The position numbers and the translations under genes are program-made. A DNA stretch of 62,271 nucleotides, filler included, from Nemertoderma westbladi (Eukaryota > Animalia > Xenacoelomorpha): assembly GCA_032718475.1 (NCBI GenBank). It is 3 parts of 3 records of this genome, joined end to end, with 100 filler letters (N's around TTAATTAATTAA, not from the genome) between each part and the next. Parts side by side here need not be neighbours in the genome. Positions count along the whole stretch, not along the records: positions 20,468 to 46,586 come from JAUCBJ010003257.1; 2 more parts are not named here. One strand, given 5' to 3'. Below, in pieces: positions 1 to 62,271 of this stretch. Position 1 is the first letter of the stretch; every line of letters starts with the position of its first letter. The notes under the pieces were generated by a model, which worked only from the letters and a program-made list of their open reading frames with translations, had not been told where the DNA came from and ran no database searches.

Positions 1-99
1 CAATAAAGACATATAAATTTCGGCAGGTTAAACTGCTGAAGGTCTATAAAAGCGCGTACAGCAGGTATAGCTCCATCGTCTGTTTTTTTGTTTATACGT

Positions 100-2087
100 A
101 GATTTCACTAGTCCAAATTCAAACGAAAAAAAAAAATTTCGAAAAAATGTACAAATTTACTAGGGTGGTTATTTTGCAGCACCAAATTACAAGTAGTGAA
201 CAATTTTCATAAAATTTGAAAGTTACAATTTTCGGCTAAATTGTTTTTCAATACAGGTTTTCTGGGGCGAAAATCCATTTGAAAATATTTAAAATTGATC
301 TAATTTCTGTAATGGCTGCTTTAGTCATCTTCGTCGGCAATAAATGAAAAAAACAAGTAACCAGCACTTTTCAGTTAGAACACAAAATTTTTAATTAACT
401 TATACGGTACTATAAATTCACATTTTCAGGTTTTCTGAGGCGTTGATTCTACTGCAATACATTTCTAATATGCCAGATCATTGCTGCACGTATTTTTCGG
501 CTTAATATGGCAAATTTTGGTGCTAGCACCAAATTTCGTACCCATCACCAAAAAGTACAAGTTTGAAATGTCCAGTGCTGTTTTTATTGATTGTATAGGA
601 CCCTCAAAAACCCGCAAGAAACAATATAATACTATCTTTTGATCAATATGCTTATTTTCAAAAATTTGGAGCTACAGTAGTACCGGGCTATAAAATGTTG
701 TACAAATACCGGGGGGGGGGGGGGGGGGAGGGTCATATTGACCCCCCCTCTAAAATCTACAAATATTTACGAAAACGTCTGATTTTTTGTTTGTACGTAG
801 GTATCACTTGTCTGGATCCGACCGAAAAAAAAATTTTCGAAATAATGTGCTGGGGTGGTTATATTGCAGCACCAAATTACAATTAGTGCACAATTTTCAC
901 AAAATTTGAAAGTTACATTTTCGGCTAATTATTTTTCTTTACGGGTTTTCTGGGGTGCAAAATAAATTGGAAAATATTTAAAAATGATATGATTACTATA
1001 AATGGCTGTTTAGTCCTCTCAGCGTAGGAAAAAAATGAAAAAAACAAGTAAGCAGCACTTTTCAGTTAGAACACAAAATTTTTAATTCACTTATACGATG
1101 CTATAAATTCACATTTTCAGGTTTTCGAGGGCGCTGATTCTAATGGAATAAATTTCTAATATGCCAGATCATTGCTACTTGTATTTTTCGGCTTTAATTT
1201 GGCAAATTTTGGTGCTAGCACCAAATTTCGTACCATCGCCAAAAAGTACAAGTTTGCGATGTCCAGTGCTGTTTTTATTGATTCCATCGGATTCAGGACC
1301 CTCATAAACCCGTATAACGCAAGAAACAAGATGATACTATCTACTGATCAATTTGCATATTTTCCAAAATTTGGTGCTGGCACAACAATTTTCACCCACT
1401 GGCGAAAAATACAAGTTTGAGAACTCTTATGAAATTTTTACTGATTCCATTGAATTCAGAACCATCACCAACCCGTATAACGCAAGAAACAAGGTGACAC
1501 AATCAATTGATATATTTGATGGTATTCAAAATTTGGTGCTAGCACCACATTTTGCACCCACATCCGAAAAATACAAGTTTGAGATGTCTAGTTCGATAAT
1601 TATATATTCCATTGAATTCAGAACAACCATAAACCTCTAAAACGCAAGATATAAATTGTCACAAGCAATTTTATCTATTGAGTGGATTTTCAAAATTTCG
1701 TGCTAGCACCAAAATTTGCACACAGCACCGAAAAATACGAGTTTGATACGCTTGGTGCAACTCGTATATATTTCATCGAATCCAGAACCCCAAAAATCCC
1801 CAATTGCGTAAAAAACAAGTTTCAAACAATCAATTTACAAAATTGACATATTTCAAAATTTGGTGCTGGCACCAAAATTTGGCACCCACCGAAAAAAACA
1901 AGTTTGAAATTTCTAAATCAATTTATATGAATTCCATCCAACGGTTTTCACTACTAGGAAGACAATAGATTTTTAGGAAAAGTCATAAAATTTCAGATTC
2001 CCAACTGCGTTTGTTTCAGAATTATAACAAAAAAACCACGGGGGGGGGGGTCATATTGACCCCCTCCCCCGGGTTTAATAGGGTTAA
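100..2087. mobile_element. Non-autonomous piggyBac-like element (family A), right end intact, internally duplicated
   Basis: Ends CCCGGGTTTAATAGGG|TTAA (TTAA at 2084-2087). Many TTTGGTGCTAGCACCAAA-type internal motifs. ~130-670 is repeated at ~830-1380. Related pieces at ~5260-5570 and ~19085-19850. Left end not identified. Confidence 0.6.
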
Positions 2088-2227
2088 AATGCCACCCCCC
2101 CCCCCCCCCCCCCAATTCAGCCACCGTAAGCTTCCGTATAATGTACTTCTGAATAGAAACACTATATCCCACATTTTGTGTAGAGTTGTATTGAAGATTA
2201 TTATGAATTAGTTAATTGATTGACTAA

Positions 2228-2373
2228 TACTACCACTACTAGGATCGGCATGCTGCATTGCAGCTGCATTTATAAGAATTCTGTGCGGGCTTGTCGACAA
2301 AATTGCGCCACCACAACTCCCTATCACTGGGCCTTCCAACCATTGAGGCAATCGGCTGGTGATTCAGCCTTAA
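2228..2373 (-). mobile_element. RTE LINE fragment (3' end plus internal piece), continuing at 3732-3790
   Basis: Same 3' end as 33231-33330 (ELWxRNFVDKPAQ, GCATGCTGCATTGCAGCTGCA, TAC tail). 2340-2373 plus 3732-3770 match 11810-11880. Confidence 0.8.
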
Positions 2374-3727
2374 CCCTATTACCACTGGGATGTTCTGACC
2401 ATTAGCACCACTGGGGGGGGGGGGGCGTTTCGGCCCATCCACTATATTTAAAAAGTTAAAATTTCATAAGCAGGGAATCATAATTTTGATGAAAAATAAA
2501 AGTAGTCCCAGGACAAAATTACAAAATTTTTCGTTTTCTAAAAACTAATAGTGTGACAGTGATGGCTAGATTTAGTAGGTTTTTCAAGACGCTGAATCGA
2601 ATGTGATTATATTCCATTTCCAAAAATTGAAGTGGATGCTATTTTTCGTGCACCTAAGAAGTGGGCGTGGCACTTAAAAATTTTGAAAAATTAGATATTC
2701 AGAAAATGCCCCTAATTTATTATTTCAACGCATCTTTATAGGTTTTCTGGGCCGCTGAATCGATTGACAGTAATATAGAAGCCTGAAGACTTAGTGGTTC
2801 GCCATTTTTTGTGCACCAAAATTAGTGCGTGGCACTTCAAATTTTGAAAAATACGAGATTCGGAAAATAAACCAAAATTGAAATTTTAACGCATTTATAT
2901 AGGTTTTCTAGACAGCTGAATCGATTGAAAGTAATATAGAGCCTGAAGACTTAGAGGTTAGCCATTTTTTTAAATCAAAACTTTAGTGTTTTTTCCGAAT
3001 AAAGTAATTTTGAAAATTTGAAGTGCCACGCCCAAATTTTGGTGCACCGAAAATTACGTACACCAAGAATTTGAGGCTTCTATATTACTTTCAATGGATT
3101 CAGCGCTCCAGAAAACCTATAAAAATGCTTTGAAATCAAAACTTTAGTGTATTTTCCAAATCTCATATTTTTCAAAACTTGAAGTGCCACGCCCTAATTT
3201 TGGTGCATCAGAAATGGCGAACCACTAAGTCTTCAGGCTTCTAATATTACTTTCAATCGATTCAGCGCTCGTGAAAACCTACAAAAATGCTTTGCAAATC
3301 AAAACTTTAGTGTATTTTCCGAATAAAGTAATTTTGGAATTTTAAAGTGCCACGCCCTAATTTTGGTGCTCCAAAAATGACGTACCACTACACTTACATA
3401 CTTGTATAGAGCATTAGAGTGATCCAAACCAATAAAAAAAATAAAAATAGCCCAAACATAAATAATTACTAAATCACGAATGACTTTGTAAAATTCGAAA
3501 ATTTCAAAAAATTTGGTGCTGGAGACCAAATTTTGAGGTGGCACCCACATCGAAAAGTAGAAATCCAATTGCAAGGTGGTTTTTTGCAAAAGATGCGGCA
3601 TTAAATTTGGCTAATTCTCAATCAAAATTGGGCCGGTACGTAATATGGTTGCATAGTTACAGCAACTAAAATCTAGGAAGGGGCCGATTCGCCCCCCCCC
3701 CCCCCCCCCCCCCCAGTGGTAATAGGG
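2374..3727. mobile_element. Complete non-autonomous piggyBac-like MITE (family B), 1354 bp
   Basis: 16-bp TIRs CCCTATTACCACTGGG / CCCAGTGGTAATAGGG. TTAA duplicated at 2370-2373 and 3728-3731. The empty site GATTCAGCCTTAACCTTGGTGG is visible in the RTE copy at ~11833-11855. Confidence 0.92.
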
Positions 3728-4024
3728 TTAACCTTGGTGGTTGGTTGGCTTTTCCGCCTAGTAAGCAAGTTGATATTGAAATTGATTGACAATCTAGGCT
3801 TTAACCTTTGAACCAAAACAGATATTGTCAAGCGGAATGCAGATTTGAAATCTGCGTAAAAAATCCGTTCAGATCTTCAGAATAAAATATAAAAAATATG
3901 GACCAAAAAAATAATTTAGTGAGTTACCCCCATAAACAAACGAGTCATTCATTCAGTCAGGTTTAGTTCATAAATTATCATAATTAATTGATAAATTCAA
4001 TATTTGATTATTTTTTTGATGTAG

Positions 4025-4338
4025 AAGATGTTCATTCGAAGCAAGTAGCAAGTACTTCAAGATGCAAGAACGTTTCGGGCAATACAAAGAAAAAGGCCTT
4101 TCAGCGCCGACGATGGAGTGACAATGGGAAGAAGGCTGTTATTCGTGGGCTTCCCTCGTTTAACTTACATTTACACCCCGCTCGAACGATGGATATCATT
4201 AAACTAATTGAAGAAAACCCCGTTCTACAAAGTCGCAGTTGGCGCAATGTGAAAGATTTTATAAGGAATAATTGGGAGGAACTAAAAAAACTGTTGGATA
4301 TTCTGTTGCTAAAATGTTGGCCTATATTAATTAAGTAG
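4025..4338 (+). pseudogene. Fragment with SANT/Myb-like C-terminal motif, probably transposon-derived
   Basis: RRRWSD...PVLQSRSWRNVKDFIRN resembles, from memory, the C-terminus of large animal proteins with tyrosine-recombinase-like domains. Preceded by a possible acceptor (tttttgatgtag). Not verified by search. Confidence 0.35.
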
Positions 4339-5599
4339 CGAATCTTACGTTTCGAACTCTTTTACTATATAATTGTATAATATCGTTGATGAATAAGTCT
4401 AGTTACTATTAATGATTCAATAATAATTTTTGTTCACATTATTTCTAATATTTGTTTGCGGTTCTACATTGTTTGGGTATATTTTTATGCTCCTTCTGTT
4501 CATCCTGTCTGTTTTTCCTTGTATTTAGTGGCTGTGTAACTAGTATGTGCTACTGTATACGCAGTTTACCATGCAACACATTAACTACTATGCAACCCTG
4601 TGTAACTACTAGTAGAGTAACTGTCTAACTACTAGTAGAGTAACTGTGTAACTAACGCGTGCTATAGCCATCACTCAACATTATATATTACTGTATTAAA
4701 TATCAATGTTAGGTTATGTCTCATTGTAGGTACATAATATGTAGGCCTGAATTATCCTGTAATGCCCTTTTTGTGTTGTATTTTTCAACATTTCTTTCTG
4801 TTATAGAAATTAGAATTCATTCAAAATTTAAATTATTTCTGTTTTTCACAAAAATTACGTCTACCTTATTAATACTGGTACTTAATTATTCAAATATAGC
4901 GACACAGTTGTAAACTAGTTTTATAATATTATTTCAAACAGTGTAACCCTAATGTTTGTAATAAATTTTGTATAATATATAAGATTTTGCTATTGAAAAT
5001 AGCGACGTGGTTGTAATGCTTTATGCAATGTAATAATGCTTTATAGTGCAATAATACACAATATTATTTTAGTAAACAAAATTAATTTCACCAATTGCAA
5101 TTTTCGCAACTAGGTATTTAAACATTGGTATTATGGTCTGAACAAAGACGAGTTTGACACGTTCGCTAACTGGGGACATCGGAAATATTTCGCAGACCAG
5201 GGACATTTTCGAAATCAATTAAGGAGCACTGTTTTACACTGTAATTGCGGGGACATAATTACTGTAGCACAACAATTATCACCCACCGGCGAAAAAGATA
5301 CAAGTTTGAAAACTATTATGCAATTTTTACTTATTCCATTGAATTCAAAACCCTCACAAACCCGTATAACGCAAGAAACAAGGTGACACAATCAATTGAT
5401 ATATTTGACGGTTTTGCACCCACTTCCGAAAAATAAGAGTTTGACATAGATAATTATTTATTACATTGAATTCAGAACTGCCATAAACCTATAAAACGCG
5501 AGAAATAAGTTGTAAAACCACGGCGGGGGGGGGGGGTTCATATTTTTCTCCCCCGGGATTAACAGGTTAATTAACTACCACCGGTTGAACAGGGGATAT

Positions 5600-6535
5600 A
5601 CTTCTTTACCACAACTCCCTAGGTTAGATACACATTTTCAGGTATTTCCTGACAGTTGTACACAGTAACGATTTTACAGCAACAATTTAGCTTTATAGTT
5701 CGATTTTTAACTGAGAGAACGGCTATATTCATTTTTAACACATATATTTTACCGATTTATACATACTGTGCTGTTGCCTGGGTACCGAATATTACTGAAA
5801 AGCTGCGGAAAAAACTACGTAGGCCGATTTCGCTATATGCCAAACATTCAAAAGTTAATAATCAGATGCTTTTTGATATTGTAAATGGTTGTTATAAAGG
5901 TATTTTTAAGAAAATGGTCGACAAAATTATAGATTCAAAAGATCATCCGTTGCATAAATCGTTGTTAGCACATACCTCTAGAAATGCCTCAACTAGGAAC
6001 AATTTTGCCATATCTTACTGTCGTACTCACAATTATAGAAACTCTTTTATACCAACTGCACTGCGTTTTTTGAACAAGCCGGAAACTTTACAATATTTGT
6101 AGTAACAATATTGTTATTACATCTTTTCGGCCATAGTACCGTGTTTTACTTTGATTATCTTTTTTTTTAGAAAATACCGTTTTAATTTTTATTTGACTAG
6201 TATAATTCTAATTTTTGTAATATCTGCATCATTATATGAACTCATTTCCTGCCATATATATAGTTTTTATATATCTGCCTTATATGAATTGTCCCAACTT
6301 GTTGAATATCATAGTACTTAATGATAGGTTCGATTTTAGCTCTTAAAGTGTGCATATTTTAATTAATATTTTGAAATTTTTAATAGATCACGGTAATATA
6401 ACTTAATCTACATAGCGTATTTTATAATCATATACATTTCTTTTTACTTTAATTGCTTGATGTGCATTAATAATATTCCTCTTTATATATCCATATACGG
6501 GAATAAAAGCCAATAGTAATAATAATAATAGTAAA
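5600..6535 (+). mobile_element. 5'-truncated LINE (CR1/L2/Rex1 group): ORF2 C-terminus, 3' UTR and (TAA)n tail
   Basis: ORF 5656-6102 has YILPIYTYCAVAW and HPLH...RTHNYRNSFIPTALRFLN, typical of a LINE ORF2 end. AATAAA and TAA repeats at ~6502-6535. Confidence 0.7.
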
Positions 6536-6714
6536 TAAATACAGTAAATGATTTGAAAAGTTGTAAAGATTTTAAATGTTTTCTACTGAAGTATTATAAG
6601 TCATAATAATATGCTGCTGCAGTAGTAAACTTTAATCTGCATCCTTCAATGCGCACTCCTGAAATACTGACTGTATGCATTCATGGGACGTTAGAAGGCT
6701 TTATAAGTCACAAC

Positions 6715-7065
6715 TTACAGTGAACAATAGGGTAAGTCACAGTTTTACTTCGGTTTTTATACACAATTTTTATGTGAAACAGACATTTGGTTCAATGAAG
6801 AGAATGTCATTTATAAAGGATTATATGGTCATAGAGTTGTTAATTCGAACAGAATCGATTACAAATTGTGTATGTGATAAAACTTACTACTGGAATTTAA
6901 AATCGGGGTTGGATTGCAATGGGACGGAGTGGTCTAATGTTATAACTGTCAGTAAGACATTTTTGTTTGATGTTGGCATACAAACTGGGAGTTTATTACA
7001 GTACTATTAATATTATAATGGATATTTCTATTGCTATAAAGCCCTATTAGCTATTGTTTGGCGAA
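6715..7065. repeat. Dispersed repeat, second copy at ~19935-20250
   Basis: Shared colinear blocks AATTTTTATGTGAA..AGACATTTGGTTCAATGAAG, TTATATGGTCATAGA, TTTGATGTTGGCA. Confidence 0.7.
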
Positions 7066-7580
7066 TGTTTAATTGAATATAGTTGACGAGCACCACACCA
7101 AATGTTACTTTTCACTAGGGTCTCCCGAGCCTTTCAAAATTTGTTATCACAAAATTTCATGACACAACAGCAACAGCAATTATTAATAATTATTACAATG
7201 TGTAGACTGGAACAATACTTGAACATTACCTGCTCCATTACTACAGTCACGCTCTCCACCACAATGCCGTTTATCCACCTGAATCCGAGTCCATAGTAAA
7301 AAACTCTGAGTGATCCCATTGTTGGCTACGGCAGACAAAACATGTGGACACAAGGTGGAACCCTACTTCCAACAAAAATCGTATAGGTGGACTGGCTGGA
7401 AGTCAGGTGGAGTTTATGTGGAAAGGTACAGGTGGATCTAGGTTGATTTAGTCGGAAGTTAGGTGGATAAATTTGAATAGCCCCCAGCTGTGATGTGATA
7501 TAATCCTCCTTGATGTTGCATGGATATTGGTAGTGATGTAAAAGCTACCAAGCCCGAATTCATAACATTTAATGTTGATA

Positions 7581-8010
7581 CTACTACTACTACGATCAGC
7601 ATGCTTCATTGCAGCTGCATTATATATATTACATAAATATTAAGAATGCTGTGCCGGCTTGTCGACAAAATTGTACCACCACAACTCCCTATCACCCATG
7701 ATAATTGCTAGTTCATCGCATCTTCAAGGCCAATGCCTTTTAAGATGCGACTCAAGAAAGCCATGGGCTGTCTACCATGCTTATTCGCTCCATGAGGCCA
7801 CCAAATCACAAGATTATGAACTGGCTGGTCCTCAAAGTTAAAGTCATTTCCTGCAAAGCGGTTCCATTCAAGTGTCAAGCTCGGGGAGACTAATGGAGCA
7901 CCTCCAATGTTCTTTAGAGTCTGATTGGAAATGTGTTCATTATACTTGACACAATGACCCGGTGCAGTATTCTTGTGAATGTACCATCCAGAGATTTGGC
8001 ATCCCCTGGA
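7581..8010 (-). mobile_element. RTE LINE 3' fragment (diverged)
   Basis: HCVKYNEHISNQTL...EDQPVHNLVIWWPHG matches the family at 53026-53685. (TAC)n tail at 7581-7593. Confidence 0.85.
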
Positions 8011-8200
8011 GTTAGAGCTAGTCATTATCTCGTTCTCTAAATAGTCTTCTGTCATAGCGAATGAATCAAATAAGACAGAGTTTTCATAATCTCACTGAAT
8101 TATATATTGCTACAATAAATACTGAAATACTGAATACTGTTTTCTGGCACTACCTGACTACTTACTGCAAAGTAGCCATACTTCCATATGCCATACCGGT

Positions 8201-8745
8201 ATGGCTGATGATGATCCTGATGAGATTCTCGTGGCCAATGATATTTTAAATTACACATATACTATGTGGGTGTCTGGTATGCCGGTCACTGAGATAGGTG
8301 GACAGGTAGCCGGGTGGCCTAAGTTTACTAAAGCGGATATACGGTCGTCAAAGGAAAAGCTTCATAGCTTTGTATCTGGAAATAGGGATGCACCTAAGTT
8401 GGTGCATCGGAAAGAGGCTACTAACCAGTTTTGGGATAATAGTATAATTACATCATCACGCTGTTCGAGTATCATGGGTTCCAGGAATGTTCACCAAAAC
8501 CAGTCTTTGTAACCAAGGACCATCGAGGTCTTCCACCACATTCGTTGAATGCTGTTGACATGGTATCATTGATGAGACAGGTGTCGGACCTGCAGGGGTG
8601 TCTTACGGGTCTGGAACGGGATGCTGTGCGGAAGTCTGATCTGAATCCGGGTTCCGGTCATGGTCAGGCGATGGCAGGTCTAACGGTACGCGGACAGCGA
8701 GAGGCTATGCAGCCTGCACAGCGAGTGAATATCGGTTGCTCTATA
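8201..8745 (+). mobile_element. Probable LINE ORF1 N-terminus (disrupted), belonging to the RT at 9255-10420
   Basis: ILVANDILNY...FTKADIRSSKEKL...LPPHSLNAVDMVSLMRQVSDLQ resembles invertebrate CR1/L2-group ORF1 N-termini. Same strand as the RT, separated from it only by a truncated MITE. Confidence 0.5.
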
Positions 8746-8747
8746 TT

Positions 8748-9250
8748 AGGCTTCTATATTACTTTCAATCGATTCAGCGCTCCAGAAAACCAATAAAAAT
8801 GCTTCGAAATCAAAACTTTAGTAAATTTTCCGAATAAAGTAATTTTGAAATTTTAAAGTGCCACGCCCTAATTTTGGTGCTCCAAAAAATGACTTACCAC
8901 TACACTTACATAATTTTATAGAGCATTAGAGTGATCCAAACCAATAAAAATAAATAAAAATAGCCCAAACATACATAATTACTAAATCACGAATGACTTT
9001 GTAAAATTCGAAAATTTCAAAAAATTTTGTGCTGGAGACCAAATTTTGAGGTGGCACCCACATCGAAAAGTAGGATTCCAATTGCAACAGATGTTTTGTT
9101 TCAGACAATTTGCAAAAGATGCGGCATTAAATTTGGCTAATTCTCAATAAAAATTGGGCTGGTACGTAATGTGGTTGCATAGTTACAGCAACTAAAAACT
9201 AGGAAGGGGCCGATTCCCCCCCCCCCCCCCCCCCCCAGTTTGTAATAGGG
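8748..9250. mobile_element. Left-truncated copy of piggyBac-like MITE family B
   Basis: Near-identical to ~3235-3727. Ends ...CAGTTTGTAATAGGG|TTAA (TTAA at 9251-9254). Confidence 0.88.
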
Positions 9251-9254
9251 TTAA

Positions 9255-10565
9255 CGGATAAGAATAATTATAGGCCTGTTGCCATCTCTAACATTATATG
9301 TACGGTTCTAGAATGTATTATCTTAGACAGGTATATTAATAAACTTATGGTAGCTCATAATCAATTTGGATTTAAACCGAAACACAGTACAGATTTATGT
9401 ATATATGCTTTGAAGGAGATTGTGCATTATTATTTAAGCCAGAATACGTCAGTATATATTTGTTTCATTGATGCCTTGAAGGCATTCGATTTTGTTAATC
9501 ATTCGAAGTTGTTTAATAAATTATTGGAGCGGGGTGTCCCCAAGTTTGTAGTTAGACTATTGTGTTATTGGTATAGGTCACAGACAATTTATGTTAAGTG
9601 GGGTAACTGCCACTCAACTTTGTTTACGGTATCGAACGGCACCCGTCAGGGAAGTGTTATTTCGCCTGTTTTAGATAAAGTGTATATGGATTGGCTGATT
9701 AGCATCTTAAATGACGGTGGGTTAGGATGCTACGTTAATGGTATTAGGGTAAATCATTTTTCGTATGCAGACGATTTGTCACTTTTGGCAACCAGTCTAC
9801 AGGCTTTGCAGGCATTAATAAATTTAGCTAGTGCCTATGCTAAAGAACATAATATAAAGTTTAACTTAAAGAAGACAAAATGTATGTATTTTCGTGCTCG
9901 TGCTAGGTGCAGTTTTCCAGTTGGTTTAGCTAGATTGAATGGTTCTCCTATCGAGTGCGTGGAATCACACAAATTTGTAGGTCACTACTTACATATTAAT
10001 ATGGACGATAAAGTAGATATACAAAATCAAATAAGGGGTATTTATCGTAGGGGTAATGGTCTTATTAGGAAGTTCTCCCATTGTACTACTCAGGTCAAAA
10101 ATATATTATTTATTTCATTCTGTACGGGCATATATGGGTGCAATTTATGGAACACTTTTACAGTATCTGTTATGAACTCAATTAAAATCGCTTACCATAG
10201 AATATTTAGGAAACTTCATCGGCTACCATTTAACTGCAGTGCGTCGGAAATGTTTACATTTAATCGGGTGCCTAGTTTCTTATGTGTACGTCGAAGGTCG
10301 GCATTCAGCCTTCGTCGTCGTGTGTTAAACTCTAATAACCGAATTATTAGTAATGTGCGGCAATTGGGATTTATATATAAGTGCCCAATTTGGGATGTTA
10401 TGAATTACCTACTATTCTAGTTAGTTGTGTTATATTAATATTAATTAATTACTGTTAAAATCACCTAATGTATAAAATTATTGTGCTATTTTTGTCTGTT
10501 GTATTGTTTAATCTAAATGTCGTGTTTTAATGGGCAAAGTCCCCGAATATACAATACTATTATTA
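9255..10565 (+). mobile_element. Non-LTR retrotransposon RT domain and 3' end (L2/CR1-group-like; clade uncertain)
   Basis: Open frame from NYRPVAIS through QFGFKPKHST, FIDALKAFD, GTRQGSVISP and YADD to a stop at 10420. AT-rich 3' UTR. Confidence 0.9.
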
Positions 10566-10593
10566 GAGCCCCGCATGGACTCCCATATAAGGG

Positions 10594-12240
10594 TACTACT
10601 ACTACTACATAAATAATCGAACCTTAAGGTTCCGTTTTATTCTATGGGACTTCAAAATCCTGCACAGACTGTTTAATGCTGCTCATGCCTTCCCCTTACG
10701 TATCCGACGATCTTCACCTGACCTTCTGATCCATGATCCCAAGTAGCAGAAGTTATCCATGTGCTCAAGCAAGCTGTCCATAGAGCTTATGCCCTTATAA
10801 TCAGACATTTCTTGAGGGCTGTCTAGGTTGACTGTCATGATTTGGTCATCTTGGTATTTACAAAAAGACCAACACTAGAAGCAACCTGCTGCAATGAACA
10901 GAGGAGCCTTTGACATCAGCAAAAAGTCTTAGGTTAGGTACATGCTGGATTTCCCCTAATTCTTGTGCAAGTATGAGGTATACCATCGCCCAATCATTAT
11001 TAAGATGAACTAAGGACATGGTTAGAACATAATCAACAACAATTACGAAAAAGAATTGTGCAAGTGTGTCACCCTGAAGGACTCCCCATAAGACTTCGAA
11101 TTGATCTGTGTTACCATCAGCAGTAGATACATATGTGGTGGAACCATCATACAGTGATATGATAGCTGCAATAATGTCCTCAGGAATCCCATTTGCTGCC
11201 AGTATGCTGAACATACGTGTGGTTGGGAGACTGAGTCAAAGGTTTTAAAAAAGTCAAAAAAGATAATAGCCTGTTGTCTGTCTTTCTTTATTGATATAGC
11301 CTGTTGTCTGTCTTTCTTTATTGATAACTCTTCCATTATCATTCCGAGAGCCAGAATAGGCTCCATGGTCCTATGACCTTTACAGATCCCATTTTGGTAC
11401 CCACATAACAGACTATCAACAGGATCCCTGATGCGATTTAATATAATTTTGTTTTATAGCTTTGCAACAATCGAGATTAATGTGATTCCATAAAAAGATC
11501 CACGGGTCATTAGATTGCCTTTCTTTGGGGTTGGGACCAACTTATTTGTTTTCAGTTCTTGAGGGACTCTCTTTGTCCTATACGTGTCCACAATAATGGG
11601 GTGAATGAGCTCCAAGCACTCACGTATTTTAAAGACCTCAGGGGGCACATCATCTACTGCACAGGCACAATTGGTATTGATGCTCCTAGCTGCGGTCTTG
11701 ATTTCAGCAAATTAGATATCTGTGAGCCTAGACTCAGGTACATGATGCACCTCAAAGTTATCAGGCAATATGCTGTCATTGTTTAGAACTTTCTCAAAGT
11801 GGTCCTTCCAACCTTTTTGGCATTCAGCTGGAGATTCAGCCTTAACCTTGGTGGTTGGTTGGCTTTTCCTCCCAGTGAGCAGGTTTATTAATTTCCATGC
11901 CTGTGCTCTTTGCCTGCTAATCATCAGTATTGTTAATGGCATCAACCTGCTTATTGATAAGCTCCTTCAGATTATCAGAGTACTGCCTGTTAAGGGACCC
12001 AGATGCAACCTTAACTGCATCCTTGCCTGTCCACATGCTCCTGAGTTGGTGGGACTTGACTGCGACTTGCGAGGTCATTTCGGCACTTTCTACTTCTGGT
12101 CAGCCCAAAGGGCCTTTTTCCTGTTTCGAGAGTATACAGGGACTGCTTCTGTAGATGCTACCTTAACTGATTCTGTGAAGACAGTATAGCCCTCACAGTG
12201 ATTGTTGGCTCAGAGGTCGTACCTGTTGCTCAGCTTTAGT
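10594..12240 (-). mobile_element. Degraded RTE LINE (RT region, frameshifted)
   Basis: ORF pieces PPEVFKI...PKKGNL, EPILAL...FFDFFKTFDSVS and LWGVLQGDTLA match the copy at 48163-53730. Confidence 0.88.
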
Positions 12241-12294
12241 TTGAAATGACTTTAATGTTGATGGATTTATTTACAATGATGGACAATTTATAAT

Positions 12295-12750
12295 AATCAA
12301 CTGAGGAAGGTTGACGACTTCCAGTACCTTGGATCATGGATAGAGAGTAGCAAAAAATACATAAGTTAGGAAGTAAACGCATGGGTAGCTCTATCAAAAA
12401 TGGATACCATTTGGAAATCAGATCTCTCCAGGCACCTGATGACTAAGTTCTTTTGAGCCATATTACTTTTATACAGGGGTGAGACCTGTACATGGATGAA
12501 ATCACTTGAACAACGAATTGATGGTTGCTATACAAGACTACTAAGAGCAGCCCTAAATATCAGCTGGAGACAATACATGACAAACACTGAGCTCTATGGT
12601 ACAATGTCACCAGTATCAACCACTCTAGATTGAGATTTAGTGGGAACTGCTGGAGAAGTAAAGACGAGGTCATACCAGATCTACTTTTCTGGCAACCAAC
12701 CTATGGAAAGCATTCCCATGGACAACCTGTTATAACATATATGGAGCCCT
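12295..12750 (+). mobile_element. Degraded RTE-type LINE C-terminal fragment (different subfamily)
   Basis: Reads KVDDFQYLGSWIESS...AWVALSKMDTIWKS...IDGCYTRLLRAALNISWRQ with stops and frameshifts. Confidence 0.7.
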
Positions 12751-13941
12751 TAAAAAAACTAGAATCACTATTTTTCCTGATTGGTTTTAAAGAGGGTACC
12801 TAACAATGGAAACCACAACAGCTGGATAAAATAGCAGTAGCCCTTAATATTACTAGAATCACTGTTTCAGAAGCCCTTAAAACAACCAGAGGCACTATCT
12901 GGTAACACAGGGCCAGTGACAGAACTCACAAGCATCCATTAAATTGACAAACACTGTGGGTGAGCCACAAAAACAAGTGAGCTTTGAATATGAGTACCAA
13001 TCTCAACCTCGTGTCTGACTGTCAGTCTGCCTGTCGGTTGGTTGGTCGGTCCATCTAATCTTTGAATGCTAATACTGTAACTCAACGAATCTTTGATGAA
13101 GTTATACCAAACGTGGTACCCAAATAGTATGACAAAAGTTTAGAAAGTTCTCAGAATTTTGGTGGTTCACCACTAGAAGGCACTAAATATCACTCCATGT
13201 CTAGGCTAATAACTTTTGACTCTAATCTACTTCTTATAGAAGTGGATTAGGTTGGATAGTGAATTTCAGTGACAGTGGCGTAACCAGACCATGGCGAGTC
13301 GGGGCGACCACCCCGGGGCGCCAGCTCGGTGATGAAACACGAAACGAAACACATGAAACCCCATCCACAAGTTCATTATATTTCCAACACAGTATTGTAA
13401 ATGATATTTACGGGACAACTAACTGGCAGAGAGAAATGAATAAGATTGGGTAGTGCAATATACATACATCAATATAATGTACATACTGTACATATTGTAC
13501 TATTAAATCTAGCAAATTTTTTTTATCTTGCAAAATTTAGATACTACTGTCTGAGTGTAGGTTAGAGGGAAATTCGAAATAGGAATTGCTGGTAACTTAC
13601 TGTTGTAGCATTGTTGGGTATTTTAGGACTAGTAATTTGTTTACATCCAACTGACCGTATTTCTTCGAATAAGAGCCCACCCCCTCGAGTAAACGCTCCC
13701 AGGCCATCCTCATCCAAGCATCTTAATTAAACGCCTTCCTCGAATAAACGCCACGGTGTTTATCAATATGTATTTCACCATGTACTGGAATATAAGGTCA
13801 AAAAAGTCCCCCCCCCCCCCCCCCCATAAAAAAAATTCGACAAATAGCAGTGATATTTAGTGATTAATTTATTTTATTTTCTTACATTTTTATACTGTAC
13901 ATCTGTAATAATTTAAAATCTAATTAGTTAGTATTGATGTA

Positions 13942-14855
13942 ATTGTGGCGTGTCAAGTAGAAACGTATAGTATAAAAAAAAGTCGTTCTGAGAAAACGCA
14001 TTTAAAGATTTATGATATGTTTATTTTTCTTCTTGCAAAACCGCATGGGCTAGAACGACAGTTTCCAACTAAAATTTTACGAGGAATGCGAACATTTTGA
14101 TTTAAACCACGTCGACGCAATCGTTCGTTCGCAAATATCTAATGACAGACAGACTGACAAAATGACGGACAGTCAGACAGGCTGACAGACAGTCTATATT
14201 TCGTGAAATGTGAAAACTGACATCAGAAATGAAATCACGAACCCGCGAAACTCCCATAGCGAGAATTTTAGTTAGTTTGTATGCTTTCTTAATGTTTGAC
14301 GGACAGTCTGACAAAAAGATGGACAGACAGACAGCTGGACAGGCTGTATAGATTCCATTAGATGTGAAAACAGATATCGGAATTGAAATCACGAACCCGG
14401 AAAACCTCTTTAGCGAGAATTTTAATTAGTTAGTATGTTTTTTTAATGTTTGACAGACAGTCTGACAAAAAGACGGAAAGACAGACAAATGGACAGACAG
14501 TCTATATTACGTGAAATGTGAAAACTGACTGACATCGGAAATTAAATCACGAACCCAAAAATCCTCTATAGCGAGAATTTTAGTTAGCCTGTATTCTTTC
14601 TTAATGTTTGACAGACAAACAGACCGACAGACAGAAATATGAATGGATGTCGGGTGTCGATTAGAACTTTGAACTCGTCTTGAAGAAATTTTGAGCGATT
14701 ACCCTTTAGTTTTCGTAAAATTATTCCAAAATAGAAAATGATAGAAGATAAGTGTTTTATACCATTAGATAGGCCGGAAAATTCTCTACCAGAATCGACC
14801 ATAAAAAATCGATTTTCTGATACTATCTATACGTTTCTACTTGACACGCCACAAT
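13942..14855. mobile_element. TA-flanked MITE with ~29-bp TIRs and GACA-rich internal repeats
   Basis: ATTGTGGCGTGTCAAGTAGAAACGTATAG ... CTATACGTTTCTACTTGACACGCCACAAT, flanked by TA. Right end duplicated at 15516-15720. Related pieces at ~30600-31790, ~34780-35200 and ~57026-57225. Confidence 0.8.
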
Positions 14856-14937
14856 TATAAGTAACGCGCAACATCTTTGCTTACAAGAACAGATGTAATA
14901 ATGTTATAATTTTTAATAAAAGTAAGTAAGGCAAACA

Positions 14938-15056
14938 GTTGCTAACAGTTTATCCCCATGTGCCGCTATCAGTATCATGTACTGCCTTCCAAGTATAATA
15001 TCAGTGCCGTCCCCTTCTGATCCTAGAAGATATCTCCACAACTTGCTTCCAGACAC
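14938..15056 (-). pseudogene. Fragment copy of the 5' part of the beta-trefoil/aerolysin gene
   Basis: Near-identical to 18744-18878, with a 17-nt deletion between ACT microhomologies. Confidence 0.88.
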
Positions 15057-15974
15057 TACAATTTTTGACTGTGTTTGTTATTGTTTCTGTAGTTTCTTTA
15101 ACTGTACATCAAAATTCAACCAAATGACATCACTAAGGGGGGGAATAGAATGTACTAATAATTGATGACATAATTCATATAATTAATAATTAAGTAAAGC
15201 TAAAAATGCGGTGTTTGCCAAATGCTGGTAGAGCCCTACCCCTCCTCCAGCAAATTTAGGTATTTCCTAGCGGCAAACACGTGGGTAATACCTACGTTTA
15301 GTTTTGTGAATATCATTAGGTATATACCACGTGTTTACTGGCAATCATGTCCAGTAATTACCTAGTAAACACCTCTATAAAAGACCTATGTTTAAGGTAT
15401 TTACCATGTGTTTGCTTTTCGTGAATACGGCTTTGGGCGAGTTGTTTGCCAGTAGATAATACCCAGCTAGTAACTACCTAGCTGGGTAATACCTACTTTC
15501 GTGAATACGGCTTCTGGTGTCGATTAGAACTCTGAACTCGTTTTGAAGAAATTATGAGCGATTACCCTTTAGTTTTCGTAAAATTACTCCAAAATGGAAA
15601 ATGATAGAAGATAAGTGTTTTATACCATTAGATAGGCCGGAAAATTCTCTACCAGAATCGACCATAAAAAATGGATTTTTCTGATACTATCTATACGTTT
15701 CTACTTGACACGCCACAATTATAAGTAACGCGAAACATCTTTGCTTACAAGAACAGATGTAATAATGTTATAATTTTTAATAAAAGTAAGTAAGGTATAG
15801 AGGTTATTAATACCTTCGCTAAGAAAACCCTCGTAAAGTTGCCATTTTAAATATTCAATTTTTTTCGCTTCTTATTGTTAATGGGGGGCGGGGGGGGGGG
15901 CTTATCAACTCTCGCCCCGGGGCGCCACTAACCCTGGATACGCCACTGGTCAGTGACAAGTGGCTGAACTGGTT

Positions 15975-16020
15975 AGCGCTACTGATGAGGCCTGATAGGC
16001 TGAAACGTACGCAGAGCGCT
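15975..16020 (+). ncRNA. Minimal type I hammerhead ribozyme, mutated copy (family 2)
   Basis: AGCGCTA-CTGATGA-GGCCT-GAT-AGGCT-GAAA-C-GTAC-G-CA-GAGCGCT. Core present but the cleavage triplet is GCA. Confidence 0.75.
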
Positions 16021-16321
16021 GGTTCAACCCCCAGTGACGCGCTTTCCCATTTTTTCCATTTCTGAACAAAACCATAATACTACATCTTTAATTACAGTTG
16101 CATTAACAGCTCAACTCCAATTTATTTATTTAATATTATTACCTGGCAGCAATACTCGAGCTGAATATTTATTTATTTGTACTTTCCTCCTGTTTCACTC
16201 TAACATACTTGAGGCCGGTAGGTCCGCTGTTAGAGATAGGATATGCAACTTGAGACAGCCTGTTCAATAGAAGTGGATTACGTGGGATAGTGAATGTCAG
16301 GGGCAAGTGGCTGAACTGGTT

Positions 16322-16367
16322 AGCGCTACTGATGAGAACTGATAGGCTGAAACGTAGGTATAGCGCT
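16322..16367 (+). ncRNA. Minimal type I hammerhead ribozyme, second tandem copy (family 2)
   Basis: AGCGCTA-CTGATGA-GAACT-GAT-AGGCT-GAAA-C-GTAG-GTA-TAGCGCT. Stem I and the GUA triplet are intact, stem II is mismatched. 347 bp from the first copy. Confidence 0.75.
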
Positions 16368-16479
16368 GGTTCAACCCCCGGTGACGCGCTTTCTCATATC
16401 TGAACAAAACCATAATATTACATCTTTAATTACAGTTGCATTAACAGCTCAACTCCAATTTATTTATTTAATAACGTTT

Positions 16480-17015
16480 GAACCACTTCATAGATTTTCA
16501 GTGACCTATCGATGAACTCAATTCACACATTCAGACATATTCTGTGAGTTTTTTGTCGAACCAATCCTTACAATGGCGTAATATTTTAGGGTGAAAGGGT
16601 GCGGTGTGTTTGTGAGCGTGGGGCGCTTATCAGCGTAGTGTGCTCCGACTGAGGTTTTACCTGAACCTTGTTTATTTGTATTTTTATTAAGACAAGTTAA
16701 ACAAGCTATCAACAATTCACCGTTCGCGCAGAACCCAGTGGTGTCAACTACAGGCCCAAACTGAGAAACATCCTAATTAAGTACAGAATAAATCCACCAC
16801 GGTGCCCAGAACTGGATAACACCACATGTAACGCATGCTCCCATGGTGGGGTTACTCACTGCACTGATAAGAACACAGTGTATCATATAAAATGTACAAA
16901 CTGAACTGACGACTACATAGGAGAAACGTTCTCCCAGATGAGGAACACAATGTCACACCGCAATGCCATATGCAAAAATACCCAAGGTTCAGGTAAAACC
17001 TCAGTCGGAGCATGA
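16480..17015. mobile_element. Penelope-like element remnant (GIY-YIG endonuclease) with internal inversion
   Basis: Plus frame from 16755 reads PKLRNILIK...CPELDNTTCNACSHGGVTHCTDKNTVYHIKCTN*TDDYIGET. CAAGGTTCAGGTAAAACCTCAGTCGGAGCA occurs at ~16983 (+) and inverted at ~16641-16670, continuing on the minus strand as TSVGAHY...PFTLK/ILRHCKDWFDKKLTE. Confidence 0.82.
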
Positions 17016-18001
17016 GTATATGTACATCATTTTCTTCCTTTCTCAGCAGTAGGCTGATTGGAACATCCTCATGGGCGTTCCAGCTCCGGGTATCCAAGTT
17101 TGCTATATTCGTTCCTCCCTGTCGCTTGTTGTTGTCCCGGGTAGTCTCTCTGTTCGCTGTATATATAAGCAAATATACAGTACTGGAGTGCTTGTACCGG
17201 TAACTGCTGCACTGTACTTGTACTACAGTACTAATGTACCAGCAGTACCTGCTAACAAACTGCCTAATTCACACGAAGATAGTATTAGGTACTTGAATGT
17301 TGATATCAATGGGATTCTGAGGCATAAAGTGACGTCACGACCAATCACAGATCGTTTTCAAATTTTCACTAATTTTTGAACTGAAAACACCAATATCTGA
17401 TTATCTCAATTCCAATATCTCAATTATCTCGGCTATTTTAGCATCTTATTTAATTCTGTAAACGCCATTATGTTTCTCTGACTGATATTATCGCATTTAA
17501 TTAATCTGGTTTTAAATATTATCGCATTTAATTAATCTGGTTTTAAATTTGAGTCGTGAACCCCATTGTTTAAATTTTCTGTTCATACTCCAACCACTTT
17601 TAGTTCCAGTATGAAAAACATAGATAAGATCCTGCGTCCTACAGAGTATTCATTATCAAGGAACATCCAAAATTGTAAGTAATGCATTTTTTCAACATCA
17701 ATATATTAAACACTAAATCAAATAGTAATTATTTGAAACTGCCCCTTAACCAAACTTCACATTAAATAAATAGATTACATTAATTTTTTTTTTCTAATCT
17801 CAAATAATGAACTTGGCAATAACAGGAAACCTATTACATTATAATCCAACATTAAGAATAATATTTTGAATTACTTCACTCTATACTTTGTTATAGTAAC
17901 AAGTTTTATCAAGTAACACAGAAAACTATCCGAAATTTCTTTCAACAGTGACCATAATATTTTGTTAGCAGGTGTTCATTATACGTAAAGGTGTAAATAG
18001 T

Positions 18002-18937
18002 TCAGAACTCCATTATTCTTGATATTTCATATGCGTTTTTATCCATTTCGACATTTTTGAAGTGATTTGCCTTTACTGTGAATGGGCCATATTTACCAAA
18101 CGCTTGGTACAGCAGGAGATATGATCGTGGGGGGACAGTAGTCGATATAGTCAATGTAGTTTCTTCTTTAAATGTCTGAGATGTTGAAGTTCCCCAATTG
18201 TAGCCAGTAGTACTGCTAACACTGGCAGAGAAAACGCCGCCAAAATTTAATCCGGCCTCCAATGATGTTGATGTATTCTCCATGTAGCTTTCGGTTTCTG
18301 TGGTACTCATACCGATTTTCCGAGCAAACCTCATAGAACCTTCAGCAGAGGAATCCAAGTTATCAAACGAACTAATTAACTCCCAGTAGTCAATCGGAGA
18401 CCAATCTTCCTTACTACCTTTCTTCCACCCACGAAATTGCTCCCAAGCAAGAATTTTAGCTCCATCAGAGGTCACGTGACCTTGTACCTGCGCTGTGAAA
18501 TAGTTACCGAAAGCGTGACTTTTTATCGCGATACGATCTTCATTCTCGTTTATTTCTATGATAAATTTTTCCCAACTACCTATAGCTTGTCTATCAGCTC
18601 TTATCTGCCCATCGGCCTGTCTCGATATGTATAATTTATTCCAAGTCATCAATGCTACCGTGCCATCCTCCATAAAAATTGGCTCAAAATAATTCAAATG
18701 TCCCAGTTGAGTGCCAGACTGATAGATGTTGTAGTAATCATTGGTTGCTAACAGTTTATCCCCATGTGCCGCTATCAGTATCATGTACTGCCTTCCAAGT
18801 ATAATATCAGAGCCGTCCCCTTCGGATCCTAGAAGATATCTCCACAACTGTTCTCGGTTTGTGACTTGCTTCCAGACACCGAAGACACCATCTAATAGTG
18901 CAAATGTCGATAATAAAAATATAACAAAACGAAACAT
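18002..18937 (-). CDS. Secreted fascin-like beta-trefoil plus aerolysin/ETX-MTX2-like pore-forming protein (311 aa, intronless)
   Basis: Signal peptide MFRFVIFLLSTFALLDGVFG. Three fascin-type repeats (DGTVALMTWNKLYIS...IGSWEKF; RIAIKSHAFGNYFTA...LAWEQF). S/T-rich strands flank an amphipathic hairpin TSLEAGLNFGGVFSASVSSTTGYNW, followed by a VPP motif. Confidence 0.8.
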   Translation of the reverse strand: MFRFVIFLLSTFALLDGVFGVWKQVTNREQLWRYLLGSEGDGSDIILGRQYMILIAAHGDKLLATNDYYNIYQSGTQLGHLNYFEPIFMEDGTVALMTWNKLYISRQADGQIRADRQAIGSWEKFIIEINENEDRIAIKSHAFGNYFTAQVQGHVTSDGAKILAWEQFRGWKKGSKEDWSPIDYWELISSFDNLDSSAEGSMRFARKIGMSTTETESYMENTSTSLEAGLNFGGVFSASVSSTTGYNWGTSTSQTFKEETTLTISTTVPPRSYLLLYQAFGKYGPFTVKANHFKNVEMDKNAYEISRIMEF

Positions 18938-19084
18938 TTTTATGTATTATGGTATTATGGTTTTGTATTATTTCCTAAAATTAACTTTAGAAAGACTACT
19001 TCAGTAATTTTGGGTTATGATGTGATGTGACCCTGGAAAACTATTAATTATATATAATTTTTAATTAGTTATATTGATAATTCT

Positions 19085-19850
19085 TTAAACCTATTAATAA
19101 CGGGAAATAAAATGTTGTACAAATACAAAGTGGGTAAACTTCACTAGAGTGAATCACAACGTAAAAAAATACGAAAAAATTTAATGGGGTGGTGTTTTTG
19201 CAGCACCAAAATTTCGAGTAGTGAACAATTTTCACCTGTAACCAGCACATTTCAATTTGAACACAAAAAATTTAATTGATTTACAATGCTATATATTCAC
19301 TTTTTCGGTTTTCTGGGGCGCTGATTCTAATGGAATTAATTTCAAATTTTCCAGTTCCAGTTCCATTTTCCATTTTTTAATTGCTACGCGTATTTTTCGG
19401 TGTAATACGGCAAATTTTGGTGCTGTCACCAAATTTTGTACCCATCGCCAGAAAATTCAAGTTTGAGAAAATTTGCGCCCCAGAAAATCTAAAAAAGTGA
19501 ATTTGCAGCATGTTATAAGTAAATTTAATGTTTTGTGTTCAAACTGAATTGTGCTGGTTACTTGTTTTTTTTCATTATTGCCTACATAGAGGAGTAAAAT
19601 CGGTCGTTTATAGTATCCAGATGATCTTCCAATGGATTAAGCGCTACAGAAAACCTATAGAATAAAAGATTAGGTGAAAATTGTAACTTTCATATTTTTG
19701 GAAAATTGTTCACTACTTCAAATTTTGGTGCTGTAAAAAAACAATCCAATAAATTTCTTAAAATCTAAGTACAAATCAAAAATCAGTCGTTTTCGTTACA
19801 CTCGTCGTTTTCGGTAGATTTTAAAGGGGAGGGGGGGGGGGGGGGGCAGG
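19085..19850. mobile_element. Rearranged copy of piggyBac-like family A just upstream of the toxin-like gene
   Basis: Shares GCAGCACCAAA, TAACCAGCAC and AAATTTTGGTGCT blocks with 160-560 in both orientations. Begins TTAAACCTATTAATAACGGG, a degenerate TIR. Confidence 0.6.
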
Positions 19851-20367
19851 ACAATTCGGTCCCGGACAATTCGGTCCCGGACAATTCGTTCCCATTAATT
19901 TTGGGCCCATTAATTTTAGGTAAAGTTGAAAGATATAATGGTAAATTAATCACAGTTTTTGCTTTGGTCTTTATACATAATTTTTATGTGAATTAGACAT
20001 TTGGTTCAATGAAGGCAATATGATTTATATAAGAGTATAATTATGGTCATAGAATTGTTAATAGAAACAGAATTGAATGCAAATAGTATATGAGATAATA
20101 CTACTAGTGTTTTCTGGGTTTGAGTACTACGGATCTAGAGCACTGTTGTTATAACTGACAGTTCAATTAGACAATTGGTTTGATGTTGGCACACTGCAGG
20201 AGTTTATAATATTACTATTGCTATGCTATAGCTGCCATTGTTGAGCGTATGTGGGCTAGTGCCGTTTTTTAAGATTAACGTGTACCACCTGTACAAAGCT
20301 CCATATATATTTTATATTATCTACATGCCACATCGCAACTGCATTTAATTTATGCTATGCTGACTTT

Positions 20368-20467
20368 NNNNNNNNNNNNNNNNNNNNNNNNNNNNNNNNN
20401 NNNNNNNNNNNTTAATTAATTAANNNNNNNNNNNNNNNNNNNNNNNNNNNNNNNNNNNNNNNNNNNN
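20368..20467. other. Artificial assembly gap with six-frame stop linker
   Basis: 44 N + TTAATTAATTAA + 44 N. Confidence 0.97.
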
Positions 20468-20566
20468 TATTTAATGTTTTAAAAAAAATTTTGTCGTAAC
20501 AACATTATTTAAATTGGTGTTTTATTATTTTTTTGGTGAAATTTTACCAATTTTGGTGTGTCTTTC

Positions 20567-20851
20567 GCCCATGTGAAGAATGCCAGGTTTTCACTTTTCG
20601 GTCGAAATTCTACTGGAATTTTATATTTGAAGAATTTATATTTTTTTAAATTGTGTGTTTTTAAATTAAAAAGTGTTTTATAACGCTTATTTCTGTCTTA
20701 TAACCTGTATAGATACTTATTCGTTTATTGTTTTGGTTAGATTCAGCCCTTCTGAAACCTGTGATTTTAGTGAAAACCTGGTATTCTTCACATGGGGGTA
20801 AACTCCAAAGTGAAATATAACAGTAGAAAGTCTGGTATACTTCACATGGGC
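20567..20851. mobile_element. ~280-bp MITE with GCCCATGTGAAGAATACCA-type TIRs (other copies 24498-24775 and 34147-34418)
   Basis: Inverted termini GCCCATGTGAAGAA / (T)ACTTCACATGGGC. Internal TAACCTGTATAGATACTTATTCG is shared with 34240-34265. Confidence 0.75.
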
Positions 20852-22375
20852 CGAGAATTAAATTGGTAGCCAATTTTAATTAGGCTTTGGGGGAAATAAG
20901 TACTCCTTTTTCTCCCGATTACATTCGAGCGAAAAAGTAACAATTTAAGATTAAAATATCACATTAACTTTTTTTACTTCCTTGTAATTCCCGCGTTGTC
21001 GTCCTGACACCGAAGTTTTCATTATTTGGACAGGGTTGAATTCCTTCCCGTAGAGATTGCGTGCATTTTCTGCAGTATTATTGTGAAATAATAGTTGTAA
21101 CATCAATTTGGGGAGATGAATTTATATAGCAATCAATAATGATGCTATGAATGCTGCAGCTGGTGTCAGCTGTTTCCCTATAGGATATTGGTCTGGTTAG
21201 TTGACTAATTAGTTAATGTCTAGACGTCTGCGATAGAACCACATGCTTCTAAGTTTTAACAACAGCTGCTGCTGCAGACTCAATATATTCTCATTTCCAT
21301 CCATATATCCTCAATACGCCAATAGCCGCGCGAATTATTTAAAATAGTTTTACTTATTAATATTAATTTTAGTTTGAGCTTTGAAAGATTTATTAATAAC
21401 TTAGAGATATACAAACAATACATACATCAGCAATACAGAACATGGCCGGAGTCATGATTTTTGTTGGGAGGGGCAGAAGTGAGAAAAGCGGGCAATTTTG
21501 TGTAGGAAATCACGAAATCCAGTTCCGCAGTTTTATTTAATATGAAAAATGATGAATCATGTTTTTTTTGCCGTGTATATGTATAATATAATACATTATT
21601 ACAAATGAGTTAACATATTGCCACTATTGATTTGAACCAATTTAATTGTGTACTGAACACCCAATTATATAACATATTGATAAAATTTGCAGCTTAATAA
21701 AGCAAGGTAATTATTAAACGCAGCAAATTATTAAATTATTATGAAAGTGAAAGTTATAAGCCCTCTATCTACAGTACCTCAATAATGCCCTGATTTATAA
21801 AACGACTCTTACTGTAGCCAATAAAGTGATGGATTATTATACCTATATATCGGACCTATATACATATTATACAAAACGAAAGACACTTAACAAATAACGA
21901 TTTATTATATCACAAAAAGTAGCTGTTTTTAAACTACATCGTGTTATTTTTATTTCAATAGTTTATTTCGGTTACACTCGTTCATAGTTTGTAGCGGTGC
22001 AATTAGAAAACAAGACATTGCGATCTATTCTGTGTTGGGCTAGCCACGAAGTGAGCGAAGCCTTAGCATAGGGGTACCATTTATTGCCGAGTTGTCGGTC
22101 GTCGTCGTCGTTAACTTATTATACGTCAAAAGTTAAGAAAGAATCTAAAGTTTGGTCAAAAATCAGAAAGTCTCTCACTCAGTACAATTAGTTTCAGACT
22201 TTTGATCAAAACCAAAATAAGTCAGTCAAATATTGATGAAATTAAACCAAACTTGGTAAACATGTAGTCTGTCAAAGGTTTAGAAAGATTCTGAAATTTG
22301 GTAAAAAATCAGACTGATTGTCTGTCGGTACCGGCAGTTTCAGACTTTTTATAAGAACTGAAATCGGCCAATCAT

Positions 22376-23970
22376 TGTCTGAGAACTTCCCGTGTTACGC
22401 ATAATTATTTCTACTGAGAACTTCCCGTGTTACGCATAATTATTTCTAGGAGATCTTCCCGTGTTCCTATAACAATTTATACTGAGAACTTCCCGTGTTC
22501 CTGTAATTATTTCTACTGAGAACTTCCCGTGTTCCTATAACAATTTATACTGAGAACTTCCCGTGTTCCTGTAATTATTTATACTGAGAACTTCCCGTGT
22601 TCCTGTAATTATTTCTACTGAGAACTTCCCGTGTTCCTGTAATTATTTCTACTGAGAACTTCCCGTGTTCCACATAATTATTTCTACTGAGAACTTCCCG
22701 TGTTCCTGTAATTATTTATACTAAGAACTTCCCGTGTTTTTGTAATTATTTCTACTGAGAACTTCCCGTGTTCCTATAAATATTTTTTACTGACCAGTCA
22801 TGTGTCCCTGAGAACTTATCGTGCTCCTGTAATTATTTCTACTTGAGAACTTTCCGCCCGTGTTTCTATAAATATTTTTTTACCGGTCAGCCTTTGTCCT
22901 TGAGAACTTCTCGTGTTCCTATAATTATTTCAACAGATAACTTTCCGTGTTCCTGTAATTATTTCTACTGAGAACTTCTCGTGTTCCGATAATTATTTCA
23001 ACAGAGTACTTTTCGTATTCCTGTAGTTATTTATACTGATAACTTCCCGTGTTCCTGTAATTATTTCTAATGAGAACTTCCCGTGTTCCTGTAATTATTT
23101 CTACTGAGAACTTCCCGTGTTCCTGTAATTATTTCTACTGAGAACTTCCCGTGTTCCTGTAATTATTTCTACTGAGAACTTCCCGTGTTCCTGTAATTAT
23201 TTATACTGAGAATTTCCCGTGTTCCTGTAATTATTTCTACTGAGAACTTCCCGTGTTCCTGTAATTATTTCTACTGAGAACTTCCCGTGTTCCTGTAATT
23301 ATTTCTACTGAGAACTTCCCGTGTTCCTGTAATTATTTCTAATGAGAACTTCCCGTGTTCCTGTAATTATTTCTACTGAGAACTTCCCGTGTTCCTGTAA
23401 TTATTTATACTGAGAATTTCCCGTGTTCCTGTAATTATTTCTACTGAGAACTTCCCGTGTTCCTGTAATTATTTCTACTGAGAACTTCCCGTGTTCCTGT
23501 AATTATTTCTAATGAGAACTTCCCGTGTTCCTGTAATTATTTCTACTGAGAACTTCCCGTGTTCCTGTAATTATTTCTACTGAGAACTTCCCGTGTTCCT
23601 ATAACAATTTATACTGAGAACCTCTCGTGTTCCTATAATTATTTCAACAGATAACTTTCCGTGTTCCTGTAATTATTTCTACTGAGAACTTCCCGTGTTC
23701 CTATAACAATTTATACTGAGAACTTCCCGTGTTCCTATAATAATTTATACTGAGAACTTCCCGTGTTCCTATAATTATTTCTACTGAGAACTTCCCGTGT
23801 AATTATTTCTACTGAGAACTTCCCGTGTTCCTGTAATTATTTCTACTGAGAACTTCCCGTGTTCCTGTAATTATTTATATTGAGAACTTCCCGTGTTCCT
23901 GTAATTATTTATACTTGAGAACTTCCCAACCGTTTTACCGACCAGCCTTGTGTCCCTGAGAACTTCTCGT
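22376..23970. repeat. 34-bp satellite, ~45 copies
   Basis: Unit CTACTGAGAACTTCCCGTGTTCCTGTAATTATTT. Period 34 (AACTTC at 23041 and 23075). Confidence 0.97.
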
Positions 23971-25691
23971 GTTTCTGTTGGAATGGAAAGGCGAGTCTTT
24001 ACCAAGGAAACTGGCTGAGATCAATTGCAGCAATATTCCATCAACATCAGCGTTATAAACTTGACGGGGACATCCACCTTGTACTGTCTGACTGTAGGGC
24101 CCTGAATTTTTTTGGAGAATTGTAATAAATAACCTACACTATTCGAATATTCGGCTCAAAAAATATTCCCCGAACATAAAATTTATAAAATAATAAAATA
24201 TATGACTGCAAAGAAACTTTCAATATATACGTCCTAATACAATAATAACATGCTTGTTTTTTTATAAATATAGGCGTTATGCTTTTATTTAAAAAAAAAA
24301 AAAAAATCAAGCATAATATCCTATTATATCATATTAATACAATATTAATATATATACTATATTAATACCCTATAATATCCTATATAGTATAATATATATG
24401 GCCTCTATTTAAAACAATTAAAAAAAAACAAGTAAATTTGATTTAATGAATTAAAATTGATCAAGTGACAATTAATTATTCAGTGTTATTATAAAATGCC
24501 CTTGTGAAGAATACCAGGAGTTATATTGGGCTTTTATTTTATACACCCAATGAAGAATTTAAAAAATAAAATTTAGTATTATTTTTTAAATTTTCCTTTA
24601 TGTGTTCTATAGCGCTTACTTATATCTTATAACATGTACAGATACTAAGCCGTTAAATGTTTGGTTAAATTCAGACCTTCTGTAACCCGGGTTTTTGTGA
24701 AAACTTGTTATTCTTCGCATAGTGTAAACTGCAAACTGAAATATACAGCTGAAAGTCTGGCATACTTCACGTACCGGTATGGGGCGTATAAAATTTAGAG
24801 TTTTCATTAAAATAACATAAGTATTTAAGTATCATATTAAAAATATTTTGATGATTAATAATATTCTAATATCGAATATATAGCGCGATAAATGCCATAT
24901 ATATATTGTATACCGGATCCAACTCACTGTGTGCAAAAAGCCAATTGGGGTGTCGTTTCAGCCTTCTCATAGGGTTAATATTAAATTAATATTGAAAAAT
25001 TAGTGCCTAGGAGTAAAGGTTTTACTGTAAATTGTATTCCTAAATTTAGTTTATTGTTTTGGTTAGAAAAGCCTGCCATTATAATCTGGTACTTTCCTTT
25101 AAAATGTACCTTAAATGATGAATATCGAAATTAATATGTTAATTAAAATATTAAGTTAATATGTTAAAATAGGCTGAATAATATGCGTACTGAATATATA
25201 TGTAGTGTGTTAGAACATTCACAGAGACACAAAAAATAAATTCTAAATTATATAACCGCCACTATTTAGTTTCTGCATTAAGTTCTGTTACATCAAAGTA
25301 AAAAATAAAAGACCTGCGGGCGGGTACAGCCGTACAGGTACAGTTCCAACTACTCGACACAGCCACCACTGCGGCGTGCACAGCACATCAACTAGACCAG
25401 TAGACTCCCCAATAAATAAAAGGCGGTTTCGAAGACTCGGCGTTTTTTTTAGAACAAACTCAAATTTACAGGATGTCGATGTAAGCTAGACTCTACGGCA
25501 GCTGTTGTTGATACCCAGTTTTGTTCGCGAAATGGTAAATTAGGTATTCCCGTGATTACATGTACCGCGTACCGGTACAGCAACAGACCACATCAGTTTG
25601 TTGCTACCGGTTCCAGGTTCGGTAACCTCCGGATGTTGAGTTCCTTACCCGCCAGGTCGACACTGCTACCGGTAAGCGTTATACGACTTAC

Positions 25692-25811
25692 CGCCCAGAC
25701 TCGACAGGTCTTCTTCAGCCATCGTGCTGTCCTTCAGGAGGGGGGTGGTCGTCTGAAAGTCGTCACACCTCGACAACACAGCCTGGCCACTGACCGCCCA
25801 TCCACCCATGT
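25692..25811 (-). CDS. Candidate internal coding exon (120 bp, phase 1-1) of an unidentified gene
   Basis: Acceptor tttctacatgcag, donor G|GTAAGT, GC-rich island. Only one frame is open: (D)MGGWAVSGQAVLSRCDDFQTTTPLLKDSTMAEEDLSSLG. Confidence 0.5.
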
Positions 25812-26574
25812 CTGCATGTAGAAAGGCATACATTCTTGTCATATAATATTCTCCAGTCATTCTTAAACTTTTATTTCGCCTTTAACTAATAAAAATTAAA
25901 ACCAAATCCGTAACATGGTTATCCAATGTTATTTATCCTAATAATGCATCATCACTCTTCCAGCTAGGTATGTTTTGTAGCAGAACACAGGACATGCAGG
26001 AACAAGAGTACTTCCAGTAGTTCAGTACCGTATTCCTTCCTAGTCCAGTACTGCAGTAGGCCCTATTAATTTATAAATTCGGTCTACTTAATTTGGCATT
26101 ACCATTTACCATTGTAATACTGTACAGTACCGGTACTGTAAGAAGATTTGTTTAAGCAGATTTATTAGAACCACCATTGAAAACTTAAGAAATAATTACG
26201 TAAATCCAGCTGTAAATCAAATGCCAAATCATCGTTGCCTAGCTACGTATTCTCTCAATAATAATAGAAACCTGCAGCTGGGTGGATCTACTCAGCTGTA
26301 AGAATGTAAGAGGTAATGGAGAAGCATTGATGCCATGTGTTGCTGCTTTCTGTGGAATTATGCTTCAGAAATACCCCCCCCCCCTTGTCGTTAGCTGCAT
26401 CGATTTGCCCATGGAGAGGATAAATTACAATTTTATTTATTTTCTTACCGCCACTAATTGAATGCCACCCTAAATTAGATGATTTCACACCAAAATAAAT
26501 TATTTAACACCAAATATATTTTTTGTAGTACCAATTTACATCCCCAATTTTGAATATCTCTCTGCTCTCTCACC

Positions 26575-26592
26575 AAAAACAATTATTCACCC

Positions 26593-26624
<32 letters not shown>

Positions 26625-26788
26625 AATTCCCCCAAAAACAATTATTCATTCCCCAAAAACAATTATTCATCCCCTCAAAACAATTATTAACTCCCCCGAA
26701 AACAATTATTCATCCCCCAAAAAAAATTATTCATCCCCCAAAACAATTGTTAATTCTCCCGAAAACAATTATTCAATCTCCCTAAAAT
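26575..26788. repeat. ~22-bp tandem array AAAACAATTATTCATCCCCC, interrupted by a Helentron-type element
   Basis: About 8 degenerate units; resumes at ~28064-28085. Confidence 0.8.
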
Positions 26789-28062
26789 ACTAGAAAGGCA
26801 TTTCCTAAAGGAAATGCAACCACGAAGCTAAGGAAAATTAAACAAACGGCCACAATTTGGTTCGTTGCTTAGCCTAGTTTAGTAGCATTTGCCAATAAAT
26901 AACTTCTATTCCCATGGAAACTAGAGTTCTCTGGAACTGTTGGTTTTACCTTTGAAAAAAGATTCAGTCCAGATTGTTTTTCAGATAACACATCGAGTTT
27001 CAGAAAATATTGTAGTTTATGTCCAAATTACAGATTTTCTATCAAAATGCATCTGTTTGCAGTGGTTGTCATGGAAACTGAAAAATAGAACAATGTAATT
27101 CGGATGCAGAATAAGTCATATAGTGGGGGTAGGTGTTGGTCCCAAGTCATAATACTATTAAATTGTGCTTCAAATTATCATTTTATTAATTTTAACATCT
27201 GTTTACTCTTGTTGCTATGGTAAATGGATTTTCTAATTAACTTCGAACGGCTTGTATATGGACCTTATAGATGAGTTACAAAACCCCAAGTTTATATATA
27301 TTACAGTTTTGCTAGAAATAGAGTTATCAATATAGACTTGAATGATATAGAGTTTAAAAAACTACAGTTACCATGGTAACTAAATTTCTGGAATGATTTA
27401 AGTTTCACTAAAAGTTCCAACTAGTGGTGCAGATAACACATACCCAGTTTTGTAAAATTTTATCGCGAAGTCTATGTCCAAATGAATAATTTTTGTATAA
27501 AAACATCTGTTTTCGGCTGTTGTCATGGTAACTGAAAAATAGAACAATGTAATTCGGATGCAGAATAAGTTATATAGTGGGGGTAGGGGTTGGTCTCAAG
27601 TCATAACACCTTGCCCTTAGGCCTCAAATTATCATTTTATAAATTTTAACATCTGTTTATCCCGGTTGCCAACGTAACTGGATTTTCTATTTAGCCTCAA
27701 TCGGATCTGCTATGGACCTTATAGTTGTGTTGCAAAACCCCAAGTTTAAATCTATTATAGTTTTCCTACAAATAGAGTTATAAATATTGACTTGAAATAC
27801 ATAGACTTTTTTTGAAGTCCGTTGCCATGGAAACCAGATTTTTCCTGGATATGAGACCCGGCCCAAAAGATGCGCCTCGCCGAGTAGTATATACATGCAA
27901 AATTTCAGGGTACTTTTAAAGGCTAGTTTTTTCGCCTATCAAAAAACCCCAAATCTGCCTCACACAAGTAAAATAGCCCACTATGAATAGACCATCTCAG
28001 CTAAGGAAAATCTTTCTTAGCGAAAGTAGTTGATTTTCCTTAGCTTCGTGGAATTACTTGTC
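26789..28062 (-). mobile_element. Non-autonomous Helentron/HINE (DINE-1-like) element
   Basis: Sub-TIRs CCACGAAGCTAAGGAAAAT (26820-26838, inverted at 28033-28051). Extra internal IR at ~27999-28012. 3' hairpin GCATTTCCT-TT-AGGAAATGC followed by CTAG-T on the minus strand. Internal ~454-bp direct repeats. Confidence 0.72.
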
Positions 28063-28286
28063 AACCAAAAACAATTCTTCCAGCACCAAATATTTTATGG
28101 AAAATTTATTTATACAAATTCATTCATTATGTTTCCATAATTCAAACAAAATGTTTAATTATATTATACCGACGATCCTCGGGTGAGTACAAAACAAAGA
28201 CCAAAGACCCAAATATAAAGATCTGCATAATCTCGTAACATGTGTTAACTTTCGTTTATTGTTTTGGTTCTCCCAACACGCCTCTG

Positions 28287-28397
28287 TAACCTGCTCCTAT
28301 ACTAACCTGCTCTTTTTCTAACCTGCTCCTTTACTAACCTGCTCCTTTACTAACCTGCTCCTTTACAAACCTGATCCTTTACTAACCTGCTCCTTTA
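28287..28397. repeat. 16-bp tandem TAACCTGCTCCTTTAC within a dispersed repeat family
   Basis: About 7 units. The motif recurs at ~29390, ~29783 (inverted) and ~54970. Confidence 0.8.
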
Positions 28398-28689
28398 AAA
28401 GGCAATAGGACCTAACGCTCTTTGGGAACCAATGCGACTTAATATCTTAGTTTTGTACAGAACTGACAGTCTTTGGTCTTTGTTTTCTACTCACCTGACA
28501 ATGCTCGTACCAATAGTCTGCAACTGAGAGTCTGTAACTAAGAGTCTGATTATTTTCGTAGAATATTTGATTATTTTGGGGGAAGGTTCGGTTATTTATA
28601 GGAGCAGTAGAACTATGCTACTCGAAGACTACTCGCTATGGGAGCACTCTGAACCGCTAGGTTCTACTGTAACTTCCGAAGTCACCAAA

Positions 28690-28925
28690 TTTCTGGATGG
28701 CACGTAGGCCGAGCCGACGCAAGAATGCTATGCCTGGTTCATTGCGAATGCACCATGAACACATTTCAAACCCGACCTGGTAGAGCGTGTGTTTCATTTG
28801 TCCCCCAAGCTTGTCACTTGAATAGAGCCTCTTCACTTTGCAGGATATAAGGATGTTGCTTCCCCCGTGAGGACCAACCAGTGCACAATCTTGTACTTTG
28901 GCGGCCTCATGGAGTGAATAAGCGT
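28690..28925 (+). mobile_element. Degraded RTE fragment
   Basis: CCCCCAAGCTTG...CGTGAGGACCAACCAGTGCACAATCTTGTACTTTGGCGGCCTCATGGAGTGAATAAGC matches 53430-53546. Confidence 0.8.
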
Positions 28926-29099
28926 AATTACATTCCACTGGTTCTTTCATTGATATGGTTTACATTATTATTCAAGTTAATTAGTTTTCCAGATCTTTGA
29001 TATGATACCCGGAGAGAATTTATGCGGATTCTAAATAAATACATCCCTAGTCCATAATATCTCCGAACACACCACACATGTTGAATCCAATATATTGTA

Positions 29100-29682
29100 C
29101 CGGTGTAGCAGGAATATTTTACTGATGTTATTGTGTCCCCCAGGTCTCATTCTCTTCGGATATTTCGCCCCCCCCCCCCCCCCCCCCGGACATAAGCTCC
29201 TTAGTAGAATTTGCCTCCCCTCAAGATAATTCCCCCCCCCCCTCCCCCCCTCCCCCCCTCACCCCCCCCCCCCCCCCTCCATTTGTCAGAGCATCTAAAC
29301 CTACTCAACCAACTGAGCTACCCCGCCGTTCTGAATGAATGAAGAAATATAGTATCGTTTATTGTATTGGTTAGAAAAAACCGCCACTGTAACCTGCTCC
29401 TCTCCTTTAAATTACAGTACGAAATGGAAATCAAGTTTTGTCATTCATTTTCTCGTTTATGTTTTGGTTAGAATTATGGTTTTATTGTTTACCGGTTGGC
29501 CCTCAAACTGTACAACCGGACAATCTCATGGGGGCATAATCTCCTAAGACGGGGCATAATTTCCTAGGATATTTTTACTCGTGGGGCATATTCTTCTAGG
29601 ATATTTTGCCCGGGAGGGGGGCATAATCTCCTAGGTTACTTTGACCGGGGGGGGGGGGGGGCATATTTTCCTGCTACACCGG
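29100..29682. mobile_element. MITE with CCGGTGTAGCAGGA TIRs and 4-bp TSD
   Basis: TGTA|CCGGTGTAGCAGGA ... TCCTGCTACACCGG|TGTA. Subterminal GGGGCATA...CTAGG repeats. Confidence 0.75.
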
Positions 29683-32600
29683 TGTAGGAGGCACCTGGTA
29701 CTACCGTAGTATACAAAAGTCTAAATGTGATGAAAGTCCGAATAGGTAGAATTTAAAATGCTAAATTATCAATTTAGGGAAAGGAGCAGAGGTTACAGTT
29801 GCACGTTATTCTAACCAAAACAATAAACGAGAGTCAATAACCAGGTTACGGTTAAATTTTTGACATGACGAAGCGAAATAATTAGGAAGTGCTGTATGGC
29901 TAAACTGTAGCCGCTAGTTAGTACCAGTTGCCTAGGCGGTTAATACTACCATAGTACCTGATGCCTAGGAGGTTAATACGCTGGTCACAAACAATTACTG
30001 ACAAATGGAATCTCAAAAATTATTAAATTCAAGAACACGAGCAGATGGTAATTTCCAGCAACCGAAGTAAAATCTACTTTTATTATTATAGGAAATTAAC
30101 GGTGGGGTAATAATCCAATGCATTTTAACTTATTTTCCACCGGGGGCCAGTGTTTTCATACGTACACTTTTCGTGCCACAAATTTACAGCCACATGGAAT
30201 ATTATGAATATTTTGTTTATTTTATTTTACAATTGGAAGCTTTAGGCATACTACCTGCCGTGCCACATGTTTACCTATACTGTATACTTGTCGGTTTTGT
30301 GTCAATCATATACGGGTTGACGCCGCCCACTTCAATACAACCCTTGTATAAAGTGTCTTTACAGACCTTTCTTTATTTAAATCTTTCAGACCTTGTTCTA
30401 TTCTATTCTTGCCCGCCGCATTACGTTTTTGGATTAACCTGACTTATGAGATAGCGGTTTGGTGTGTAATACCCAATAAGTATTCCTCTGAAGTATTCTG
30501 TGCAGAGTATGTTCCCGAACTGGTTTTAATTTTTTTCCAATTCAAATTTCACCTGGAGCAGATTTTTATCAAGATTCCTAATTTGAAAACTGTTTAGCAA
30601 GATCTCTTTTTTCTCGATATATTGCTGTATGTCAACATATATCCGACAGCCTGACAGTGAGACAAACAATTTGGAAGATATCAAATGTTTAAACTGATAC
30701 TCGAAATTGATCCTGCGCCTACGACTAGGAAAACCCCTATATCTACAAATTTAGTGGCTTTTCCTTGTATTTTGAAGGACAGACTGTTGGACAGTCAGAT
30801 AGGCCGACAGACAAACTTGATTTGATTAAAAGCGAAAACTGACCTCAGAAATTAATTTAGCGACCTGGAAAACTCCCACACCAAAAATGTTACCATGGTT
30901 TTCAGGTTTTGTGCTTTCTTGTTGCCACATATAACATTGGTAGATATTCGTACATATTAACAGACTGATTTTGTCCGCGATGGTTCAAACTTTAAAGGGG
31001 GGTTTACTAATTGCGAAAAAAAACAGATTTTTAATTTTCAATCCTCACGTGGGGCAGATTTTTATGAGGATTCCAAAACTTCGAACCGGTTGTTAATAGC
31101 TAATGTAGTTTAAAAGTTATGAGTGATAATGTTAACCTTACTCTGTGTGTAACTGTCTGTGTAAAGCTGTCTGTCTGGGATTGTGTTTCTGTCTCGGTTT
31201 GTCTGTCAGATTATAACAAAAGCAAGCTTCATTCTGAGTTAAATGTTTTGTTATAGGGGGTTTCCTGGTCGCTGATGTAATTCCAAACGCCCATTTTCAC
31301 TTTTAACGAAAACGATTATGTCTCTATCTGTCTGTCTGTCTGTCAAAATATAATGACTTCATACTAAAATGTTTTTGTTGTGGTTTTCTTGGTCACTGAT
31401 TTCAATTGCGAAGACAGTTTTCATTTTTAGCGAAGTATATTATGTCTGTCTGTTGGTCTGTCTGTATGTCCGTCTGTCTGTCTGTCAAAATATAAGGAAC
31501 TCATTCAAACTAGCTAAAAGTTTAGTTATAACGGTAGGGGTTATCCCGGTTGCCAAAATCATTTCTGACGTCAGTTTTTAACAAAACCTACTATGTCTAT
31601 ATGGCTGTCTGTAATAGGCTGACATACCAACTAGCAAAAGAATTTGTTATGGAGGTTTTCAAGGGTGCTGAATTAATTTCCGATGTCAGTTTTCGTATGT
31701 CTCGTCATCCACATTATCTGTTCAGCTGTCGGTTATATTTTGACGGACAGACAGTTTTGACAGACTGACGCAATTTTTCGACCAATTTGATTTTTTTGTA
31801 GTCACCTTATGAGATGTTTACTCACACCTTTGTGGTGGTTGCGGACAAATAGGAAATATTTAAAAGAAAATATATTATTTGATAACAAAACTTTATTAAG
31901 AGGTTGATATGGTGTCTCAAGTTGCGGTTTTTTTTAATAAACTTGACGTGATGAACTCAGGTATGGAACATAAATGATAAGTTGAGTTTAGTTGTAAGCT
32001 AAATTAAAATTATTTAATTACATTCAGTTAGTTTACAGGGTTGCATTACTTATATCGTTACATTAACATTTATTATTCACGAATATTTTTATATATAGTT
32101 TATATTTCAGAAAATGTTCAAATAACTGCGGGGCGTAAAGCAATTGGCTCAAATCACAGAATTGTGACTGCAGATGCCGACTCAGTTTGACAGCCAGCAA
32201 ACCCAAACACTGCACAAGCAAGCGAACCAATTACGACTAGAACAAACTGATAATGCAGTACTAACTGTAAAGGATGCGTTCGACTGTTCGAGAACTTCTA
32301 CTACAATCAATAATTTATGTAAACCAGCCCGCCGATTCTATGAGAATAATTATGAAATCCCACAAGAATCTGCGAAGAAACATTTTCCCAGAAACCCGAA
32401 CGTAACCAATGTGGATTGTATGGAATGCACACAAACTAATTTATTGAGTAATATAACTTTTAACATAACATTATTGTTGTGCATTGATTGATAATAATTT
32501 TTCTTTATATATGGAAGTTTTAGATGTCACTATGTATATATACGTATGTATATATATGTCAATATGTTTATAATATATATATATATGTCACGACTGCCAT

Positions 32601-32742
32601 TATGTGGCTAAACCTGATGTGCGAAACCCTGGCGAAAATAACAAACTAATTGCGGAAGATTATTTGATACGCATTTCAATACAATATTTATATACAACAT
32701 ATGAAATAAATATGTATCACAATGTGTCACTTTAAATTGTGG

Positions 32743-33081
32743 ACAGTAACAATGTGTTGGCAAGCTGATTTTTTCGAAGTGTTTGTTATTATACATTTAT
32801 TATAGGAAGGGATCTAGGGGTCTTAACCTCGAATGATAAGTTTATTTTAACGAAAATAACTTATCTTTTATTGGCGCAATTGTAGGACTAATCCCATCAC
32901 ATGCATACTTTTTAACTGGATAGTGTACAAATTTAGGGATCGCGTAATTTTTTATTGAAATTAATATCACATATCTCATATCTTATGTATCAATTGCGTC
33001 AATAAAAGATAAGTTATTTTCGGTAAAATAAACTTATCATTCGAGGTTAAGACCCCTAGATCCCTTCCTATAAAATGTATA
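32743..33081. mobile_element. tRNA-hammerhead repeat family, truncated copy with inversion
   Basis: Matches 44915-44967 plus 44556-44735, then an inverted segment. 14-bp TSD ACTTTAAATTGTGG at 32729-32742 and 33082-33095. Confidence 0.85.
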
Positions 33082-33230
33082 ACTTTAAATTGTGGGACAT
33101 AACAAACAGAATCTGAAAAGTTTTTAAATAAAAACGCTGAGGAAATTCTAAATTTTAAAATATTATCTAGACGTTGCTATGGTAAATGAGATAAGTTAAT
33201 GTTCAGAAAATATAGTTACACTCTAGTTCC

Positions 33231-33882
33231 ACTACTACTACTACTATTATCGGCATGCTGCATTGCAGCTGCATTTTTAAGAATGCTGTGCCGGCTTGTC
33301 GACAAAATTGCGCCGCCACAACTCCCTATCACCCTTGACATTTGCTAGATCATCCGCATCTTCAAGGCCGGTGTCCTTTAAGATGCGTCTCAAGAAAGTC
33401 ATGGGCTGTCCACCATGCTTATTCACTCCATGAGGCTGCCAAAGTACAAGATTATGCACTGGCTGGTCCTCACGGTGAAAGCAATGTCCTGCAAAGCGGA
33501 GGCGATTTTGTTCTAGTGTCAAGCTTGGGGGAACCAATGAGACACCTCCAATGTTATATAGTGTCTGGTTGGAGATGTGTGCATTGTACTTGACACAATG
33601 AACCCGGCGTAGCATTCTTGTGAATGTGCCATCCAGAGATTTGGTGTCCTCAGCAGTTAGAGCCCAGCATGGACTCCCATAGAGGAGTACTGGAACTACT
33701 GCTGCTCTAAATAATCGGACCTTAAGTTTCCGATTAATTCTCGGTGACTTCCAAATCCTGGAAAGCCTATTCAAGGCTGCCCATGCCTTTCCCTTACGTA
33801 TTCGAAGGTCCTCACCTGACTTCCGGATCCATGATCCCAGGTATAACAGAAGTCGTCCACATGCTCAAGCATACCATCTTTT
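33231..33882 (-). mobile_element. 5'-truncated RTE LINE
   Basis: ORF 33277-33774 is nearly identical to 53191-53685. (TAC)n tail. Confidence 0.93.
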
Positions 33883-35420
33883 GAACCCTAGTTCCAAGAT
33901 CCAATGGCCTAGGCCTACTCGATTTAACTTGGATCAAAAACTTCATAGCAAAATTCCCAAATAAAGTTGCTTTATCACCATTTTTCCTGGTTGCTATGCT
34001 ACCCCGGTTCACCATTTTCCAGGTTGATATGCTACCCCGGTTCTAAAACTATCTTCCCAAAGGGTAAACAATTTATCCAACTGTGGTTTTTCAAACTATC
34101 TTGCAATACCGATAAATTCAGAAAAATATTTTTCGGCTGTAAGTCCCGCCCATGTGAAGAATACCATTTTATATATGAAGATTTTTAATTTTTTTAAATT
34201 TATCTTTATTAAGTGTTTTATAGTGCTTATTTCTGTCGTATAACCTGTATAGATACTTATTCGTTTATTGTTTTGGTTAGATTCAGCCCTTCTGTAACCT
34301 ATGTTTTTGGTGAAACCTGGTATTCCTACCTGATAAGATCTTTATCTTATCTATATCGTAATCTGGTAACTGCAAAGTGAAATATAGCGGAAGAAAGTCT
34401 GGTATTCTTCACATGGGCTGTAAGTTCAGTATTCATGGTAGTTTGATTGTAAATCTGATTTCAGTGTGCCTTTTTACGGCATGACAGATTTTAAAAATAT
34501 TTTAACAGTGATGTTATTTCACCAATCCAATACGTATTGACTGATTGATAAAAAAATAAAAAGATTGCCTCCAGGGTTATGATATATTATTGTCCATTAA
34601 GTGTATGTTTAGTACAGTTTAGGCCCCCATTTCATGGGTAGCATCTTATTTTGGCCATAACTTCGCAGGTTTTGATCCCAAGTAGTTTATTTTGGGCTCA
34701 TTCTGTTCGGAATATAACGATTTTATTCTAAGGAAATTGTATTATTTTTTATTATTCAACAAAGCACTGTCACTTTTAATAAAATCTAGTTTGTCTGTAT
34801 GTCTGTCTGTCGGTCTGACTAACCGGCAATCTGTCATTCAAATATAATAAAAGGGAACACAATCTAGCTAAAAGTTTAGCTATTGGGGTTTTCCTGTTCG
34901 CAGAATTAATTTCCAGGGTCAGTTTTAACATTTGATGAATTCCAAATTGTCTGTCGGCGCTGTCGGTTATATTTTGACGGACAGACTGACAACAGACAGA
35001 AAGGATAATGACAAATTTGGATAATGGCACCAGGAATGAAGTCACCGACCACGAAATTCCGTATAGGGAATTTTTTTAGACAGATAGTATGCTTTTTATT
35101 GACAGACAAACATACAAACGGACAGAACGACAGTCAAATGGGCAGAAAGCCATATCTTGAGCAAAAGTAAGAGAGATCTTGCTAAACGGTTTTCCAATTT
35201 GAAATCTTGATATTAAATTGTAAGAAAAAATGTGAAAGATAATTTTGAAGGGGGGGGGGGGGGGGGGGGTGCAATTACGTTGCTAACGGCAATTACGTAT
35301 CAAATTCATCCAAATCTTTGTATTTCTGTAATTAGTATCGGATTCGCGCAATGTTAAATAAACGAATTTCCTTTCATTGATATGTTTGCTTAAATATGGT
35401 TGAAAGTTTCATTAGCAACT

Positions 35421-35778
35421 TATAGTAAGGGATCTAGGGGTCTTAACCTCGAATGATAAGTTTATTTTACCGAAAATAACTTATCTTTTATTGGCGCAAT
35501 TGTAGGACTAATCCCATCACATGTGTACTTTTTAACCGGGTAGTGTACAAATTTAGGAATCGCGTAATGTTTATTGAAATTAATATCTTATATCTCTCCA
35601 AACCACGCACGCGTTTCGAACTTACTGGGTCTCTTCAGCAAGGGTGGTGTAGGATTCGAACCTGAGACCTCGAGGTGGAAGCCAAGACAACAACCAGTCT
35701 AGAGGTTAAGACCCTTAGATCCCTTCCTATAAATAACAAACACCTCGAAAAACACAGCTTGCCAACACATTGTTACTA
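35421..35778. mobile_element. tRNA-hammerhead repeat family copy with inversion and degenerate hammerhead (35602-35648, minus)
   Basis: 12-bp TSD TCATTAGCAACT (35409-35420 / 35779-35790). Minus strand reads GGTTCGAATCC...CTGAAGA-GACC-CAGTAA-GTTC-GAAACGCGTG. Inverted segment from ~35701. Confidence 0.88.
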
Positions 35779-36277
35779 TCATTAGCAACTAACAGACAAC
35801 ATGTAGCTATTGCAACATGTAGCATTGAAACATGTGGCAACATATAGCATTGAAAAGGTAAAGTAGGATTATTGGAAACGAGTGAACTAATTTATCATAA
35901 TCACTGCAGATGACAGCGGCAGCGCTAGTGAGACTGATGGAGATTAATTAATTGTTGGTCGATCCGATTAGGCAATAATACAGTTATATCTAACTTTATC
36001 TGTTCTTATTATATTAAATCCCACCAATAATTAAAAAGTACTTCCAACCACAATGGCTGTCTGTTACGACAAATGTAATAAGTTTCCAATAGGAAACATT
36101 AACAAGACATATTTGATGAAATTTTATGACATCTTACTAAACATTATTACGATTCCAATAATAATTCCTGAAAAAACAACGATTTTGATACATTTTAGAC
36201 GGACCGGTAATTATTGCAATGCCGCTATATACTGTACCTCTAAACCCTCACATTTTTGAAATCAGCAATAAAGCAGC

Positions 36278-36545
36278 CCGTCAATAACCCTCAATACAAC
36301 ATACTGTTGTTCAATGGCCAGTTTGCCAATAACCCTCAATACAACATACTGTTGTTCAATGGCCAGCCCGCCAATAACCCTCAATACAACATACTGTTGT
36401 TCAATGGCCAGCCCGCCAATAACCCTCAATACAACATACTGTTGTTCAATGGCCAGTTTGCCAATAACCCTCAATACAACATACTGTTGTTCAATGGCCA
36501 GCCCGCCAATAACCCTCAATACAACATACTGTTGTTCAATGACCA
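36278..36545. repeat. 42-bp tandem repeat, ~6.5 copies
   Basis: Unit CAATAACCCTCAATACAACATACTGTTGTTCAATGGCCAG(CCC/TTT)G. Partial copy at 45829-45973. Confidence 0.95.
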
Positions 36546-39437
36546 ACCCAGCGGGGGGGGGGTGTGGAATTACTTTTAAATGACTAATAAATAAATATAC
36601 AAATTACTATTAAATGATATGTGGACGGTCAGGAAAAATATAATAGGAATACAATTTAACCGTAATATGTAAATAACACAAAAGCTATCAATATTATAAA
36701 AAACGATGTATCTTGCATCTCAGTTAACATCGGTAATGAATCGTGTATCATGCCTACTCTAGTGTGGGCGGGTCTAGAGTGCGAATTCTCGAATATTGAA
36801 ACACAACTTTTCAAACATTTTTTTCACTTTTTTTTAATTAGAAAAAGTAATAAAATTGGAATAGGCGTTGACTTCATTTGTGTTTCAAATTTCAAACAAT
36901 AAGATGAAGATTTGTAGTTAACAATATTCAAGTGTTATCAGAAAATATACGTATAGTACGGGTCAGGGTGTATACAAATTGTATTGAATACTGAAGGTCG
37001 CCAGTTCGATCCCACCTGGACGTCAATGTCGACTTTGATTGGTTTCACATTATTGTAATTTTCGTTTAAAAAGAATAACTCAGCATTCACACAATATATC
37101 CATAGCAATAATAATTACAAATATTCAAGTCGTATTTCTCATTGGCAATTCTAGGTCAACACAATTTTCTACCATGCATAATAAACTCCAGAATTTTGGG
37201 CAATATAAGATGTCTACCGACTCCATAGAAAGGAGTGAGTATCTGGCTGACACTTATTTGTCTGCACATACCATACCAGTACAATTAATGCGAAGGAATT
37301 TCGCCTAATTGCACAACACTTTAATATTTTATTTAATTGTGCCACGGTTATAATAATTACATTCCATTTCACAATATATTATGAACATCTAAAGCCACGC
37401 CGTAATGTTAACAATTAATATGTTTGGCAATAATATGTGTCTAAGGCTTAGCTCTTTAGTCTTTATATAACTAAATTCTCAATTGTAGACACCCTATGAA
37501 AGGAACCGTGCATTTATCCTTTACATACACGGCTCACTGGCTCTATTTAACTACTTTTGGCTTGGGATTCGGGGGTAATTATATATTGTTTCAATCAATA
37601 AATTCCGTGTTTCTAGATTCATATTGACATACTAGTCACAATCTATCTGGGCCCAACCCGTTCCGTTGTCATAGAAATGAAATAATAAATATACACATTC
37701 GATCAATGTTATTCAGTGATAGAATATATTGCACAGTGCACAAACATTAATATAATGAATAGACAATAAACGATGAACGAAACTAATCTACAGCTTCACG
37801 ACTAATCTTATAAATAACGTATAAACAAATTGCAAAGTACGATATAAATAAAGGAGCGATATCTGAGACATTTAATAAGTTAGGTTACAAACTATAAAAA
37901 CATATTTATAATACCGGTAGTTAATATTTTGATATTTACACGGAATTCTTCAAACAAACCTAAACTAGCGCCTGAAATTAATAAATCACATGTAATCTTT
38001 CGATATATATATATTGCATACTTAGCATAAAGCGACGGCGAAGCATTCTATTATTACCCAATATTATATACCACCTGTATCCAATAGCAATTTAAACAAA
38101 TCCAACTGCAACAAACCAATAATTACACTATCTAAAGATTCCCTTTAAATAAAATCGTCCCTCCGTAACTCAATATAGTGGCAGAATTATACTTTTCAAC
38201 TAGCAAGAAAGCTACTCTTGACACTGGCAAAGTCTGAACATTGGTATGTTTGTGGCAAATAAACACATATTTAAGCACCAAAAAATAAGCCACTTCGAAA
38301 TTAATGCAAATAACAATTAAATCAATTTAACGTTTATTGTGAGGGAGAACTAAAAATTACATTGTAAAGCATTTAAGCAGGATAGACGGACGAATAGTTA
38401 ATGTAATGTAAACAAACGTTGTTAACCTGGACAGTGTGACAAAATATAAGAAATTTACAAATATTTGTATACAGACACATATTTTATATATTTATTTTTA
38501 TAACCACAATAATAAATACAGTTGAACGTGATAATGATAAGGTGAAAAAATAGTTAATTACTCAACTTAATTAAGATATTAAAGAGATAATAATTATCTG
38601 GTGTGTCAAAGTATCTTTTGAAATTGATAGAGAATCCATTCCCCATATAATTAGTGATTTGGTTTAAGTTAAGTTATATACAGTTAGATAATATACCGGT
38701 ACTCTGTATATATAATATATATATACTGCTACAATAAAAGTTGCTTTAAGACTAAGAAATGAAGTTATTCTGCCTAAATCTAGCACCATATATATTATTT
38801 ACACAGTATGGATAAAGGGAAGCCATCTTTTAATTTTTAACACTTCCAACACAACACACTTACCTAACAACTACATAAACATTATTGTTATCAATAACTA
38901 AATGCACCAGAATTAAATAAACAACATAATCTGCAGATTATAATATATACATTATTCACACCTAGTTCTCTCTATATATTATTATATTACATCTGGTATG
39001 TAATCACGGCCTTCAATTTACCGCAAGTGGTATAACGGATTAACAGATACAATGACCAATATACATACCGGTATGTAATTTTGTAATTTATGAGTCCATG
39101 CCGCGTAGTATAAAATAAGATAAAATAATATACCGTACATAACTTGAACCATGAAATTCGTTAATAATAAAACAGCTATATATTGATTATAAGTTACAAC
39201 ATAAACCCATTTAATTATTCATAAAATTTTATAAACTGAAATATTTTTCCGAATATTCTTTTACTTTTCATTTTTTAAAGCCTAAAAAGCAAGGCAAACA
39301 TCAAAACAAAGAAGGAAAAAGATATAGACCGGTATATAATATAATTAAAATAAACACAGGCGACACTGAATTCGATAAAATCGTAAACGCTATTCAAACT
39401 AAAGTGATTACTAAAGGCACTCAGCCAGAGTTACATA

Positions 39438-40175
39438 TCAGCATTGATTCGAGCAGTACTTGAAAGCGCGATTCATCGCGAGACGAATATGGTTGCTAAC
39501 ACGGGTAGGAGGGGCCGCTTTGCTTTTATTCCAACGCCGCAACTTAGAATTAGCTAAGTGAGAGGGTTGGCTGGCCCTTCTCGGAGTGTAGGTCGTGGTC
39601 GGCAGCTTCGGGAGGTGAGCGGCTACCAGCGACTTCTTAGCGGCGGCTGGCACCGCGGGAAGGTTGGACGACTTATTGCCGGGTTTACGTCGTCGTCTAC
39701 CGCCAACGAACGGAGCCATAGCGCTACCCTGGTAGACCCCGGAGCCCTGGTAGACGCTCATACTCGGATGCTCTATGAGGAGGTTCTCTATCAGACTAGT
39801 GGTGGTCTCAACGGAATCACGACTGTTGAAGCAGGGCGGCGGGGTGACCAACCAGGTTCCGTCGACCAACCCCATCTCTGAGGTGGACGACTGACGGGAC
39901 CGGGTTCCCCCAGTAAGGACCCCCCCATCCAGGGACCGGGTTCCCCCAGTAAGGACCCCCCCATCCAGGGATCGTGCACCCCCGGTGAGGACCCCCCCAT
40001 CCAGGGACCGACAGCCCTCCTCACCTCCCACATCGATTGCCCGCTTCGCGACCACCACCAGTGACCAGTTACCTTCCTCCTCCTGGATACTCAGTTCAGG
40101 AAGTTCTTCCTCTGATTGTTTCTCGGCGGTTGTTCCACGTAGGTAACTCGATACAACGGCTGCGAACGTATCCAT
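39438..40175 (-). CDS. DOR: TP53INP1/TP53INP2 (DOR) family autophagy and nuclear cofactor
   Basis: Family signature WLVTPPPCF...TSLIENLLIEHPSMSVY, acidic LIR-like motif EEEGNWSLV, basic C-terminal tracts. Splice acceptor tttacag 17 nt upstream of the ATG. Long AT-rich downstream region consistent with a 3' UTR. Confidence 0.88.
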   Translation of the reverse strand: MDTFAAVVSSYLRGTTAEKQSEEELPELSIQEEEGNWSLVVVAKRAIDVGGEEGCRSLDGGVLTGGARSLDGGVLTGGTRSLDGGVLTGGTRSRQSSTSEMGLVDGTWLVTPPPCFNSRDSVETTTSLIENLLIEHPSMSVYQGSGVYQGSAMAPFVGGRRRRKPGNKSSNLPAVPAAAKKSLVAAHLPKLPTTTYTPRRASQPSHLANSKLRRWNKSKAAPPTRVSNHIRLAMNRAFKYCSNQC

Positions 40176-41285
40176 CGCGAGTAAGGTATCGACTGTAAAC
40201 TGATGAGATGATGCGATAAAGAAATTATCTTATCTTTCCTCCAGTCCTCCACTGACAGACTGATGTAGGCTAATACAGCTAATACGGCTAATACATATAT
40301 GTATTGACAGATTGAAGCGAAGATAAATTCACAATTGACAACCTAGACTGCTAGTCGATAGGCCTATACCTGTATACTGCTAGACCAGAATACGATCTAC
40401 CTTAACTTAATTATACTAATTAAAAGAAAGTCAATGAAAGCATGTTATCATGTTCTTGACTTGAGTTAAATTTCGTTTATTGCTATGATCTGTTGGTTCC
40501 CCCAACGTCAGCCTCAAGAGTTAAAGTGTTCTCCATACTGCCATAACCAGATAGCAGGCCTAACCTCTACAAACAAATTCACTGCACAAACTTGAAAATT
40601 AATAAAAATTTAGGCCTAGTATTTCATATTTTGTATTGAAAGCTTCTGACTGGCTGTAGGGCCTATTGCATTTGCATTTGTAGCAATAAAAATGTAGCAT
40701 TGTAGCTGTATGTACCCGAAATGTGACTATACCACAGTCTGACAGTACCAAGAGCAGAAGAGTTATGGCAATATGGCAACGGCATGTATCTGTGTATGAA
40801 GTTCTAACCACTAAAATCAGAACATACAGACAGGATGCAGGACACCGATGCAACCTCAGCTGGGAAGGGCAGGCTGAGAAGTGCACAGGTGCAGTAACAG
40901 AGTACACCCGTGAAAGGTAACCTTGCTTGGTTCAGTGCAGCAGTGGTCGGCAGGTTGGCGTTGGCTGTTGGCTGCTGGAACCGCGGTCGCGCGGTCTGCA
41001 GTCTGTCAGTCTGTTGCTTATCCAGTTATCACTGTATCAGACTATCCAGCTATCAGCTGATCAGTATCAGACAATTACTGTTGAAACTAAGTAGAGCTAG
41101 AGACACTCCATAATTCAGCCCAGCGCTGCTGTACATACTGTACCGTTCAACAGTTCCTTACAACGTTAATTAATTAATGCAGTAATGTACCGGTCAGCCG
41201 GTACCGGTACTCTGGTACTTCGCTATGCAGTATTCTAAGCAGCTAAGATAACAACAGTAACTCAGCAACCAGGCAACTGAAACTA

Positions 41286-41446
41286 TGTTTGTTTACAGAC
41301 ACAGCTGATTAATGACGCAACTTTGAAATCAGCTGATCTTATCTGTAAGAATCAACCAGCAATTATTGCCAACACGGGCCAGGGATATTGAATGAGGGAA
41401 TGCGGTGGATAAGAAATTAGTTTCTAAGCAAATTAAACGGACCAAT
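41286..41446 (-). promoter_or_regulatory. Possible DOR promoter elements
   Basis: TTGTTTAC (FOXO consensus, 41289-41296), TGACGCAA (CRE/CEBP-like, ~41313-41320), CAGCTG E-boxes and CCAAT (~41442), upstream of a GC-richer putative first exon (~40920-41130). Confidence 0.3.
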
Positions 41447-41806
41447 GAAATTTGTTGTTAAACAAATATAATACATTAAACATTGGTACCTACATAGGTA
41501 CAGTAAGAACTGTAAGGCCTACAATAAATATTAGCACACGGATTTGCGAATATTAGCGAGTATTTCAAAATATCGGCAAGTCGAAAATTCGACTTGACAC
41601 ATTACACACTATTAAGAAAACTCTACTAGCTCCCATGAAGGTATACTGTAGTCGACCTTTGGAGGGATGTAAATTCGTGGCAACGGATTTAACCACTACG
41701 CCAAGGTGTGAGCTAAGAAATAGCGGCGCGCAGCACTGCTATATCAGTATCTGAAAACAGTTATTAGGATTGTTGTGTGATACGACGCATTTCCTATGCT
41801 ATCCAG

Positions 41807-43998
41807 TCGGACAGTGGAACCATGTCGAGCGAGCTCGAACCATGTCGAGCGAGCTATGAAAATGGAACCATGTCGAGCGAGCTCTGTCAATGGGACCATG
41901 TCGAGCGAGCCGGGTCAGTCGAACCATGTCGAGCTAGCTCGGATAGTGGAACCATGTCGAGCGAGGTCGGACAATGGAACCATGTCTAGCGAGCTCGGAC
42001 AATGGAATCATGTTGAGCGAGCTCGGTCAGTCGAACCATGCCGAGCTAGCTCGGATAGTGGAACCATGTCGAGCAGTTCGAACAGTGGAATCATGTCGAG
42101 CGAGCTCGAACAGATGAACCATATCGAGCGAGGTCGGACAATGGAACCATGTCGAGCGAGCTCGAACAATGGAACCATGTCGAGCGAGCTCGGACAATGG
42201 AACCATGTCGAGCGAGCTCGGACAATGGAACTATGTCGAGCGAGCTCGGACATAGGAACCATGTCGAGCGAGGTCGGTAAATGGAACCATGTCAAGCGAG
42301 CTCGAACAATGGAACCATGTCGCGAAATTAGGTGGGACAGTGGAACCATGTCGAGCGAATTCGGACAATGGAACCATGACGAGCGAGCTCGGACAGTCGA
42401 ACCATGTCGAGCGAGATCGGACAGTTGAACCATGTACGAGAAATGTTTGTCGGACAGTGGAACCATATCGAGCGAGATCGGGCAATGGAACCATATCGAG
42501 CGAGCTCGGAAATTGGAACCATGTCGAGCGAGTTCGGAAAATGGAACCATGTCGAGCGAGCTCGGACAATGGAACCATTCGAACGAGCTCGGACAGTGGA
42601 ACCATGTCGAGCGAGTTCGGACAATGGAACCATTGGAACGAGCACGGACAGTGGAACCATGTCGAGCGAGCTCGGACAATGGAACCGTGTCGAGCGAGCT
42701 CGGACAATGGAACCGTGTCGAGTGAGCTCGGACAATGGAACCATTCGAGCGAGCTCGGACAGTGGAACCATGTCGAGCGAGCTCGGACAATGGAACCATG
42801 TCGAGCGAGCTCGGAAAATGGAACCATGTCGAACGAGCTCGGACAATGGAACCATGTCAAGCGAGCTCGGACAATGGAACCATGTCGAGCGAACTCGGAA
42901 AATGGAACCGTGTCGAGCGAACTCGGAAAATGGAACCGTGTCGAACGAGCTCTGACAATGGAACCATGTCGAGCGAGGTCGTACATTGGAACCATGTCGA
43001 GCGAGCTCGGACAATGGAACCATGTCGAGCGAGCTCGGACAATGGAACCATTCGAACGAGCTCGGACAATGGAACCATGTCGAGCGAGCTTGGACAACGG
43101 AACCATGTCGAGCGAGCTCGGACAATGGAACCATGTCGAGCGAGCTCGGACAATGGAACCATGTCGAGCGAGCTCGGACAACGGAACCATTCGAGCGAGC
43201 TCGGACAGTGGAACCATGTCAAGCGAGCTCGGACAATGGAACCATGTCGAGCGAGCTCGAACAATGGAACCATGTCGAGCGAGCTCGGACAATGGAACCA
43301 TGTCGAGCGAGCTTGGACAACGGAACCATGTCGAGCGAGCTCGGACAATGGAACCATGTCGAACGAGCGCGGACAATGGAACCACGTCGAGCGAGCTCGG
43401 ACAATGGAACCATGTCGAACGAGCTCGGACAATGGAACCATGTCGAGCGAGCTCGGACAATGGAACCATGTCGAGCGAACTCGGAAAATGGAACCGTGTC
43501 GAGCGAACTCGGAAAATGGAACCGTGTCGAACGAGCTCGGACAATGGAACCATGTCGAGTGAGCTCGAATATTGGAACCATGTCGAGCGAGCTCGAACAA
43601 TGGAACCATGTCGAGCGAGCTCGGACAATGGAACCATGTCGAGCGAGCTTGGACAACGGAACCATGTCGAGCGAGCTCGGACAATGGAACCATGTCGAGT
43701 GAGCTCGGACAATGGAACCATGTCGAGCGAGCTTGGACAACGGTACCATGTCGAGCGAGCTCGGACAATGGAACCATGTCGAGCGAGCTTGGACAACGGG
43801 ACCATGTCGAGCGAGCTCGGACAATGGAACCATGTCGAGTGAGCTCGGACAATGGAACCATTCGAACGAGCTCGGACAATGGAACCAAGTCGAGTGAGCT
43901 CGAATATTGGAACCATGTCGAGCGAACTCGTACAGTGGAACCATGTCGAGCGAGGTCGGACAGTGGAACCATGTCGAGCGAGGTCGGACAGAGGAACA
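41807..43998. repeat. 28-bp GC-rich satellite, ~78 copies
   Basis: Unit GGACAATGGAACCATGTCGAGCGAGCTC. The 28-aa periodic ORFs equal three units. Confidence 0.97.
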
Positions 43999-44741
43999 AT
44001 GTATAAGGCTATATATGTACCAAGTTTAATACCCTTCAAACATGTCTGACAGACAGAAAAGATTGAAATGGGTGCTAGCCCGTATGCTAAATTTGCTTAC
44101 TTACTTCGTGGCACGCCCCACAGCGGTACCCATAACCTAAGCTAGCTTACTACTACTACTAGGATCGGCATGCTGCATTGCAGCTGCATTTTTAAGAATG
44201 CTGTGCCGGCTTGTCAACAAAATTGCACCGCCACAACTCCCTATCACCCATGACATTTGCTAGATCATCCGCATCTTTAATACCAGTGTTCTTTAAGATG
44301 CGTCTCAAGAAAGTCATGGGCTGTCCACCATGCTTATTCACTCCATGAGGCTGCCAAAATACATGATTATGCACTGGCTGGTCCTCACGGCGAAAGCAAT
44401 GTCCTGCAAAGCGGAGACGATTTTGTTCTAGTGTCAAGCTTGGGGGAACCAATGAGACACCTCCAATGTTATATAGTGTCTGGTTGGAGATGTGTGCATT
44501 GTACTTGACACAATGAACCCGGCGTAGCATTCTTGTGAATGTGCCATCCAGAGATTTATTATAGGAAGGGATCTTGGGGTCTTAACCTCGAATGATAAGT
44601 TTATTTTACCGAAAATAACTTATCTTTTATTGGCGCAATTGTAGGACTAATCCCATCACATGCGTACTTTTTAACCGGGTAGTGTACAAATTTAGGAATC
44701 GCGTAATTTTTTCTTGAAATTAATATCTCATATCTCTCCAA

Positions 44742-44784
44742 ACCACGTACGCGTTTCGACCTTACTGGGTCTCATCAGCGTGGT
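44742..44784 (-). ncRNA. Intact minimal type I hammerhead ribozyme (family 1)
   Basis: ACCACG-CUGAUGA-GACC-CAGUAA-GGUC-GAAA-CGCG-UA^CGUGGU: 6-bp stem I, 4-bp stem II, full core, palindromic minimal stem III, GUA site. Confidence 0.9.
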
Positions 44785-44846
44785 GTCGGATTCGAACTTG
44801 GGACCTCGAGGTGGAAGCCGAGACTACAACCACTAGGCCACAGGTT
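44785..44846 (-). promoter_or_regulatory. tRNA-derived (Gly-TCC-like) internal Pol III promoter
   Basis: A box TGGCCTAGTGG (44830-44840), loop CTTCCAC, B box GTTCGAATCC (44788-44797). Acceptor stem does not pair, so it is not a functional tRNA. Confidence 0.75.
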
Positions 44847-46586
44847 CTTGAGATATGGAGTATTAATTTCAAAGCCAGCTGCCATTTTATTAGCCCCTGA
44901 TTTTTTATTATTGATAGTAACAATGTGTTGGCAAGCTGTATTTTTCGAGGTGTTTGTTATTATACATTTATTATAGGAAGGGATCTTGGGGTCTTAACCT
45001 CGAATGATAAGTTTATTTTACCGAAAATAACTTATCTTTTATTGGCGCAATTGTAGGACTAATCCCATCACATGCGTACTTTTTAACCGGGTAGTGTACA
45101 AATTTAGGAATCGCGTAATGTTTATTGAAATTAATATCTTATATCTCTCCAAACCACGCACGCGTTTCGAACTTACTGGGTCTCTTCAGCAAGGGTGGTG
45201 TAGGATTCGAACCTGAGACCTCGAGGTGGAAGCCAAGACAACAACCAGTCTAGAGGTTAAGACCCTTAGATCCCTTCCTATAAATAACAAACACCTCGAA
45301 AAACACAGCTTGCCAACACATTGTTACTATCATTAGCAACTAACAGACAACATGTAGCTATTGCAACATGTAGCATTGAAACATGTGGCAACATATAGCA
45401 TTGAAAAGGTAAAGTAGGATTATTGGAAACGAGTGAACTAATTTATCATAATCACTGCAGATGACAGCGGCAGCGCTAGTGAGACTGATGGAGATTAATT
45501 AATTGTTGGTCGATCCGATTAGGCAATAATACAGTTATATCTAACTTTATCTGTTCTTATTATATTAAATCCCACCAATAATTAAAAAGTACTTCCAACC
45601 ACAATGGCTGTCTGTTACGACAAATGTAATAAGTTTCCAATAGGAAACATTAACAAGACATATTTGATGAAATTTTATGACATCTTACTAAACATTATTA
45701 CGATTCCAATAATAATTCCTGAAAAAACAACGATTTTGATACATTTTAGACGGACCGGTAATTATTGCAATGCCGCTATATACTGTACCTCTAAACCCTC
45801 ACATTTTTGAAATCAGCAATAAAGCAGCCCGTCAATAACCCTCAATACAACATACTGTTGTTCAATGGCCAGTTTGCCAATAACCCTCAATACAACATAC
45901 TGTTGTTCAATGGCCAGCCCGCCAATAACCCTCAATACAACATACTGTTGTTCAATGGCCAGCCCGCCAATAAAAGATAAGTTATTTTCGGTAAAATAAA
46001 CTTATCATTCGAGGTTAAAGACCACTAGATCCCTTGCTATAATAAAAATATAATAACAAACACCTCGAAAAATACAGCTTGCCAATACATTTTTACTATC
46101 CAGAGATTTGGTGTCCTCAGCAGTTAGAGCCCAGCATGGACTCCCGTAGAGGAGTACTGGAACTACTGCTGCTCTAAATAATTGGACCTTAAGTTTCCGA
46201 TTAATTCTCGGTGACTTCCAAATCATGGAAAGCCTATTCAAGGCTGCTCATGCCTTTCCCTTACGTATTCGAAGGTCCTCACCTGACTTCCGGATCCATG
46301 ATCCCAGGTAACAGAAGTCGTCCACATGCTCAAGCATACCATCCTTTGAGCTTATGCTCATCCGATCAGAGACTTGCTGAGGACTTTCAAAGTTAACTGT
46401 CAGAATTTTGGTCTTTCTGGAGTTAATAAAAAGACCAACACTAGAAGCAGCATGTTCTAATGAGCTGAGGAGCCGTTGGGCTCCCTCTAATGATTCTGAG
46501 AGTACTCCCAAGTCATCAGCAAAGTCTAGATCAGTTAGGTACTTGGCAGGATTTCCTCGACTTCTGGAGCCAGTAGGTGGAGTTAT

Positions 46587-46686
46587 NNNNNNNNNNNNNN
46601 NNNNNNNNNNNNNNNNNNNNNNNNNNNNNNTTAATTAATTAANNNNNNNNNNNNNNNNNNNNNNNNNNNNNNNNNNNNNNNNNNNN
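46587..46686. other. Artificial assembly gap with six-frame stop linker
   Basis: 44 N + TTAATTAATTAA + 44 N. Confidence 0.97.
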
Positions 46687-49154
46687 TACCTTCGGTATAT
46701 CAAGAATATTGGGTTGCGGGGTTATTTATCGTTATTCCAAATATAATAATTCATCAACCATATTATGAAGAACTGACAGTAAATAGCAGTATAAAACAAC
46801 AACTGAACACTGATTGTTACGAGTTTGCAATGTTTCAGCAGTCAGGATGTATGATCAGTTAGCAGTAGTCTTTAGGTATGCCGTTATGTCAGCAGTTAAA
46901 GGATATATGCCCTTTATAATTAAACCTACTAGTATACGACTAAAAAACAGTAAGGCACAAAATACTTCCAAGCCGTTCTTTCTTAGGCTCAGGACTGAAT
47001 GTAAACACTACACATAGGCATTGCGTCATTTCTCGGAAATTTTCTGTACAAGGAGCCACAAAAACGCTCTCATTGGCTGACTGAACTGAGAGACGCCGTA
47101 GAACAAAGGAAATCAACACGTATGAATGTCAGCTGTTAACCGTAGTCATAGTAACTACTGTTCAAGAGTAGCTATCACCCTTTTGCGTCACGAATTGCCA
47201 TAGAATCATAAAATATGCCTTTCACAGTACACATACGGAGGAAATAGGTCTTAGATCCTCTAAAAACACCGATACAGCAATAATACGGTCTCTTACACTT
47301 ATTAAATCAACTACAGAGTATTTTAATGTAAAAGATAATAAAAATAACGGGGCAATTCAGCAAAGGCTTTTACAAAATCGTTAGAGCTCTTATTTGCTCT
47401 AGGTCAGTAGTCAGTTAGTAACCAGTAGTCAGTAGCATTTTTTTCTTCTTACAGTATAATAATCAAGTCTTACGACTAGCTAATTACGATTCAATGACAA
47501 TACCAGAACCGGCCTATGGTTGTCCAGAGTATGGCCGAATTGACTATACTACTGGGCATACTAATATAATCGGCATGAAGCATTGAAGCTGCACATTGAA
47601 ATGCTATGCTGGCTTAACAAAAATATTTTGTCACCACCATGATGTCCATAATTGGCAAGCCCAATGCAGAGTGCATTAATATGCTATTCCGGCTTAACAA
47701 AGTTGCACCGCCACAACTCCCTAACCCCTCATGTCTTTCGCGAGACTATATATTTTCAAGGCCAGTAATCCAGTATCCTTTAAGAGGCGTCTCACAAACG
47801 TCATGGGCTGTCCACCAAGCTTATTTTCTCCATGGGGCTGCCAAACTACAAGATTATGCACAGGCTGGTCCTCACGGCATAAACAATGTCCTGCAAAGCG
47901 GAGGCGATTTTGTTCTAGTGTCAAGCTTGGGGGAACCAATGAGACACCTCCAATGTTATATAGTGTCTGGTTGGAGATGTGTGCATTGTACTTGACACAA
48001 TAAACCCGGCGTAGCATTCTTGTGAATGTGTCATCCAGAGATTTGGTGTCCTCAGCAGTTAGAGCCCAGCATGGACTCCCGTAGAGGAGTACTGGAACTA
48101 CTGCTGCTCTAAATAATCGGACCTTAAGTTTTCGATTAATTCTCGGTGACTTCCAAATCCTGTCATTGCCTGATAACTTTATAGAAGTAAAAGTGTCTGA
48201 GTCTGTACTCCCAGATATTCCCATTGGTGATATCTCCTTTGCAGAAGTGAAGGCTGCTGCAAAGAGCATTAAGACCAATCGTGCCAGTGGAGTAGATGGT
48301 GTTCCCCCTGAGGTCTTTAAAATACCTGAGTGTTTAAAGCTCATCTATCCCATCATAGTAGACATGTACCGTACAACGAGAGTCCCACAAGAAATGAAAA
48401 CAAATAAGTTGGTGCCAGTTCCCAAGAAGGGCAACCTAACACTCTATGGTTCTTTTCGGGGAATCTCATTAATCTCGATTGCTGCAAAGCTATACAATAG
48501 GATTCTATTAAATCGCATCAGAGATCCCATTGAGAGACTGCTCCGTTGAAATCAGAATGGGTTCCGTAAAGGTCGTGGGACCATGGAGCCCATTTTGGCA
48601 CTTAGAAGGATAATTGAAGAGTTATCAAAAAAGAAAGACAGGCATCTATTATTATTATTATTATTATTAAACACGGTGAAATATTATAAAAATGTTAACA
48701 CCGGAGAAAAACAACAAGGTACACTTACGGTAAAACCAAGTACACTAATAGTTGAATTGAAATCAGAAAAACACGAATAAATAAAATTGTGACCAATGCA
48801 TCTTAAGAAAATAAAAACGGACAGTACTTACTAAAGAGTGAAATCAAGCGGAAATTTAAACGGAAATGAAGTAAAAATATTGAAATTATGTATGTAAATA
48901 CTATAAACAGTACATTAGAGCAGCATATTATTAAAAATTTACAAATCTTATAAAAACGTAACAATATGCCATATTAAATTAAAAACGTATACATGAGTTC
49001 CAAGTAGTACAGTAGAACAAATGACATTATTACAAATATAGATATAGAAGGCAGATAACAATTAATAGTATGTAGAAATTATAATAGATATGATAAAAAC
49101 ATAAAGTAGAACAGATAAAAACATATATTATATTTACAGATAAAATTACAATAA

Positions 49155-51960
49155 TTACACTAAATTCCGGTTAAACTTACAAAAAGAAAGTAGGTTAATT
49201 TCTTTGAGTCTTAGAGAAAATAACAGTTTATTACGGCAATTTACAACTTCAGCTGGAAGCGAGTTCCAAATGGGCACCACTCTATGGGAAAAATTATTTT
49301 TGCACATCTGCAAGCGCGACTGTTTATGAAACAGTTTACGGTCGTGACCTCTCAACCCACCCCTAGGGGCCAAGGTAAAGAAGTGAGCGAAGTTTAGGTC
49401 GACTTCGTTGTTCGAAAGAGCGAAGGTCATCTTGAGGTCAAAAATTATGCGGCGCACTTCCAGGGGTTGAAGTTGTAATACGTTAATTCGATTCAAATAG
49501 CTTACTGTACAATCCAAATTACAACGTTTAAAAAGGCGACGCGTAAAATATCTCTGTACCCGCTCAAGTAAGTCTATACAACCTAAATGAAAAGGAGACC
49601 ATATAGGCGTACAGTACTCTAATAAGGGACGCACATAAGATTTAAAAGCCGTAATTAATGCAGAACGATTCGAAGTTAAAAAGCACTTGAAAATCAAATT
49701 TGTCATTTTTAGGGCCTTGGCAGCTTGTTCGCGACAATAAACATCGAAATTAAGAGAACTACACATTGTAATACCCAGGTCTCTACAGGAAGTGTCAATC
49801 TTTAAACATTTACCACCTAACATGTACTGCGTATCATTTCGGTCTGCCGAACCGATGTAAAGCACGGTGCACTTATGAGCAGCAATTTTGAGTTGCCATG
49901 TATCAGCCCACTTTTCCAAAGCAGATAAAGCTTCAGCGAGTTGCAAATTATCGGACGAGCGCGCATACAGCTTTACATCGTCGGCGAACAATTTGCATGA
50001 TACACTATTACCGATTATATCAGGTAGGTCATTAATAAACAACACAAACAATATTGGGCCAAGTACGCTACCTTGAGGGGTACATAGCAGACATCGGAAA
50101 AACTATTTCCAACAACAACACGTTGGCTACGATCAGATAAAAAAGCCGATAACCACAATAGTAAATCTCCAGATATACCATATGCCGATAATTCAGATAA
50201 TAACTTCCTATGTACAACAGAATCAAATGCTTTCGCAAAATCAATATAAATTGTGTCCGTGCTCTGTCGACTATCTAATAAATTGCACCAATCAGTTGTA
50301 CATTCCAATAATTGAGTACAGGTAGACCGTTTCTTTAAGAACCCATGTTGCGATTTAGATATGAGTTTATGAGAATATAAATAATCGAGCAATTTGTCCT
50401 TTATACACATCTCCATAATTTTGCATGCAATACAGGTCAAAGAAACAGGTCTGTAATTGTACGGGTCGGCAGCATCCCCCTTCTTATAGATTGGAACAAT
50501 GAATGCTGTTAACCAAATAGAAGGTAGACAATGGCTACTAAACGATATTTGGAAAATGGCCGCTAGAGGAGCTGCCAAGCACCGTGATAATCTAGAGAAG
50601 ATAATACTGGGGAAACCATCAGGCGTACGACTCGATTTACCTTCAAGTTTACGTAATATACAGGATACGTTTACCGGACTAAAATCAACATGAGACATAG
50701 AAATATGATAGGGAACACGCCGCTCAAAATTTGGTGTAGCACTGTTATCAACGGAAAAGTTTTCTGAGAATACCTTTGATAGAATACGGGCTTTCTCAAT
50801 ATCATCTACCACGGTTGCACCTTTAAATTTAAACGGTGAAACACCAGAATTAAGGTTACGTTTCGAATTAATATATGAAAAAATATCACCGATATTGCCC
50901 GAACTAAGAATCTTGTTTTCCCGAATACAGGCTGCCCTGAAGCAAGCCTGGGATACAGCTTTGGCGCATTTCTTATATTCAGAACTACCAGTTACGGTAT
51001 GACGTCGCCGCCATAAGCGTTTTTTCTTGCGTTGTAATAAGCGAACAAAATCAGGGAAAACCTTCTTCTTGCGCGGTGTCACAAAACTCTTAAAAGTAAC
51101 AAATCGTTCTATACCTGTACGTAGTGTAGCACTAAAAAAATCCCAAAAATCATCAACGGAAATACAAGAATCAAAATTAGTGTTCCAATCAATACTTTCC
51201 ATAAATATGGAGAATTCACTGTAGTTACCATTCTTAAAATCATAATAACCTACGTTATCATCAGATGACGGGCTACGATCAGGAGATAAAATATTAAAAA
51301 TTACAGATGCATGGTCACTAGTACTAAAATTATCAATAACATCTACATTAGAAACAAACATATCCTCACTTGAAAAAACTAGATCTAGAATGTTATTATC
51401 GCGGGTGGGTTTTAATTGTAACTGAGTTAAACCACTGTCCAGAAAACACTGGTTTAGTAAGTCGTAGTTAGCATATGTAGGATGTGTTAAGTTAAGCCAA
51501 TCGAAATCTGGTAAATTAAAATCACCATTAACGACACATGGGGTATTTACTTGACAGAGAAGAGATATGCATTCGGACAAGAGTTTATCAGTTTCAATGG
51601 TCGCGATGGTTCCTGATCGATATATACATATAAACCGACAGGGGGAGCTTCCAACTAGATCGATCGCTACCACCTCAGTATCTACAAAGCGAGCCGGTAT
51701 TTGAACCTGGACGCATTTGATGTCCAACCGGACAAGGACGGCAACTCCACCACCACGAGAGGGTCTATCTTTGCGGAAGACACGATATTGCCCATTGTTG
51801 CTCACCATCTTGTCTGGGATTGTATCTGTGAGCCAGGACTCGGTGACAGCCAGGATCCCATATTTATTAGGTTGTAAGAAGAGCTCGAGGTCAGTTAGTT
51901 TATTGTTCAGCGACCGCGCATTCACTAAGCAGCATTCAATGAATGGCTCCTTGACGGGTT
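49155..51960 (-). pseudogene. CR1 ORF2 (APE endonuclease + reverse transcriptase), one frameshift near 50080
   Basis: NARSL, VTESWL, GGGVA, GDFN, NILDL, SDH; NYRPVSLT, QHGF, YIDFAKAFD, PQGSVLGP (frameshifted), LFADD, RDLG, RPLLEY, LERVQR, RGH. Confidence 0.95.
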
Positions 51961-51972
51961 GTTTCCCTCCGT

Positions 51973-52549
51973 TTAAACGTTTCCCGACGAAGAAGACGTC
52001 GGATCGGCAGTTGCGCCATTTGTATTCTGTGGCGTCGTCCGAGGATCCGGCGTACGGTGCTCCTGCCTCCCGGGCTCCGTCGTCCGCGGCGAGGGGGACA
52101 CGGGAGACGGGTTTCTCGTTGATCGGTGTTGTCGTTGGTTACGAACAGCTTCCCGTTTATGGTACTGCTGCTCGGCCTGTAGTCGGGTAAGATCATGGTC
52201 GATATAAACCCCAGTATGCGCAGTGGATTTCCGGAGTTTTTTCTTTTGTTCCATGATATTATTCTTGGAATCCATGCTAGAGAGGCGGACAATGAAACGC
52301 GTAGGTTTATTATCCCTCGCCGGTAGACTGGAAACCACTGAAAATACCACATCTTTCTGATCGAACTCTGACTCCAACAGATAAGAGATTTCTCCTTTGT
52401 TAGAATCGTCGGTTGATACCGGTAAATCTCGAATGACGATGTTGAGCTCACGTTTCCGCTGCTCTTGAACCTCGCGATCCACATCCTCCGCGGTCATTGG
52501 GACCGCAGTAGACGCGGGCCGGGTTTTGTTCTTCTTTTCTGGTTTCTGG
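51973..52549 (-). CDS. CR1 ORF1 C-terminal part
   Basis: EQRKRELNIVIRDLP...KKLRKS...VYIDHDLTRLQ, typical of an ORF1 C-terminus, directly upstream of ORF2. Confidence 0.78.
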
Positions 52550-54319
52550 ATCTGGCTGTTATCTTTGTTGACTTCTTCAAGGCCTTTGATTCAGTCTCTC
52601 GCTCACGTATGTTCAGCATACTTTCATTATATGGGATTCCTGATAAAATTATTGCAGCAATCAGATCAGTATACGATGGTTCGACAACATTTGTGTCTTC
52701 TGTTGACGGTGACACAGAACCATTTGAAGTGTTATGGGGCGTCCTCCAGGGAGACACACTTGCACTATTCTTGTTCATAATTGTTGTTGACTATGTTCTA
52801 CGCATGTCCTTAGATCATCATAATGAAGATGGGGTGATGATAACTCCACCTACTGGCTCCAGAAGTCGAGGAAATCCTGCCAAGTACCTAACTGATCTAG
52901 ACTTTGCTGATGACTTAGGAGTACTCTCAGAATAATCACTAGAGGGAGCCCAACGGCTCCTCAGCTCATTAGAACATGCTGCTTCTAGTGTTGGTCGTTT
53001 TATTAACTCCAGAAAGACCACAATTTTGACAGTTAACTTTGAAAGTCCTCAGCAAGTCTCTGATCGGATGAGCATAAGCTCAAAAGATGGTATGCTTGAG
53101 CATGTGGATGACTTCTGTTACCTGGGATCATGGATCCGGAAGTCAGGTGAGGACCTTCGAATACGTAAGGGAAAGGCATGGGCAGCCTTGAATAGGCTTT
53201 CCAGGATTTGGAAGTCACCGAGAATTAATCGGAAACTTAAGGTCCGGTTATTTAGAGCAGCAGTAGTTCCAGTACTCCTCTATGGGAGTCCATGCTGGGC
53301 TCTAACTGCTGAAGACACCAAATCTCTGGATTGCATATTCACAAGAATGCTACATCGGGTTCATTGTGTCAAGTTCAATGCACACATCTCCAACCAGACA
53401 CTATATAACATTGGAGGTGTCTCATTGGTTCCCCCAAGCTTGACACTAGAACAAAATCGCCTCCGCTTTGCAGGACATTGCTTTCGCCGTGAGGACCAGC
53501 CAGTGCATAATCTTGTACTTTGGCAGCCTCATGGAGTGAATAAGCATGGTGGACAGCCCATGACTTTCTTGAGACGCATCTTAAAGGACACTGGCCTTGA
53601 AGATGCGGATGATCTAGCAAATGTCATGGGTGATAGGGAGTTATGGCGGTGCAATTTTGTCGATAAGCCGGCACAGCATTCTTAAAAATGCAGCTGCAAT
53701 GCAGCATGCCGATCCTAGTAGTAGTAGTAGGAAAGCCTATTCAAGGCTGCCCATGCCTTTCCCTTACGTATTCGAAGGTTCTCACCTGACCTCCGTATCC
53801 ATGATCCCAGGTAACAGAAGTCGTCGACATGCTCAAGCATACCATTCTTTGATCTCATGCTCATTCGATCAGAGATTAACTGAGGATCTCTGATCTGGAA
53901 GGATCAATGATCTGGAAGGATTACTGATCTGGAAGGATCTCATTTCCACTGTCCGAGCTCACTTGACTTAGTAGTAGTAATAGTCGTAGGAGTATTTTAT
54001 TGTATTACAATATACAGTATATTATTATTACAGTATATTCATGTACAGTTTATATTCATTATAGATTATATTGCTGAAGATAAAAATACCGCGTCACCAA
54101 AAACATCCAACATTTAAAACGGCCTATAACTAACATTATAATAATGTTTTTTTTACTTTCACAGACAGAATTAAAATTTATTTATTATAGATACACCCGC
54201 GACTGGAGTAAAAGGTTTTAAATAAAAAGCCCAAAATGCAAATAATTAAGTGAATAGAAACATATAATGTAGTTCCCGACAACGCAACACCAATGATTAT
54301 ACAACTTCTTTCAGTTTCA

Positions 54320-54874
54320 CTAATTCCAAACATACATTTCAACTCTGTAAGCCGGATTGCGTAGGGTAAACCAATACCAATAAGGTCCGTACATTTCTCC
54401 TTCTACATGTTCGTAGACTCGATTCAAGTAACTCCTGCCATAGCTGCCAAACCACCACCCCCCAGGAGAAAATGGTTCACCGTTACTATATATTGACAAT
54501 GAGTCACCCGCATTACCGTGGTAACCGTATACATATAGGCGGTAATTAGTTGCAGCTGATCCGAGGTAGAAGCTGCTGTATTCCGCATACCGATATTCCC
54601 GTACGTAATCCTTATAACGTTTGTTAGGAAAGTCGTAACCTTCTCCAGTGAACCACAGATCTACTCTCAACTTACTTCCGCCTTTACTAAGCTCGTAAAT
54701 AGTTTCCAAACCTAACCAGAAATCGGTATTCGGGTCCCCAAATCCCTCAACATATTCAGTCCAGTTGCGGTTGAAGTCGACACTTCCGTTAACCCTCTGT
54801 TGAATCTTCACCCACTCCGGTTTATGGAATAGAGCCTTGGACAAATCTTTTAATTGATTACTCAACTCCGTCAC
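54320..54874 (-). CDS. Fibrinogen-related domain (FReD) protein, terminal exon
   Basis: WVKIQQRVNGSVDFNRNWTEYVEGFGD, FWLGLE, LRVDL, YAEYSSF, NYRL..GYHGNAGDSL, GGWWF. Acceptor tttttacag|GTG at 54874 (phase 0). AATAAA downstream at ~54180. Confidence 0.92.
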   Translation of the reverse strand: MTELSNQLKDLSKALFHKPEWVKIQQRVNGSVDFNRNWTEYVEGFGDPNTDFWLGLETIYELSKGGSKLRVDLWFTGEGYDFPNKRYKDYVREYRYAEYSSFYLGSAATNYRLYVYGYHGNAGDSLSIYSNGEPFSPGGWWFGSYGRSYLNRVYEHVEGEMYGPYWYWFTLRNPAYRVEMYVWN

Positions 54875-55739
54875 CTGTAAAAAATATTTTTATTTGGGAG
54901 TTTTTATCATCTTAAAACCGGATTTCTACTGCAGACTGTTGATTGTTTTGATTAGAAAAGCCTGCTCTTGTAACCTGCTCCTTTCCAACAATTCCAAGTA
55001 TTGTTAACAAGGTGATTTACTGCTTTGTTTAGAAAAGCTTGCCTCAGTAACCTGCCCCATTCCGAATTGTTACGAAATTGTTAATAATTTTGGTTAGAAA
55101 AGACAAACGGTGAATTTGGGGGAGGGCGGGGGTTATTCTGCGCGGGAGAAGGGAATGTGACGCTAGGCCATAGTGTGCCGGGGGATAAATATAGCTCTAA
55201 ACGAAAATGCCCCTCCCCTGGCATTCTCGCCTGGGGGGGGGGGGGGGGGGGGGGGGGGGCATTTTCGTCAGTGACATCGGTAATCATAACGGCCCAAGCA
55301 TACAGTTAGGCCTACATAGTAAATATTTGTTTTGACAAACGGTAGGCCTAAAGTCAATTTTTCAGGGGTTCGGTTGGAGAGAACTTTGAACATGTTAATT
55401 TCGATGGTTCCATATCATAGCCTAGTGAAAACAGTTGTGCAGACAATCATGAGTCTGACGATTGACAAAAATTGAAGGGGGCTTAAATTCCTAAGGGGGC
55501 CATATTTTCTTATGAAATTTGGCCTGGGGCGGCATAATTTCCTGGGAAAACTCCGCGGCAGATATAAACGGTTATGCAATTTTCAGTTTGTAAATAGTTG
55601 TTACAGAAGGGCCACTTCTGATTGGTTGTCAAGTGCTTATGGATAACAGGGCCGGCTTTTAACTTTTAAAAGATAGAATATAAGACTAGAATAGTGAATT
55701 ATGAAAGTTCATGTGTGACCCGGGCCTTACAATACTTAC

Positions 55740-55769
55740 ATTTGCGGCACAACCAGTTCCATCATTAGC
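55740..55769 (-). CDS. 30-bp microexon of the FReD gene (ANDGTGCAAN)
   Basis: attattgcag|...|gtaagt. Phase 0-0, in frame with the exon starting at 54874. Confidence 0.65.
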
Positions 55770-58027
55770 CTGCAATAATAAATACAATTATTAATATAAA
55801 TTGTTGTAAAAAATCATTTACTAAAGAGAACCTGGTGGCCCGGCAGCGTGGGATGCGCGAGCGAGGCCTAGCCTGTGTGCTGGGCGGAGTGCGGGGGAGT
55901 CTATTGTTTGCGCTGCTGCGCTCAAACTCCCTGTGCCTGCGTGGCGGTAGGCGGCCATGGAGGGCGCTCGGGTTTGGGGACGGTGCCGGTCTGCGGGGGT
56001 TTGACCTCCAAGACCGGTACTGAATCCAAGTTTTAGACTTGTGTTTGGTGGAGGGATGTAAAAATTCTTACTAAATTTAATTTTGGTGGTGGTGGAAATT
56101 ATTTAAACCAATAAGATGAAATATTATTGTTGATTGATTAAAGTATTATATTATTATTAATTTATCACTCTGGCTTTACTAAATATGTAATATTATTTAT
56201 ATTAATAATTATATATAATTAATACAATAAAAAATTATTGAGTAGGGACACAAAAAGTGTAGGGAGAAGGCAGGGGAGTTTGGAAAAGGAGAGGTTCAAA
56301 TGCAAGGGGGGATTTGGCCCGTGTCTATTTCTGCTACATGCTACATCTACGTATGGTACATAACGTATCAATCACCCCCACTGGGATAAATTGCAACTTC
56401 CGCCTTATTAGGGTTCGGCCTAAACTGTAGCCGTTGTCAGCTGATTGCCAACTGAGAATTGATAATCGTACCAATGGTAGCCCTAGAGTTGATCCGCCCT
56501 ACTCATTGGCTGTTACTATCACGCCTCTCCTATCCCCTTATGCTATACTCTATTGGTTTTTGGGTTTGCTGTAAGTGAGTTAATTACCTCAATTACTAGC
56601 CTGATGTTTCTTCCGGCCAATATTGATAAATTGGCCCTCTTCTCCTTCCCACTTTGTAATGGGAGCGCATAGCGGAATGGGGCCGCTAACATCCCGAAAT
56701 TATCCGTTGACTATCATTGAGAAATGATACCCAGTTTGAGCCGAGAGGTTATGGATTTACAATATTATATTATAAATCTGGTTTAATTAAAAACAAACTA
56801 ACTATGGCGTTTCTTTCGTTTGAGTACCCATTCTTTTCATCAAGGCACTCCACAGTTAAAAGTGCTGACAAAGCTGAAAGTAAAATGGTTGCCTTTAACA
56901 TAGTAGCAGCCTACAATATGTGTCACTGTCACGAACTAAAACAAATTATCAACAAATAGATAGCAAAACAGGAACAACCGGAAAAGTAGAACAGGTAAAT
57001 CACACACACGTGCTATATATAGAATATGTGGCGTAGCAAGTATAATGGACACATGGAGAGAAATAGATTTTTACTTTTTTATGGATTCTGGTAGAGGATT
57101 CTTCGGGCATTCCAATGGAATATAGTTTTTCAACGAAGATCTAAATAATTTAAACTTTATTAAACTTTAAATGCGTTTTTCTCAGAATGATTTTCGCTAA
57201 ATGTGCTAATCTACTTTCCACATACAAAATTATATACTCAAACATATGTGTGTGAATTAGCAGCCGTCTAATTAATGCATTGCATCCATTAGTGGGTGCA
57301 ATCTATTAATTTGCTCAAATAATGTAAACAAAATTAATAAAATAACTAATTTCTGAGATAAAATAATGGGCTGATAGAGTGATAGCCTAACAAGGTACGT
57401 TCCTAATATGAAAAGTGCATTAGTAAGATTTCTCTACAGTAGGTTGATTACAAAATTAGCATAAACATTAAAGATAATGGAATCTTAGTTTGATAAATCG
57501 CTATCAAAAGTAAAATAAATTACGTACATATTTAATTGTTGTACATGAGTAGGGTGGTGGTTGCCACGGTGAGGGTGGTATGCAGTTTTTCCAATATTCT
57601 AGAGATTAAAATTGTTTCTGCGGCCACGAAAAGTTTTGACTATTCTGGTGGTTTTGTGTCTCTTGGATCCCGTCATAAACAGCGCGAGAATCAGGCCTGG
57701 ACGATAAACGGAATGGTGCGACCTGGGTTATTTGGCGGTATCAATTATGTAAGTGCTGGTTCGTAGGTATTTATAACTAATGTTCGCGCCGCTGACCTTT
57801 TCTAACTCACAACGCGATATTTGTCACGGAGCGATGGTATTTTTACGTTGAGTTGCAATACGCTAATTAATTAGTACTTTAATAGGCTTAATAAATATAT
57901 GAAGTGTATGTATAGATTACGGTGCCCGGAATGTAATTGAACCGGACAATAATCGGACACAAAGGGCTGTCAATCACACACAGTGCACTGGCAATAAAGG
58001 GCAGAGAACAAATGGCTTGACACTCAC

Positions 58028-58099
58028 CGTGTGCGGCAAATAGCTCCCGTTGTTTCCCTTTAATCGTTGAACAACGTCTTGTGTTATATCTTTCTTCAT
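58028..58099 (-). CDS. Possible upstream exon (MKKDITQDVVQRLKGNNGSYLPHT)
   Basis: ATG to strong donor ACG|GTGAGT, phase 0. No signal peptide, and the link to the FReD gene is unproven. Confidence 0.25.
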
Positions 58100-59837
58100 A
58101 TATTACTTTCAATGCAGATTACAGTATATACCGTATATATCAAACTTATTATACAGTTAATAATTAATGATTTATAAATACTGCATACATAACTATTAAA
58201 TTTAGTACTATTTGAACTTAATTTTATTGTTTTCCTATAGCAACTCTATCGCGTTACGGTGAGGGATAAATTAATAATCACCGCTCAATATTAAAATTAG
58301 AAATTAGAAATTCAACCAATCACAGCGTCAGAAAGCTGTAAATCTCATTAACTGCCATCTGGTTGTTACAGTTGAATCTTCTACAATAAGCAGGATATGA
58401 GAAAGAAAAGAAAGCACACAATATAAATTACGTTTCAATAACCTAACCAACCACCAATATGGCCCTTATGGATTTGCCTTAGGACGGCAGAATATATCAA
58501 GTTATTAATAGTAATGAATTCACTGTACCGTAATAGGGGAACATAATCATTGGTGAAATCAGGTTATGGAATATAAACTAATGAGAGCTTATAAAGATAT
58601 TTAAGATACTGAATAAGGCCTATAACAGATAAACTAAATATAGGCGAGTTTCACCAACAACTAAGATAAATTTTTTGCTAAATTTTGTTAAATATTAGGG
58701 TTTAAAATCAAATTAGGGGTGGGGGGGGGGGGGGTGGTGTGTAGCATTCACCTTTTTTTGGAAATTATAAATTTTTCCTATCATGTGCCGAATTAAATTG
58801 AGATATCCAATCTGCAAGCAGTTTTATCATATGTTTTCCCAAACTCAAGTTAATAGCAAAAACGTAAGAGCTAGTATGATTTTTGACAAGCCTTCGAGCA
58901 GCACTATATTTTACATTCGAATAAGGCCCTTTTCATCAAAAAGGCTCTCTTATTAGTTATATGTTTAGCAAGCATGACAAATTTCGTTGAATTTCATTCT
59001 TTTATGACAAAGTTATTGTTGAACAAAGTAAAATGGTATTATCTAAAATAGCGGGAAGGTTTGAATTGTTCCTTTTAAACTTTAAAAACCTTTATCTCAG
59101 TTCATAAAAATGGCTATTTCTCCGCTAATTTTAATTAAAATTAGTTGAAAATTGATACACTTATTCAGAATACACTTGTCCATAATTTTTTTGAACAAAT
59201 TTGGCTGGAAATTTCCTGGAACCTTTTTTCATCAAAAAGGCCCAAAAAGCCCTTTTTGGGCCTTTTTGGTCAAAAATGGTTCCAAATCATTATCCAGTAT
59301 CCCAAACCATTAAAAACTTTCAGAAGAATTGGATGCAATGGTCTACTGAACTTATATTCTAAATTATATTCTAAAATCTAATTGCGGTTTTCTCTCCGAG
59401 AGAAAAGATCCTTGGGGATGCCCCGTTGTTTCATGTTTTACGTTACCGTTAACGTTATAGTACTTTACATAAACTTCGTCAAATTTCAGAATGTAAATAG
59501 AGTGCATGGAAATCATTTTCTGAAATGTAAGTAAAAAGAGTTGTATTCTCTTTAGCAAATATTGAAATGGCAGCGCTGTGTCAACATGGCAGCGACAGAA
59601 TTAAAACGACCACGACAGTAGTCAAAACTTCGAGCCATCAGCTCGCTGCGAGCCATCCGCGAACAGTTATAATTATACTACGGCCGTTTTCCAAAGCGGG
59701 GGAGAGGAGTGTTAATGTGGCGTGGTGTAGGTAAAGGTTAACATAAACAAAGTGTGTACCGAGCCTAAATACTGAAATGCTGAAATTTCATATTTTAGAC
59801 TAATTTGACAATGAAGATTTCATTACGACTTTCAAGT

Positions 59838-60065
59838 CAGAACGTTCTGGAGACGCCCCCAGTTCGCCCCCAGAACGTTCTGGAGACGCCCCCAGTTCGC
59901 CCCCAGAACGTTCTGGAGACGCCCCCAGTTCGCCCCCAGAACGTTCTGGAGACGCCCCCAGTTCGCCCCCAGAACGTTCTGGAGACGCCCCCAGTTCGCC
60001 CCCAGAACGTTCTGGAGACGCCCCCAGTTCGCCCCCAGAACGTTCTGGAGACGCCCCCAGTTCGC
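59838..60065. repeat. 33-bp perfect tandem repeat, ~7 copies
   Basis: Unit CAGAACGTTCTGGAGACGCCCCCAGTTCGCCCC. Confidence 0.96.
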
Positions 60066-61658
60066 GAAATGTCCCAATAACGTAGGGATTGTATGGCACT
60101 TACGACCTATGTAGCTTTGTAGCTTATGTATGTAGCTTTAACCACTGCACCATCACACGCACTATCACATATGTTATGTGAACACCTCTTTACTCCAGTG
60201 GCGATAATGCACATGCACAATGTAAAGCTCATAGCATCCATGTAGAGCAGTCAATGACAGGAAGCTTACAAAGGGGATACGTCATTCTGGTTCCGGCTAG
60301 TGTAGTACAATCTTTCGTTAATTGTTCGCGCTTTTGAAGACCTTTAGCAGTTTAACCTGCCAAAATTTATATGTCTTTTAGTTAATTAAAACCACTTTAG
60401 CATACGACAATAATTTATGCTAATACGCAAAACATTAGCCGAAGTCAGCCCATGCGCGATCATTCACCCGATGGATCTACACCCGGGAGACTGAATTCGG
60501 ATGCTTGAATTGTATTATTACAGTGTAAGGTTGCAGCGTATACCTAATGTATTATTCGATAGATCGTTAATAATTAATCTCTGACAGATATTATTGGCTT
60601 TCGGGAAATATTAACAGTTCCTTTAGGACGTGGCGCTTTATCTATTTAAACAGAACTAAGACTTATACTAAACGCAACGATACTGCTTATGATTGAAGTA
60701 TAAAGCGTATTCTTTAGGAAATACTTTGTTACCAATCACGATCATACACACTATTCTGCCGACAGTCAGTACATTTGATCACACATAAAGAGAGCAGTAA
60801 TTGACTCACGTAGGGTCTGCTAAATAACATTGGATTCAATACACACCACATTAATATAAATCGCAATTGTTATGTATAGCCGGTCTCTCTAACCTGTAGT
60901 GTTATCAAGAAAATTGGGAATTGGGTGATTTATCCGTATTATCCAAATAGCAATATTTCCATCAACAAATAGGTACAATTAATAACTGACGGTAAAATAA
61001 CAGTACAAACAATATGATTAATGCAATTAAATTAAGTGAGTTAATGCTGTCTTTCGATTTGATTGATTAATTAATTAAGATTTGTTTCGGTAACAGTTTA
61101 TACTTTCGATAATTCAAGCAGTTTACTAGAGTTCTTCCCAAAAGGCCGGTGTTTCTGGCTTAGACAGCAATAACAACAAAGTAACAAGAAAAAACCGTAA
61201 GACTGAACACTCTCCTTATGATCGACTAAAAGCTACACGTCGACAGGAAAAACCGCCCTGATTGGCCCAAGCCAAACAAAGAACCACGCGTCCAATGGCT
61301 GTTTCCATGTCAGCAACCAGCTGCTAGATGTCGTAATATGAATCATCACGGCTAAGCTGTGAAAGGTAGTTAGTGCATTACAAGTTTTTTGTCTTACCAT
61401 GTCCGCCAAAACACGTATATAGCAGAATGATTTTTATGTCCGTTAAAACACCTGTAAAGGTACCTTGCGGGCGAGGGGAATATATGTACAGTTGGAGAAC
61501 CCTTTTAGAGTATTCCAGCGCCTGGGGGGGAACTGGCCAGCAAAGGCAAACGTATCAGTTATCCCACAAAAGCTTTTACACCGCTCCCAGAAAATGGGAT
61601 TTAAGTCTATAAAATATACCAAATCACAGTTTCTAAAATATAAAAATACTCTAAACAG

Positions 61659-62271
61659 TTAGTCTTTCTTGCGCGGACGGCGTTTACGCAGCTTTTTAAC
61701 GCTAGCAAGAGTCCTTTTCTCTTTGGGGCGAGCCACTTTACGAGGAGGGCTATAACTCCTGGGTGAAGGGTGCAATATGATTGCATCAGAAGGTATGGGA
61801 TTGCGATCGGTATATCCGCCGGTCGAAGTACTGGGTTGATTGACATCAACGTCCGGGGAGAGGGGTCTAACGGCTTTGAGAGCTCGTTTCAAGACAGCCG
61901 CTCTTACGGGTCCTTTACGAGTGGTCTGAACGAGGGCCGTGGGTGGACCATAGGCAGTTAGAAACTTCCTTGGTTTAATGGTTCTTTCCAACTCGCGTTC
62001 GCGGGCTTGGTACTCGTAAGGCCGTCGATATACTTCCTGTAACTCGATATGCGTGATTTCTGTTCGACAGAAGCGAATAGATAAGGATGGAACGCATAAA
62101 TTCCTTCGTAAGCGCGTCCAGGATAATAGCGATGGCGCGAATCACGATGTAAATCAGCGTTCGCTTCCCAAGCTCTAATGTAACGTAGTGTGATCATTTC
62201 ATCTACGCTTTCCAAATCGCGATTAAAAAGGGCAATCGAAACTGGCGTGTCCCTTTAGTTGACAGTGGTGA
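61659..62271 (-). pseudogene. Frameshifted gag-like CCHC zinc-knuckle ORF with basic tail, running off the window
   Basis: Window end reads (C)HHCQLKGHASFDCP = CX2CX4HX4C, first Cys cut by the edge. Removing one T joins it to ORF 61958-62215, which overlaps the K/R-rich ORF 61659-61991. Confidence 0.5.

Follow-up and report, generated by a model that had tools for sequence, protein, structure and literature searches.

A 412-bp repeat of Nemertoderma westbladi joins a tRNA-derived promoter to a hammerhead motif and carries Penelope-type insertion ends

Introduction

A non-coding repeat of 411-412 bp in the genome of Nemertoderma westbladi appears to belong to a family that is likely transcribed by RNA polymerase III (Pol III), is predicted to cut its own transcripts into RNAs that may circularise, and is likely inserted by a Penelope-like reverse transcriptase-endonuclease. 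We assign this overall reading a probability of roughly 0.7. As judged from the sequence, the locus described here is a real, high-copy, non-coding unit in which a tRNA-derived promoter stands beside an intact type I hammerhead motif. The family is real and mobile and probably functional, and the element likely cuts its own RNA.

The literature on animal retrozymes raises two questions, namely, what transcribes them, given that passages of PMC7761336 see no promoters, and what inserts them. Penelope elements have been proposed as the inserters on the basis of co-occurrence and pLTR similarity (in parts of the literature including PMC7229834). Because it combines an explicit promoter with Penelope-type junctions, the 412-bp family is suited to testing both retrozyme transcription and retrozyme insertion, and it offers a compact, young, and homogeneous substrate for doing so.

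The repeat unit and its genomic context

The window, that is, the whole stretch of 62,271 nucleotides that was analysed, has a GC content of about 38% and is rich in satellites and in pieces of non-LTR retrotransposons, the latter with Pfam matches to reverse transcriptase and endonuclease. An ORF with a fibrinogen domain is also present. Within the window, the 412-bp period reported in the initial annotation was confirmed, and so was the lack of coding capacity: the doubled unit contains no ORF, its longest ATG-started frame being 36 amino acids. The positions assigned there to the A box, the B box, and the type I hammerhead, all on the minus strand, likewise agree with the sequence (Table 1). 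The head-to-tail arrangement stands in part. The unit does abut itself at 44970/44969 with the period of 412 bp, but the window contains just 1.67 units rather than an array, namely, one full unit (U1, 44558-44969) and one 5'-clipped unit that runs from 44970 to about 45250 (U2). The ribozyme of U2 is broken (GUG at the cut triplet, a mismatch in stem II, and a 4-nt insertion in stem I) and its A box is partial, so that this locus is not expected to release the monomers of about 412 nt that had been envisaged. That the element is mobile, by contrast, is well borne out, with three insertions flanked by target duplications and contigs that carry the empty target site.

Table 1. Positions of the 412-bp family and associated features along the window
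Feature	Positions	Strand	Details
U1, complete 412-bp unit	44558-44969	-	GC 39% (0.39); no ORF; near the family majority sequence
tRNA-like head	44780-44847	-	A box 44840-44830; B box 44797-44788; T-stem not pairing as in tRNA
Type I hammerhead	44742-44784	-	stem I 6 bp; stem II 4 bp; palindromic stem III 2 bp; predicted cut 44748/44747
A/C-rich 'tail' between end sites	44912-44972	-	site A, unit 288-300 (44972-44960, also 44560-44548); site B, unit 343-348 (44917-44912)
Inverted arms, 23 bp, 87% complementary	44714-44872	-	44872-44850 and 44736-44714; enclose the promoter-ribozyme module
AT-rich hairpin	44591-44627	-	sole T4 run of the transcribed strand, 44615-44612, unit +233
U2, 5'-clipped unit	44970-45253	-	start at unit +12 to +16; hammerhead broken; chimera whose 3' part matches U1 and whose 5' part matches U3
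Inner inverted unit piece	45253-45335	+	unit 259-351; copied together with the U3 locus
Captured flank	45336-45973	.	about 640 bp; identical to 35785-36422; ends in a 45-bp satellite
Outer inverted unit piece	45965-46097	+	unit 213-347
Target-site duplication, right copy	44546-44557	.	12 bp; inside a non-LTR retrotransposon
Target-site duplication, left copy	46098-46109	.	12 bp
U3, second insertion	35409-35790	-	direct part 35696-35420 (unit 16-289); inverted part 35702-35784; 12-bp duplication 35409-35420/35779-35790
U4, third insertion	32729-33095	-	direct part 32977 to about 32746; inverted part 32991-33081; exact 14-bp duplication 32729-32742/33082-33095

The tRNA-like head and the hammerhead motif

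The head, in which we set unit position +1 at 44847, resembles a tRNA in its A and B boxes and in a CU-UCC-AC loop, and it can no longer be folded as a tRNA. A scan of the window with an A-box/B-box pattern returned this site and two sites of another family. Nearly all copies carry a G at 44798 (minus strand), which gives the B box its canonical GGTTC start. The tRNA-gene call that had been suggested as a check failed, with ARAGORN finding 0 tRNA genes in the window and the Rfam tRNA model giving no match to the head. The assignment to tRNA(Gly), too, goes beyond what boxes and loop support: when the head was compared with 63 distinct tRNAs, mostly prokaryotic or phage, the best local matches were Ala, Met, and Gln, followed by Gly, a ranking that is uninformative on isotype.

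The hammerhead that adjoins the head consists of a CUGAUGA and GAAA core, a GUA cut triplet, stem I formed by 44784-44779 with 44747-44742, a 4-bp stem II with a 6-nt loop, and a stem III built on the palindrome ACGCGU (2 bp with a 2-nt loop). A structural descriptor of the hammerhead matched this one site in the window and none in 100 dinucleotide shuffles, and the motif is therefore not a product of chance. The comparison with Rfam gave a mixed outcome. The best-ranked family at the site is indeed a hammerhead, Hammerhead_HH9, but its score of 26.6 bits (E 0.022 for the whole window and 0.00031 on 901 bases) is under the gathering score of 52, and the similarity to Hammerhead_1 is weak (19.9 bits on U2).

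In its geometry, the motif shows the features of canonical animal type I hammerheads: the CUGANGA and GAAA core, an NUH triplet, three stems, a 6-bp helix I, and a 4-bp helix II. Under definitions given in passages of PMC4209133, helix sizes of 6/4/2 bp place the motif with the canonical animal type I hammerhead rather than with the Penelope min-HHR, for which the same passages describe a helix II of 7-8 bp, an extra base between 9 and 10.1, and a helix III that is absent or tiny. Identity with the Penelope min-HHR was considered and ruled out, given the 4-bp helix II and no extra base at 9-10. The earlier description of a 'minimal' type I hammerhead is accordingly right on the type and on the palindromic stem III and needs correction on the geometry, although parts of PMC8490949 apply 'minimal' in a looser sense, to hammerheads whose stem III is very short.

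Modelling of the folded circle assigns stems I and II pairing probabilities of 0.76-1.0, against 0.0 for stem III as a monomer. Two copies co-fold via a 6-bp stem III at -44.3 kcal/mol, compared with -18.0 for each monomer. Cleavage is predicted after unit +100 and would probably be better as a dimer joined through the palindromic stem III. The unit as a whole folds better than shuffled sequences, with a z-score of -3.2 in linear form (0 of 100 shuffles as good) and of -2.5 in circular form (0 of 60). Together with a short 5-bp helix that uses the end of the B box, the inverted arms would extend stem I and leave the tRNA head as a bulge. Since the upstream arm is located at the predicted transcription start or ahead of it, such pairing would take place mainly in multimers or circles; alternatively, the arms could be the relic of an old inversion. 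As for termination, the direct 3' ends of all three insertions lie beyond the T4 run, which suggests that the run is read through; T4 runs are not significantly depleted on the transcribed strand (P = 0.55).

Insertion structure

Target duplications of 12, 12, and 14 bp bound the three insertions in the window. Each of the three includes an inverted 5' piece, and one includes a partial tandem. The six outer ends of the insertions all map to unit 288-300 or unit 343-348, with one end at each site per insertion; relative to uniformly placed ends, this clustering has P = 8e-5, a value that refers to three events and to sites defined after the fact. Other copies show a similar tendency: among the six element-3'-side ends listed, four (44906, 44909, 44958, and 45330) are at most 6 nt from the end sites, and two (44627 and 45056) are away from both. 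In U3, the hammerhead is broken and the A box is clipped, and the direct part of U4, which spans unit 112 to about 343, is without head and ribozyme. The direct part of U4 has its start 11 nt past the cut that is predicted, and U3's direct part opens at +12 to +16, close to where Pol III is predicted to begin; these two cases fit the copying of cleaved and uncleaved RNA, respectively.

Partial tandems, inverted 5' copies, and a tail of 30-40 bp at either end are given as Penelope features in passages of PMC8557442, and parts of PMC11167929 describe a Penelope protein that extends both strands and starts internally, at two sites of an AC-rich stem-loop. The anatomy of the insertions matches the footprint described for Penelope-like elements and likely points to a Penelope-type partner. 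Among the 11 window ORFs that were scanned, out of 56 ORFs of at least 100 amino acids, none matched a GIY-YIG family.

U1 is part of a 1540-bp insertion (44558-46097) inside a very abundant non-LTR retrotransposon, which we take to be RTE-like. The joint expected of the empty site, 44545>46098 with 12 shared letters, occurs in 4 of 4 public runs. Read along the minus strand, the insertion consists of an inverted unit piece, a flank of about 640 bp, a second inverted piece, the clipped U2, and the full U1. The source of the flank lies 9.5 kb away in the window (36422-35785). Over 1003 positions, 44971-45973 and 35420-36422 differ at three, all of them within the last 105 bp of the unit part, where U2 matches U1. 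Being like U1 in these last 105 bp and like the U3 locus elsewhere, U2 is a chimera, from which we infer that the new DNA exceeded one unit in length before it changed over to the U3 locus, at some point between about unit +139 and +185. No contig among those listed from the public runs spans the composite insertion, and the captured flank is thus seen in this assembly alone.

The family in public sequencing runs and alternative explanations

The unit or part of it was found in seven of the 12 runs listed, which come from five studies; none of the seven is on record as RNA. In run X1, summed depth reaches 3.0-6.4e5 in the bins of the unit and 14-180 in those of the captured flank, and in both X1 and X3 the unit exceeds the captured flank by about four orders of magnitude, a ratio of depths that is not a copy number. 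In X2, which we guessed to be RNA, the depth of the LINE is 112.6 and that of the unit 13.8, a ratio like that in the DNA runs, and X2 therefore does not count as evidence on expression. The same run yielded one contig of 441 nt, made up of 411 letters and 30 repeated ones (the first 30 equal the last 30), which amounts to a closed 411-nt cycle with an intact core. Tandem DNA and a circle would both give such a contig, which implies that tandems or circles exist elsewhere.

Variation within the family is low. Eight sites of the unit vary in at least 5% of the depth of X1, none of them in the ribozyme, and other letters at the five listed core or stem sites make up no more than 0.4% of the depth in X1 and X3. 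Preferential conservation of the core is not significant on the 5% table of X1 (none of the 8 variable sites lies in the 43-nt ribozyme, P = 0.41), and the family can accordingly be called homogeneous, with no demonstrated bias towards keeping its core. In the family's majority sequence, neither of the boxes nor any part of the core is damaged; the core is broken in a 1831-nt contig of X5 with a depth of 401. The variant and end counts leave out positions 45120 and 45124, which concern U2 alone, any variants exclusive to X5, and a 9-letter loose end at 44706 (an indel effect).

Several of these observations could also be explained by a retrozyme-like satellite with a vestigial promoter or ribozyme, amplified mainly as DNA arrays, transcribed by nothing more than passive read-through, and retroposed occasionally. 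The closed 411-nt cycle fits DNA arrays, the homogeneity fits a recent array expansion, core conservation does not rise above background, and animal retrozymes seem to be without promoters according to the passages of PMC7761336. We nevertheless consider such a satellite unlikely, given that the family majority keeps both boxes and the entire core, that 62 kb contain three dispersed insertions with target duplications, and that U3 and U4 have their 5' junctions a short way inside the two RNA 5' ends that are predicted.

The Penelope-like anatomy of the insertions would also be seen if the copies were simply truncated insertions of an autonomous Penelope-like element, with the unit as its pseudo-LTR or 3' stub. 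According to parts of a preprint (bioRxiv 10.64898/2026.07.22.740005), 24 of 57 Xenopus retrozyme families are homologous to transposable elements, nearly all of them Penelope pLTRs, and passages of PMC4209133 note a small palindromic helix III in some Penelope hammerheads. This reading is nonetheless quite improbable: there is no ORF in any of the three duplication-bounded insertions, the unit joins itself both at 44970/44969 and in the 411-nt cycle of X2, and helix II, with 4 bp and no extra base at 9-10, is unlike that of min-HHRs. Moreover, the share of contigs that run on from the unit into unlike sequence is 0 in X1 and X3, 0.03 in X2, and 0.1 in X5. The unit may still be descended from a pLTR.

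Very improbable, finally, is an ordinary tRNA SINE with an incidental hammerhead, mobilised by the abundant non-LTR element around it: duplications of 12-14 bp fit LINE insertion, U1 sits in a very abundant LINE, and 5' inversions occur with LINEs too, but there is no poly-A or microsatellite tail, the unit resembles none of four LINE 3' regions taken from the window (scores in the range of shuffles), the tRNA head stands in the interior of the inserted DNA, and the direct pieces share sequence with the inverted ones, both kinds ending at the tail sites.

Proposed mechanism

We favour a Pol III-transcribed, self-cutting repeat that is inserted by a Penelope-type enzyme. Pol III would start just upstream of the A box and read past the single T4 into the next tandem unit. 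The hammerhead is predicted to cut after unit +100, which would leave the promoter sequence at the 3' end of the monomers, as described for Sm-alpha. By analogy with the retrozyme literature, the long extension of stem I may keep the two ends together for a host ligase to join. The junctions suggest that a Penelope-type enzyme would nick both strands 12-14 bp apart, and that cDNA may be primed at two internal sites on either side of the A/C-rich tail, one per strand, which would yield the direct copy and the inverted 5' piece. At the composite insertion, whose structure is directly visible, cDNA of more than one unit (about 520-570 nt) would then have switched template onto the U3 locus and taken along about 640 bp of flank.

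A second family and similar loci elsewhere

A second family in the window (15949-16135 and 16296-16473) has its hammerhead between the A and B boxes. The corresponding pattern matches twice in the window and never in 100 shuffles. The two copies are both damaged, in different places, and neither has a match in Rfam. If this topology works, cutting would split the promoter sequence, and circularisation would rejoin it. Elsewhere, a scan with the second-family topology matched six viral loci, and scans for a B box with a hammerhead returned six viral and 89 metagenome loci. Four of these 95 passed a stem filter (L004, L019, L059, and L083), none of them a member of the 412-bp family. L019 and L059 follow complete tRNA genes, and L004 is without a called tRNA. 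L083 is the only one of the four whose head resembles the SINE type, and combines A box, B box, type I hammerhead, and palindromic stem III; its metagenome contig has a terminal redundancy of 127 nt with a period of 1341, and the locus has no match in Rfam at E 0.05.

It is conceivable, albeit doubtful, that self-transcribing retrozymes are widespread and mostly unrecognised 'Penelope SINEs' that captured tRNA promoters several times independently (in the 412-bp family, the second family, L083, and Sm-alpha), are inserted by two-strand priming at tail ends, and are able to carry neighbouring host DNA.

Comparison with known systems

With tRNA-derived SINEs, as described in passages of PMC8969392, the 412-bp unit shares tRNA-like spacing of the A and B boxes, short length, absence of coding sequence, and target duplications. 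Unlike them, it has an internal head, no LINE-related or A-rich 3' tail, insertions that combine tandem and inverted pieces, and a ribozyme. The same passages suggest that retrozymes may count as a new type of SINE.

With Penelope-like elements, as far as the cited passages describe them, it has in common the partial tandem, the inverted 5' copy, a tail that may stand at either end, insertion into AT-rich targets, and a type I hammerhead. The tail measures about 45-55 nt here versus 30-40 bp in the Penelope literature (passages of PMC8557442). The unit differs from Penelope-like elements in being without an ORF, in the canonical rather than min-HHR geometry of its hammerhead, and in its tRNA-derived promoter.

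The initial annotation had pointed to Sm-alpha and to animal retrozymes as the systems to compare, and both prove apt. Animal retrozymes are defined, and Penelope partners proposed for them, in parts of PMC7229834. The unit matches the non-LTR type in being a non-coding unit within 150-450 bp, with GC below 50%, a type I hammerhead, no LTR, and target duplications longer than 4 bp (12, 12, and 14 bp). As to at least two consecutive intact ribozymes, U2 is broken at this locus, and the closed 411-nt contig of X2 has an intact core. Common to both, going by passages of the retrozyme literature, are tandem non-coding units of 150-450 bp and a strongly self-paired predicted circle. Circles have been demonstrated for retrozymes in work reported in parts of PMC7229834, whereas that of the 412-bp unit is predicted. 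Retrozymes seem to be without promoters in the passages of PMC7761336, whereas the 412-bp unit has an internal A/B-box promoter. With its 2-bp stem III and 2-nt loop, the unit is likelier to depend on dimers than coral or mussel retrozymes. Parts of the preprint cited above (bioRxiv 10.64898/2026.07.22.740005) link retrozymes to pLTRs and report cleavage in vitro for one of nine predicted Xenopus retrozyme dimers; its main text has 0 mentions of tRNA, Pol III, or promoter.

The closest counterpart is found in schistosomes. [quoted passage not shown] In the papers searched, which were mostly open-access, no description of this combination of promoter and hammerhead was found outside schistosomes. 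The suggestion of an undescribed family thus needs narrowing: since the design is known from schistosomes, the 412-bp repeat is a further case of a known design, and less surprising for it. Sm-alpha has been linked to tRNA-Gln (passages of PMC2770079); the head of the 412-bp unit is here called tRNA-like with no isotype attached. The two are likened by design, and they differ in length (411-412 bp here versus 335 bp for the Sm-alpha representative). Penelope-type ends, found for the 412-bp unit, are not described for Sm-alpha in passages of its literature. What the unit does share with Sm-alpha and Sj-alpha, as these passages present them, is a set of tRNA-derived, Pol III-type A and B boxes directly upstream of a type I hammerhead, and with Sm-alpha also the tandem arrangement, high copy number, similar size, and a promoter at the 3' end of the monomer, the last predicted here. 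By analogy of design, the element would work like Sm-alpha.

A second repeat family combining tRNA boxes and a hammerhead

The window holds a second repeat family, distinct from the 412-bp unit, in two copies (table) that lie 347 bp apart and are 89% identical. Each copy consists of an A box, a hammerhead core placed where the anticodon arm would sit, a B box, and an AT-rich tail. The pattern has 2 matches in the window versus 0 in 100 shuffles, and an Rfam search with these copies gave no match. The cut triplet is damaged in the first copy and stem II in the second. A 44-bp piece of the spacer is found again at 13236-13279.

Features in the window and in viral and metagenome contigs
Feature	Location	Strand	Details
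Second repeat family	window 15949-16135, 16296-16473	+	two copies
ORF	window 18005-18946	-	314 aa, uninterrupted
Satellite array	window 22379-23927		34-bp repeat
Satellite array	window 41837-44002		28-bp repeat, 77 copies
Satellite array	window 59838-60065		33-bp repeat
Pieces of one non-LTR retrotransposon	window 33232-33884, 44148-44557 + 46098-46586, 47681-48162, 52426-53729
Near-complete LINE	window 49155-52138	-	endonuclease, RT domains
tRNA-like head running into type I hammerhead	L083:780-925	-	pattern scan
Hammerhead cores immediately 3' of complete tRNA genes	L002:548-690, L022:1239-1343, L059:1501-1600, L019:347-480
Hammerhead, long helix II, no helix III	L046:1501-1549	-	metagenome contig

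Surrounding elements and a rearranged copy

The pieces of the very abundant non-LTR retrotransposon are 87-97% identical, and this element has a TAG repeat at its end; in the LINE, the two domains are divided between two frames. The ORF product has a hydrophobic N-terminal start, a weak FRG1-like match (E 2.3e-5, under the cut-off), and a Ser/Thr-rich second half that we take to be reminiscent of pore-forming lectins.

In X5, a public sequencing run containing the 412-bp family, an 1831-nt contig (depth 401) aligns to 44715-44823 and holds a rearranged copy whose hammerhead core is broken, which points to a defunct copy transported within another repeat.

Comparable arrangements on other contigs

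The L083 head, with A and B boxes but unrelated to that of the 412-bp unit, precedes a hammerhead with palindromic stem III; ARAGORN called no tRNA in this head. The contig closes with a period of 1341 and contains tandem sub-repeats, and we infer a eukaryotic origin. The complete tRNA genes preceding hammerhead cores (Gln in three of four, Thr in the other) lie mostly in phage-like tRNA clusters. Finally, the L046 hammerhead, with its long helix II and absent helix III, resembles the Penelope min-HHR.
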